Shown here piece by piece: positions 1 through 36,344 of a DNA stretch of 36,344 nt. How positions within the stretch are numbered: position 1 is the stretch's first letter; every line of letters begins with the position of its first letter. The notes beneath the pieces were generated by a model, which saw only the letters and a list, made by a program, of their open reading frames with translations, was not told the origin of the DNA and ran no database searches. The stretch comes from a virus (taxonomy: Duplodnaviria; Heunggongvirae; Uroviricota; Caudoviricetes), in the IMG/VR virus record IMGVR_UViG_2541047905_000018. The stretch is one strand, 5' to 3'. Both the position numbers and the translations under genes were made by a program.

Positions 1-221
1 ACCCGCAAACCACACTTCCCTTTAAAACGCGTAACATACATTGCCTGCGTTTAACTTTCTTTGAACTCTTGCAGAAAAATGAGAATTCGTGAGTACGATC
101 ACTCAAAATCGCCTGGCAAAAATAAAATCACCCTATAGATGCACAAAAAACGGGCAAAACTACCTGGTTCGCAAAACTGCGTCTAAAGTTAAACCGGGAC
201 CTCGCGAGCAAGGGTGAGACG

Positions 222-290
222 ATGGCGCTTTACACAATTGGTGAAGTGGCGTTGCTTTGTGATATTAATCCTGTCACGTTACGCGCGTGA
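222..290 (+). pseudogene. mlrA: 5' fragment of host MerR-family regulator mlrA (yehV), truncated by prophage insertion
   Basis: ATG at 222 translates to MALYTIGEVALLCDINPVTLRA, which I recognise as the MlrA N-terminus. The expected continuation (WQRRYG...) is replaced by TGA at 288-290 followed by unrelated AT-rich DNA. mlrA/yehV is a known lambdoid and Stx1 phage integration site. Confidence 0.75.
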
Positions 291-405
291 CGCAACATTT
301 TTAAAAATCGACGAAGATCGTCCAGGAGCGCCATTTTTCAAGGGTTGGACAGATGATTCGTTTTCGATGTCGACGAACTTCGACGGATTTCGCCGATAAA
401 AAGTG

Positions 406-436
406 TCCCATACATGCCCCATAGATGCCCCATAGG
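406..436. repeat. three tandem ~11-bp repeats (tCCCATACATG / CCCCATAGATG / CCCCATAGG) about 120 bp inside the prophage end
   Basis: Direct reading of the sequence. The position next to the att junction suggests integrase arm-type binding sites, which is inference only. Confidence 0.35.
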
Positions 437-448
437 CAATATTACCAA

Positions 449-477
449 TTGACACTGGTTATCCACACAGCTAAAAA
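449..477 (+). promoter_or_regulatory. sigma70-like promoter for the dinI-like gene (TTGACA-17 nt-TAAAAA)
   Basis: TTGACA at 449-454, a 17-nt spacer and TAAAAA(T) at 472-477, about 40 nt upstream of the ATG at 515. Confidence 0.5.
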
Positions 478-483
478 TAACAC

Positions 484-499
484 CTGTACATAACTACAG
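484..499. promoter_or_regulatory. LexA (SOS) box CTGT-N8-ACAG
   Basis: CTGTACATAACTACAG matches the CTGT(N8)ACAG consensus. It lies just downstream of the -10 element of the dinI-like promoter. Confidence 0.75.
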
Positions 500-514
500 T
501 TACAGGAGGGGGTT

Positions 515-763
515 ATGCGTGTTGAGATCTGTATCGCTAAAGAAAAAATCAGCAAAATGCCGAAAGGTTCTGTTCCTGCTCTGCAGCAAGAAATGCTGCG
601 CCGCATAGGTAAGCGATATGACGATGCAGATGTGATCGTTAAATCTGCCAGCAATGATGGACTCACCATTTTAAGAGCCGTCGATAAAGAATCAGCACTG
701 GAGTTCGTACAGGAAACACTACAGGAAGTCTGGCAAACCGCGGACGACTGGTTTATGCAATAA
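515..763 (+). CDS. dinI: DinI-family DNA-damage-inducible protein (prophage moron)
   Basis: 82 aa. It aligns by eye with E. coli DinI ([11 protein letters not shown]..., C-terminal [15 protein letters not shown] versus DinI ILQETWESADDWF). A strong SD (AGGAGGGGG) precedes the ATG. Confidence 0.85.
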
Positions 764-854
764 CGGGATCATAATCACTGTAATGACCTGTTTTGTATGA
801 CATTCTTAAAAGGCATAACAACGAGCTTGTCGTTTCAAGCGACTTCTTCTGGTT

Positions 855-881
855 GGGGAGCCTGAGTGCTCCCCTTTTTTT
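855..881 (+). terminator. rho-independent terminator downstream of the dinI-like gene
   Basis: GGGGAGC-ctgagt-GCTCCCC followed by T7. Confidence 0.6.
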
Positions 882-1177
882 CAGCTAAAAATCAGCATAC
901 AGCCATACAATCCCGCACAGGCCACCACCGGCACCACAAAATCCATCAGACTGGCCACATTCCACACACGCGGATCAAAACCGCCCCACCACGGCATGTT
1001 CTGTCTGTGACCATCACCAAAACGCTTAATCCAGCGATATTCTGCCTGGGTATGTTCTCGGGCAATAAAGAACGTACAACCCGCTATCGCTCCGTAAACC
1101 CAGTCACCGGTAATGCACCCGACCAGCCCCTGCACGGCTACTGCACAAATTGCATGAAGTATCGGCGTGATATCCAT
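881..1177 (-). CDS. hypothetical small membrane protein (hydrophobic, about 3 predicted TM segments)
   Basis: 98-aa ORF. AGGGGAG lies 4 nt upstream of the ATG, immediately after the stop of the upstream gene. The hydrophobic composition suggests a membrane protein. I do not recognise a family. Confidence 0.55.
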   Translation of the reverse strand: MDITPILHAICAVAVQGLVGCITGDWVYGAIAGCTFFIAREHTQAEYRWIKRFGDGHRQNMPWWGGFDPRVWNVASLMDFVVPVVACAGLYGCMLIFS

Positions 1178-1186
1178 CTGCTCCCC

Positions 1187-1465
1187 TTAAAACCACTCCC
1201 TGAGCGGGCGCTCTGGTGTAACCACCCACTCACGGAACACGGATTCATCAAAGCCATCGTCAAGAAGACGAATATTAACAAAGTACCCTTCGTCTCGCGT
1301 GTATTCAGGCTCCCCGTCAGCAGAAACACCTGACTCACTGAACGTAAAACCAATCTCATCAACCAGAATGGCATTCTGCAGCTCTTCGTCCTCTTCCCAG
1401 TTAAGTTTCCTGAGAAATGCCCTGAAATCTGCTTTATCACTGAAACGCAACGTGAAATCTCTCAC
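1187..1465 (-). CDS. hypothetical protein downstream of the tail fibre gene
   Basis: 92-aa acidic ORF. Its GTG start overlaps the tail-fibre stop (GTGA), which suggests translational coupling. Function unknown. Confidence 0.55.
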   Translation of the reverse strand: MRDFTLRFSDKADFRAFLRKLNWEEDEELQNAILVDEIGFTFSESGVSADGEPEYTRDEGYFVNIRLLDDGFDESVFREWVVTPERPLREWF

Positions 1466-3525
1466 TCCACAACCTCCCCAAGCTGCGCATCTGTTAGCTC
1501 TTTATGCCAGAGACGAAAATTCCTCACATGCCCAAATAAATGGCGTAATCCTGCTGTAGTTTGTCCACCAATGCGAATGGTTGCTGTACTCCGGATATAT
1601 TCCCATGTGGTTTTTGTTTCGCTGGATATACGCCCGTTACTTACTGCACATGTAGACTGATCTGACTTTACACGCATCCCCATAACCATTTTTTTCAACG
1701 ATGCGTTTTCGTTAACACGCCTATTTGATCCACCAATATCGCAATAAGGAAATCCGTCTGGCCCATCTGCCGAAGATCCGAAGCCAAGAATAATAGCCGC
1801 TCCGGTTTGATGACCGCCGGTATCAAAAACACGTGGCGCTGCATTTGGCGTTTTATACCAGTTCTTATGTACCTCACAAAGAACCGTAAAAGGAAGATTA
1901 TAAAGATTATTCTTAATCGGAACTGTAACCATATCGCTTGCGCGCGTCGCCGCCGTCGTTCCTGATATAATAAAAGATGATACACACGAACCATCCTCAA
2001 CCTGAGGGGTGGCCAGATAAATATAGTCACCAGATTCAACGACACCACCTTTTTTTGGTGCGTATTGTATTGCAGAGGTTATGTAAGTTTCTTTACTTGC
2101 TTGAATCGTTGCCTCTACAAAAATCCAGCCCGTAGCTTCATCTTTGTTAACTCGTGCGGTGAGCCTGTCGGCAGCTACACCGGTGATTTCAACCAATAAA
2201 GACCGCGTATTAACAATGGCATATCCAAGATTAGATGAAGCGCTGCCATCGAAGGCTTCAAACCTGATCCTTAACAGGAGTTCCAAATCCGTTTTAAATC
2301 TGCACGATGTCGTCACACACTTATTATCGCCTGATACATCGACAGCCCCCGAGGTTGAAACTACTGCCATATTAAGGGTTGTACTTTGCCCAATTAATGA
2401 TTCATTACAAACAAACTTTCCATAAGTAAAACCAAAACTATCAGTTCCAACCTCAGCGACATTCATATTTGCAGATTTACCCCAAGAAGCTGGAGTTGCT
2501 GAATTCAACATGTAGTTGGTTCGCTGACCTTCAATCAATAAACCTTCTTTTTCAAATCGTGGCTCATTAATTTCCGCCGTTTTCAGTTCGCCAGATTTGT
2601 TGATATATGTTGCCGTTGATGCGCGACTGAAATTAACCTGTTTATCACTGGCAACCTGAACCACATTATCACCAATCTTCACTTTTTTATAACCCGGAGA
2701 ATAGCCCGTAATCATATCCAGCGAATCATTAAAGGGTATCCACACATCCGGCAGCGGCTGTAAAACATATCTGTACGGCTCTGCTGTCTGGTTTGCGTAT
2801 TCTCTGGCAGCATCTTCACTTGCTTTTGCTGCCGTCTGGCTTGCTGCCGATGCTTTCGCCGAGTTCGCCGCCGCTGTTTCGCTCACCTTTGCGTTGGCTT
2901 CACTGTCTTTGGCATTCGTCTCACTGGTTTTCGCTGCCGTCTGGCTGGATTTTGCGTTTTTTTCGCTGGCCTTTGTGGCTGTCTCGCTATTTTTCGCGCT
3001 GGTTTCTGATTTTTTGGCTGCTGTCGCGGAGTTTGCCGATGCAGTCTGCGAGGCCGCTGCCGCCTGTGCGCTGTTAGCTGCATTCGTTTCTGAGGTTTTC
3101 GCCGCATTCTTCGATGAGGCTGCTGCCGTTTCGGATTTCTTTGCCGCCGCTGCACTCTGTGATGACGCTCCGGCATGACGTGCCACTTCATTCACCATCA
3201 GCTCAAAACGGCGCAGTGCCTCCGGACGAACATCATCCTCCGTCATGGCGCCGAGAAAATCATTCAGCGTACCTGGTCTGGAACCTTCATAGACGGTAAT
3301 GGTCCCGGCATGTGAAGGCGGAAAACCTTCAACCAGCAGGGTGACGCTGTACTGGCCATACTCAACATCCATGCTGTAACGCCCGGCTTCATCCGGATTT
3401 TCAGAGGCCACCGTGTTCACCACCACCGTGCTGCTGGTCCGTCTGGCCTTCAGCACAATGGTGCAGTTCTGTACTGGTTTTCCTGTGCCATCTTTCAGCA
3501 CACCTGAGATTTTTACTGCTGCCAT
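1462..3525 (-). CDS. side tail fibre protein
   Basis: The N-terminus MAAVKISGVLKDGTGKPVQNCTIVLKARRTS... is the prophage tail-fibre N-terminal domain. A long Ala/Ser/Thr/Lys-rich repeat region follows (SETAA.. / AKTSETNA..), then a C-terminal jelly-roll-like region. I chose the ATG at 3525, which has GGAG 5 nt upstream, rather than the GTG at 3531. Confidence 0.85.
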   Translation of the reverse strand: MAAVKISGVLKDGTGKPVQNCTIVLKARRTSSTVVVNTVASENPDEAGRYSMDVEYGQYSVTLLVEGFPPSHAGTITVYEGSRPGTLNDFLGAMTEDDVRPEALRRFELMVNEVARHAGASSQSAAAAKKSETAAASSKNAAKTSETNAANSAQAAAASQTASANSATAAKKSETSAKNSETATKASEKNAKSSQTAAKTSETNAKDSEANAKVSETAAANSAKASAASQTAAKASEDAAREYANQTAEPYRYVLQPLPDVWIPFNDSLDMITGYSPGYKKVKIGDNVVQVASDKQVNFSRASTATYINKSGELKTAEINEPRFEKEGLLIEGQRTNYMLNSATPASWGKSANMNVAEVGTDSFGFTYGKFVCNESLIGQSTTLNMAVVSTSGAVDVSGDNKCVTTSCRFKTDLELLLRIRFEAFDGSASSNLGYAIVNTRSLLVEITGVAADRLTARVNKDEATGWIFVEATIQASKETYITSAIQYAPKKGGVVESGDYIYLATPQVEDGSCVSSFIISGTTAATRASDMVTVPIKNNLYNLPFTVLCEVHKNWYKTPNAAPRVFDTGGHQTGAAIILGFGSSADGPDGFPYCDIGGSNRRVNENASLKKMVMGMRVKSDQSTCAVSNGRISSETKTTWEYIRSTATIRIGGQTTAGLRHLFGHVRNFRLWHKELTDAQLGEVVE

Positions 3526-3536
3526 ATCCACTCCAT

Positions 3537-3563
3537 AAAAAAGCCCGCCTGAACCGGCGGGCT
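3537..3563 (-). terminator. rho-independent terminator after lom
   Basis: The minus strand reads GCCCGCC-ggttca-GGCGGGC followed by T6. Confidence 0.6.
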
Positions 3564-3589
3564 GTCATAACACTGTGTTACCTGGCTAA

Positions 3590-4189
3590 TCAGAACTTAT
3601 AACCGACACCCACGATGAAACTGTTGGTACGCCAGTCACCGCTGCCGGAGCCTTCATAAGCGACATCAATGGCCACGGATTCGGTCGGGTTAAACTGCAC
3701 GCCAGCTCCCCACGCCAGAGACGTGTTGCTGTGGCGACCGTCATCACTTCCGGTCAGCACATCGTGCTTTTTCCCCTTGTTGTCAGTTACGCGGAGATAA
3801 TCCCCGGAGAAAGTCGACACACGGCTGTAAGCCACACCCACCATCGCATACGCGCTGAACCATTCATTCACGCGTACAGACGGCCCCGCCATCACGCTGA
3901 ACCAGCGGTTACGCACGGAATCTTCATGCCAGCGGGTATCGCTGTAGTGCGTTTTTTGCTCATCCTCAGCATTGGCATAACTGAAGGACGTAATCAGCCC
4001 CAGCGCGTCCGTAAACTCATAACGGTATTTCACGTTAATCCCGTTCAGATTATCGCTGCCGGGAGCGTTCGTACGGGCATGAAGATACCCCGCGCTCAGT
4101 GTGGACTGATGTTCAGACGCCCATGCAGGCGCACCGGATACGGACAGACAGATGGCTGCGGACAAAATGGCTGCACATAATTTACGCAT
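3590..4189 (-). CDS. lom: Lom/Ail/OmpX-family outer membrane protein
   Basis: 199 aa with a signal peptide (MRKLCAAILSAAICLSVSGAPAWA) and beta-barrel strands ending ...GVGYKF. Same position as lambda lom, after J. Confidence 0.9.
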   Translation of the reverse strand: MRKLCAAILSAAICLSVSGAPAWASEHQSTLSAGYLHARTNAPGSDNLNGINVKYRYEFTDALGLITSFSYANAEDEQKTHYSDTRWHEDSVRNRWFSVMAGPSVRVNEWFSAYAMVGVAYSRVSTFSGDYLRVTDNKGKKHDVLTGSDDGRHSNTSLAWGAGVQFNPTESVAIDVAYEGSGSGDWRTNSFIVGVGYKF

Positions 4190-4213
4190 AATTACCTCTC
4201 GCTTTTCTGCAAT

Positions 4214-4237
4214 AAAAAAGGCGCCATTTCTGGCGCC
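4214..4237 (-). terminator. rho-independent terminator after J
   Basis: The minus strand reads GGCGCCA-gaaa-TGGCGCC followed by T6. Confidence 0.6.
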
Positions 4238-4256
4238 CGTATATGGGTTATAAAAT

Positions 4257-7200
4257 TCAGCTAATCGTGATGCCTGCAGTGGCTTTCTTCATCACAACAA
4301 CCAGCAAATCGCTGATACTTGCTGTGGGATACCAGCCATTTACCCACCATGCTGATACAGAAAACTCCAGCGTCATGTCGCCGCGACCAGCAGGCATATT
4401 AATAACACCACTGTAAACCAGCGTATTATCCAGCGCGGTACGGTTATAAATTTCAGCACCGTTTTTCTTCACTATCAGGCGGCATGACGAATAAGTATCG
4501 CTGTTCTCCTGCTCATGTCTGGCACCGCTGAAAGCCACCGCCGGAATAACAATCTGCCGGTTAAACGGCTGATCGTCATAAACCCTGACGGTAATGGTTC
4601 CTGATGGCCAACGCTTCGGTGCACGGGAGTCACGAGGGAAAGCCTTACCCACTGTTTTAACGAGATCGCCTTCAATCTGGTTTGCAGACAGTTTCCCTCT
4701 GATGACACAGTTCTCGTTAATGGTGACATTATTGAGCGTGCCGGTATTCGCCGTGATGGCTCCACTGATATCCGCATTGCGGGCTGTCAGCCTGCCATCC
4801 GGCGTCAGGGAAAACGTCGGAGGATTGCCGGATGACGTGATGCTCACCGCAAACAGTCGCTTCAGGAACACGTCGTTCATGAACAGCTGATTCCCCTGCG
4901 CCACAAATAACGGCGTGGTGTTACCGTTCTCCGGGGTAATCATCGCAATGCGATCGGCCTGCAGCAGAATGTTACTCAGCGTCTGACCATCAACATCCTC
5001 AATCCCCGCGCCAATCCCGGCCACATAGGGAATACCGTTTTTTGTTTTCTGCACCTTCAGCATATACATGGCATTCAGCTCATTGCGCGTGTCTGACTGA
5101 ACCCGCTGGATTTGCTGTATGGTCACGGCCTGGTCACCCAGCTTTTTATCCGTGGTCGAGGTAATTTCACTCCCTTTTTTATCCACGTACTGGCGGACCT
5201 GTGCTATCTGTCGGGCGTTTTCTGACTGCCCCTGGCTGACAGTCTGTGAGATTTCACTGCTCACCCGGTCCACTTTCTGGCTCACCTGCGCGATGGCCAG
5301 TGTCTGGTCCTCATTCTTTTTCGCAACCAGCTGCGTGAGGCTGTTTTCCGCCTTCCCGATTTTCCGGGTCACTTCTGCGATATCCGTGTCCATCCGCTGA
5401 CGGATATCTTCTTCCAGTTGCGTGACCTCCGTACGCAGCGCTGAAGCATCAATGCGCTCTTTCAGTGCCTGACCCAGAAGCGTCTCATCTATCAGCCCCC
5501 GGAAAATTTCCAGATACCCTTCACCATCATTGCTGGGCTGCCCGCTGGCTTCCACAAAAGCAGATTTTCCCACCAGGTTGACGCTTCGCACGTAAAACCA
5601 GAAATCCGTCCCCGGCTTAATCCGGCTCCCCTGGACAGTCCACTGACTGCCGGTCCCCAGATAACGGGCAGATTTTTCCACCTGTGCTGTGTTCGTGATG
5701 CGTTTTTCTGAGAACCAGAATTCAAACTGTACCGTCGGGTCATACACCGCAAGACGCGGGACCGCCGTTATCTGAAAATACCCCGGCGTCAGCTCAATGG
5801 TGGCGGGTTTTGCAGGTGCGTTAATCCGGAACGATACCGACGCCGGATCGCCCTGCTGTCCCCGGGCATTTACCGCCCGGACCGTCAGCGTGTAACGCCC
5901 CAGCGGCAGGCCGCTGAAACGGTGCTCCGTGTCTGCGGTGATGGCGGTGGTCACCAGTCTGGCATCCGTTCCCTTACCACTGGTCAGGCGCAGACTGAAG
6001 CGCACGCCCTTCACCACCTTCGGCGTGTCCCAGCGCGCCAGCACCTGATATTCCCCGCTGTCTGCGGTGACTTCGGCGGTCAGGTGCTGCACCGCTGGCG
6101 GCGTGACACCATTCACCGTGCCGCTCTGGTCGCCGTCAAAGTGCGCCCCGTTATCCACGATGGCCTCTTTTGCCGGTACATGCTGCACGGCGGTGATGGC
6201 ATACGTACCGTCGTCATTCTCACGGATATTCACACAGCGGAACAGGCGCTGGCGCAGCGTCGGCAGCTTCAGCCCCCACACGCTGTATTCAGCAACACCG
6301 TCAGGAACACGGCTCACTTTTACCTTCACGCCGTCGGTGACGGACTGAACCTCCACGCTGACCGGATTGCCACTTCCGTCAACCAGGCTTATCAGCGTGG
6401 TACCGGAGGATGGCAGCGTGATTTCACGGTCGAGCGTCAGTGTCCGCGTCTGGCTGTTCACCGCCAGCACGCGCCCGCCGGTGCTGATACCCGCATAGTC
6501 ATCATCACAGATTTCAATAACATCGCCCGGTACATGGCGAAGCCCTTCTGCGCCCACGCTGAAGTCCACGGTCTGCGTTTCCAGCAGCTCCGTTTTAATC
6601 AGCCACAGCCCGGCGCGGTGTGCCTGCCCCCGGCTGGTACAGCCAAAGGCATCCATCTTCGTGACGTTACGACCGTAACGGGCAATGGCCTGCGTATCTT
6701 CAACAAGCTCTGTCGCCGTCTCCCAGCCGTTATCCGGGTCAATCCAGTTCACCTCAACGGCATTATGGCGGTCCTTCAGGGCGCTGAAGCTGTAGCGGAA
6801 CGGCGCGCCATCATCCGGCATCACCACATTACTGCGGTTATAGGTCCACACCTTATCTGATGGCCGGTCCTGCACGAACGTCAGCGTCTGCCCGTTCCAT
6901 ACCGGCATACAGCGCATCGCCGAGCAGAAATCACTGAGCACATCCCACGCCTTGCGCTGTGTGGTCAGGTACGCATTACAGGTGATGCGCGGCTCCGTGC
7001 CGCCAAAGCCGTCCGGCACTGACTGGTCGCAGTACTGGCCGATGACATACAGCGCCCATTTGTCCACATCCGCCGCACCAAGACGTTTCCCCATGCCGTA
7101 GCGTGGATGGGTCAGCATATCCCACAGACACCAGGCCATGTTATTGCTGTATGCTGGCTTAAACGTTCCGTCCCAGATACCGCTGTATTGCCGAGTCTGC

Positions 7201-7952
7201 GGGTTATAGTTCGACGGCACCTGCAGAATGCGCCCGCGCAGATGATAATTACGGCTCACCTGCTGGCTGCCGAACTGCTCCGAATCCACCTGTACGCCGA
7301 CCAGTGCCGTGTTCGGGTAGCACTGTTTCACATCGATGATTTCGGTGTATGACGACCAGAGCGTTTTGTTCTGCAGCTGGTCTGTGGTGCTGTCCGGCGT
7401 CATCCTGCGCATCCGGATATTGAACGGACGCGGCGGCAGGTCACCCACCACCACCGATGCCAGATACTGTGAGGTGGTTTTGCCTTTAATGGTGATGTCT
7501 TTTTCCGTCACCCAGCCACCATTACGCTGTATCTGAACCAGCAGGCGGACTTCCGACGGATTCCGGTCCCCCTTTGAGGTGGTTTCCACCAGTGCCTGCA
7601 CACCGAAGGTAAAGCGCAGACGGTCGATGTTTGCCGACGTGATGGTCCGGGTAATCGGCGTGTCGTACTTCACTTCCGTACCCAGCACCGTCTCGGAGCC
7701 GGAGGATTCAAATCCCTCCGGCGGTGTCTGCTCCTGCTCACCGGCCCGGAACACCACCGTGACGCCGGATATATTGGTATTCCCCTCACTGTCCAGCACC
7801 GGCGTACTGTTCAGCAGCACGCTTTTTAATCCATCCACCGGACCTTCAACCGGCCCTTCGCTGATGGCATCAATCACACTCAGCAGCTGCGTGGACTTCA
7901 GGTTGTCCTTCGCTTCGCGCGGGGTATGCCCCTTACTGCTGCCTTTACCCAT
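4257..7952 (-). CDS. J: host-specificity / central tail fibre protein J
   Basis: 1231 aa. The N-terminal ~800 aa are near-colinear with lambda J ([34 protein letters not shown]...). It is about 100 aa longer than lambda J (1132 aa). Confidence 0.95.
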
Positions 7953-8012
7953 TCGTCATGCTCCATAAACGATAAAACCGCCCGGAGGCGGTTTCACATA
8001 AAACATTTTGCA

Positions 8013-8684
8013 TCAGCGACCAATCACCACAACCTGACCACCATCCCCTTCGTCTGCCGTGCTGATCTCCTGAGAAACCACGCGTGACCCCACGCGCATT
8101 TCACCGTACAGAACCGGCAGAACATTGCCCTGGGCAACCATGTTATCCAGTGAAGAAAAATAGGTGTTCTGTTTGCCGTTATCCGTTGTCTGTGTGCGGG
8201 GAGTTCTGGCTTTCGGTGCCAGCATCTGCGCCACACCACCGAGCACCATACTGGCACCGAGAGAAAACAGGATGCCGGTCATACCACCGGCCCCAATGGC
8301 TGCCCCCCATGCTGCAAGGGTGGCTCCGGCAGTAAAGAATGATCCGGCAATGGCGGCTGCTCCCAGGACAATCTGGAATACACCACCTGACTTGGCCCCG
8401 GCGACTCTGGGAACAATATGAATCACAGCGCCGTCAGGCAGAGCCTCATGTAACTGCGCCGTTAATCCGGACGTGCTGACATCCTGCCCGGCAATACGCA
8501 CCTGATACCAGCCGTCGCTCAGTTTCTGACGAAACGCCGGGAGCTGTGTGGCCAGCGCCCGGATGGCTTCGGCCCCCGTTTTCACACGAAGGTCGATGCG
8601 GCGGCCAAATCGTTGCAAATCCCCGTAAAGGCAGATGCGTGCCATGCCCGGTGACGCCAGAGGGAGTGTGTGCGTCGCTGCCAT
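8013..8684 (-). CDS. I: tail tip assembly protein I
   Basis: 223 aa. MAATHTLPLASPGMARICLYGDLQRFGRRIDLRVKTGAEAIRAL matches lambda I. Confidence 0.9.
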   Translation of the reverse strand: MAATHTLPLASPGMARICLYGDLQRFGRRIDLRVKTGAEAIRALATQLPAFRQKLSDGWYQVRIAGQDVSTSGLTAQLHEALPDGAVIHIVPRVAGAKSGGVFQIVLGAAAIAGSFFTAGATLAAWGAAIGAGGMTGILFSLGASMVLGGVAQMLAPKARTPRTQTTDNGKQNTYFSSLDNMVAQGNVLPVLYGEMRVGSRVVSQEISTADEGDGGQVVVIGR

Positions 8685-9325
8685 TTGTCGGTATACCTCT
8701 CTCGTTTGCTCAGTTGTTCAGGAATATGGTGCAGCAGCTCGCCATCACCACAGTAAATGGCGGCATGATTCGGCACCGATGAACCAAAACAGCACAGCAG
8801 CACATCGCCCGGTTGTGCTGATGACAACGGCACCTGATACAGCCCTGTGGCCTCCAGATTATCCAGATAGAGATTCTGACCGTGACGCCACCAGTCATCC
8901 TCGCGATGAAAATCCGGCATCTCAATCCCCGCCAGATGATAAGCATCCCGGAACAGCGTGTAACAGTCCGTCACCCCGTGCTCAAAGCGCCGCCCGGTGA
9001 GATGCGGCACACAGCGGAACTTATGAATCGTCCCCCGGCAGACCAGCCACCACGGCAAATCACTCTGCACCTGCAGCCGCCGGTCGGCCTCACTCAGCCA
9101 GGGCGGACCACCGGGGTGGCTGTGGACCAGCGCCACAATCTCACCCTGCATTTCTGCCTGCAGCCAGTCTTCCGGCGACATACGGAAATACGCCTCCGGC
9201 TCACCGGAGATATTCACGCAGGGAAAATATCTTTCCCCCTCCGGCGTTCTCACTACGAAGCCGCACGACTCCGCTGGCGCACATCGCCGGGCGTGCGCCA
9301 GAATCGCTGATTCTGTCTCTGTCAT
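8582..9325 (-). CDS. K: tail tip assembly protein K (MPN/JAB plus NlpC/P60 domains)
   Basis: MTETESAILAHARRCAPAESCGF... matches lambda K and contains the HSHPGG motif. I set the start at the ATG at 9325, 4 nt after the L stop. The 103-nt overlap with I is the same as in lambda. Confidence 0.9.
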   Translation of the reverse strand: MTETESAILAHARRCAPAESCGFVVRTPEGERYFPCVNISGEPEAYFRMSPEDWLQAEMQGEIVALVHSHPGGPPWLSEADRRLQVQSDLPWWLVCRGTIHKFRCVPHLTGRRFEHGVTDCYTLFRDAYHLAGIEMPDFHREDDWWRHGQNLYLDNLEATGLYQVPLSSAQPGDVLLCCFGSSVPNHAAIYCGDGELLHHIPEQLSKRERYTDKWQRRTHSLWRHRAWHASAFTGICNDLAAASTFV

Positions 9326-9329
9326 GGGA

Positions 9330-10028
9330 TTACTGCGAAAGTTTGTTAATAGAAAGGAAGCCGCCAAAGTTGCCGACATTATTGCGAAACTTACAACCAC
9401 TCAGGCATTTGCTGCATTTATCCTTCGTGATATCGGACGTCGGCTGGTCATATTCATCCGCGACCGCCGGACCGTGATAACCGCACTCATCACCGCGATA
9501 GGTCCAGGTGCAGGTGTTGGCCAGCATGGTACGTCCCGGAAAAACAGCACCATCCGTTTCCGTCGGCGTGGACAGTACAAAAGAGGCACTCACCGCGCTC
9601 AGTTCGCTGCACTGCTCGATGCGCCAGCGGCTGATCACCTCCTGCTCCGGATCGGCGTCACTGTTTCCGTTGACGAAGTTCACCGCATCCAGAAAACGGG
9701 CGTAAACCTTACGCCGGACCACCGTTCCGCCGACCAGACTCTGCAGATCTTCCGCCATCCCGGTGACCATGCCGTACAGGTTAGAAACCGTCAGCGTGGG
9801 GCGCGTACTGGTGCCTTTGCCATTCAGTTCGAAACCACTCCCCTGAATGGGATATGCCTGATACTGTCGCCCCTGCCAGGTGACCGGCTCACCTTTTTCG
9901 TTCTGCTCATTACAGAAAAAATAACGTTCTCCACCAACCTCTGTCAGATCGATTTCCCAGAGCACCACGCTGGCAGACTGCTCCGCACGGGTGCATTCAT
10001 TCAGTGTTTCCTGTCGGATATCCTGCAT
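9330..10028 (-). CDS. L: minor tail protein L
   Basis: 232 aa. MQDIRQETLNECTRAEQSASVVLWEIDLTEVGGERYFFCNE... matches lambda L. Confidence 0.95.
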   Translation of the reverse strand: MQDIRQETLNECTRAEQSASVVLWEIDLTEVGGERYFFCNEQNEKGEPVTWQGRQYQAYPIQGSGFELNGKGTSTRPTLTVSNLYGMVTGMAEDLQSLVGGTVVRRKVYARFLDAVNFVNGNSDADPEQEVISRWRIEQCSELSAVSASFVLSTPTETDGAVFPGRTMLANTCTWTYRGDECGYHGPAVADEYDQPTSDITKDKCSKCLSGCKFRNNVGNFGGFLSINKLSQ

Positions 10029-10369
10029 CAGTTCACCACCTGCTCAATCGTACAGCTGAAATCACTGTACCGGGCGTTATCCGTGACGCTCCACTCCCGA
10101 CACACCACCCTCACCGTCCGGTTATGTTTCGGCGGTCGCCACAAAAAGGCACGGTAACCACCATGCCAGGATAAAAATTCATCCAGCCAGCGCCGGGTTG
10201 ACTCATCCGTCACCCGGAACACCGCCTGAAACGTCTTCAGTTGAGGATTCAGTCCTGTGGGGCGGCGCTGTTCATAACCGTCACCAAACCGAACCCTCAC
10301 CACCGACGGTTTCTCACTCACCTGCATCCCTTCACGCGGGACCAGATGCAGCGTTTTTATCTCAGCCAC
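10028..10369 (-). CDS. M: minor tail protein M
   Basis: 113 aa in the lambda M position, with M-like sequence (HLVPREGMQVSEKPSVVRVRFGDGYEQR). Confidence 0.9.
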   Translation of the reverse strand: MAEIKTLHLVPREGMQVSEKPSVVRVRFGDGYEQRRPTGLNPQLKTFQAVFRVTDESTRRWLDEFLSWHGGYRAFLWRPPKHNRTVRVVCREWSVTDNARYSDFSCTIEQVVN

Positions 10370-13300
10370 TCAGCATTCCTCCGTCACGTCGCATGGACAG
10401 CATCACCGCCTGCACCCGCTGGTCAATCAGCTGCACAAGACTGCCTGCCGCCTCCGGCCCTATCTGTCCGTTAGCCCCGTCATTCTGAATGGCGATGTGG
10501 TAGACCGGGGAATACACCAGACCGGCGCTGCCGTTCATACTGCCCACCGCGCGTACGCCCAGCGAGCCATCCGCCGCCCGGGTCAGGGGCATAATGGCTT
10601 CAGGTCCGGCTTCCCCCATCAGCCCGGCCCCTTTTGCAAACGCAAAGTACGTGGGCGTGTCCACAATGCTGTTGCTGTACGCACTCAGATTTGCCGATGT
10701 GTAAACACCACCTTTTGCGTTTGCCACTGCCCCCGAAATCCATCCGCCGACCGTACCAAGCCACCCTCCGGCACCGGAGAGTGATTTCAGTCCGTTAACA
10801 ATGGCTGCATTCATCAGAATTTTTGAAACTTCCCGGAGAACTGAACTCCCCCAGTTCCTCCAGTCCACAACATTCCCGGCCAGTGCATCGGAAATATTTG
10901 ATACCAGCCCGTCCATCGTGGAAACGACAGCATCTGCCGCCTGCGAAGCATAATCGGTGGCACTGTCTGCCCAGTTCGTCAGCCCCTCTTTGAGCCCGGC
11001 ATTCCAGTTACTGCGTAAAGCATCAGCCTTTGCATAATAATCCTGCTGATCGCTGAGACGCTCTTCCAGATATTTTTTATTCAGCTCTTTCTCCTGTTTC
11101 CACAGGGCTTCTTCAATTTCTCCGGCCTGATACTGTCTCAGTAGCTCGTTATTTTTCTGCTCAAACTCCTGCCGGATGCTCCACATTTCCTGAAGTCGTT
11201 CACGCATCCGTGAGCCTTCACCATATCCCAGTAACTGAGCCTCATTTGATGCTCTGACACTGGCATTACTGTCCGCCAGACTGCTCTCATACGCAGCAAG
11301 CTGCTCACGAATCTTTTTCTGGTCGATAAGTGCTGCATTCTGCAAAAGCGTTTTTTTCTGCGCTTCTGACAGGGTTGATAATTCGCCCTGACTGACCTGA
11401 TATTTCATCTTAGCCAGTTCAGTATTCTGCCCTGCCAGTGCTATCTGTTCTTTTTGCTGTTTAATCAGCCGTTTATAAATATCCTCTGTTTTTTCCGCTT
11501 CGGTCTTTTTATGCGCTTTGGGTTTATTTGCCTGGTTATTTCGCCATGCATCCAGTGAGTTATTTATATAATTCAGTCTTGCTGTCTGATACGCCTCTCC
11601 CACAAAGCCGAGATCATCCGCAGCATAACCCAGGCGGGCACGCTCACGAGCTTCCCCCTTCAGGCGGGACAGAGCCAGTTCGCGCTCGCTGTTATTCAGT
11701 GCGGTCTGCTGTTTATCATCCAGGGTTGCCTGTGGTAGCCGTAACGGTACATTCACCAGCCCCTGTCGCTGCTGAAGTAATTCATTACCGAGCCCGAGAA
11801 GGCGATTAAACTCGGTATGCTGCCCATTCATGATCAACAGGGACTGATACGCTTTGTTTTGTTCCGCTGCCTGTTGACGGATCAACGCCACCCGTCGCTC
11901 CTCCAGCCCGGCAAGCACATCCTGAATGGATTGCGCTTTGCCCTGCATTTGAGTGAGGCGAGACTGTTCAACTGCCAGTTGATTTGTTGCTTCTGCAAGC
12001 CCTTCTGTGACAGTTTTTACCGACGTCATGTGGTTAATCATAAAACCGTTATCGGTTGTCCAGCCCGGGTTTGCCAGCACATACTGATAGCCAGCAATTT
12101 TTTCCTGTAAGGATTTAATCTTACTTTTCTGCTCGTCAATTAACCTGTTTTGCTCCTTCAGTGCCTGTCGCGTCTTTTCCTCATTATCTGACGCTTCAGG
12201 AAGCGACATTGCCGACGTTTTCTGGCGAATTTCGTCGATTGTTGCGGCATACTGGCGTGCAGATTCTCTGGCCTGCTCCTGATTCTGATACATCGTGTAC
12301 CAGGCCGCAGCCCCCAGCATGACGAGTCCCGGCACACCACCAACCAGCCCCAGCGCGCCACTTAATAAACGACTCCCCACTGACGTAACATTATTCAGCG
12401 TTGTCTGTGCCGCTGTTCTGGCCGCAATATTACGGGTAAGTGACACCTGGGCAGCTGTCAGCTTCGCTTCTGCTGCGGCCTGCCTTTCGGTACCGCGAGC
12501 AGCAACAACCGCCTGTTGCGCACGATAAACCGCCGCACGCGCCCTGGCGGTTGCTATCTGTGTCCCCCGAAGTTGCACTTCAGCAAGAGCCACTTCGTTT
12601 CTGGCTGCAGTAATTAATCCGGCAGTTGCAGATCCAGCAGACGACGCCATATTGCCAAAATATCGGGCTACCCCGACGGCAACCAGAGCACCGGCAGCGG
12701 TTGCCACGGTGTCAATATTGCCTGCAATACCATTCAGCACACCGGAGAGCGTCTTCGTCACTCCGCTTGCCTCGTTCGCACCACCAACCCAGGCCATAAA
12801 GGCGTTTTCAACTTTGGTTGCAGAGGATGAAACCGTATCAGGCATTGCCGCATATTCATCACGTAATGCCCCAAGCTGACTAATCAGTGCAGGAACAACC
12901 TTATCGGCGGTCAACTTTCCGTTATCCGCCATGGCCTTCAGATCCTTACGGGCAACTCCCATTCCCGCAGCCAGAGCACGAATAACACGATCGCCGTTCT
13001 CATTCACCGAGTTAAACTCTTCACCGCGCAGCACTCCCTGCGCCAGAGCCTGACTGAACTGCGTGATCACCGAACTGGCTTCTGCTGTACTGGCACCGGA
13101 TAATTTCAGGCCCGTGGAGATCGCCTCGGTGACTTTCAGTACCTCCTCAGAACTGTAACCATACTCCCGCATGGAAGCTGCAGAGCGGGCAAAAAGGCTG
13201 GCGTTATCAGAAAAAGCCGTCCCCGTTCTCTGGCTGATCGCCATTAATTCACGCTGTGATGACTGAAAATCATCACTGGACTGTGAGGCCTGCTTCAGAC

Positions 13301-13595
13301 GGGCATTTACTGAATTCCACTCATCGGCGAGAGAAATAAGATGACCGGTAGCAAAAGCCCCGGCAAATGCCCCCGCCATGTTCAGTGCCGAAGATTTAGC
13401 TGTATTTATCTGATCCGTCACTTCTGCCAGTGCACGCCGCATTTCACGGGATGCAGCAGCGGACTGTCGGCCTCCGTTCTGCATGGTACGGTAGTAATCC
13501 TGCCCCATACGCGAAGCCCGGGAGATCTCTGACTGGAATGACCGGGAATTTGCCGAGATTTTAATAATCAGTTCACGTAATGTCGCCACACTCAT
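10362..13595 (-). CDS. H: tail tape measure protein (H)
   Basis: 1077 aa, alpha-helical and Ala/Gln-rich. It sits between G-T and M. The C-terminal region resembles lambda H. Confidence 0.9.
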   Translation of the reverse strand: MSVATLRELIIKISANSRSFQSEISRASRMGQDYYRTMQNGGRQSAAASREMRRALAEVTDQINTAKSSALNMAGAFAGAFATGHLISLADEWNSVNARLKQASQSSDDFQSSQRELMAISQRTGTAFSDNASLFARSAASMREYGYSSEEVLKVTEAISTGLKLSGASTAEASSVITQFSQALAQGVLRGEEFNSVNENGDRVIRALAAGMGVARKDLKAMADNGKLTADKVVPALISQLGALRDEYAAMPDTVSSSATKVENAFMAWVGGANEASGVTKTLSGVLNGIAGNIDTVATAAGALVAVGVARYFGNMASSAGSATAGLITAARNEVALAEVQLRGTQIATARARAAVYRAQQAVVAARGTERQAAAEAKLTAAQVSLTRNIAARTAAQTTLNNVTSVGSRLLSGALGLVGGVPGLVMLGAAAWYTMYQNQEQARESARQYAATIDEIRQKTSAMSLPEASDNEEKTRQALKEQNRLIDEQKSKIKSLQEKIAGYQYVLANPGWTTDNGFMINHMTSVKTVTEGLAEATNQLAVEQSRLTQMQGKAQSIQDVLAGLEERRVALIRQQAAEQNKAYQSLLIMNGQHTEFNRLLGLGNELLQQRQGLVNVPLRLPQATLDDKQQTALNNSERELALSRLKGEARERARLGYAADDLGFVGEAYQTARLNYINNSLDAWRNNQANKPKAHKKTEAEKTEDIYKRLIKQQKEQIALAGQNTELAKMKYQVSQGELSTLSEAQKKTLLQNAALIDQKKIREQLAAYESSLADSNASVRASNEAQLLGYGEGSRMRERLQEMWSIRQEFEQKNNELLRQYQAGEIEEALWKQEKELNKKYLEERLSDQQDYYAKADALRSNWNAGLKEGLTNWADSATDYASQAADAVVSTMDGLVSNISDALAGNVVDWRNWGSSVLREVSKILMNAAIVNGLKSLSGAGGWLGTVGGWISGAVANAKGGVYTSANLSAYSNSIVDTPTYFAFAKGAGLMGEAGPEAIMPLTRAADGSLGVRAVGSMNGSAGLVYSPVYHIAIQNDGANGQIGPEAAGSLVQLIDQRVQAVMLSMRRDGGMLSG

Positions 13596-13605
13596 TCTCC
13601 GGACG

Positions 13606-13627
13606 AAAAAAAACCGCCGAAGCGGTT
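13606..13627 (-). terminator. terminator-like UUCG-tetraloop hairpin with a U-run between T and H
   Basis: The minus strand reads AACCGC-ttcg-GCGGTT followed by T8, and then GGAGA-ATG of H. Confidence 0.45.
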
Positions 13628-13635
13628 ATGTTGAC

Positions 13636-14324
13636 TCACTGAGACACTATTAAAAGCGCGTTTTCCAGTCCGGCAAATGGATCTGAGACGCCTTCTGTCT
13701 GCTCCTGCTCCCACTGAAGAAGCGCATCATTCAGTGGCACTTTGACCCCCTGCGCACCGTAAACAGCTGAAACAATCTGGGCAGCCCGGATATCAGCCCG
13801 CTCGTCACCCAGCGGGCTGAACCTGTCAAATTCTGCCCACATCATGATTTCTGATGCGGACATTTCCCGGCGTAACTCTGACAATGTGCGCCCCATCCTG
13901 AGCGCCAGCATCATCAGAAAACGCATCCCCGGAAGCGCTACTTTTTTTTAACCTCGCCGGCATCACTGATCAGTTCCAGAGACTGCCGAAGAAGCCGCGC
14001 ATGCACCGGGCCATACACGGCAATCACCTGTTCACGATCATCCTCTGAAAATACGGGTTGCAGTCCGGTATCACACAGAACATCAATGAACAGTTCAACA
14101 TCTGCCTCCAGATTTCGGCGGGCGCGCTCCGCAACGGATAACGGTGTCTCATCATCTTTTGCTTTAACGATCTCCTGCCAGCGCAACCAGGCTTCTGCAG
14201 AAGGTTCCCGTAACACAACCGTTGCTCCCTCCCATTCAGGCACATCAACGGTTTTATGGCGAAACCCCGACATCGTTGCCAGTGCCAGATTACGGATATT
14301 TTTAGTCATCACATCCATCCTCAT
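13636..14324 (-). CDS. tail assembly chaperone G-T fusion, made by a -1 programmed frameshift
   Basis: The zero frame ends ...GTT AAA AAA AAG TAG. Slipping -1 on A_AAA_AAG (13947-13941) reads GTA GCG CTT CCG GGG ATG CGT..., i.e. VALPG-MRFLMMLALRMGRTLSELRREM, which is the T-family ORF at 13636-13926. Confidence 0.75.
13938..14324 (-). CDS. G: tail assembly chaperone G
   Basis: ORF directly after V and before T. The real start may be the ATG at 14309 (MTKNIRN...), which has AGGA upstream. Confidence 0.75.
   Translation of the reverse strand: MRMDVMTKNIRNLALATMSGFRHKTVDVPEWEGATVVLREPSAEAWLRWQEIVKAKDDETPLSVAERARRNLEADVELFIDVLCDTGLQPVFSEDDREQVIAVYGPVHARLLRQSLELISDAGEVKKK
13941..13947 (-). promoter_or_regulatory. 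-1 ribosomal frameshift slippery heptamer A_AAA_AAG
   Basis: The minus strand has an A8 run followed by G, one codon before the G stop codon. The -1 frame is open into the T ORF. Confidence 0.75.
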
Positions 14325-15028
14325 TAACTGACGGTTACAGTGCAGGAAGTAGAGGTCACTTTGTTAACCGGGCTTGCTGAATCAGAAATCTCGCAGGTAT
14401 ATGCACCCGCATCACCGGATACTGCCGATGCCTTACTGAACGTTGCCGCCGTCTGTCCGGAAACAGGAGAACCACCTTTCTTCCAGACATAAGAATAAGG
14501 CGGCATACCACCCGCAGCCTCAACCGCCATTTCAAGTTTCGCTCCGGAAGCAACCCGCAGCGTGCTTTTTAAATTGGCCTTCACTTTCAGCGGCTCTGTC
14601 GTCAGCACAGGTTTACCTTTCAGACGCAGGGAAAACGTTGCAGCCACAACACCATTGGTTCCTGCAGACCAGGTATGCTGACGCACCTCTGCCATAAAGG
14701 TAAATCCGTTGCCTGACGGAAAAATAACTTTAAAGCCATACGTGGTGTCATTGTCATAGGCACTGCGCAACGCGTTCTGGGCAGCATTCAGATAAAAGTT
14801 GCCTGACATGGAAATCTCTGAAGCAGCCCCAAGGCCGTTAATATTTTCCTGCTCAACAGAACACAGCGTGGTGACATCAATATCCTGCTTTTGTCCTGCG
14901 GTAAACTGCACCTCTTTGATTGTACAGCTCAGGCCAAGATAGCTGGCAGAATCCAGGGTTTCTGCTGTTACCGGTGCAGACGAAATCATAATTTTCGTCA
15001 GTTGCGAACGCTCAAAATTAGAGGACAT
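14324..15028 (-). CDS. V: major tail protein V with a C-terminal Ig-like domain
   Basis: I set the start at the ATG at 15028 (MSSNFERSQLTK...), which has AGGAG upstream. The C-terminus ...PPYSYVWKKGGSPVSGQTAATFSKASAVSGDAGAYTCEISD... looks Ig-like. Position is before G. Confidence 0.85.
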   Translation of the reverse strand: MSSNFERSQLTKIMISSAPVTAETLDSASYLGLSCTIKEVQFTAGQKQDIDVTTLCSVEQENINGLGAASEISMSGNFYLNAAQNALRSAYDNDTTYGFKVIFPSGNGFTFMAEVRQHTWSAGTNGVVAATFSLRLKGKPVLTTEPLKVKANLKSTLRVASGAKLEMAVEAAGGMPPYSYVWKKGGSPVSGQTAATFSKASAVSGDAGAYTCEISDSASPVNKVTSTSCTVTVS

Positions 15029-15045
15029 ACTCGTCTCCTGAAAAT

Positions 15046-15067
15046 AAAAAAACCCGCCAGCGGCGGG
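15046..15067 (-). terminator. terminator-like hairpin upstream of V
   Basis: The minus strand reads CCCGCC-gct-GGCGGG followed by T7, and then the SD and ATG of V. Confidence 0.45.
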
Positions 15068-15087
15068 TGGGTAAATCATTAACGACC

Positions 15088-15432
15088 TCAGGCTATTACC
15101 TGAAATTCAAGCGTGGCTCTGCTCAGACGGGAGTCAGGATCATACCCCTGCGTTTTAGAAATAACGGAGGGTGCCAGTTTTCTTACCGCATCAAGCGCCT
15201 GCTCACGAATATTATCTGCGTCATCAGGTACTGTCGCCCAGACATCGATCTGCACGGTAATTCTGGATTCAGCCTGCCCATCAAGCACATCAGATGCCGT
15301 GTCAGACACCACAGAAAACACCAGCCACGGCGGAGATACCGCAGGCTTTCCCTCCGTCAGCGGGACCACATAAGGATAAACCTGTCCTCCGGCCAGCTGA
15401 GACAACAGGGAATACAGTGTGCCCTCCCTCAT
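15088..15432 (-). CDS. tail terminator / tail completion protein (DUF3168, gpU-like position)
   Basis: 114 aa, in the HK97-type order between the gp10-like gene and the major tail gene. The sequence style (YPYVVP...PWLVFSVVSD...VQIDVWA) is typical of this family as I remember it. Confidence 0.7.
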   Translation of the reverse strand: MREGTLYSLLSQLAGGQVYPYVVPLTEGKPAVSPPWLVFSVVSDTASDVLDGQAESRITVQIDVWATVPDDADNIREQALDAVRKLAPSVISKTQGYDPDSRLSRATLEFQVIA

Positions 15433-15878
15433 TTACTTAAGACCTCATCAATAGCCTGATTCATTCGCTGTATGGCAACCTGCGCCGCCAGCTCCTCTGT
15501 CGTATCGAAAGCCGGACGAATGAATGGATGCGCGGGCATGTTTATCGTTCCCAGCTCCACAAAGCGCCAGTAAAATGCATTTCGGGGATCGCTGGCTTTC
15601 ATGCTGTTATCACTGTTTCCGGTTCGCAGGTTCCGTCCGCGAATGTGGACACCCGAGATAATTTCCCCCCGACGCTTTGAACGCTGAGTGAGAACAACCA
15701 CATTTTTCTTCAGTTTCCCGGTTCGCTCCGGCGCACGTTCAACAACTGCATCCCGCATAACTTCAGCACCGGCACGGGTGGCATCGCGCAGAACCTTATT
15801 GTTTTCTGCCCTGCTGAGCGCCTCCAAATCCCGTGCAATATCCGCCAGGCCGGAAAAATCAAGACTGAAATCCATCAC
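15429..15878 (-). CDS. HK97 gp10-family tail component
   Basis: 149 aa with motifs ...ERAPERTGKLKKN... and RFVELGTINMPAHPFIRPAF, characteristic of the HK97 gp10 family. It has 4-nt overlaps with both neighbours. Confidence 0.8.
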   Translation of the reverse strand: MMDFSLDFSGLADIARDLEALSRAENNKVLRDATRAGAEVMRDAVVERAPERTGKLKKNVVVLTQRSKRRGEIISGVHIRGRNLRTGNSDNSMKASDPRNAFYWRFVELGTINMPAHPFIRPAFDTTEELAAQVAIQRMNQAIDEVLSK

Positions 15879-16213
15879 ACATTTCCCTTCAGGCTGCAGA
15901 GCATTTCAAGCCGGGTAGCGCGTGCATCCGGTATTGGTGGACCTTCTATACCCAGAATCGCGCCTTTGAATGCACCGGTCAGCACTTTCAGACGTGAAGT
16001 CGCTGTCACATCGCGCCGGAATCTCATCCAGACTCTGACCGTAGCCTGAGCGGTTTCTGCTCCGCCTGAGATTATCTCCCTCCCGCTGATACCCTTAACT
16101 TCTGCCCATACGGTAGCTCCCTCCGTCACCGTCTCCACCGGATGCCCTGACGGAGAGCGGGCGGTGGTGACATTCAGAATAATTACGCGATCACGTAATC
16201 TGCCCGCCTGCAT
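15875..16213 (-). CDS. head-tail joining (head closure) protein
   Basis: 112 aa. MQAGRLRDRVIILN...VWAEVKGISGRE... is the typical phage head-tail joining family pattern. Confidence 0.8.
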   Translation of the reverse strand: MQAGRLRDRVIILNVTTARSPSGHPVETVTEGATVWAEVKGISGREIISGGAETAQATVRVWMRFRRDVTATSRLKVLTGAFKGAILGIEGPPIPDARATRLEMLCSLKGNV

Positions 16214-16221
16214 GTCTCCTC

Positions 16222-16539
16222 CTACAAAGGAATAAAACGATAAGGCTCCAGAAGAGAAGAAAAACCAAACGGGACTGGTGCCTTGCTGACATCTGAGGAA
16301 TTTTCCCGGTTTTCGTACCAGTGCCCGACCAGCAACATGAGCGCCAGCAAAACATCATCAGCTATAAGCACCCCTTCAGGATCACCTTCCGGCACCGTCT
16401 CCTCATAAAGCTTACGGTTGATAAAATTTTCTGCCTTGCGGCAGGCAGCCCGGAAATACAGCATCAGTAACTCATCATCAGTTGCATCATCTGTATCAAT
16501 ACGGCACTGCGCCCTGAGTTTTTCCACTATTGCTGCCAT
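16222..16539 (-). CDS. gp6-like head-tail connector protein
   Basis: I set the start at the ATG at 16539 (MAAIVEKLRAQCRIDTDDATDDELL...), which has AGGAG upstream. The longer ORF to 16719 overlaps the capsid gene and a terminator hairpin. Confidence 0.8.
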   Translation of the reverse strand: MAAIVEKLRAQCRIDTDDATDDELLMLYFRAACRKAENFINRKLYEETVPEGDPEGVLIADDVLLALMLLVGHWYENRENSSDVSKAPVPFGFSSLLEPYRFIPL

Positions 16540-16572
16540 CAGAAACTCCTGCCCGCAACACTGTGCGGGCAT

Positions 16573-16594
16573 AAAAAAACCGCGTCGGCGCGGT
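16573..16594 (-). terminator. rho-independent terminator / attenuator after the major capsid gene
   Basis: The minus strand reads ACCGCG-ccga-CGCGGT followed by T7. A second hairpin follows (GCCCGCA...TGCGGGC). Confidence 0.55.
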
Positions 16595-16615
16595 CTGTAA
16601 CTGAACAACGAGTGG

Positions 16616-17833
16616 TTATTTGCCAGTGAGCGCCTTGATGGCTGCCACATCTTCCAGCACACAGTCAAAACGATGGAAAGCCAGAAATGCCACCTGATCA
16701 AACTCAGCATAACGCTCAACCAGACGTTTCAGTTCCATATAAGTAACGCGGCGAATGATAAAGCGGTTGAAATCCCCCAGGAAAATGAATTTTTTTCCGG
16801 TACCAATCCCGTCAATAGCCTGATCAATAACATAAGGGATCCCCAGCACAGTAGCCGGCGTACCGCCTGCAATATCCGGCAGCCATAACGGGCGTTTCTG
16901 TCCATCCTCCATCTCTTCAATAGTCTGCAATGTGGCATCATTGAATGCCCAGCGGTATTTCGGCCCACCACGATATGCCGGATCAATGGCATGTTTCAGG
17001 GCATTCATTTCTTTCCAGGTGAAAGCGGCAGAGGCTGCAGTCTGGATGGTTCCCGTCACCGACGCTGCCAGCCCTTTTGGCTGTAACGGTGATCCCGTTC
17101 CGGTCCCCTGAACCAGATATTTTGCCTCTCCACGACCAATACGCTGGGCAATACGGTTTGCCAGATAAGATTCAATATCCACCCCACTGTCCTGGAGCAG
17201 CTCATTGGACACACGAATTATTTTTGATGACAGCTTTTTAGCCCCCAGAATAGCGGTCCCGAACGTCACATCCTGTTCCGTTGCGGCTGTATTTTCCGCC
17301 AGCAGTTCGCCCTCTTCAGTCGTGCCATCAGACGTTGACCAGGTGATATCCTGCCCGGTTGATGTGGTCAGAAGTTGCGCCACACTGGCAATCCCGCCAT
17401 AAGCCTTCATGGTGTCAATGATTTTGTTACGCATCTGCGTGGGCACCGTATATCCGCCCTGAGAATCCGTTGTTACACTCTGAGCCCGCAGTTCACGCAT
17501 CAGATTACGCTCTTCAGCATTCAGTTCTGCAAATCCGGCACGCAGAAAACGGTTAAATGCCGCAGCGCGCTTCTCTTCCACCGCCTTTTTCCCGTTCTCC
17601 GCCTCATTATTCTGGCGCTCTTCCGGCCCGGACTCATCCACATATGCCTGATCCTGACGGCGCAACTCTTCTTCACGGGCGATTTGCTCATCCAGCGCAT
17701 CCAGCTCAGCTTTCGCCCTGTTCCACTCTGCCCGTTGCTCATCAGTCCATGCGTTATCACCAATTTTTTCATGCAGTGCACGCATATCCTTTGCAATGGT
17801 GTTTCGTTTTTGCTTCATCTCATGAAGTTTCAT
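16616..17833 (-). CDS. HK97-family major capsid protein
   Basis: 405 aa. It has a coiled N-terminal delta-domain-like region and a conserved core, and follows the protease. Confidence 0.95.
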   Translation of the reverse strand: MKLHEMKQKRNTIAKDMRALHEKIGDNAWTDEQRAEWNRAKAELDALDEQIAREEELRRQDQAYVDESGPEERQNNEAENGKKAVEEKRAAAFNRFLRAGFAELNAEERNLMRELRAQSVTTDSQGGYTVPTQMRNKIIDTMKAYGGIASVAQLLTTSTGQDITWSTSDGTTEEGELLAENTAATEQDVTFGTAILGAKKLSSKIIRVSNELLQDSGVDIESYLANRIAQRIGRGEAKYLVQGTGTGSPLQPKGLAASVTGTIQTAASAAFTWKEMNALKHAIDPAYRGGPKYRWAFNDATLQTIEEMEDGQKRPLWLPDIAGGTPATVLGIPYVIDQAIDGIGTGKKFIFLGDFNRFIIRRVTYMELKRLVERYAEFDQVAFLAFHRFDCVLEDVAAIKALTGK

Positions 17834-17847
17834 CGTCAGTAGTATCC

Positions 17848-18447
17848 TTATGCATTAAGAAGGGTCAAAAGACGCTCACGCGCCATTCGTTCGTTAACAG
17901 CTTTCTTCAGCGCACCACTCGCCCGCGCTTCCTGCCAGGCTTTCATTGAGCGGACACCAGAGTCTGCGTCCTGATAGGCCGGATATGTCACCGGGCTGAC
18001 GTCATACAGACGAGAAATGCGCGTGATTTCCCGGATAACAATCCCCTCGTCGTCTTCATACCAGCTCTCTCCGTCACGGGCGACACGAAACGCGAACGAG
18101 GACTGATTAATGTCACCACGCAACATTGGAGACAGCACCAGGTCACAAATAGTCGGAGTATCCGGTGCAACAATGTCATAACGTAAACCGCGTTCATCCA
18201 CCGACAATGACAACGTGCCGGCAGAACTTCGTCCGAGAATGAAATTAGGATCATGATTAAACAAGCCACGTACATCATCATTCAGTACATCATCAAAAGC
18301 CCCCGGCTTGATGATTTCACGAAATCCCCACAGAGGTTCTGAACGACTGTTAAATACCGAGCCATAGCCCAGAATGTGGGTCGGGGCATTATCATATTGT
18401 TCCGCCCGCACCTCCCCGCTGTAACAGCGCGTTTCACGGTCATTCAT
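17848..18447 (-). CDS. HK97-family prohead protease
   Basis: 199 aa. ...ILGYGSVFNSRSE...FNHDPNFILGR... is the typical S78/U35 protease pattern. It lies between portal and capsid. Confidence 0.9.
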   Translation of the reverse strand: MNDRETRCYSGEVRAEQYDNAPTHILGYGSVFNSRSEPLWGFREIIKPGAFDDVLNDDVRGLFNHDPNFILGRSSAGTLSLSVDERGLRYDIVAPDTPTICDLVLSPMLRGDINQSSFAFRVARDGESWYEDDEGIVIREITRISRLYDVSPVTYPAYQDADSGVRSMKAWQEARASGALKKAVNERMARERLLTLLNA

Positions 18448-19666
18448 CGTTCTTTTCCTCTTTGCCTTTCGTATCTTTAAAGTTATTCAACGGATTTGCT
18501 GCATTTACGCTGACCAGCATTTCATCCAGACCGTCAACCGGGTTCATATCCTCAAATGCCCTGGCTTCATTCCGGCTCATCCAGCCATCTGTAATGGCAA
18601 AGTGATAGAACTGCGCACGCTCCTGTGGGGTCCCACGGAGCAACCCCGTGAGGTTGAAGCGAACGTAATACCCGGCAGCCCGTTCTGTACGGGTAAACAG
18701 GCGACGGTTAAGCTCCTGCTCCCAGTTCGCAACCCAGGGCATCATCGTGTAGCGAACAAACTGAATCGCCTGCTGCGTAATATTCGAAAATGTGGCTTTT
18801 TCCAGGTCATTAATCATGTGCGCCGGGACATTAAAAATCCCGGCAATCATCGACCGGTTCAGCTTGGTCATATCAATGATCTGAGCATCCACCGGAGAAA
18901 CTGTCAGAGCGCGGTAATCCAGTTGCGCAGGCAGCAACATGGTTTTATTTTCCTGGCTGCGAAGCGCTGTCACCGCCCGCTGCCACATATTCTTGAGCCT
19001 GCTCCAACTCTGTTCGTTCAGTTCATTTTTCACAGAAATAATCCCGGCAGGACGGGCATTACCGTTAAAAAAAGCACTGGTATACTGCTGACCACTCATT
19101 CCCATACCAATGGTTTCAGCATGCTGCATGATCGGACTCAGTCCCATTTTCTGATTGTTTCCCAGCGCCCTGATATGGATCATGTCGTCCGGACTTACCG
19201 CAAATGCACCCTCTTCGTTATACACACCGTAGGTATGACGCCCTCCGGTGTTAAGTAACGTGGTTTCCCATGGCATACAGCATTCAAGACTGGTAACCTC
19301 GCCACGACGATTACGTTTCACCCACGTATAACCATTGCCCCACCCCAGCACATGACGCTGCTTCAGTTCCCGCCACTTATAGCTGGTCTGCCAGGCATTC
19401 GGTTCATCATGAACGAGCCAGAACAACGGGTGATCGCGTGCCGGCTGAACATGCTCATTCGTTTTTCGCATCACATGCAGGGGCATCTGAGCCACACTGG
19501 ATGAAATAACATAAATACAGGCATAGACAGCAGCCAGCCTCATGGACGTTTCCGGACTGACATACACATCCCGGGCAAAAATATTATCCGTCTCAGCGGC
19601 CTCTCCGGTTACCGGAACCGAGGGATTTTCCAGAGGCTCACTGCGAAACAGAGCATCAAGAAGCAT
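18440..19666 (-). CDS. HK97-family portal protein
   Basis: 408 aa. Assigned from position and family-like sequence. Confidence 0.95.
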   Translation of the reverse strand: MLLDALFRSEPLENPSVPVTGEAAETDNIFARDVYVSPETSMRLAAVYACIYVISSSVAQMPLHVMRKTNEHVQPARDHPLFWLVHDEPNAWQTSYKWRELKQRHVLGWGNGYTWVKRNRRGEVTSLECCMPWETTLLNTGGRHTYGVYNEEGAFAVSPDDMIHIRALGNNQKMGLSPIMQHAETIGMGMSGQQYTSAFFNGNARPAGIISVKNELNEQSWSRLKNMWQRAVTALRSQENKTMLLPAQLDYRALTVSPVDAQIIDMTKLNRSMIAGIFNVPAHMINDLEKATFSNITQQAIQFVRYTMMPWVANWEQELNRRLFTRTERAAGYYVRFNLTGLLRGTPQERAQFYHFAITDGWMSRNEARAFEDMNPVDGLDEMLVSVNAANPLNNFKDTKGKEEKNDE

Positions 19667-19796
19667 GTTTTCTCCTCATGGACACCACCAGTGCATAAAG
19701 CAGCAACAAACAGCCAGACAGCATCAGAGACGCTGGCAGACCTGCATACAGATAAACGCCAGCAGTGAGCAGACCGAAACCGATCAGCCCGGTCAT
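19656..19796 (-). CDS. possible small membrane protein between terL and portal (46 aa, or 53 aa from the GTG at 19817)
   Basis: My own translation is MTGLIGFGLLTAGVYLYAGLPASLMLSGCLLLLYALVVSMRRKHAS. It fills the terL-portal gap exactly and overlaps the portal ATG. It is too short for the supplied ORF track. Confidence 0.35.
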   Translation of the reverse strand: MTGLIGFGLLTAGVYLYAGLPASLMLSGCLLLLYALVVSMRRKHAS

Positions 19797-19813
19797 ATCA
19801 GTAATAAGCTGTT

Positions 19814-21571
19814 TCACAGAATTAACAGGTCCTCATCAGGATCAAGCGTGGACAGAAAGTCATTCACGCCCCCGCCATTTACCAGAAAGCGGCTCATGGC
19901 TGTAAAAAGCGCAACAGGGCCGTCGATTTTGGCTTCCGGCGTGGATTTATTCGGGAAGATGTTGTCGTTTTTGTCCGGTTTTACAGTAACGTTAGACATC
20001 ATCCAGTTCATGACCGGATGATTGCTGTGATGGAAACGCCCGGCATAAACCAGTGATTCCGTTTCCTTCATGGCCTCTGACAGATTGCGGACCGTCTGCG
20101 GAACCTCCACCAGCGGTATCCCTTCTTCAGCCAGTGCCAGGCTGAACTGCATTGCGCTCCACGGGTCAAATCCCAGTTCCCTGAGGTTTTCACCGCCAAT
20201 CCATTCCAGTAAGTCACTTTTTATCTGAGCATGATCGATAACATCACCATCCGTCAGGATGAGCTTATCCATCTCCGCCCACTTCCGGTAAAGTTCTGCC
20301 TGCTGCCGCGAGCATCGCTCCAGCCGTCCTTCCGGAAGCCAGAATTTAAAATCAGCATGAACATGTCCGTTATCGGTTCGCCAGAGTTTTGCCGCCGCAC
20401 AGATATCAATCTTATGAGCAAGGTCTACGCCGACCCACATGGGATATGTTTTCAGCTCATGTTGTGGAGCAATGTATTCGCACTTCTCCCACTTAATCAT
20501 ATCCATCCAGGCAGATTCGGCAGTGACCCACACATTCATGTGTTTGGTAAAAAAATTCACCCGCGCAGAGACCTGCTCCTTCGCTTTTTTCGCCAGACGA
20601 CGCAGATCATCCCAGCGTTTACAGATGCCCAGGCCAGGATTCGCTTTCTGCCAGACCGTTTCATCAAACGGATCATCTCCCTCATCAAGCGTGTAAATGA
20701 TCGCAAAGTAAGAGTCGTCTTTTACAGCGCCCTCCACGTCGCTGTTATAGCCTCGCAATACCTTGATGGCGTAATCACGCTGCTCGTAACAAATCCCTTC
20801 CTTGTTAAAGCCAGCCGTGGTGATACCAAATAACAGGGACTGCAGACGGGCACCGGTTGCCGTTTCCAGAACGTCCCACACGTCGCGGGTTTTATGTGCA
20901 TGCAGCTCATCAATAATGGCGCAGTGGATGTTCAGACCGTCCAGGTTGTTTGCATCCGAGGAAAGCGGTTCAAATTTTGATGCGCTCTGCTCCTGGTAAA
21001 TCGCCAGCTTGTTGAAATCAAACAACCGCCCGAGTGTCGACCGGGCTTTTCTGACCATATTTTTGGCGTCTTCAAACACGATTCTGGCCTGGTCACGCGT
21101 GGTTGCGGCTGAATACACCTCAGCTCCGCCTTCACTATCTGCCCCCGTCATATACAGGCCGATACCCGATGACAGTGTTGATTTTGCGTTTTTACGGGCG
21201 ACTTCGTTGTACGCCGTCCGGAACCGGCGCACCATCACCGGACGTCCGCTGCCATCGCTGCGCATGACAACTTCCCCGGTTTCTTCATTGACCAGCGGAA
21301 TGACAAAACCAAAAATATTAATGAGGATAAATACATGCCAGTCCATCAACTCAATGGGCTGGCCTGCCAGTGCCCCTTTTACATGAGGCACAAATTTGTA
21401 GAAATTCAGGATGTGCTGCGCACGGGGTTCACTGAAATAAATCCCCCGCTTTTCGCCGTACTTCAGATCATCAAGAAAACGCTGGCAGGCCAGGCGGACA
21501 AATTCGCCAGCAACAATTTCTCCTGCAACAACACGTTCGGCGTAGCGGATCCCGTCAGCCACTTTTGCCAT
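19814..21571 (-). CDS. terminase large subunit
   Basis: 585 aa with a Terminase_1-type sequence. It has a 1-nt overlap with terS. Confidence 0.95.
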   Translation of the reverse strand: MAKVADGIRYAERVVAGEIVAGEFVRLACQRFLDDLKYGEKRGIYFSEPRAQHILNFYKFVPHVKGALAGQPIELMDWHVFILINIFGFVIPLVNEETGEVVMRSDGSGRPVMVRRFRTAYNEVARKNAKSTLSSGIGLYMTGADSEGGAEVYSAATTRDQARIVFEDAKNMVRKARSTLGRLFDFNKLAIYQEQSASKFEPLSSDANNLDGLNIHCAIIDELHAHKTRDVWDVLETATGARLQSLLFGITTAGFNKEGICYEQRDYAIKVLRGYNSDVEGAVKDDSYFAIIYTLDEGDDPFDETVWQKANPGLGICKRWDDLRRLAKKAKEQVSARVNFFTKHMNVWVTAESAWMDMIKWEKCEYIAPQHELKTYPMWVGVDLAHKIDICAAAKLWRTDNGHVHADFKFWLPEGRLERCSRQQAELYRKWAEMDKLILTDGDVIDHAQIKSDLLEWIGGENLRELGFDPWSAMQFSLALAEEGIPLVEVPQTVRNLSEAMKETESLVYAGRFHHSNHPVMNWMMSNVTVKPDKNDNIFPNKSTPEAKIDGPVALFTAMSRFLVNGGGVNDFLSTLDPDEDLLIL

Positions 21572-22053
21572 CAGTCTCTCGCTTTTAAAAGCTCTGCCAG
21601 CGGATCAACATTATCCGGTCCGGCGGTATTTACTTTTGCCCGGCTTGCCGGTGACATACCAAATTCTGCAAGCATCGCCCGGATCCGCTTCCAGGCATCC
21701 GCTTTCATCGCAGCAGCTGGGTGTGCCTTAATCAGCACATCACCGTTCTGCGTTTCCGAGCGGTAGGTGTACCCCTCAACATCGAGTGTTTCGCAGTGAT
21801 GCCGGTATTCGGTATAGGCTTCCACCAGTAGCTCAAGCGCACGCGCATCAAGCTGAGAAATGATCCCTTCCGCATTCAGCTCTTCCGCCATTCGCCTGAA
21901 CCAGTACTTCCCCTGCGCCCCTAAATGTTGCGGAATTTTAGGGAGACCTTTTTCATCCTTTTTAGCGGTTTTTTTGAGGTCTTTAACTGGCCGCTTTGAG
22001 GGGTTGCCTCGTATCAAATGCAGGCGTGGCGGGGTTTTCGGGGGTCCAGACAT
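21571..22053 (-). CDS. terminase small subunit, P27 family
   Basis: 160 aa. MSGPPKTPPRLHLIRGNPSKRP... is the typical P27-family TerS N-terminus. Confidence 0.85.
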   Translation of the reverse strand: MSGPPKTPPRLHLIRGNPSKRPVKDLKKTAKKDEKGLPKIPQHLGAQGKYWFRRMAEELNAEGIISQLDARALELLVEAYTEYRHHCETLDVEGYTYRSETQNGDVLIKAHPAAAMKADAWKRIRAMLAEFGMSPASRAKVNTAGPDNVDPLAELLKARD

Positions 22054-22282
22054 AATCGGTTTTACCTATCAATCATTTAATCACATTCCAAAAAAAAGTT
22101 TTCGAACCTGCGGCGATGCGAGGAAAGGTCAGGCGGCGGTACTGAGCAGCCTGGGTTGCAGAGATTTGATCCCCCCCCTCCCCCTTGAAGATGGCGGCAA
22201 AAAGCAGATACTGGCCACCCATCAGGATGCTCAGCATGGTGTATTCAGTTAATCTCAATAAATAAAAGATGGAGTCTAAGAA

Positions 22283-22798
22283 ATGGATAAAACCAGAAAA
22301 TATGACAGAGCCTTACAACTTGAAATCCTCAATGCCCTTATAGATTGCGCGCCTAACTCTTTAAACAAGGCACAGGAGCGAGACCTCATTGAGAAGTTTG
22401 ACAGTTACGATCACTTTGTGGCGTGCATGTTATACCTTGAAATGCATGGTCTCGTTTCCACCCCCTTCATACGCAGTGACACCATGGCTGGCGTTGAGTT
22501 TATCTTCTGTGCCCCTAACTGCTACATTACAGAAAAAGGAATTGATTTTCTTCTCGATGATGGCGGCTTAAGTGCGATCCTTAAAGTTCAGACCTTTCGG
22601 TTACACAGTGACACGATTGTTGCCCTTGAGGATATAATCCGTGTCGCAAATATATCTGAAGATCAGAAGAAGGGATTGATTTCAAAACTCCGAGAGCTTC
22701 CGGGAGACGCCATAAAACATTTGACCCTACAGTTACTGACTCAGGGGGTTCTGAATCTGCCGAACGCACTTCGACTAATTCAAACAACCCTCCAGTAG
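22283..22798 (+). CDS. unknown 171-aa protein, winged-helix-like N-terminal half (copy A1 of a duplicated module)
   Basis: Paralogue of the ORF at 33611-34114 (shared blocks YLE.HGL, IT..GIDF..DDGGL.AIL, LR.LP.DAIK.LT..LL.QG...LP....IQ..L). It lies opposite to the late operon. GGAG sits 8 nt upstream of the ATG. Confidence 0.7.
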   Translation: MDKTRKYDRALQLEILNALIDCAPNSLNKAQERDLIEKFDSYDHFVACMLYLEMHGLVSTPFIRSDTMAGVEFIFCAPNCYITEKGIDFLLDDGGLSAILKVQTFRLHSDTIVALEDIIRVANISEDQKKGLISKLRELPGDAIKHLTLQLLTQGVLNLPNALRLIQTTLQ

Positions 22799-22937
22799 GG
22801 CTAAACTCATCTGAGGGGCGAATTAACTCAAATTTGCCCCATCCCAGTTTTTCACTTAAAACAACCCAAAATCCCTCCCGGGTATCTGCATGAATATAGA
22901 AACTATTTTTATGCATTACAGCAGTGAATATTATCAT
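22581..22937 (-). CDS. unknown small protein (copy B1 of a duplicated module), translationally coupled to HNH
   Basis: Its ATG at 22937 overlaps the HNH stop (ATGA). The first ~77 aa are paralogous to the ORF at 33478-33771 (FW..LS...GWG.F.LIRP..EF...GGLFEL.E.R.AD...P..V..S.VLWR). Its 3' 218 nt overlap A1 on the opposite strand, and the true stop is uncertain. Confidence 0.55.
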   Translation of the reverse strand: MIIFTAVMHKNSFYIHADTREGFWVVLSEKLGWGKFELIRPSDEFSPTGGLFELVEVRSADSEPPESVTVGSNVLWRLPEALGVLKSIPSSDLQIYLRHGLYPQGQQSCHCVTERSEL

Positions 22938-23284
22938 CGAATACGTTCCCTTGCTGTCTTCTCTCTGTGGCATTCCCTGCATAACGACTCAAGATTGGAG
23001 TCATCATCGGTGCCGCCATGAGCTTTTGGAATCATGTGGTCTACAGTCCTGGCCTCAACGGCTCGTCCATTGCGCAGACAGTTCTTACACAGATGGTTAT
23101 CACGCTTCAGTATACGCGCACGTATAACATCCCATTTCGAGCCATAGCCACGCTGGTGGCGACTCAGTCCGCGTTGATGCTGTACCCATCCTTCACCACG
23201 ATGTTTATCGCAGTAACCAGAACTGTCTGTGGTTGTACCTGCGCATCCACGCTTACGGCAGGCACGTGGGATTCGTGATGGCAT
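22934..23284 (-). CDS. HNH endonuclease (terminase-associated)
   Basis: 116 aa with ...VDHMIPKAHGGTDDDSNLESLCRECHREKT... and Cys-rich flanks. HNH enzymes are the usual partner of HK97/P27-type terminases. Confidence 0.9.
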   Translation of the reverse strand: MPSRIPRACRKRGCAGTTTDSSGYCDKHRGEGWVQHQRGLSRHQRGYGSKWDVIRARILKRDNHLCKNCLRNGRAVEARTVDHMIPKAHGGTDDDSNLESLCRECHREKTARERIR

Positions 23285-23326
23285 AAATACCTCATACCCT
23301 GCGAAATGTTTACCACGATAAAAAGG

Positions 23327-23791
23327 CTACTTAATGCACTGAGTGCGGATATACTCCTGTGCCCCTTCCAGTTGCATCTGCATCGTCATCAGCCGCTCTC
23401 TGAGGGTGAAATAATCCCGTTCAGCGGTGTCTGCCAGTCGGGGGCTGGTTGCATTATCCACGCCGGAGGCGGTGGTGGCTTCACGCACTGACTGACAGAC
23501 TGCTTTGATGTGCAACCGACGACGACCAGCGGCAACGTCAGCGCGAAGAGTTTCATTTTCAGCCTTCGCATCAGCTAACTCCTTCAGGTATTTTGCATCG
23601 AGTGCAGCAACATCACGCTGGCGTATCTGCATGTCAGTAATGATTGCGGTCGCCTGGTTGAGTTTTTCCATCACATTATCGCGTTGCGCTTTGTAGGTAA
23701 TGGCATTATCACGGTAATGATTGACCGCCCACGACAGGCAGACGATGATGCAGATAACCAGAGCATAAATAATCGCGGCGACTCTGCTCAC
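23327..23791 (-). CDS. Rz: i-spanin Rz
   Basis: Near-colinear with lambda Rz ([37 protein letters not shown]...). The GTG start overlaps the endolysin stop (GTGA). Confidence 0.9.
23389..23571 (-). CDS. Rz1: o-spanin Rz1 lipoprotein, embedded in Rz in the +1 frame
   Basis: 60 aa with lipobox LVVVGC. ...[38 protein letters not shown] matches lambda Rz1. Confidence 0.9.
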
Positions 23792-24321
23792 TGATCTATC
23801 CCCCAACAGGCTAATGCGCTTTCCTGGTCACGACGAATAACCTGTCCATAGCAGTTATTTGAACGAATACGGCAGTCTCTGCCACCGTCCTTAATCCACC
23901 AGCGAATCGCCTCGCATGCGCCCTTACGATCACCGGCATTCAGCCGCTTATAAAACGTCGACGGAAAACACTTACCGGGGCCAATGTTATAGGGACAGAA
24001 TGACGCGATACCCGCTTTTTGTGGTTCGGTCATTGGTACTTTAATATTGCGCTCTACCCATGCCAGCGCCTTATCACGTTCAATAGCGTTAACCTGGTCG
24101 CATTTTTCCTTCGACAGTTTCATACCGGGAAAAACGGGTTTTCCATCCACCATCGTGGCACCCCGACAGATGGTCCAGATGCCGGAACCATCGCGGTATG
24201 CCGTTGTGTGGTTACCTTCTTTTTCATCCAGAAACTGGTCGAGAATGTCAGGCGCAGGCGCACCTGCGGCAATCAGCGCCAGAACGGCAGCCGACAGGCC
24301 GTATCTGATTTTTGCGTTCAT
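23788..24321 (-). CDS. R: SAR endolysin (GH24 T4-type lysozyme)
   Basis: 177 aa with an N-terminal weakly hydrophobic SAR-like segment ([15 protein letters not shown]) and catalytic-region style [20 protein letters not shown]. Same size and class as the 933W-type R as I remember it. Confidence 0.9.
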
Positions 24322-24371
24322 GGATATTTATCAGGATTTATCGGTTCCGAATACCTGGATATGTTAAGTCT

Positions 24372-24716
24372 TCAGCCCAGCGGTGGAGTCTTCAGAGAAC
24401 CAGTAATTCTTCCCGGTAGCTTTCCTTTGTAGGTTATCCACACATTCTGCGCCTCTAAAATTACGGGGCGCTTTTCCGGCGACTGCTCACCCCCTTCACA
24501 TAACCCGGCAGCAACATCCAGGAAGACCTGTCTGATGCTCCTTCTGGCTGCTGCCTCATAAAACTCCAGCGCGGCACCTTCAACACGGTCCAGCGAGATG
24601 TCCAGGTCAAAAATTTCACCGTCAAAGCGTTTTTTGTCCCGTAACGCTAAAGTTACCGTAACTTTATTCTCAAAATTGCGGATCCCTTTCACAATCAGTT
24701 CATAGTTTTGAGTCAT
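24372..24716 (-). CDS. hypothetical protein in the lysis cassette (DUF1327-like)
   Basis: 114-aa ORF between holin and endolysin. I recall this small conserved protein from Stx-phage lysis regions. Function unknown. Confidence 0.6.
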   Translation of the reverse strand: MTQNYELIVKGIRNFENKVTVTLALRDKKRFDGEIFDLDISLDRVEGAALEFYEAAARRSIRQVFLDVAAGLCEGGEQSPEKRPVILEAQNVWITYKGKLPGRITGSLKTPPLG

Positions 24717-24720
24717 TGAA

Positions 24721-24936
24721 TTACTCTCCCCGTGCAGCCTTACGCTTGTCTTCTCTGATTTTGAAGTACAGATTTGTCAGATAAGTCAGGAAGCCCAGAA
24801 CCAGACTCCCCAGTACACCAATCGCAGCCCACTGTGACGGACTGACCTGATCAAGCCACTGTAAAAACCAGTAGCCAGCACTGCCTGCGGAGGTGCCGTA
24901 GGCAATGCCCGTTGAAATTTTGTCCATGGATTTCAT
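24721..24936 (-). CDS. S: phage-21-type pinholin with a dual-start motif (MKSM)
   Basis: 71 aa. [71 protein letters not shown] is essentially S21. A strong SD (GGAGGTGAGG) is present. Met1 and Met4 give the antiholin and holin forms. Confidence 0.9.
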
Positions 24937-25073
24937 AGCCTCACCTCCGCAGCGAACGGATGGCGTAGTTATAAGGGGAGCGAAAAAGAAAGAATGCGCG
25001 ATTGCGCAATATGGTAACGTCAGGGTATTATCCACTGGCTGAATAGATCACTTCACGTTTTTTGTTCCTTGCC

Positions 25074-25101
25074 GCCCGTATCCATATGCGGGCTTTTTTT
25101 T
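25074..25101 (+). terminator. plus-strand hairpin with T8, facing the lysis genes from the antisense side
   Basis: GCCCG-tatccatatg-CGGGC followed by T8 on the plus strand. No plus-strand gene lies upstream, so its role is unclear. Confidence 0.4.
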
Positions 25102-25107
25102 GCATGT

Positions 25108-25137
25108 AAAAAGGCCCCAACACATGTGCGTGGGGCC
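25108..25137 (-). terminator. rho-independent terminator closing the 230-nt ORF-less unit downstream of the tRNAs
   Basis: The minus strand reads GGCCCCA-cgcacatgtgt-TGGGGCC followed by T5. Confidence 0.6.
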
Positions 25138-25167
25138 TGAGAGTATACATGGTTTCAGTCAACTGCA

Positions 25168-25189
25168 TGGTGCCGGGTGCCTCCCGGTG
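25168..25189 (-). repeat. 22-nt element CACCGGGAGGCACCCGGCACCA (copy 1, sense in the late transcript)
   Basis: Exact 22/22 match to 34354-34375 on the plus strand. It contains a CCGGG-aggca-CCCGG hairpin and tandem GGCACC. Confidence 0.8.
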
Positions 25190-25337
25190 AATTCAGTACC
25201 AGCACCTGAATCCGCGATTATCCCATATACCTACTCGCTGATTGCCCATCCGCACAGGGGGATTCACCATGCCAGTTTCTTTTAACAAACTCCCCGCAAA
25301 ACAGACAACTGTCAACCGTCTGAATTGTGAGACATTT

Positions 25338-25363
25338 AAAAAAAAGGCCCGCAAAAGCGAGCC
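25338..25363 (-). terminator. rho-independent terminator immediately after the tRNA cluster
   Basis: The minus strand reads GGCTCGC-tttt-GCGGGCC (one G-U pair) followed by T8. Confidence 0.6.
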
Positions 25364-25377
25364 GGGAAAAATAAGTC

Positions 25378-25454
25378 TGGCGCGTTGTACTGGATTCGAA
25401 CCAGTGACCGATTGCTTAGAAGGCAATTGCTCTGTCCGGTTGAGCTAACAACGC
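25378..25454 (-). tRNA. tRNA-Arg (anticodon UCU)
   Basis: I folded the cloverleaf by hand: acceptor GCGTTGT/ACAACGC, D arm GCTC..GAGC, anticodon arm ATTGC-CTTCTAA-GCAAT, T arm ACTGG-TTCGAAT-CCAGT, CCA encoded. Confidence 0.9.
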
Positions 25455-25467
25455 AGGGTACAGATAA

Positions 25468-25544
25468 TGGACCGCCATCGAGGACTCGAACCCCGCGCAA
25501 CCAGCTTCGAAGGCTGGTGCTCTATCCTGATGAGCTAATGGCGG
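25468..25544 (-). tRNA. tRNA-Arg (anticodon UCG)
   Basis: Cloverleaf: acceptor CCGCCAT/ATGGCGG, anticodon arm CCAGC-CTTCGAA-GCTGG, T arm CGGGG-TTCGAGT-CCTCG, CCA encoded. Confidence 0.85.
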
Positions 25545-25551
25545 TATGTGA

Positions 25552-25627
25552 TGGTGGCCCTTGCTGGATTTGAACCAGCGACCTGGCGATTATGAGTCGC
25601 TCGCTCTCACCACTGAGCTAAAGGGCC
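25552..25627 (-). tRNA. tRNA with CAU anticodon (Met, or Ile2 if lysidine-modified; the ileZ-like position of Stx phages)
   Basis: Cloverleaf: acceptor GGCCCTT/AAGGGCC, anticodon arm GCGA-CTCATAA-TCGC, T arm GCTGG-TTCAAAT-CCAGC, CCA encoded. Confidence 0.85.
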
Positions 25628-25667
25628 GGGAGCCGCATAATAACGACGCGTAATTAATTCTTCAATA

Positions 25668-25946
25668 TCATCCGTTCTGGCTGACTAAATCCTGTACTTC
25701 CCGAACCGTCTGCTCAAAACGTTCAGTCTCCAGCTCAACGCCAATTGCACGACGCCCGAGCGCCAGTGCCGCTTTCACTGTCGAACCCGACCCCATGAAA
25801 AAATCTGCAATCAGGTCACCCGGACGACTGCTAGCGCTGATTATCTGCTGCAGCATTTCTGCCGGTTTTTCGCACGGATGTTTCCCGGGATAGAACTGCA
25901 CCGGTTTATGCGTCCAGACATCGGTATACGGCACCTGCGCCGTCAC
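25668..25946 (-). pseudogene. C-terminal remnant of a beta-class N6/N4 DNA methyltransferase
   Basis: It has the AdoMet motif DFFMGSGSTVKAALALGRRAIGVE but no upstream DPPY-type catalytic motif. The frame opens with GTG only 60 nt from the tR'-like terminator. A short out-of-frame piece upstream (..LVVVNADCGGILA*) could be the original N-terminus. Confidence 0.6.
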
Positions 25947-26004
25947 GCCAAAATACCGCCGCAGTCGGCATTCACAACCACCAGCGCATTTAACGTTCAG
26001 CCAT

Positions 26005-26029
26005 AAAAAAACCCGCTCGCGGCGGGTTT
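26005..26029 (-). terminator. tR'-like rho-independent terminator about 70 nt downstream of Q
   Basis: The minus strand reads AAACCCGC-cgcga-GCGGGTTT followed by more T (7 T in all). The late promoter (pR') and qut site should lie in 26030-26097, but I could not assign convincing -35/-10 hexamers. Confidence 0.65.
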
Positions 26030-26097
26030 AAGCTGTGTGGCGAAGTAACCACTCTTAACATACTGACATACTTTTTGCGGACCGCACTAATCATTTT

Positions 26098-26478
26098 TTA
26101 CTTTTTTAGCAGCCAGTCGTCCATCTCCAGTCTTACCCCCAGCACAGACAAACATCCGTCAATAAACCCTTCGGCTATCTGCATCTCAATTCGTATTGCT
26201 TTTTCGCTTTTCTTTCTCGTCCTGGCTATCTGTCTTTTTGATATTCGCAACAAATAATGAGCAATGAGAAGCGAATACTCCTCAGGTTTTTTCTGCTTCA
26301 GACGAGCAAGACAGTTTTCAATGATAAGTCCGTCATCATCGCAGCAGGCCGGACGTGGTTTAGTGGCAGATGGTAAAAGTCCTTTGAATCCGGCAGCGAT
26401 CGGAGAATAGTCCACCCCGGTGTTACCACTTGCAGCCCATGCCCCCCAGCGTTCAAGAACCATCTGAATATCACGCAT
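26098..26478 (-). CDS. Q: late-gene antiterminator Q
   Basis: MRDIQMVLERWGAWAA... is the typical phage antitermination Q family opening. I chose the ATG at 26478, which has GGAG upstream. Position is immediately before the terminator, tRNAs and lysis genes. Confidence 0.85.
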   Translation of the reverse strand: MRDIQMVLERWGAWAASGNTGVDYSPIAAGFKGLLPSATKPRPACCDDDGLIIENCLARLKQKKPEEYSLLIAHYLLRISKRQIARTRKKSEKAIRIEMQIAEGFIDGCLSVLGVRLEMDDWLLKK

Positions 26479-26495
26479 CAACTTTCTCCACAAAA

Positions 26496-27491
26496 TCAGG
26501 CCAGCACGCCAATTGCCAGCGCACGATCGATAAAACGAAATATCAGCTCCAGCTGGGAGCCATACTTCTCTTCAAATGCCACGGTATCCGCATGCAGCTC
26601 GTCGTGATGCTTTCTGCACAAAGGCAACACAAAGAGGTCATGCGCTTTTGTACCCATTCCCCCCTGACCGTGGCCTATCAGGTGGTGGGGATCATCAGCT
26701 GGCTTTCCACAACATGCACACGGCTGTGTCTTAACCCAGCGCGTGTACTTTTCATTAACCCAGCGGCGACGTTTTGGGCGTAACATAAAAGACTCCGGCG
26801 ACTCCGGATCCACTTTCAGCGCCAGCACCTTTTTCGCTTTATCCTGGATAATGCTGGTGGCAGGAACCGAAGGAACAAGGTCACTCTCCCGGGTGACAGA
26901 CGGCACAACAGGCTTCGGTAATCTCAGTGCCTTACGGGCTGCACTTTCCGGTAAGGCATCCGCCAGGTCATTACGAATCAGCCACCAGCACAGTTCCGGC
27001 ATTGTCACAACGTGACTGTCATCAAAACCGAGATCACGGCGCACAACAGATAACACCCAGCGGGCACAGTTATCCGTTGCCATTGATTCCAGCCGTTCCG
27101 TGAACTGATCGCGCAACTGGTTATCGCAGTGCCAGCACAGACGGATTGCGCCCGGAGCGTGCCGCATTGTGGTCATGTTCTCGCTGTGCCAGTCGGAATG
27201 AGGCCACTGGCAGCCTTTTTCACGAAGTAACCAGCTTTCAAGACATTCCACGCCACCAGCACGACGGATCACTGCCTCATTGCGGAACACGGCCCGAACG
27301 GCAGGATCATCCGCCAGCGGTTGTGATGCCGCCGGAACGGCACCACTGGCGAAAGATGAATAACGCTCCGGCTCAGGCTCCAGCAGGACACGCCCCTGCA
27401 TAAACAGGGGCATCAGCTCTGAACCTGGCCTGAACAATACGATCCCCATACGCGGGGCAATTTCAGGGGTCAGTAGTGCTCTCACAGTCAC
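26496..27491 (-). CDS. DUF968-family protein with a C-terminal HNH/Zn-like motif
   Basis: 331 aa. The C-terminus CACCGKPADDPHHLIGHGQGGMGTKAHDLFVLPLCRKHHDELH is typical of the DUF968 proteins found upstream of Q in lambdoid prophages. The start (GTG at 27491 or 27485) is uncertain. Confidence 0.75.
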   Translation of the reverse strand: MTVRALLTPEIAPRMGIVLFRPGSELMPLFMQGRVLLEPEPERYSSFASGAVPAASQPLADDPAVRAVFRNEAVIRRAGGVECLESWLLREKGCQWPHSDWHSENMTTMRHAPGAIRLCWHCDNQLRDQFTERLESMATDNCARWVLSVVRRDLGFDDSHVVTMPELCWWLIRNDLADALPESAARKALRLPKPVVPSVTRESDLVPSVPATSIIQDKAKKVLALKVDPESPESFMLRPKRRRWVNEKYTRWVKTQPCACCGKPADDPHHLIGHGQGGMGTKAHDLFVLPLCRKHHDELHADTVAFEEKYGSQLELIFRFIDRALAIGVLA

Positions 27492-27492
27492 C

Positions 27493-28335
27493 TCAATGAA
27501 CGGTATCGAGCAGCTTTAACAGCTCAGGAAATCGGGATTCGAAGAAATGCGGCTGCGTCTCGCGCGGATTTGCAGGACTGGTGATGTTCTTGCCGAACAT
27601 GCAGCCTTTCGCCGTCAGCGACCAGAATTTTTTGATGTTGTTAATCGCGGTACGGCTGTATCGTTCGCGTTGTTCAACGATCCCCAGCTTCACCATCTGG
27701 TGATATGCCTGATTAGCCGTCAGGCGGATACCATACTGTTTCAGCAGTGCACTCAGCGACAGCGTGGGGCGACTTGAGCCATCAGGCGCGTCAGCAGGAG
27801 CATCAATGGCATAGCGCGGTGCCAGATTCGGTAAGCCAACAGCCTCCTGAAGCTTCTGACAGGCTCCAAGCACTGATGAGTTAGACAGGTTTAATTCCCG
27901 GCGCATAAAGTCCAGCAGGATCACGCCAGCCTGCATCTTGTCAGCAGCCTGCCCGGATAATTTTTCCGGTGTGCTGGTTACCATATCGAAAGTACGGATC
28001 ACCTTCAGATGGAATGACGGGCTGATCCACATTGCATAGGCATACACCAGTTCATTGCAGACATACGTTCCTCCATTCCGCCCTTCTATTTTACTTACTG
28101 GTTTACTACCCAAATTTTGGGTAGTTTCATTGAATGAACCGACACCCAAATTTTGGGTATCGATCAATTCCTGAACCAGCTCAGTAATCTGTTGGCTGGA
28201 AAGAAACTTTCCCGGCTCCTTAGTTCTGGCATTTGCACCAGATGCAACAGCAGCCCGATGCAGATCGTTCAGGCTGTAACGCCCATAAGCATCACGACGA
28301 ACTTCAATACCATCAATGACCATCAGATTATTCAT
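27493..28335 (-). CDS. KilA-N domain protein (Roi / antirepressor-like)
   Basis: I set the start at the ATG at 28335 (MNNLMVIDGIEVRRDAYGRYSLNDLHRA...GGTYVCNELVYAYAMWISPSFHLKV), which is KilA-N. AGAGGAGAAA is the SD. Confidence 0.8.
   Translation of the reverse strand: MNNLMVIDGIEVRRDAYGRYSLNDLHRAAVASGANARTKEPGKFLSSQQITELVQELIDTQNLGVGSFNETTQNLGSKPVSKIEGRNGGTYVCNELVYAYAMWISPSFHLKVIRTFDMVTSTPEKLSGQAADKMQAGVILLDFMRRELNLSNSSVLGACQKLQEAVGLPNLAPRYAIDAPADAPDGSSRPTLSLSALLKQYGIRLTANQAYHQMVKLGIVEQRERYSRTAINNIKKFWSLTAKGCMFGKNITSPANPRETQPHFFESRFPELLKLLDTVH
28106..28158. repeat. two copies of the palindrome ACCCAAA-T-TTTGGGT, 38 bp apart, inside the KilA-N/Roi-like gene
   Basis: CTACCCAAATTTTGGGTAG at 28106-28124 (9-bp arms) and ACCCAAATTTTGGGT at 28144-28158. 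They encode the repeated peptide TQNLG. Confidence 0.75.
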
Positions 28336-28354
28336 ACTTCGTTTCTCCTCTTGA

Positions 28355-28744
28355 TCAGGCGGCTGCACCCGCCGTTTTCTCGTACTTACTGATAGTGATC
28401 TCGACCTTCCCTTCCGGGATAACCGGTCCCCACTCCACCAGCATTCTTTTCACCTGGCTGTCGTCTTCCCACACACCCGCGTGGGTCAGGGCGTCAAACA
28501 GCGCCTTGTTATAGTTGTCCAGATCGCGGATCCGGTTATCCGGAGGAAACAACACGATCTCCACTGAAGCAGGTGCCGACGTTGGTTTCGGCAGACGACG
28601 TAACTGCTCAACTATTGCTGTGCACGCCGCACTCTGGAATTTTCGCCCCGCCGCGCTTATCAGGCTCTTACCAGCAAATGCCCCTTTGTTGGGGTGTCGC
28701 CAGTAGGTGTTCACGCTGGGTGGAAAAGGCAGAATCAGCTTCAT
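28355..28744 (-). CDS. rusA: RusA Holliday-junction resolvase
   Basis: 129 aa. ...RDLDNYNKALFDALTHAGVWEDDSQV... matches the RusA core motif. Confidence 0.9.
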   Translation of the reverse strand: MKLILPFPPSVNTYWRHPNKGAFAGKSLISAAGRKFQSAACTAIVEQLRRLPKPTSAPASVEIVLFPPDNRIRDLDNYNKALFDALTHAGVWEDDSQVKRMLVEWGPVIPEGKVEITISKYEKTAGAAA

Positions 28745-29067
28745 ACTTTCAGCCCCCTCTCATGTAACCAGTGGGCTGCACGCAGCCTGGCGTTTTCCTC
28801 ACCAGCAAGCAGTGCGCGGATAATCCCGGCCACCTCGCTGTCGTCGTCCTTCACCGCGGTATGAAGCGTGATGCCCCGGGCCACGCCACGCTTTATCGTG
28901 ATGACGCCTTTTTTCTCCAGTGCGCGAAGATGCTCCACCGCTGCATTCACTGAACGGTATCCCAGCATGGTAGCCACCTCCTGATTGGTTGGCGGGAAGC
29001 CACGTTCTTTCTGGTAAGAAATCAGCATATCCAGCACCTGCTGCTGGCATTGAGTTAACGTCGTCAT
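28741..29067 (-). CDS. LexA DNA-binding-domain-only protein (no S24 peptidase domain)
   Basis: MTTLTQCQQQVLDMLISYQKERGFPPTNQEVATMLGYRSVNAAVEHLRALEKKGVITIKRGVARGITL aligns by eye with LexA residues 1-69. The remaining ~40 aa are unrelated and lack the Ser/Lys dyad. Start and stop are coupled to neighbours (TAATG and ATGA). Confidence 0.8.
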   Translation of the reverse strand: MTTLTQCQQQVLDMLISYQKERGFPPTNQEVATMLGYRSVNAAVEHLRALEKKGVITIKRGVARGITLHTAVKDDDSEVAGIIRALLAGEENARLRAAHWLHERGLKV

Positions 29068-29555
29068 TAAGCCCCCACGTAATTCCCTGACAGATACCAC
29101 TCTTCACCCGATACAGCGCGCTTGCTGCTTTTCCGTAAACACCGCTCACGACGCGCAAGAAAATTGTTTCGCTCTTGCTGGGAGTGGCTTTCACGGAATG
29201 CCGCCATCCACACCGTTGCAGCACGACGGTATAAGCCCCTGGACTCCAGTTCTTCAGCCTGACGGGTCAGGCACAAAATCACCCAGGGGTCGTTAGTGCC
29301 GACATAGAAATTGCTCACAGGTATGGTTTCAAGAACAGGTTGCAGTTTCTCCTCCTGCGATATCTCAGCCTGGTGTGGGAAATGTCTGCGTGTTTTCCCT
29401 TCACAACGGTGAGCCACACGCCCACTCTGACGTAACTTGCTTGCTGACTGCAGTACGCGCTGCCGTGAGTAACCTGCAAAAGCATCCGCAATGTCTCCGG
29501 AAGTACAGCCCGGATGGGCTTCAATGAATTTCTGAACTTCATTCAAAAGACTCAT
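29067..29555 (-). CDS. PerC/Pch-like regulator (wHTH-like N-terminus plus PerC-type C-terminal motif)
   Basis: The C-terminal segment LESRGLYRRAATVWMAAFRESHSQQERNNFLARRERCL resembles the PerC/PchA motif (..GLWRRAATRWL....R..W....R..C). I chose the ATG at 29555, after AGGGGG. Confidence 0.55.
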   Translation of the reverse strand: MSLLNEVQKFIEAHPGCTSGDIADAFAGYSRQRVLQSASKLRQSGRVAHRCEGKTRRHFPHQAEISQEEKLQPVLETIPVSNFYVGTNDPWVILCLTRQAEELESRGLYRRAATVWMAAFRESHSQQERNNFLARRERCLRKSSKRAVSGEEWYLSGNYVGA

Positions 29556-29557
29556 GA

Positions 29558-30499
29558 TCACCCCCTGAATCCTTCCGGGATCTGGCTGTAGTCCACGTTG
29601 TCGTAACTGGCTTTGAAGTACGGGTCCTCACGTTTTTCTGTGTGCGTGCTGACGGACGGCGATAAGCGCAGGGAAAGCTCATCCCATTTTTCCCGCAACT
29701 TCGACGGGCTGAGCACGTTACGGCACCAGAACGGATCACGGCTGACGCGGCTGTACATCTCGCAGATTTGTTTGTGAGTACGACCATCCTGCACACACAT
29801 CAGGCGAATTTCGTTTGCCCATGCTGTCCAGTTCGGTTCTTTGGGACGAACCACCTCGCCGTCACATTCGGCGGCCTGCTCGTACAGGGCGATGATTTTT
29901 TTCCAGAGCCACTGTGCGCAGGTCAAATCATCCTGCGTTCCCCACTGGCGCTTTTTAGGGCTGAATACAACCGCATCAGGATGGCGAGTTAAAAAATCCT
30001 GTTCAGCCGTCTGCGTGTCCGGTTGCAAAGCGTCCGGACGAGAAGGTTTTTTATCTGACGGATCATGTTTTGATTTTACTGACGGATCCCCGCCAGATTC
30101 TGACGGGTGAAAACACGCTTTTTTGCCAGATTTCGACGCATCAAATTTTGACGGGTCAGATTTTGATGCGTCAGATTTTGACGGGTCAGAATCTGACAGT
30201 TGAGAAAATGCCGCAGCCTGAAGCTTCGCAACGTTAAGCTGATAAACATTCGACGCATTGCGGTTACCCTGGCGACGCGCCTTACGCGTTAACCAGCCTT
30301 CTGCTTCCAGCCGTGCGATAGCCGTTCTGACGGTACTCATCCCCGCGCCAATCTGGCGGGCAATGGTTTCAATTGATGGCCAGCACACACCCTCGTCATT
30401 ACTGAAATCAGCCAGACGGGCCATAATTGCCACACTGGATAATTTCATGCCTGACGCTGCGCAACCATCCCATACATAGCCGGTTAATTTGGTGCTCAC
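29558..30499 (-). CDS. replication initiator (HTH N-terminal domain, iterons inside the gene)
   Basis: 313 aa with an N-terminal wHTH (VCWPSIETIARQIGAGMSTVRTAIARLEAEGWL). The central PSKSD/ASKSD repeats are encoded by the iterons. Position is equivalent to lambda O. Confidence 0.8.
   Translation of the reverse strand: MSTKLTGYVWDGCAASGMKLSSVAIMARLADFSNDEGVCWPSIETIARQIGAGMSTVRTAIARLEAEGWLTRKARRQGNRNASNVYQLNVAKLQAAAFSQLSDSDPSKSDASKSDPSKFDASKSGKKACFHPSESGGDPSVKSKHDPSDKKPSRPDALQPDTQTAEQDFLTRHPDAVVFSPKKRQWGTQDDLTCAQWLWKKIIALYEQAAECDGEVVRPKEPNWTAWANEIRLMCVQDGRTHKQICEMYSRVSRDPFWCRNVLSPSKLREKWDELSLRLSPSVSTHTEKREDPYFKASYDNVDYSQIPEGFRG
30064..30200. repeat. origin-like iteron array (15-bp repeats, consensus TCAGATTTTGACGGG)
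   Basis: Five contiguous 15-mers at 30126-30200 (CCAGATTTCGACGCA, TCAAATTTTGACGGG, TCAGATTTTGATGCG, TCAGATTTTGACGGG, TCAGAATCTGACAGT). Degenerate copies lie near 30093 and 30071. Confidence 0.8.
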
Positions 30500-31053
30500 T
30501 TACGCACCTCCTTATGCTTTTCGTTCAGTTCCGAGTCCACCAGCCCGGCAACGAATACACCATCGTTGATGTAGTCGTAGAGCGATGAAGCCAGCGGAGA
30601 CTGAACTGAAACCAGCATCGGATAAAGTTGTTCTAACCAAACGCGGTGAATTTCAGCCATGTAGAGGTAAACAACGTGGGCATTGTGCGCGACACATGAA
30701 GTATCAACCTTTCCGATCAGCGCCTGTTCCATCTGGTTAAAGGCATTGATGTATGCCTCTTTGAACTGGGCAGCACGTTTACCCGTGAAACCCATAGCAA
30801 GAAACGCAAAGCCATCGCGGGTTATTTGATAGCAAGGTAGTTTGCGAGTACCGCCGTTGGGCTGGCGTACCAAAATTGATGTCTCCGCAAAATTGCGGGC
30901 ACAAAACTCTGGAGAACAATCCAAAATGCGAATCTTTTTCAGAACATCGTCATGACGTTTAGAGAAGAAGTCAGCAACAGCCAAAGAAGATGTAACAGCC
31001 TGACCATCAACGATGGCAATTTCAGGTTGAGAGAGGGTTGGGAGAGTAGTCAT
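30496..31053 (-). CDS. Rha-family phage regulatory protein
   Basis: From the ATG at 31053: MTTLPTLSQPEIAIVDGQAVTSSLAVADFFSKRHDDVLKKIRIL..., a typical Rha domain. The supplied ORF extends to 31353, but that extension contains terminator hairpins (see the leader feature at 31054-31330). Confidence 0.7.
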   Translation of the reverse strand: MTTLPTLSQPEIAIVDGQAVTSSLAVADFFSKRHDDVLKKIRILDCSPEFCARNFAETSILVRQPNGGTRKLPCYQITRDGFAFLAMGFTGKRAAQFKEAYINAFNQMEQALIGKVDTSCVAHNAHVVYLYMAEIHRVWLEQLYPMLVSVQSPLASSLYDYINDGVFVAGLVDSELNEKHKEVRK

Positions 31054-31330
31054 AGTGACAGCCCCGGTAGTCAGTTTTTTAGAAAACTCACCACATGGGA
31101 CGCCAATCACAGAGGTGGTGAGACGTACAGGGTTGGCGTTACCGGAGACTACCGAACCCGGCCCGACCGAAGTCGGCCCTGTACGCCCCACCATAATTTG
31201 GGCGTAGCAATGCTCATGACACGAAAAAACCGCATGAGCGCGGTTATGCTCAGTAATCAATTTCAGGACGCCAATCCCGGCAACGGATTTTGCCGCTGCC
31301 AGAACAATATAACGCCCAGAATTATCAGAA
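31054..31330 (-). promoter_or_regulatory. highly structured leader with intrinsic terminators upstream of rha and the replication gene (tR1-like region)
   Basis: On the minus strand: AACCGC-gctcat-GCGGTT followed by T6 (31224-31245); TACGCCC...GGGCGTA; a 9-bp stem CGTACAGGG/CCCTGTACG enclosing CCGAC-UUCG-GUCGG; and CTCACCAC...GTGGTGAG followed by TTTTCT (31081-31122). Confidence 0.55.
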
Positions 31331-31522
31331 TCAATCATTACTGGTTTGCTCATGATCGTCCCTTATCTCCCTGAACTTTTGCCTGAAATGCTCAAGCGGG
31401 CTGAAGCATTCATGTTCATAGCCTTCACGGAGGTAGATAACCCGTTGTGTTTCCGGCTCCCAACGAATGACTCTGACGGGCACTCCGTAGTGATCTTTGA
31501 ACCAGCGGTTAACTTGTCGCAA
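31331..31522 (-). CDS. DUF4222-like small protein
   Basis: ...[44 protein letters not shown] fits my recollection of DUF4222. The likely start is the TTG at 31522, with AAGGAG 8 nt upstream. The supplied ORF begins at a GTG at 31564. Confidence 0.5.
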
Positions 31523-31701
31523 AGGACTGTCTCCTTCTGCCGGTTGAAATCCCCCACAGCCCACTCTGCAAAGCAGTGGGTTACAATTTCCCTGTCACCT
31601 GGTACATTCACTGCATAGCAATACTCCACCTTCGCTTTTCCACCCGGTACAGGAAGCGCAATCAGTTGCGAGCGACGGTAGTGTGTTGTTAAACTGTTCA
31701 T
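31363..31701 (-). CDS. hypothetical protein, start-coupled to the CII-like gene; its 3' half overlaps the DUF4222 gene out of frame
   Basis: The ATG at 31701 overlaps the upstream stop (ATGA). The N-terminal ~55 aa look protein-like and the remainder looks like out-of-frame read-through. Confidence 0.35.
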
Positions 31702-32339
31702 GCGTTAGTTTCTCCACAACCAGAAGCAATCGACGCCACGACGCCCGGAGCTGCACACTCGCGGGCGTTACTCTTTTCCGGCGCACAAAAAACACGAAAT
31801 AACAGTGTTAAATGCTCCTGCCACTTCGCCATTACTTGGTAGCTGTTCTCTTCGATTTGCTCACGCTCAGCTTGGTCAATAACTCCATCAGCAGTTGCCT
31901 TGCGTAAGTACTGGGAATGCTTGCCAATCCATTCTATTGACTCCATCAGCCGCTGATTAATGTCACCATTGTCAATGTCATCAATGACCACCAGCGGCAC
32001 AAACACCCCATTACTACGACGGGCTATTGCATCCGTTACATGCCTGGTACCACTGGCATCCTGTAAAACCATGGCCCACTCAAGTGGAAAAATTTGATCC
32101 CCACCGCTACGCAGTCTGTTATGCAATTGATCTTTTGCTGGGGTGATATCATCAGATTTATACAAACCAAGAATTTCTGCTGCTTCCTCATAGCCATGAG
32201 GTAAATCAGCAATCGTTCTTCGTATTGCTGCCACCAGCCATGCTGGTTGCTTATCAACTTTCCATTCAGGTTCTTTACCCACGTTTAAGCCCTCATATCT
32301 GTGGTTTCTGTAAATCGATTTATCCATTAGATTTTTCAT
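31698..32339 (-). CDS. CII-like (CP76-type) regulatory protein, in the YdaT/CII position
   Basis: It directly follows the Cro-like gene. Its general pattern (..YEEAAEILG.....L.NRL.....[14 protein letters not shown]..) resembles the phage regulatory CII (CP76) family as I remember it. The start is uncertain (32339 or 32327). Confidence 0.45.
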
Positions 32340-32520
32340 AAAGCTCAGGTTTAAATGGCAACCGTCCGCAAGTTCTATATGCAGCCTCTGCTGCACGTCC
32401 TTTTGGAATTAACTGGCCAGGACGGTTTCGCCACTGATAAACGGCTTCAGTTGTTATGCCGAAAAAAGCAGCAACTTTCTCAATGCTGCCGAAGTAGCTT
32501 TCGATATCGTCAGTCGTCAT
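32320..32520 (-). CDS. Cro-like repressor of the DicC/P22-Cro type
   Basis: 66 aa. ..YFGSIEKVAAFFGITTEAVYQWRNRPGQLIPKGRAAE.. parallels DicC (YFGSKTKLAQAAGIRLASLYSWKGDLVPEGRAMR). GGAGGG is the SD. It is divergent from the CI gene. Confidence 0.8.
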   Translation of the reverse strand: MTTDDIESYFGSIEKVAAFFGITTEAVYQWRNRPGQLIPKGRAAEAAYRTCGRLPFKPELYEKSNG

Positions 32521-32531
32521 ATGCCCTCCAA

Positions 32532-32596
32532 ACTAAGTTTTATTAGATGTTAATTATCAATCTATCTTAGGTCAATAAAAACTAAGATTACTTAGT
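32532..32596. promoter_or_regulatory. three-site operator (OR-like), half-sites ACTAAG/CTTAGT
   Basis: The sites are ACTAAGTTTTATTAGA (32532-47), ATCAATCTATCTTAGG (32556-71) and the perfect palindrome ACTAAGATTACTTAGT (32581-96). Centre-to-centre spacing is 24 and 25 bp. Confidence 0.6.
32547..32575 (-). promoter_or_regulatory. candidate pR (TTGACC-17 nt-TAACAT) driving the cro-like gene
   Basis: The minus strand has TTGACC (plus-strand 32570-75) and TAACAT (32547-52). It overlaps operator sites 1 and 2. Confidence 0.5.
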
Positions 32597-32617
32597 AATT
32601 AAAGAAATGGTGCTCCT

Positions 32618-33244
32618 ATGGAAACGGTTGGTCAGCGTATAAAAGCTCTGAGAAGAGTTACCAGAACGTCCCAGAAAGAATTGGGTAAATTTTGTGGAGT
32701 AAGTGACGTTGCTGTGGGGTACTGGGAGAAAGACATCAATGTCCCTGGTGGGGAAGCACTTTCAAAATTAGCGAAGTTCTTCAATACGTCAATAGATTAC
32801 ATTCTTTATGGTGCGGAGTTTGAAGGCAAACTCGTCACAAACATGCGCAGAGTTCCTGTAATCTCGTGGGTTCAGGCTGGGCAGTTTACTGAGTGCAGGA
32901 CAGCAGAAGTGTTTAGTGAAGTAGACAAGTGGGTAGATACATCATTAAAGATTGGTGATAACTCATTTGCATTGGAGGTTAAAGGCGACTCCATGACTAA
33001 CCCTAACGGCCTCCCAACAATACCAGAAGGCGCAACAGTGATTGTAGATCCTGATGCAGAACCCCGGCATGGAAAAATAGTCATCGCTAGACTTGATGGA
33101 ACAAACGAAGCCACAGTAAAAAAATTAGTTATCGATGGCCCTCAAAAGTTTTTAGTGCCATTAAATCCCCGGTACCCCAACATCCCGATCAATGGTAATT
33201 GCCTCATCATTGGTGTAGTCAAAGGAGTTCAATACGAACTCTAG
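32618..33244 (+). CDS. cI: CI-type repressor (XRE HTH plus S24 LexA-like peptidase domain)
   Basis: 208 aa. N-terminal HTH (QKELGKFCGVSDVAVGYWEKD) and C-terminal S24 domain (VKGDSMTNP...ATVKKL Ser/Lys dyad). Confidence 0.9.
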   Translation: METVGQRIKALRRVTRTSQKELGKFCGVSDVAVGYWEKDINVPGGEALSKLAKFFNTSIDYILYGAEFEGKLVTNMRRVPVISWVQAGQFTECRTAEVFSEVDKWVDTSLKIGDNSFALEVKGDSMTNPNGLPTIPEGATVIVDPDAEPRHGKIVIARLDGTNEATVKKLVIDGPQKFLVPLNPRYPNIPINGNCLIIGVVKGVQYEL

Positions 33245-33266
33245 CCCCCCTTTTCTCTAACCAAAA

Positions 33267-33299
33267 CACCGAACTAAGAAAAGTTTGGTGTTTTCTCTT
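33267..33299 (+). terminator. rho-independent terminator after cI
   Basis: CACCGAAC-taagaaaa-GTTTGGTG (one G-U pair) followed by TTTTCTCTT. Confidence 0.5.
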
Positions 33300-33326
33300 G
33301 CCATCAAAACTAAGTTAAGTTAGATT
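33298..33326 (+). promoter_or_regulatory. candidate pL (TTGCCA-17 nt-TAGATT) with an OL-like operator in the spacer
   Basis: The operator-like ACTAAGTTAAGTTAGA at 33309-33324 lies between the -35 and -10 elements. It shares its half-site with the OR sites. Confidence 0.55.
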
Positions 33327-33409
33327 TTATATCAAAGATAACGAACAGGCAGGACGCCCACGAAGTAGCCGCCCGGGGCATATGAAGTCCAGGATGATTC
33401 GTTAGCAAC

Positions 33410-33432
33410 AAAAAAGCGCCCTACAGGACGCT
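33410..33432 (-). terminator. minus-strand terminator beyond the 5' end of the 97-aa gene (would end the A2 transcript)
   Basis: The minus strand reads AGCGTCC-tgtag-GGCGCT (one bulged base) followed by T6. Confidence 0.5.
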
Positions 33433-33477
33433 TAGCTCTTTAACAATCTTGGTATCCCCGTAACAAAAGAGGGTTCT

Positions 33478-33771
33478 ATGGTCATATTCTGTGCTTACGT
33501 TCATCCTAATGGATTTTTTATCAGCACCAACCAACAAGACGAATTCTGGATTCTACTTAGTAAGCAGGTCGGATGGGGACGATTCTGTCTAATCCGACCA
33601 GAATCAGAATTTACAGAGAATGGAGGGCTTTTTGAATTACGTGAAATACGTCCGGCAGATGGTCAAGCCCCTGACCAAGTAATCGAATCGTCAGCTGTTT
33701 TATGGCGTCGGCAGGAAGCGTTCGAAGCTGAGAGAGTAATTTCTTCTTATCTTCAGTCGTGGCAGAAGTAG
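33478..33771 (+). CDS. unknown 97-aa protein (copy B2 of the duplicated module), first ORF after pL
   Basis: GAGGG SD 5 nt upstream. Paralogue of 22581-22937. Differences between the copies in the non-overlapped part fall mainly at third codon positions. Confidence 0.65.
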   Translation: MVIFCAYVHPNGFFISTNQQDEFWILLSKQVGWGRFCLIRPESEFTENGGLFELREIRPADGQAPDQVIESSAVLWRRQEAFEAERVISSYLQSWQK

Positions 33772-34114
33772 AACTATTGATGATACGTTCAAGTTCACAG
33801 AGAGTCTCATCATGCAATCTTATTGTCATAATCCCAAGAATAGCTTTAAGACCTCCATCATCACGAATGAAATCAATTCCATCTTTAGTAATTCTTAATT
33901 CAGGAATATTTATATTTATGCCATCCAAGTAATAATCAAGAGCATTCTTAATCAAGCCATGTTCTTCGAGATAAATTAAGTTCGAAATTAGGACATTATC
34001 ATCTCCAAATGCGTCACGAACAGACTGCAACGCATCATCAGAAATTTCATAAGGATGAGCATCATACAGTATTTGTAACAACTGCCTTTGTGCACTTCTA
34101 TCAAATTTGTCCAT
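33611..34114 (-). CDS. unknown 167-aa protein, winged-helix-like N-terminal half (copy A2 of the duplicated module)
   Basis: Paralogue of 22283-22798. It is convergent with B2 and overlaps it by 161 nt. A candidate promoter TTGATA-16 nt-GATTAT ends 5 nt before the ATG, so the mRNA may be leaderless. Confidence 0.7.
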   Translation of the reverse strand: MDKFDRSAQRQLLQILYDAHPYEISDDALQSVRDAFGDDNVLISNLIYLEEHGLIKNALDYYLDGININIPELRITKDGIDFIRDDGGLKAILGIMTIRLHDETLCELERIINSSTSATTEDKKKLLSQLRTLPADAIKQLTIRLLGQGLDHLPDVFHVIQKALHSL

Positions 34115-34353
34115 CTTAAATAATCACCATGTTATTGGGGGTATCAAGATTAACCGAATCCTTGTTGTTGGGGAATAACCAGGTCCACCTCGCCTGATGT
34201 GGCTAAAAGCAGGCACATAACAGCTAAGTATTTTCAACCAGAGAGAATCCTTAGCGTTGTGGTGAATGCGGCTCAGCGCACGCGGGTTAAGGTTGAGGCT
34301 GACAGTCGACCTTCTGTGGATACCCACCCGCCTGGTGTGCAACCTTCGCCAGG

Positions 34354-34375
34354 CACCGGGAGGCACCCGGCACCA
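34354..34375 (+). repeat. 22-nt element CACCGGGAGGCACCCGGCACCA (copy 2, sense in the pL transcript)
   Basis: Exact reverse-complement match to 25168-25189. It lies about 15 nt upstream of the DicF-like sequence. Confidence 0.8.
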
Positions 34376-34438
34376 CAACAGCCACTGCTTTGGCGGTACC
34401 AGTTTGTACACTTGCTTCCGGCTGGTACCGCTCTTTTT
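34375..34438 (+). ncRNA. dicF: DicF-like small RNA with its own terminator
   Basis: TTTGGCGGTACCAGTTTGTAC matches the K-12 DicF core TTTGGCGGTATCAGTTTTAC at 18 of 20 positions. It ends in GCGGTACCAG...CTGGTACCGC followed by TCTTTTT. The synteny (repressor, pL, small ORFs, dicF) matches the Qin dicB operon. The 5' end is not determinable from sequence. Confidence 0.65.
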
Positions 34439-34527
34439 ACAAAACAGAGAAGAGCATCACCGGACGACGGGCTCATAACCCAATCCATCCGGGCGGCTGC
34501 CACCGCAGGTGTTCTTCTCTGTTTTGT
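34439..34527 (+). repeat. long inverted repeat (15-bp perfect stem ACAAAACAGAGAAGA / TCTTCTCTGTTTTGT) directly after the DicF-like terminator
   Basis: Read directly from the sequence. The arms enclose about 59 nt containing further GC hairpins. It is a candidate RNase III processing stem, which is inference. Confidence 0.6.
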
Positions 34528-34575
34528 GGAGAAACCAACCGACCTTGCAGGGTCGATATGATGAGGAGCAGCAAA

Positions 34576-34938
34576 ATGGCTAGCGAACGCAGTACTGATG
34601 TGCAGGCATTTATCGGGGAGCTGGACGGCGGCGTATTTGAAACCAAAATCGGCGCAGTTCTCAGTGAAGTCGCTTCCGGTGTGATGAACACGAAAACCAA
34701 AGGTAAGGTCTCGCTCAACCTGGAAATCGAACCGTTTGATGAGAACCGTGTGAAAATCAAACACAAACTCTCATATGTTCGCCCGACTAACCGCGGGAAA
34801 ATTTCTGAAGAAGACACCACCGAAACGCCGATGTATGTCAATCGCGGTGGTCGCCTGACTATTCTGCAGGAAGACCAGGGACAATTACTGACTCTTGCCG
34901 GTGAGCCTGACGGAAAACTCCGCGCAGCAGGTCATTAA
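34576..34938 (+). CDS. yfdP: YfdP-like protein
   Basis: 120 aa from the ATG at 34576 (GAGGAG SD 6 nt upstream). I recognise the sequence and size as CPS-53 YfdP-like, and it is followed by yfdQ and yfdR homologues. Confidence 0.7.
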   Translation: MASERSTDVQAFIGELDGGVFETKIGAVLSEVASGVMNTKTKGKVSLNLEIEPFDENRVKIKHKLSYVRPTNRGKISEEDTTETPMYVNRGGRLTILQEDQGQLLTLAGEPDGKLRAAGH

Positions 34939-35003
34939 TATCGTTCTTAATTAACTGATTATTTATCTCATCACTGAATATCTTAATATAGTGAGGACTT
35001 ATT

Positions 35004-35828
35004 ATGTCTCAGAACTTAGACGCAACCGCAATTAATCAAATCCATGCCCTTATTTCTGCTCAGGGTGTTAATGAAATTATCAGTAAGATTGGTGCCGATG
35101 CTGTGGCATTGCCTGAGAATTTCCGCATTCATGATCTGGAAAAATTTAATTTAAATCGCTTCCGTTTCCGTGGTGCGCTTTCCACTGCCAGCATCGATGA
35201 CTTTACCCGTTATTCTAAAGATCTTGCAGATGAAGGCACCCGCTGCTTTATCGATGCCGATAATATGCGAGCCATCAGTGTGCTTAACCTGGGTACTATT
35301 GATGAACCAGGTCACGCAGATAACACCGCCACTCTCAAACTGAAAAAGACAGCACCGTTCTCTGCCCTGCTGTCTGTTAATGGCGAGCGTAACTCCCAGA
35401 AGTCACTGGCAGAATGGATTGAAGACTGGGCCGACTATCTTGTGGGCTTTGATGCTAATGGTGACGCTATTAAGGCAACAAAAGCGGCTGCGGCAGTCCG
35501 TAAAATCACGATTGAAGCAAACCAGACCGCTGATTTTGAAGATAATGACTTCAGCGGCAAACGCTCTTTGATGGAGTCTGTCGAAGCGAAAACCAAAGAC
35601 ATTATGCCAGTAGCATTTGAGTTTAAATGCGTTCCGTTTGAAGGCCTGAAAGAACGTCCGTTTAAATTACGCCTCAGCATTATCACTGGTGATCGCCCTG
35701 TACTGGTTCTGCGCATTATTCAGCTGGAAGCAGTGCAGGAAGAAATGGCTAACGAATTTCGTGATCTGCTTGTTGAAAAATTCAAAGACAGCAAAGTAGA
35801 AACCTTTATTGGTACTTTCACCGCCTGA
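35004..35828 (+). CDS. yfdQ: YfdQ-like protein (DUF2303)
   Basis: 274 aa. [26 protein letters not shown]... matches my recollection of K-12 YfdQ. Confidence 0.75.
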
Positions 35829-35956
35829 TTTCATTACTGCAAATGCCCCTGCGGGGGCATTTATGGAAACGTAATTAACTCAATAATCGCCGGATGGTGC
35901 GGGATTCCTTTTACCCGAATTCAGCGCGGTGCAGCGCATATAAAGTGGAGAACGAA

Positions 35957-36035
35957 ATGTCATTTATTAAAACTTTTTCCGGGAAGCATTTTTATTATGA
36001 CAAGATAAATAAAGACGACATCGTGATTAACGATA
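35957..36035 (+). pseudogene. yfdR: yfdR-like (HD-domain 5'-nucleotidase) gene interrupted after codon 26 by IS629
   Basis: MSFIKTFSGKHFYYDKINKDDIVIND matches the YfdR N-terminus. The reading frame then runs straight into the IS inverted repeat. Confidence 0.75.
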
Positions 36036-36344
36036 TGAACCGCCCCGGGAATCCTGGAGACTAAACTTCCTGAGAAAGAGGTAAACAGGATGACTAAAAA
36101 TACTCGTTTTTCCCCCGAAGTCCGTCAACGGGCAGTCCGTATGGTTCTGGAAAGTCAGAGCGAATATGACTCACAATGGGCGACAATTTGTTCCATTGCT
36201 CCAAAGATTGGCTGTACGCCGGAGACTCTGCGTGTCTGGGTTCGCCAGCATGAGCGGGATACCGGGGGCGGTGATGGAGGGCTCACCACCGCTGAACGTC
36301 AGCGTCTGAAAGAGCTGGAACGTGAAAATCGTGAACTGCGCCGC
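36036..36344 (+). mobile_element. IS629 (IS3 family), left end, continuing beyond the window
   Basis: Starts with TGAACCGCCCCGGGAATCCTGGAGAC (IS629 IRL as I remember it), followed by orfA. Confidence 0.85.
36090..36344 (+). CDS. IS629 OrfA (transposase N-terminal HTH protein), partial
   Basis: [85 protein letters not shown]. The frame is open to the window end. Confidence 0.9.

Follow-up and report, generated by a model that had tools for sequence, protein, structure and literature searches.

A conserved non-coding leader 5' of yfdP in a lambdoid prophage: a putative local allele of sRNA-17 and a probable terminator gate and processing cassette

The locus raises the question of what is specified by a structure-rich stretch upstream of yfdP in which part of the core of the small RNA DicF can be recognised. 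The original prediction, made for positions 34115–34575 of the window (the whole analysed stretch of DNA, 36,344 nucleotides), was that of a DicF-like small RNA of 50–70 nt. According to our analysis, the chances are somewhat better than even that the early-left operon (yfdP, yfdQ, yfdR and further genes) of an SfV/ST64B/mEp460-type lambdoid prophage has its conserved non-coding leader at positions 34185–34575, that the core of this leader (34256–34437) is a local allele of sRNA-17, and that the leader works as a terminator gate and processing cassette. The genomic setting was assigned correctly from the start: like dicF in Qin, the element belongs to an early-left (pL-type) operon in a lambdoid prophage, and the non-coding stretch ends at 34575, immediately before the yfdP start at 34576. 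The following features were delineated.

33298..33326, + strand: probable pL promoter (TTGCCA-17-TAGATT) from the promoter scan, its function being presumed
33338..33408, + strand: promoter-proximal leader element kept across genera, made up of a hairpin whose stem covaries and two small helices
34185..34216, + strand: upstream hairpin at the start of leader conservation, GCCUG (34192–34196) with CAGGC (34210–34214), from the upstream sequences of related loci
34256..34379, + strand: multi-branch 5' domain ("module"), from the minimum-energy fold and a sub-threshold STnc100 match
34380..34391, + strand: single-stranded linker AGCCACUGCUUU, 12 nt, from the R1 model alignment
34389..34405, + strand: DicF-core match TTTGGCGGTACCAGTTT, reaching from the 3' end of the linker through the hairpin's 5' arm into the beginning of the loop
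34392..34438, + strand: intrinsic terminator, stem 34392–34404 with 34420–34432, U-tract 34434–34438
34434..34533, + strand: long hairpin of ~27 bp that begins within the U-tract, from fold and covariation
34540..34555, + strand: small GC hairpin CGACC-UUGCAG-GGUCG, from folds, directly 5' of the yfdP ribosome-binding site
34576..34938, + strand: yfdP, the first early-left gene, from the PGAP annotation of an identical locus
35004–35828: yfdQ, following yfdP, from a DUF2303 match

The probable pL promoter overlaps an operator-like repeat (AAACTAAGTT..) that is also present in the cro/cI intergenic region, and the cI terminator hairpin (33263–33294) lies upstream of it. The element at 33338–33408 is carried by 15 loci right after a -10-like hexamer, with a mean identity of 86% and three covarying pairs; the model R2, which was built from this pL-proximal element, scores 93.5 bits here. 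The element is mentioned as context for a possible override of the terminator. A put site was considered for it and rejected: the folds are unalike, R2 gave no hit to HK022 putL and putR, and the likeness is confined to the short motifs ACGAAC and CAGGAUGA. HK022 put was likewise rejected as a model for the 5' domain, the HK022 put region being missed by the STnc100 and other Rfam models. No N gene was seen, nor any put-like character in the pL-proximal element. Elsewhere in the window, a PerC-like protein, which had also been foreseen, is encoded at 29067–29561(-) and matches PF06069 with 39.1 bits.

Conservation of the leader begins with the hairpin at 34185–34216, for which a compensatory change (GCCGG/CCGGC in locus L027) was read from the aligned loci without statistics. 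Positions 34256–34437 (~182 nt) then comprise a multi-branch domain closed by 9 bp, a 12-nt linker, and a terminator hairpin. As originally described, GCGGTACCAG and CTGGTACCGC of this hairpin form a 10-bp stem followed by TCTTTTT. The stem is perfect over these 10 bp and has 13 bp when G-U pairs are included. Its fold has an energy of -21.2 kcal/mol (z = -4.0), and none of 200 shuffles fold as well. Among the relatives, 84.9% of the cells of the stem are paired, compared with 35–49% in slid controls; double changes occur at five pairs, and the observed covariation score was reached by 0 of 500 shuffles. The covariance model R1, constructed from 19 yfdP-leader hairpins of other loci and genera with the window and DicF excluded, detects the window hairpin with 44.6 bits (E 1e-8) and that of ST64B with 43.1 bits. 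In a search of 90 kb, R1 found nothing at E ≤ 10 apart from this family (window, ST64B) and K-12 dicF. The window hairpin sits between the 5' domain and the long hairpin, the position held in the R1 family. Most relatives have a longer conserved GCUGUGUGUAGUC at the linker position, and in the R1 alignment the window shows an 11-nt gap where the family has GUGUGUAGUC, which is kept in most relatives. Two candidate signals were set aside in this region. A boxA-like CGCTCTTTTTACAA over the U-tract at 34429 is not conserved in relatives and was treated as chance. A pairing of GCUGUGUGUAG (the conserved stretch of the family) with the 5' arm of the long hairpin was dropped by eye, because SfV joins GCUGUGUGUAG to a window-type arm, so that there is no covariation.

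The 15-bp perfect stem reported downstream of the terminator (34439–34453 with 34513–34527) was found again, and the helix runs on over 34434–34533. The fold of 34230–34580 has z = -6.0. In 17 related leaders, the long hairpin contains 27 predicted pairs, and compensatory changes are seen at 13 of these; a counterpart of the small hairpin at 34540–34555, CGGCGG..CCGCC, is also kept in relatives. Judged only by its length and perfection, the long hairpin is probably an RNase III site that parts the upstream RNA from the yfdP mRNA. In phage lambda, nutL and then an RNase III hairpin lie ahead of N. By analogy, the two leaders may be regarded as similar in that a structured leader lies between pL and the first early-left gene and a long hairpin stands directly 5' of the ribosome-binding site of that gene. 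In contrast to lambda, the window has no N gene or recognisable boxB, and its leader includes an intrinsic terminator.

The 5' domain is closed by a 9-bp helix of GUUGUGGUG (34256–34264) with CACCACAAC (34371–34379). Inside it follow an AAU linker, a first hairpin (34268–34283), middle hairpins, and a last hairpin CCGGG-AGGCA-CCCGG (34356–34370) that lies directly against the 3' strand of that helix. This layout is present, with compensatory variation, in 15 related RNAs. The Rfam model of STnc100 (RF02076) matches 34238–34440 over its full length (model positions 1–206) with 36.0 bits and E 4.9e-6, which is below the gathering threshold of 47 bits. A true STnc100 copy of the same module layout is located at 25102–25301(-) and scores 133 bits; within the window, the motif CACCGGGAGGCACCCGGCAC occurs solely in this copy and in the leader. 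The UGGUGAAU and CACCGGGAGGCACCCGGCACCA blocks, the closing helix, several arms and a terminator are common to the leader RNA and the likewise prophage-borne STnc100 and PasD; the leader RNA also has the AAU linker and the abutting CCGGG-AGGCA-CCCGG hairpin of STnc100, and this sequence and layout similarity suggests that the 5' domain is their relative. The differences concern location, STnc100 being sited between Q/tRNAs (or stx) and the lysis genes whereas the window RNA lies in an early-left leader, as well as the type of terminator and the 5' end: the STnc100 model starts ~29 nt before the closing helix, and the window RNA probably starts at the helix base. PasB was rejected as a published name, since it is located among phage structural genes. 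The anatomy of the leader, its conservation and covariation, and its family relations can be read directly from these comparisons.

An RNA of this kind has been detected in a relative, where both its existence and its ends were established. The small RNA sRNA-17 of E. coli K1 RS218, encoded in an mEp460-like prophage, gave a Northern signal and was found to be 193 nt long by 5'/3' RACE (PMC7719688); the 50–70-nt RNA originally expected here is at odds with this length at the homologous locus. The sRNA-17 sequence, taken from the supplement of the same paper, corresponds to positions 2383–2575 of mEp460 (locus L004), so the RNA runs from base 1 of the closing helix into the U-tract. The window is identical to it in 15 nt at the 5' end and 67 nt at the 3' end, including the part of the U-tract in which the RACE-mapped 3' end falls; the middle cannot be aligned. 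By homology, the 3' end of an sRNA-17-type RNA would be at ~34437 in the window, and 34256–34437 is accordingly proposed from the sequence to be a local allele of sRNA-17 with a predicted length of ~182 nt. Both loci are directly 5' of yfdP in an mEp460-like prophage and share the closing helix GUUGUGGUG/CACCACAAC, the linker AGCCACUGCUUU and an identical terminator hairpin. They differ in length (193 nt versus the predicted 182 nt), in the middle ~100 nt of the 5' domain, which are unrelated in sequence, and in the upstream DNA, hence in any promoter or ArcA site too. The middle of the window RNA is of the SfV/ST64B type, the sole type that matches STnc100, and the sRNA-17 type is different. 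Strain O177:H21, 100% identical to the window at this locus, appears in that paper among the carriers of a "degenerative sRNA-17", the class to which its authors assign such loci (PMC7719688). The exact allele is present, for example, in O177:H21 (CP016546) and AR_0085 (CP029741). Links to DicF, STnc100 or the yfdP leader were not remarked by the authors of that paper. The sequence observations of the original prediction stand; the likeness of the 5' domain to STnc100 and the identity with sRNA-17 had escaped it.

Most probably, the leader acts ahead of yfdP as a terminator gate and processing cassette, the small RNA being a by-product. Transcripts arriving from upstream, either from pL at ~33300 or by read-through from the inserted gene region, would mostly end at the terminator. 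Termination would leave yfdP–yfdR silent and release a stable RNA of ~180 nt. Transcripts that read through would be cut in the ~27-bp hairpin, presumably by RNase III, and the upstream RNA would be freed from the yfdP message. Gating, the RNase III cut and any action of the RNA on other transcripts are what we infer from the anatomy. In the sRNA-17 deletion mutant, yfdP was up 96-fold and yfdR was also up (PMC7719688), as expected if a terminator had been removed. Alternatively, the rise of yfdP may be due not to loss of the terminator but to the promoter of the cat cassette that was inserted in the mutant.

As for DicF, the sequence likeness was confirmed. TTTGGCGGTACCAGTTT (34389–34405) is identical to nt 13–29 of K-12 DicF at 16 of 17 positions without gaps, and 19 of 21 positions agree over 34389–34409 with one gap. 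The pattern TTTGGCGGTAYCAGTTT was found once in the window with zero mismatches, and the chance expectation of an exact match is ~1e-5 by our own arithmetic. Both elements lie in a pL-type operon adjoining the repressor gene, and in both a UUU stands ahead of a terminator hairpin that has GGCGG/CCGCC at its base and a U-tract. DicF has a 190-nt and a 53-nt form and originates from a polycistronic transcript of the pL type, in a process that combines termination with the action of RNase III and RNase E (bioRxiv 10.1101/2023.04.14.536235). The region of its 190-nt precursor has the same order of folded domain, linker and terminator hairpin, the folded domain in Qin being closed by GUUGUGGC/GCUGCAAC directly 5' of dicF. 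R1 detects K-12 dicF with 22.4 bits (E ~0.004, a rough value) and with boundaries exactly those of the gene, and a Leclercia relative scores 28.4 bits on the Rfam DicF model. The kinship of the hairpins, as suggested by one weak model hit and the 17-nt identity, appears to be real but remote.

The assignment to DicF itself did not hold. The covariance model of DicF (RF00039) gave no match in the gathering scan of the window, nor in 901 nt or 86 nt of the locus at E ≤ 10; the gathering threshold is 48 bits, and K-12 dicF as a positive control scored 76.7 bits. A score below threshold had been named beforehand as refuting the original prediction. The 5' seed of DicF, UUUCUGGUGAC, which pairs with xylR (PMC5069750), is absent, with AGCCACUGC in its place. 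The hairpin loop also differs in the window RNA; in DicF, pairing with ftsZ takes place through this loop (PMC5069750). The predicted duplex with ftsZ (-25..+12) has -13.5 kcal/mol for the window RNA versus -22.5 kcal/mol for DicF. For this duplex, 89% of the window-RNA shuffles are equal or better and the window RNA is worse than the shuffle mean, by a crude method in which DicF itself beats just 90% of its own shuffles; the narrow target region was used since duplex energies with long ftsZ targets gave no discrimination. The loci differ as well, dicF having ydfABC-type ORFs upstream and dicB downstream, whereas the window has no such ORFs and yfdP lies downstream. Lacking both the DicF seed and the ftsZ-pairing loop, the window RNA is not a functional DicF. 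Of the DicF-like RNA originally proposed, there remain a pL-type operon, a non-coding structured stretch and a hairpin with the DicF core.

Other explanations were weighed against the leader interpretation. A true DicF orthologue would be an RNA of 50–70 nt that prevents both the translation of ftsZ and cell division and that takes part, in EHEC, in the control of pchA. The 17-nt core match, the operon type and terminator style, the weak reciprocal hit of R1 to dicF, and the Leclercia relative as a bridge between both groups speak for it. Set against a wholly absent Rfam match, an unlike seed and loop, an ftsZ duplex of -13.5 versus -22.5 kcal/mol and below the shuffle mean, and a homologous RNA of 193 nt, they leave this explanation very unlikely. 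That the stretch encodes a small protein, for instance from the 120-aa ORF at 34199–34561 or the 70-aa ORF at 34266–34478, is scarcely credible. ORFs of such sizes are present, and hypothetical proteins are annotated at the locus in some phage records. The reading frames are nevertheless unconserved, with an 8-nt length difference in SfV fusing another frame to yfdP and ST64B having other ORFs; the RNA stems show compensatory variation, and PGAP calls no gene between the 167-aa gene and yfdP. The protein-coding interpretation was rejected on the grounds that the frames in SfV and ST64B break or fuse differently, in agreement with the earlier description of 34115–34575 as non-coding.

A more serious contender, though still an unlikely one, is an independent gene for a trans-acting small RNA, with its own promoter just 5' of 34256 and oxygen regulation via ArcA, for which the effect on yfdP would be incidental. 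The authors of the sRNA-17 study proposed an ArcA-controlled promoter of its own and action on other genes. The RNA was detected by Northern blotting and was higher in the stationary phase, the upstream DNA bound phospho-ArcA in vitro, and 48 transcripts were altered in the deletion mutant (PMC7719688). STnc100 and PasD have been described as small RNAs with many targets (bioRxiv 10.64898/2026.05.13.724894), and in the window a weak -10-like GAGAAT (34243–34248) lies 7–8 nt 5' of 34256. However, there is no acceptable -35 box and the promoter scan reports no site here. The DNA 5' of the RNA start differs between the mEp460 type and the window type, yet the start is kept; a 5' end exactly at the base of the 9-bp helix fits processing as well as initiation. 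The window allele, moreover, lacks the conserved single-stranded stretch that resembles a seed of the family, and the largest effects of the deletion were on the immediately downstream genes. Less probable still, and clearly so, is that the 5' domain is the functional heart of the locus and acts in cis, as a nut/put-like signal that modifies RNA polymerase or as a tRNA-like processing signal that punctuates the operon transcript, the hairpin RNA being comparable to a tRNA 3' trailer. Two Phytobacter loci have a real tRNA (52.8 bits) exactly at the position of the domain, with the acceptor stem GUUGUGG/CCGCAAC in place of the closing helix GUUGUGGUG/CACCACAAC. The layout of the domain is tRNA-like (closing helix, 2–3-nt linker, short first arm, last 5-bp arm abutting the 3' strand), the 5' end of sRNA-17 mapped by RACE is base 1 of this closing helix, and the AGGCA loop stays the same on a covarying stem (CCGGG/CCCGG, CCUGG/CCAGG, GGUGG/CCACC). 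In many relatives, a boxA-like UGCUCUUU is found directly upstream; it is missing from the window copy, and an N-like gene was not seen. Nothing tRNA-like was detected in the 5' domain: the Rfam tRNA model gave no match in 33900–34800 at E ≤ 10, and ARAGORN reported only three tRNAs, at 25378–25627. The last loop consists of 5 nt and is no T-loop, the STnc100 model begins ~29 nt 5' of the closing helix, so its 5' end is not at the helix, and the domain is also found downstream of Q, where a further antiterminator is unneeded.

Two broader proposals can be made. It is an evenly balanced question whether the DicF 190-nt precursor, sRNA-17, STnc100, PasD and the yfdP-leader RNAs form one superfamily of common origin; its proposed build is a domain closed by a GUUGUGG-type helix, a short single-stranded stretch, and a terminator hairpin. 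A decidedly more tentative and rather doubtful idea is that the 5' domain is a tRNA-derived or tRNA-mimicking signal for processing, which punctuates prophage operon transcripts and frees the hairpin RNA like a tRNA 3' trailer. It is based on the in-register tRNA of Phytobacter, the tRNA-like layout, and the 5' end of sRNA-17 at base 1 of the closing helix.

The leader is covered by no genome annotation or Rfam family, and a literature search on small RNAs of prophage ST64B in Salmonella SL1344 returned nothing usable. Of 5426 complete E. coli genomes, 2782 contain matches to it, and in 1610 of these the coverage is 80% or higher; it also occurs in Shigella, Salmonella and Stx2c phages. The architecture is present 5' of yfdP homologues in many Enterobacterales, including E. 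coli, Shigella, Salmonella ST64B, Mangrovibacter, Kosakonia, Phytobacter, Providencia and others. Recognition of this leader would prevent such loci from being mislabelled as dicF, and it ties the isolated report on sRNA-17, which was linked to the survival of meningitis strains in blood, to a widespread prophage leader. The 96-fold rise of yfdP, the strongest phenotype of that report (PMC7719688), would have a simpler reading as loss of a terminator. That the DicF precursor, sRNA-17 and STnc100 are built alike suggests an origin of several prophage small RNAs from one kind of leader cassette.

The window carries a lambdoid prophage. Its features are as follows:

25102-25301, minus strand, full STnc100 (Rfam RF02076) copy, 133 bits
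25378-25627, minus strand, three tRNAs
26098-26493, minus strand, Q antiterminator (PF06530)
31111-31299, minus strand, C4 and isrK RNAs, inside a Rha/Ash antirepressor region
32320-32520, minus strand, cro-like gene, in the leftward gene set with a CII-like gene
minus strand, leftward set, replication and nin-type genes
minus strand, leftward set, phage-21-type holin and lysozyme
32618-33244, plus strand, LexA-like repressor
33298-33326, likely pL, overlapping an operator-like repeat
33611-34114, minus strand, 167-aa gene lacking any Pfam match, placed antisense in the interval from pL to the leader
34576-34938, plus strand, yfdP
35004-35828, plus strand, yfdQ

Since the repeat at the likely pL is common to the cro/cI intergenic region, the original prediction was right to place the non-coding stretch 34115-34575 in the pL operon. 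The 167-aa gene has its own terminator (33433-33414), and SfV and mEp460 contain other inserted genes at this site. The C4 antisense RNA (82.3 bits) and isrK (68.6 bits) adjoin each other in the 5' part of an Ash/Rha-type ORF (30496-31353, minus strand); such a pair in a lambdoid prophage resembles the P1/P7-style antirepressor control module. The full STnc100 copy lies in the late operon downstream of Q, about 80 nt past the last of the three phage tRNAs and immediately before the holin gene.

All sequence features listed in the original prediction are present. ORFs in 34115-34575 are implausible, are not kept in SfV or ST64B and are not called by PGAP. Between 34389-34405 and the core of K-12 DicF, 16 of 17 positions agree. 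The terminator hairpin (34392-34432; -21.2 kcal/mol, z = -4.0) has a perfect 10-bp core, and UCUUUUU follows it. A longer helix, 34434-34533, has the perfect 15-bp stem 34439-34453/34513-34527 at its centre.

Of 5426 complete E. coli genomes, 2782 have a match to the 462-nt stretch, with coverage of 80% or more in 1610 of them; the stretch also occurs in phages SfV, SfII, SfIV, ST64B, mEp460, cdtI and Stx2c phages. Using YfdP as an anchor, 31 loci were gathered from many Enterobacterales. Most of them share one leader plan with the parts in fixed order: a 5' domain; a single-stranded stretch, usually GCUGUGUGUAGUC; a terminator hairpin, UUGGCGG...CCGCC(C)UUUUUAC; a long hairpin starting in the U-tract; GGAGAAACUAAC; a small GC hairpin; and a ribosome-binding site. 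The terminator stem covaries: 84.9% of cells are paired versus 35-49% in slid controls, with double changes in five pairs and an observed score reached by none of 500 shuffles. In the long hairpin, 13 of the 27 consensus pairs show compensatory changes. A further conserved hairpin at 34185-34216 (plus strand; GCCUG..CAGGC, and GCCGG..CCGGC in Limnobaculum) marks the point, just past the variable inserted genes, where the leaders of different phages turn alike. In a subset of loci (L009, L019, L024, L028, L031, L033), the stem of the terminator hairpin is lengthened by a 30-40-nt loop insert that contains a conserved GA(A/U)GAUAAUGUUCUG together with an AGGAGG-like stretch.

A covariance model, R1, was built from 19 leader hairpins with the window type and DicF left out. 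It matched the window (34384-34441, 44.6 bits), ST64B (L037 1643-1730, 43.1 bits) and K-12 dicF (22.4 bits, E about 0.004, a hit co-extensive with the gene, L003 2880-2943); there were no further matches at E <= 10 in 90 kb. The window aligns to R1 with an 11-nt gap at the conserved single-stranded stretch. In most members GCUGUGUGUAGUC lies directly 5' of the terminator hairpin (alignment A2, columns 8-21; L005, L018, L024, L034, L037 and others) and has the signature typical of an sRNA seed; it is missing from the alleles of the window, mEp460, cdtI and the Stx2c phages. In the K-12-type CPS-53 loci L007 and L015, iteron-like GATTTTGACGGGTCA repeats replace the whole leader upstream of yfdP, and the standard laboratory strain therefore has no leader RNA.

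According to the E-value scan, 34238-34440 matches STnc100 over its full length at 36.0 bits (E 4.9e-6), below the cut-off of 47 bits. The 20-mer CACCGGGAGGCACCCGGCAC occurs only at the leader and in the true STnc100 copy. Folded alone, 34256-34379 shows a closing helix GUUGUGGUG/CACCACAAC, a 3-nt linker, a short first hairpin, two or three middle hairpins and a last hairpin, CCGGG-AGGCA-CCCGG, which lies directly against the closing helix's 3' strand. When folded independently, SfV, ST64B, mEp460, six other genera and the STnc100 copy in the window all show this layout, as do the K-12 Qin element that separates dicF from dicB and the 115 nt immediately 5' of dicF. Compensatory variants were found in the closing helix (GCAUGGUG/CACCAUGC, GUUGUGAC/GUCACAAC, GUUGUGGC/GCUGCAAC) and in the last stem (CCUGG/CCAGG, GGUGG/CCACC), the AGGCA loop being invariant.

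An RNA from the corresponding locus was previously detected in a close relative. In E. coli K1 RS218, sRNA-17 was determined as 193 nt by 5' and 3' RACE, was detected on a Northern blot and is more abundant in stationary phase; it sits in an mEp460-like prophage, and the authors report no Rfam homologue (PMC7719688). Its sequence in the supplement alignment, GTTGTGGTGAATGCGCAGGC... to ...CTGGTACCGCTCTTTT (PMC7719688), is identical to mEp460 L004 2383-2575 and thus begins with the closing helix's first base and ends on the fourth U of the terminator. The corresponding interval in the window, 34256-34437, is about 182 nt long: its first 15 and last 67 nt are identical to sRNA-17, and between them the sequence differs, being of the SfV/ST64B type. 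Strain O177:H21, which has exactly the window's sequence over the stretch, was entered in the supplement as 'degenerative sRNA-17' (PMC7719688). The leader element is a recombinant variant of the published sRNA-17 within a widespread, unannotated prophage leader.

As for DicF, the Rfam model RF00039, on which K-12 dicF scores 76.7 bits, had no match in the gathering scan of the whole window or in scans of 901 nt and 86 nt (E <= 10 in both). The likeness does not reach beyond the last three single-stranded bases, the hairpin's 5' arm and the three bases that open the loop; the DicF 5' seed is replaced by other sequence. Published genetics indicate that DicF pairs with ftsZ by its 3' region and with xylR by its 5' end (PMC5069750). 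The predicted duplex with the ftsZ initiation region is -13.5 kcal/mol for the window RNA versus -22.5 for DicF, and 89% of shuffles of the window RNA were equal or better, a crude comparison whose direction is clear. A Leclercia leader scores 28.4 bits on the Rfam DicF model; together with the R1 match to K-12 dicF, this makes DicF and the yfdP-leader hairpins remote relatives, the window copy being a member of the leader family. In K-12 Qin, a folded domain built on the same plan lies on each side of dicF: L003 2752-2866 (5'), closed by GUUGUGGC/GCUGCAAC and corresponding to the body of the 190-nt DicF form, and L003 2953-3084 (3'), between dicF and dicB, with a sub-threshold STnc100 match (34.4 bits) directly 3' of dicF. 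A 190-nt DicF species has been reported (bioRxiv 10.1101/2023.04.14.536235); given the fold of the 115 nt 5' of dicF, its region shares with window 34256-34438 the plan of folded domain, linker and terminator hairpin. Of the DicF interpretation, remote kinship and shared architecture thus stand, and family membership and DicF function do not.

Two Phytobacter ursingii yfdP leaders carry a real tRNA in register at the 5'-domain site (L021 1221-1298, L026 1186-1264; Ile, anticodon AAT by ARAGORN; Rfam 52.8 bits), with an acceptor stem, GUUGUGG/CCGCAAC, nearly matching the closing helix. The 5' domain is also tRNA-like in layout, and the 5' end of sRNA-17 falls on the base that opens the closing helix; the domain might therefore serve as a tRNA-type processing signal. 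However, neither ARAGORN nor the Rfam tRNA model sees a tRNA in it, its last loop is not a T-loop, and the Rfam STnc100 model begins well before its own helix.

Just downstream of pL, a strongly conserved RNA element (33338-33408, plus strand) begins about 10 nt past the -10 box. Across 15 loci of many genera it shows 86% identity, three covarying pairs, a hairpin with a covarying stem and invariant runs CAGGCAGGACGCC, ACGAAGUAGCCGCC and GGAUGAUUCG. It occupies the same position as putL/nutL; HK022 putL and putR do not match the model built from it, and no N gene is visible in the prophage. Some 100 nt past the probable pL start, GCTCTTTAACAA (33435-33446, plus strand) agrees with the boxA consensus of rrn operons, UGCUCUUUAACAA, in 12 of 13 positions. 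It directly follows hairpin 33414-33433, which on the opposite strand is the terminator of the 167-aa gene.

The terminator hairpin would halt transcription before yfdP and so gate the early-left operon. When a cat cassette replaced sRNA-17, reads went up both for yfdP (0.49 to 47) and for yfdR (0 to 8.5) (PMC7719688), an effect that would be expected from removal of a terminator in front of yfdP; read-through from the cassette promoter is an equally simple cause. Transcripts reading through the terminator would be cleaved within the long hairpin, presumably through RNase III. The freed RNA of about 180 nt may act on other transcripts, as is reported of its relatives STnc100 and PasD; the window allele, however, is without the likely seed of the family, and no action on ftsZ is predicted for it.
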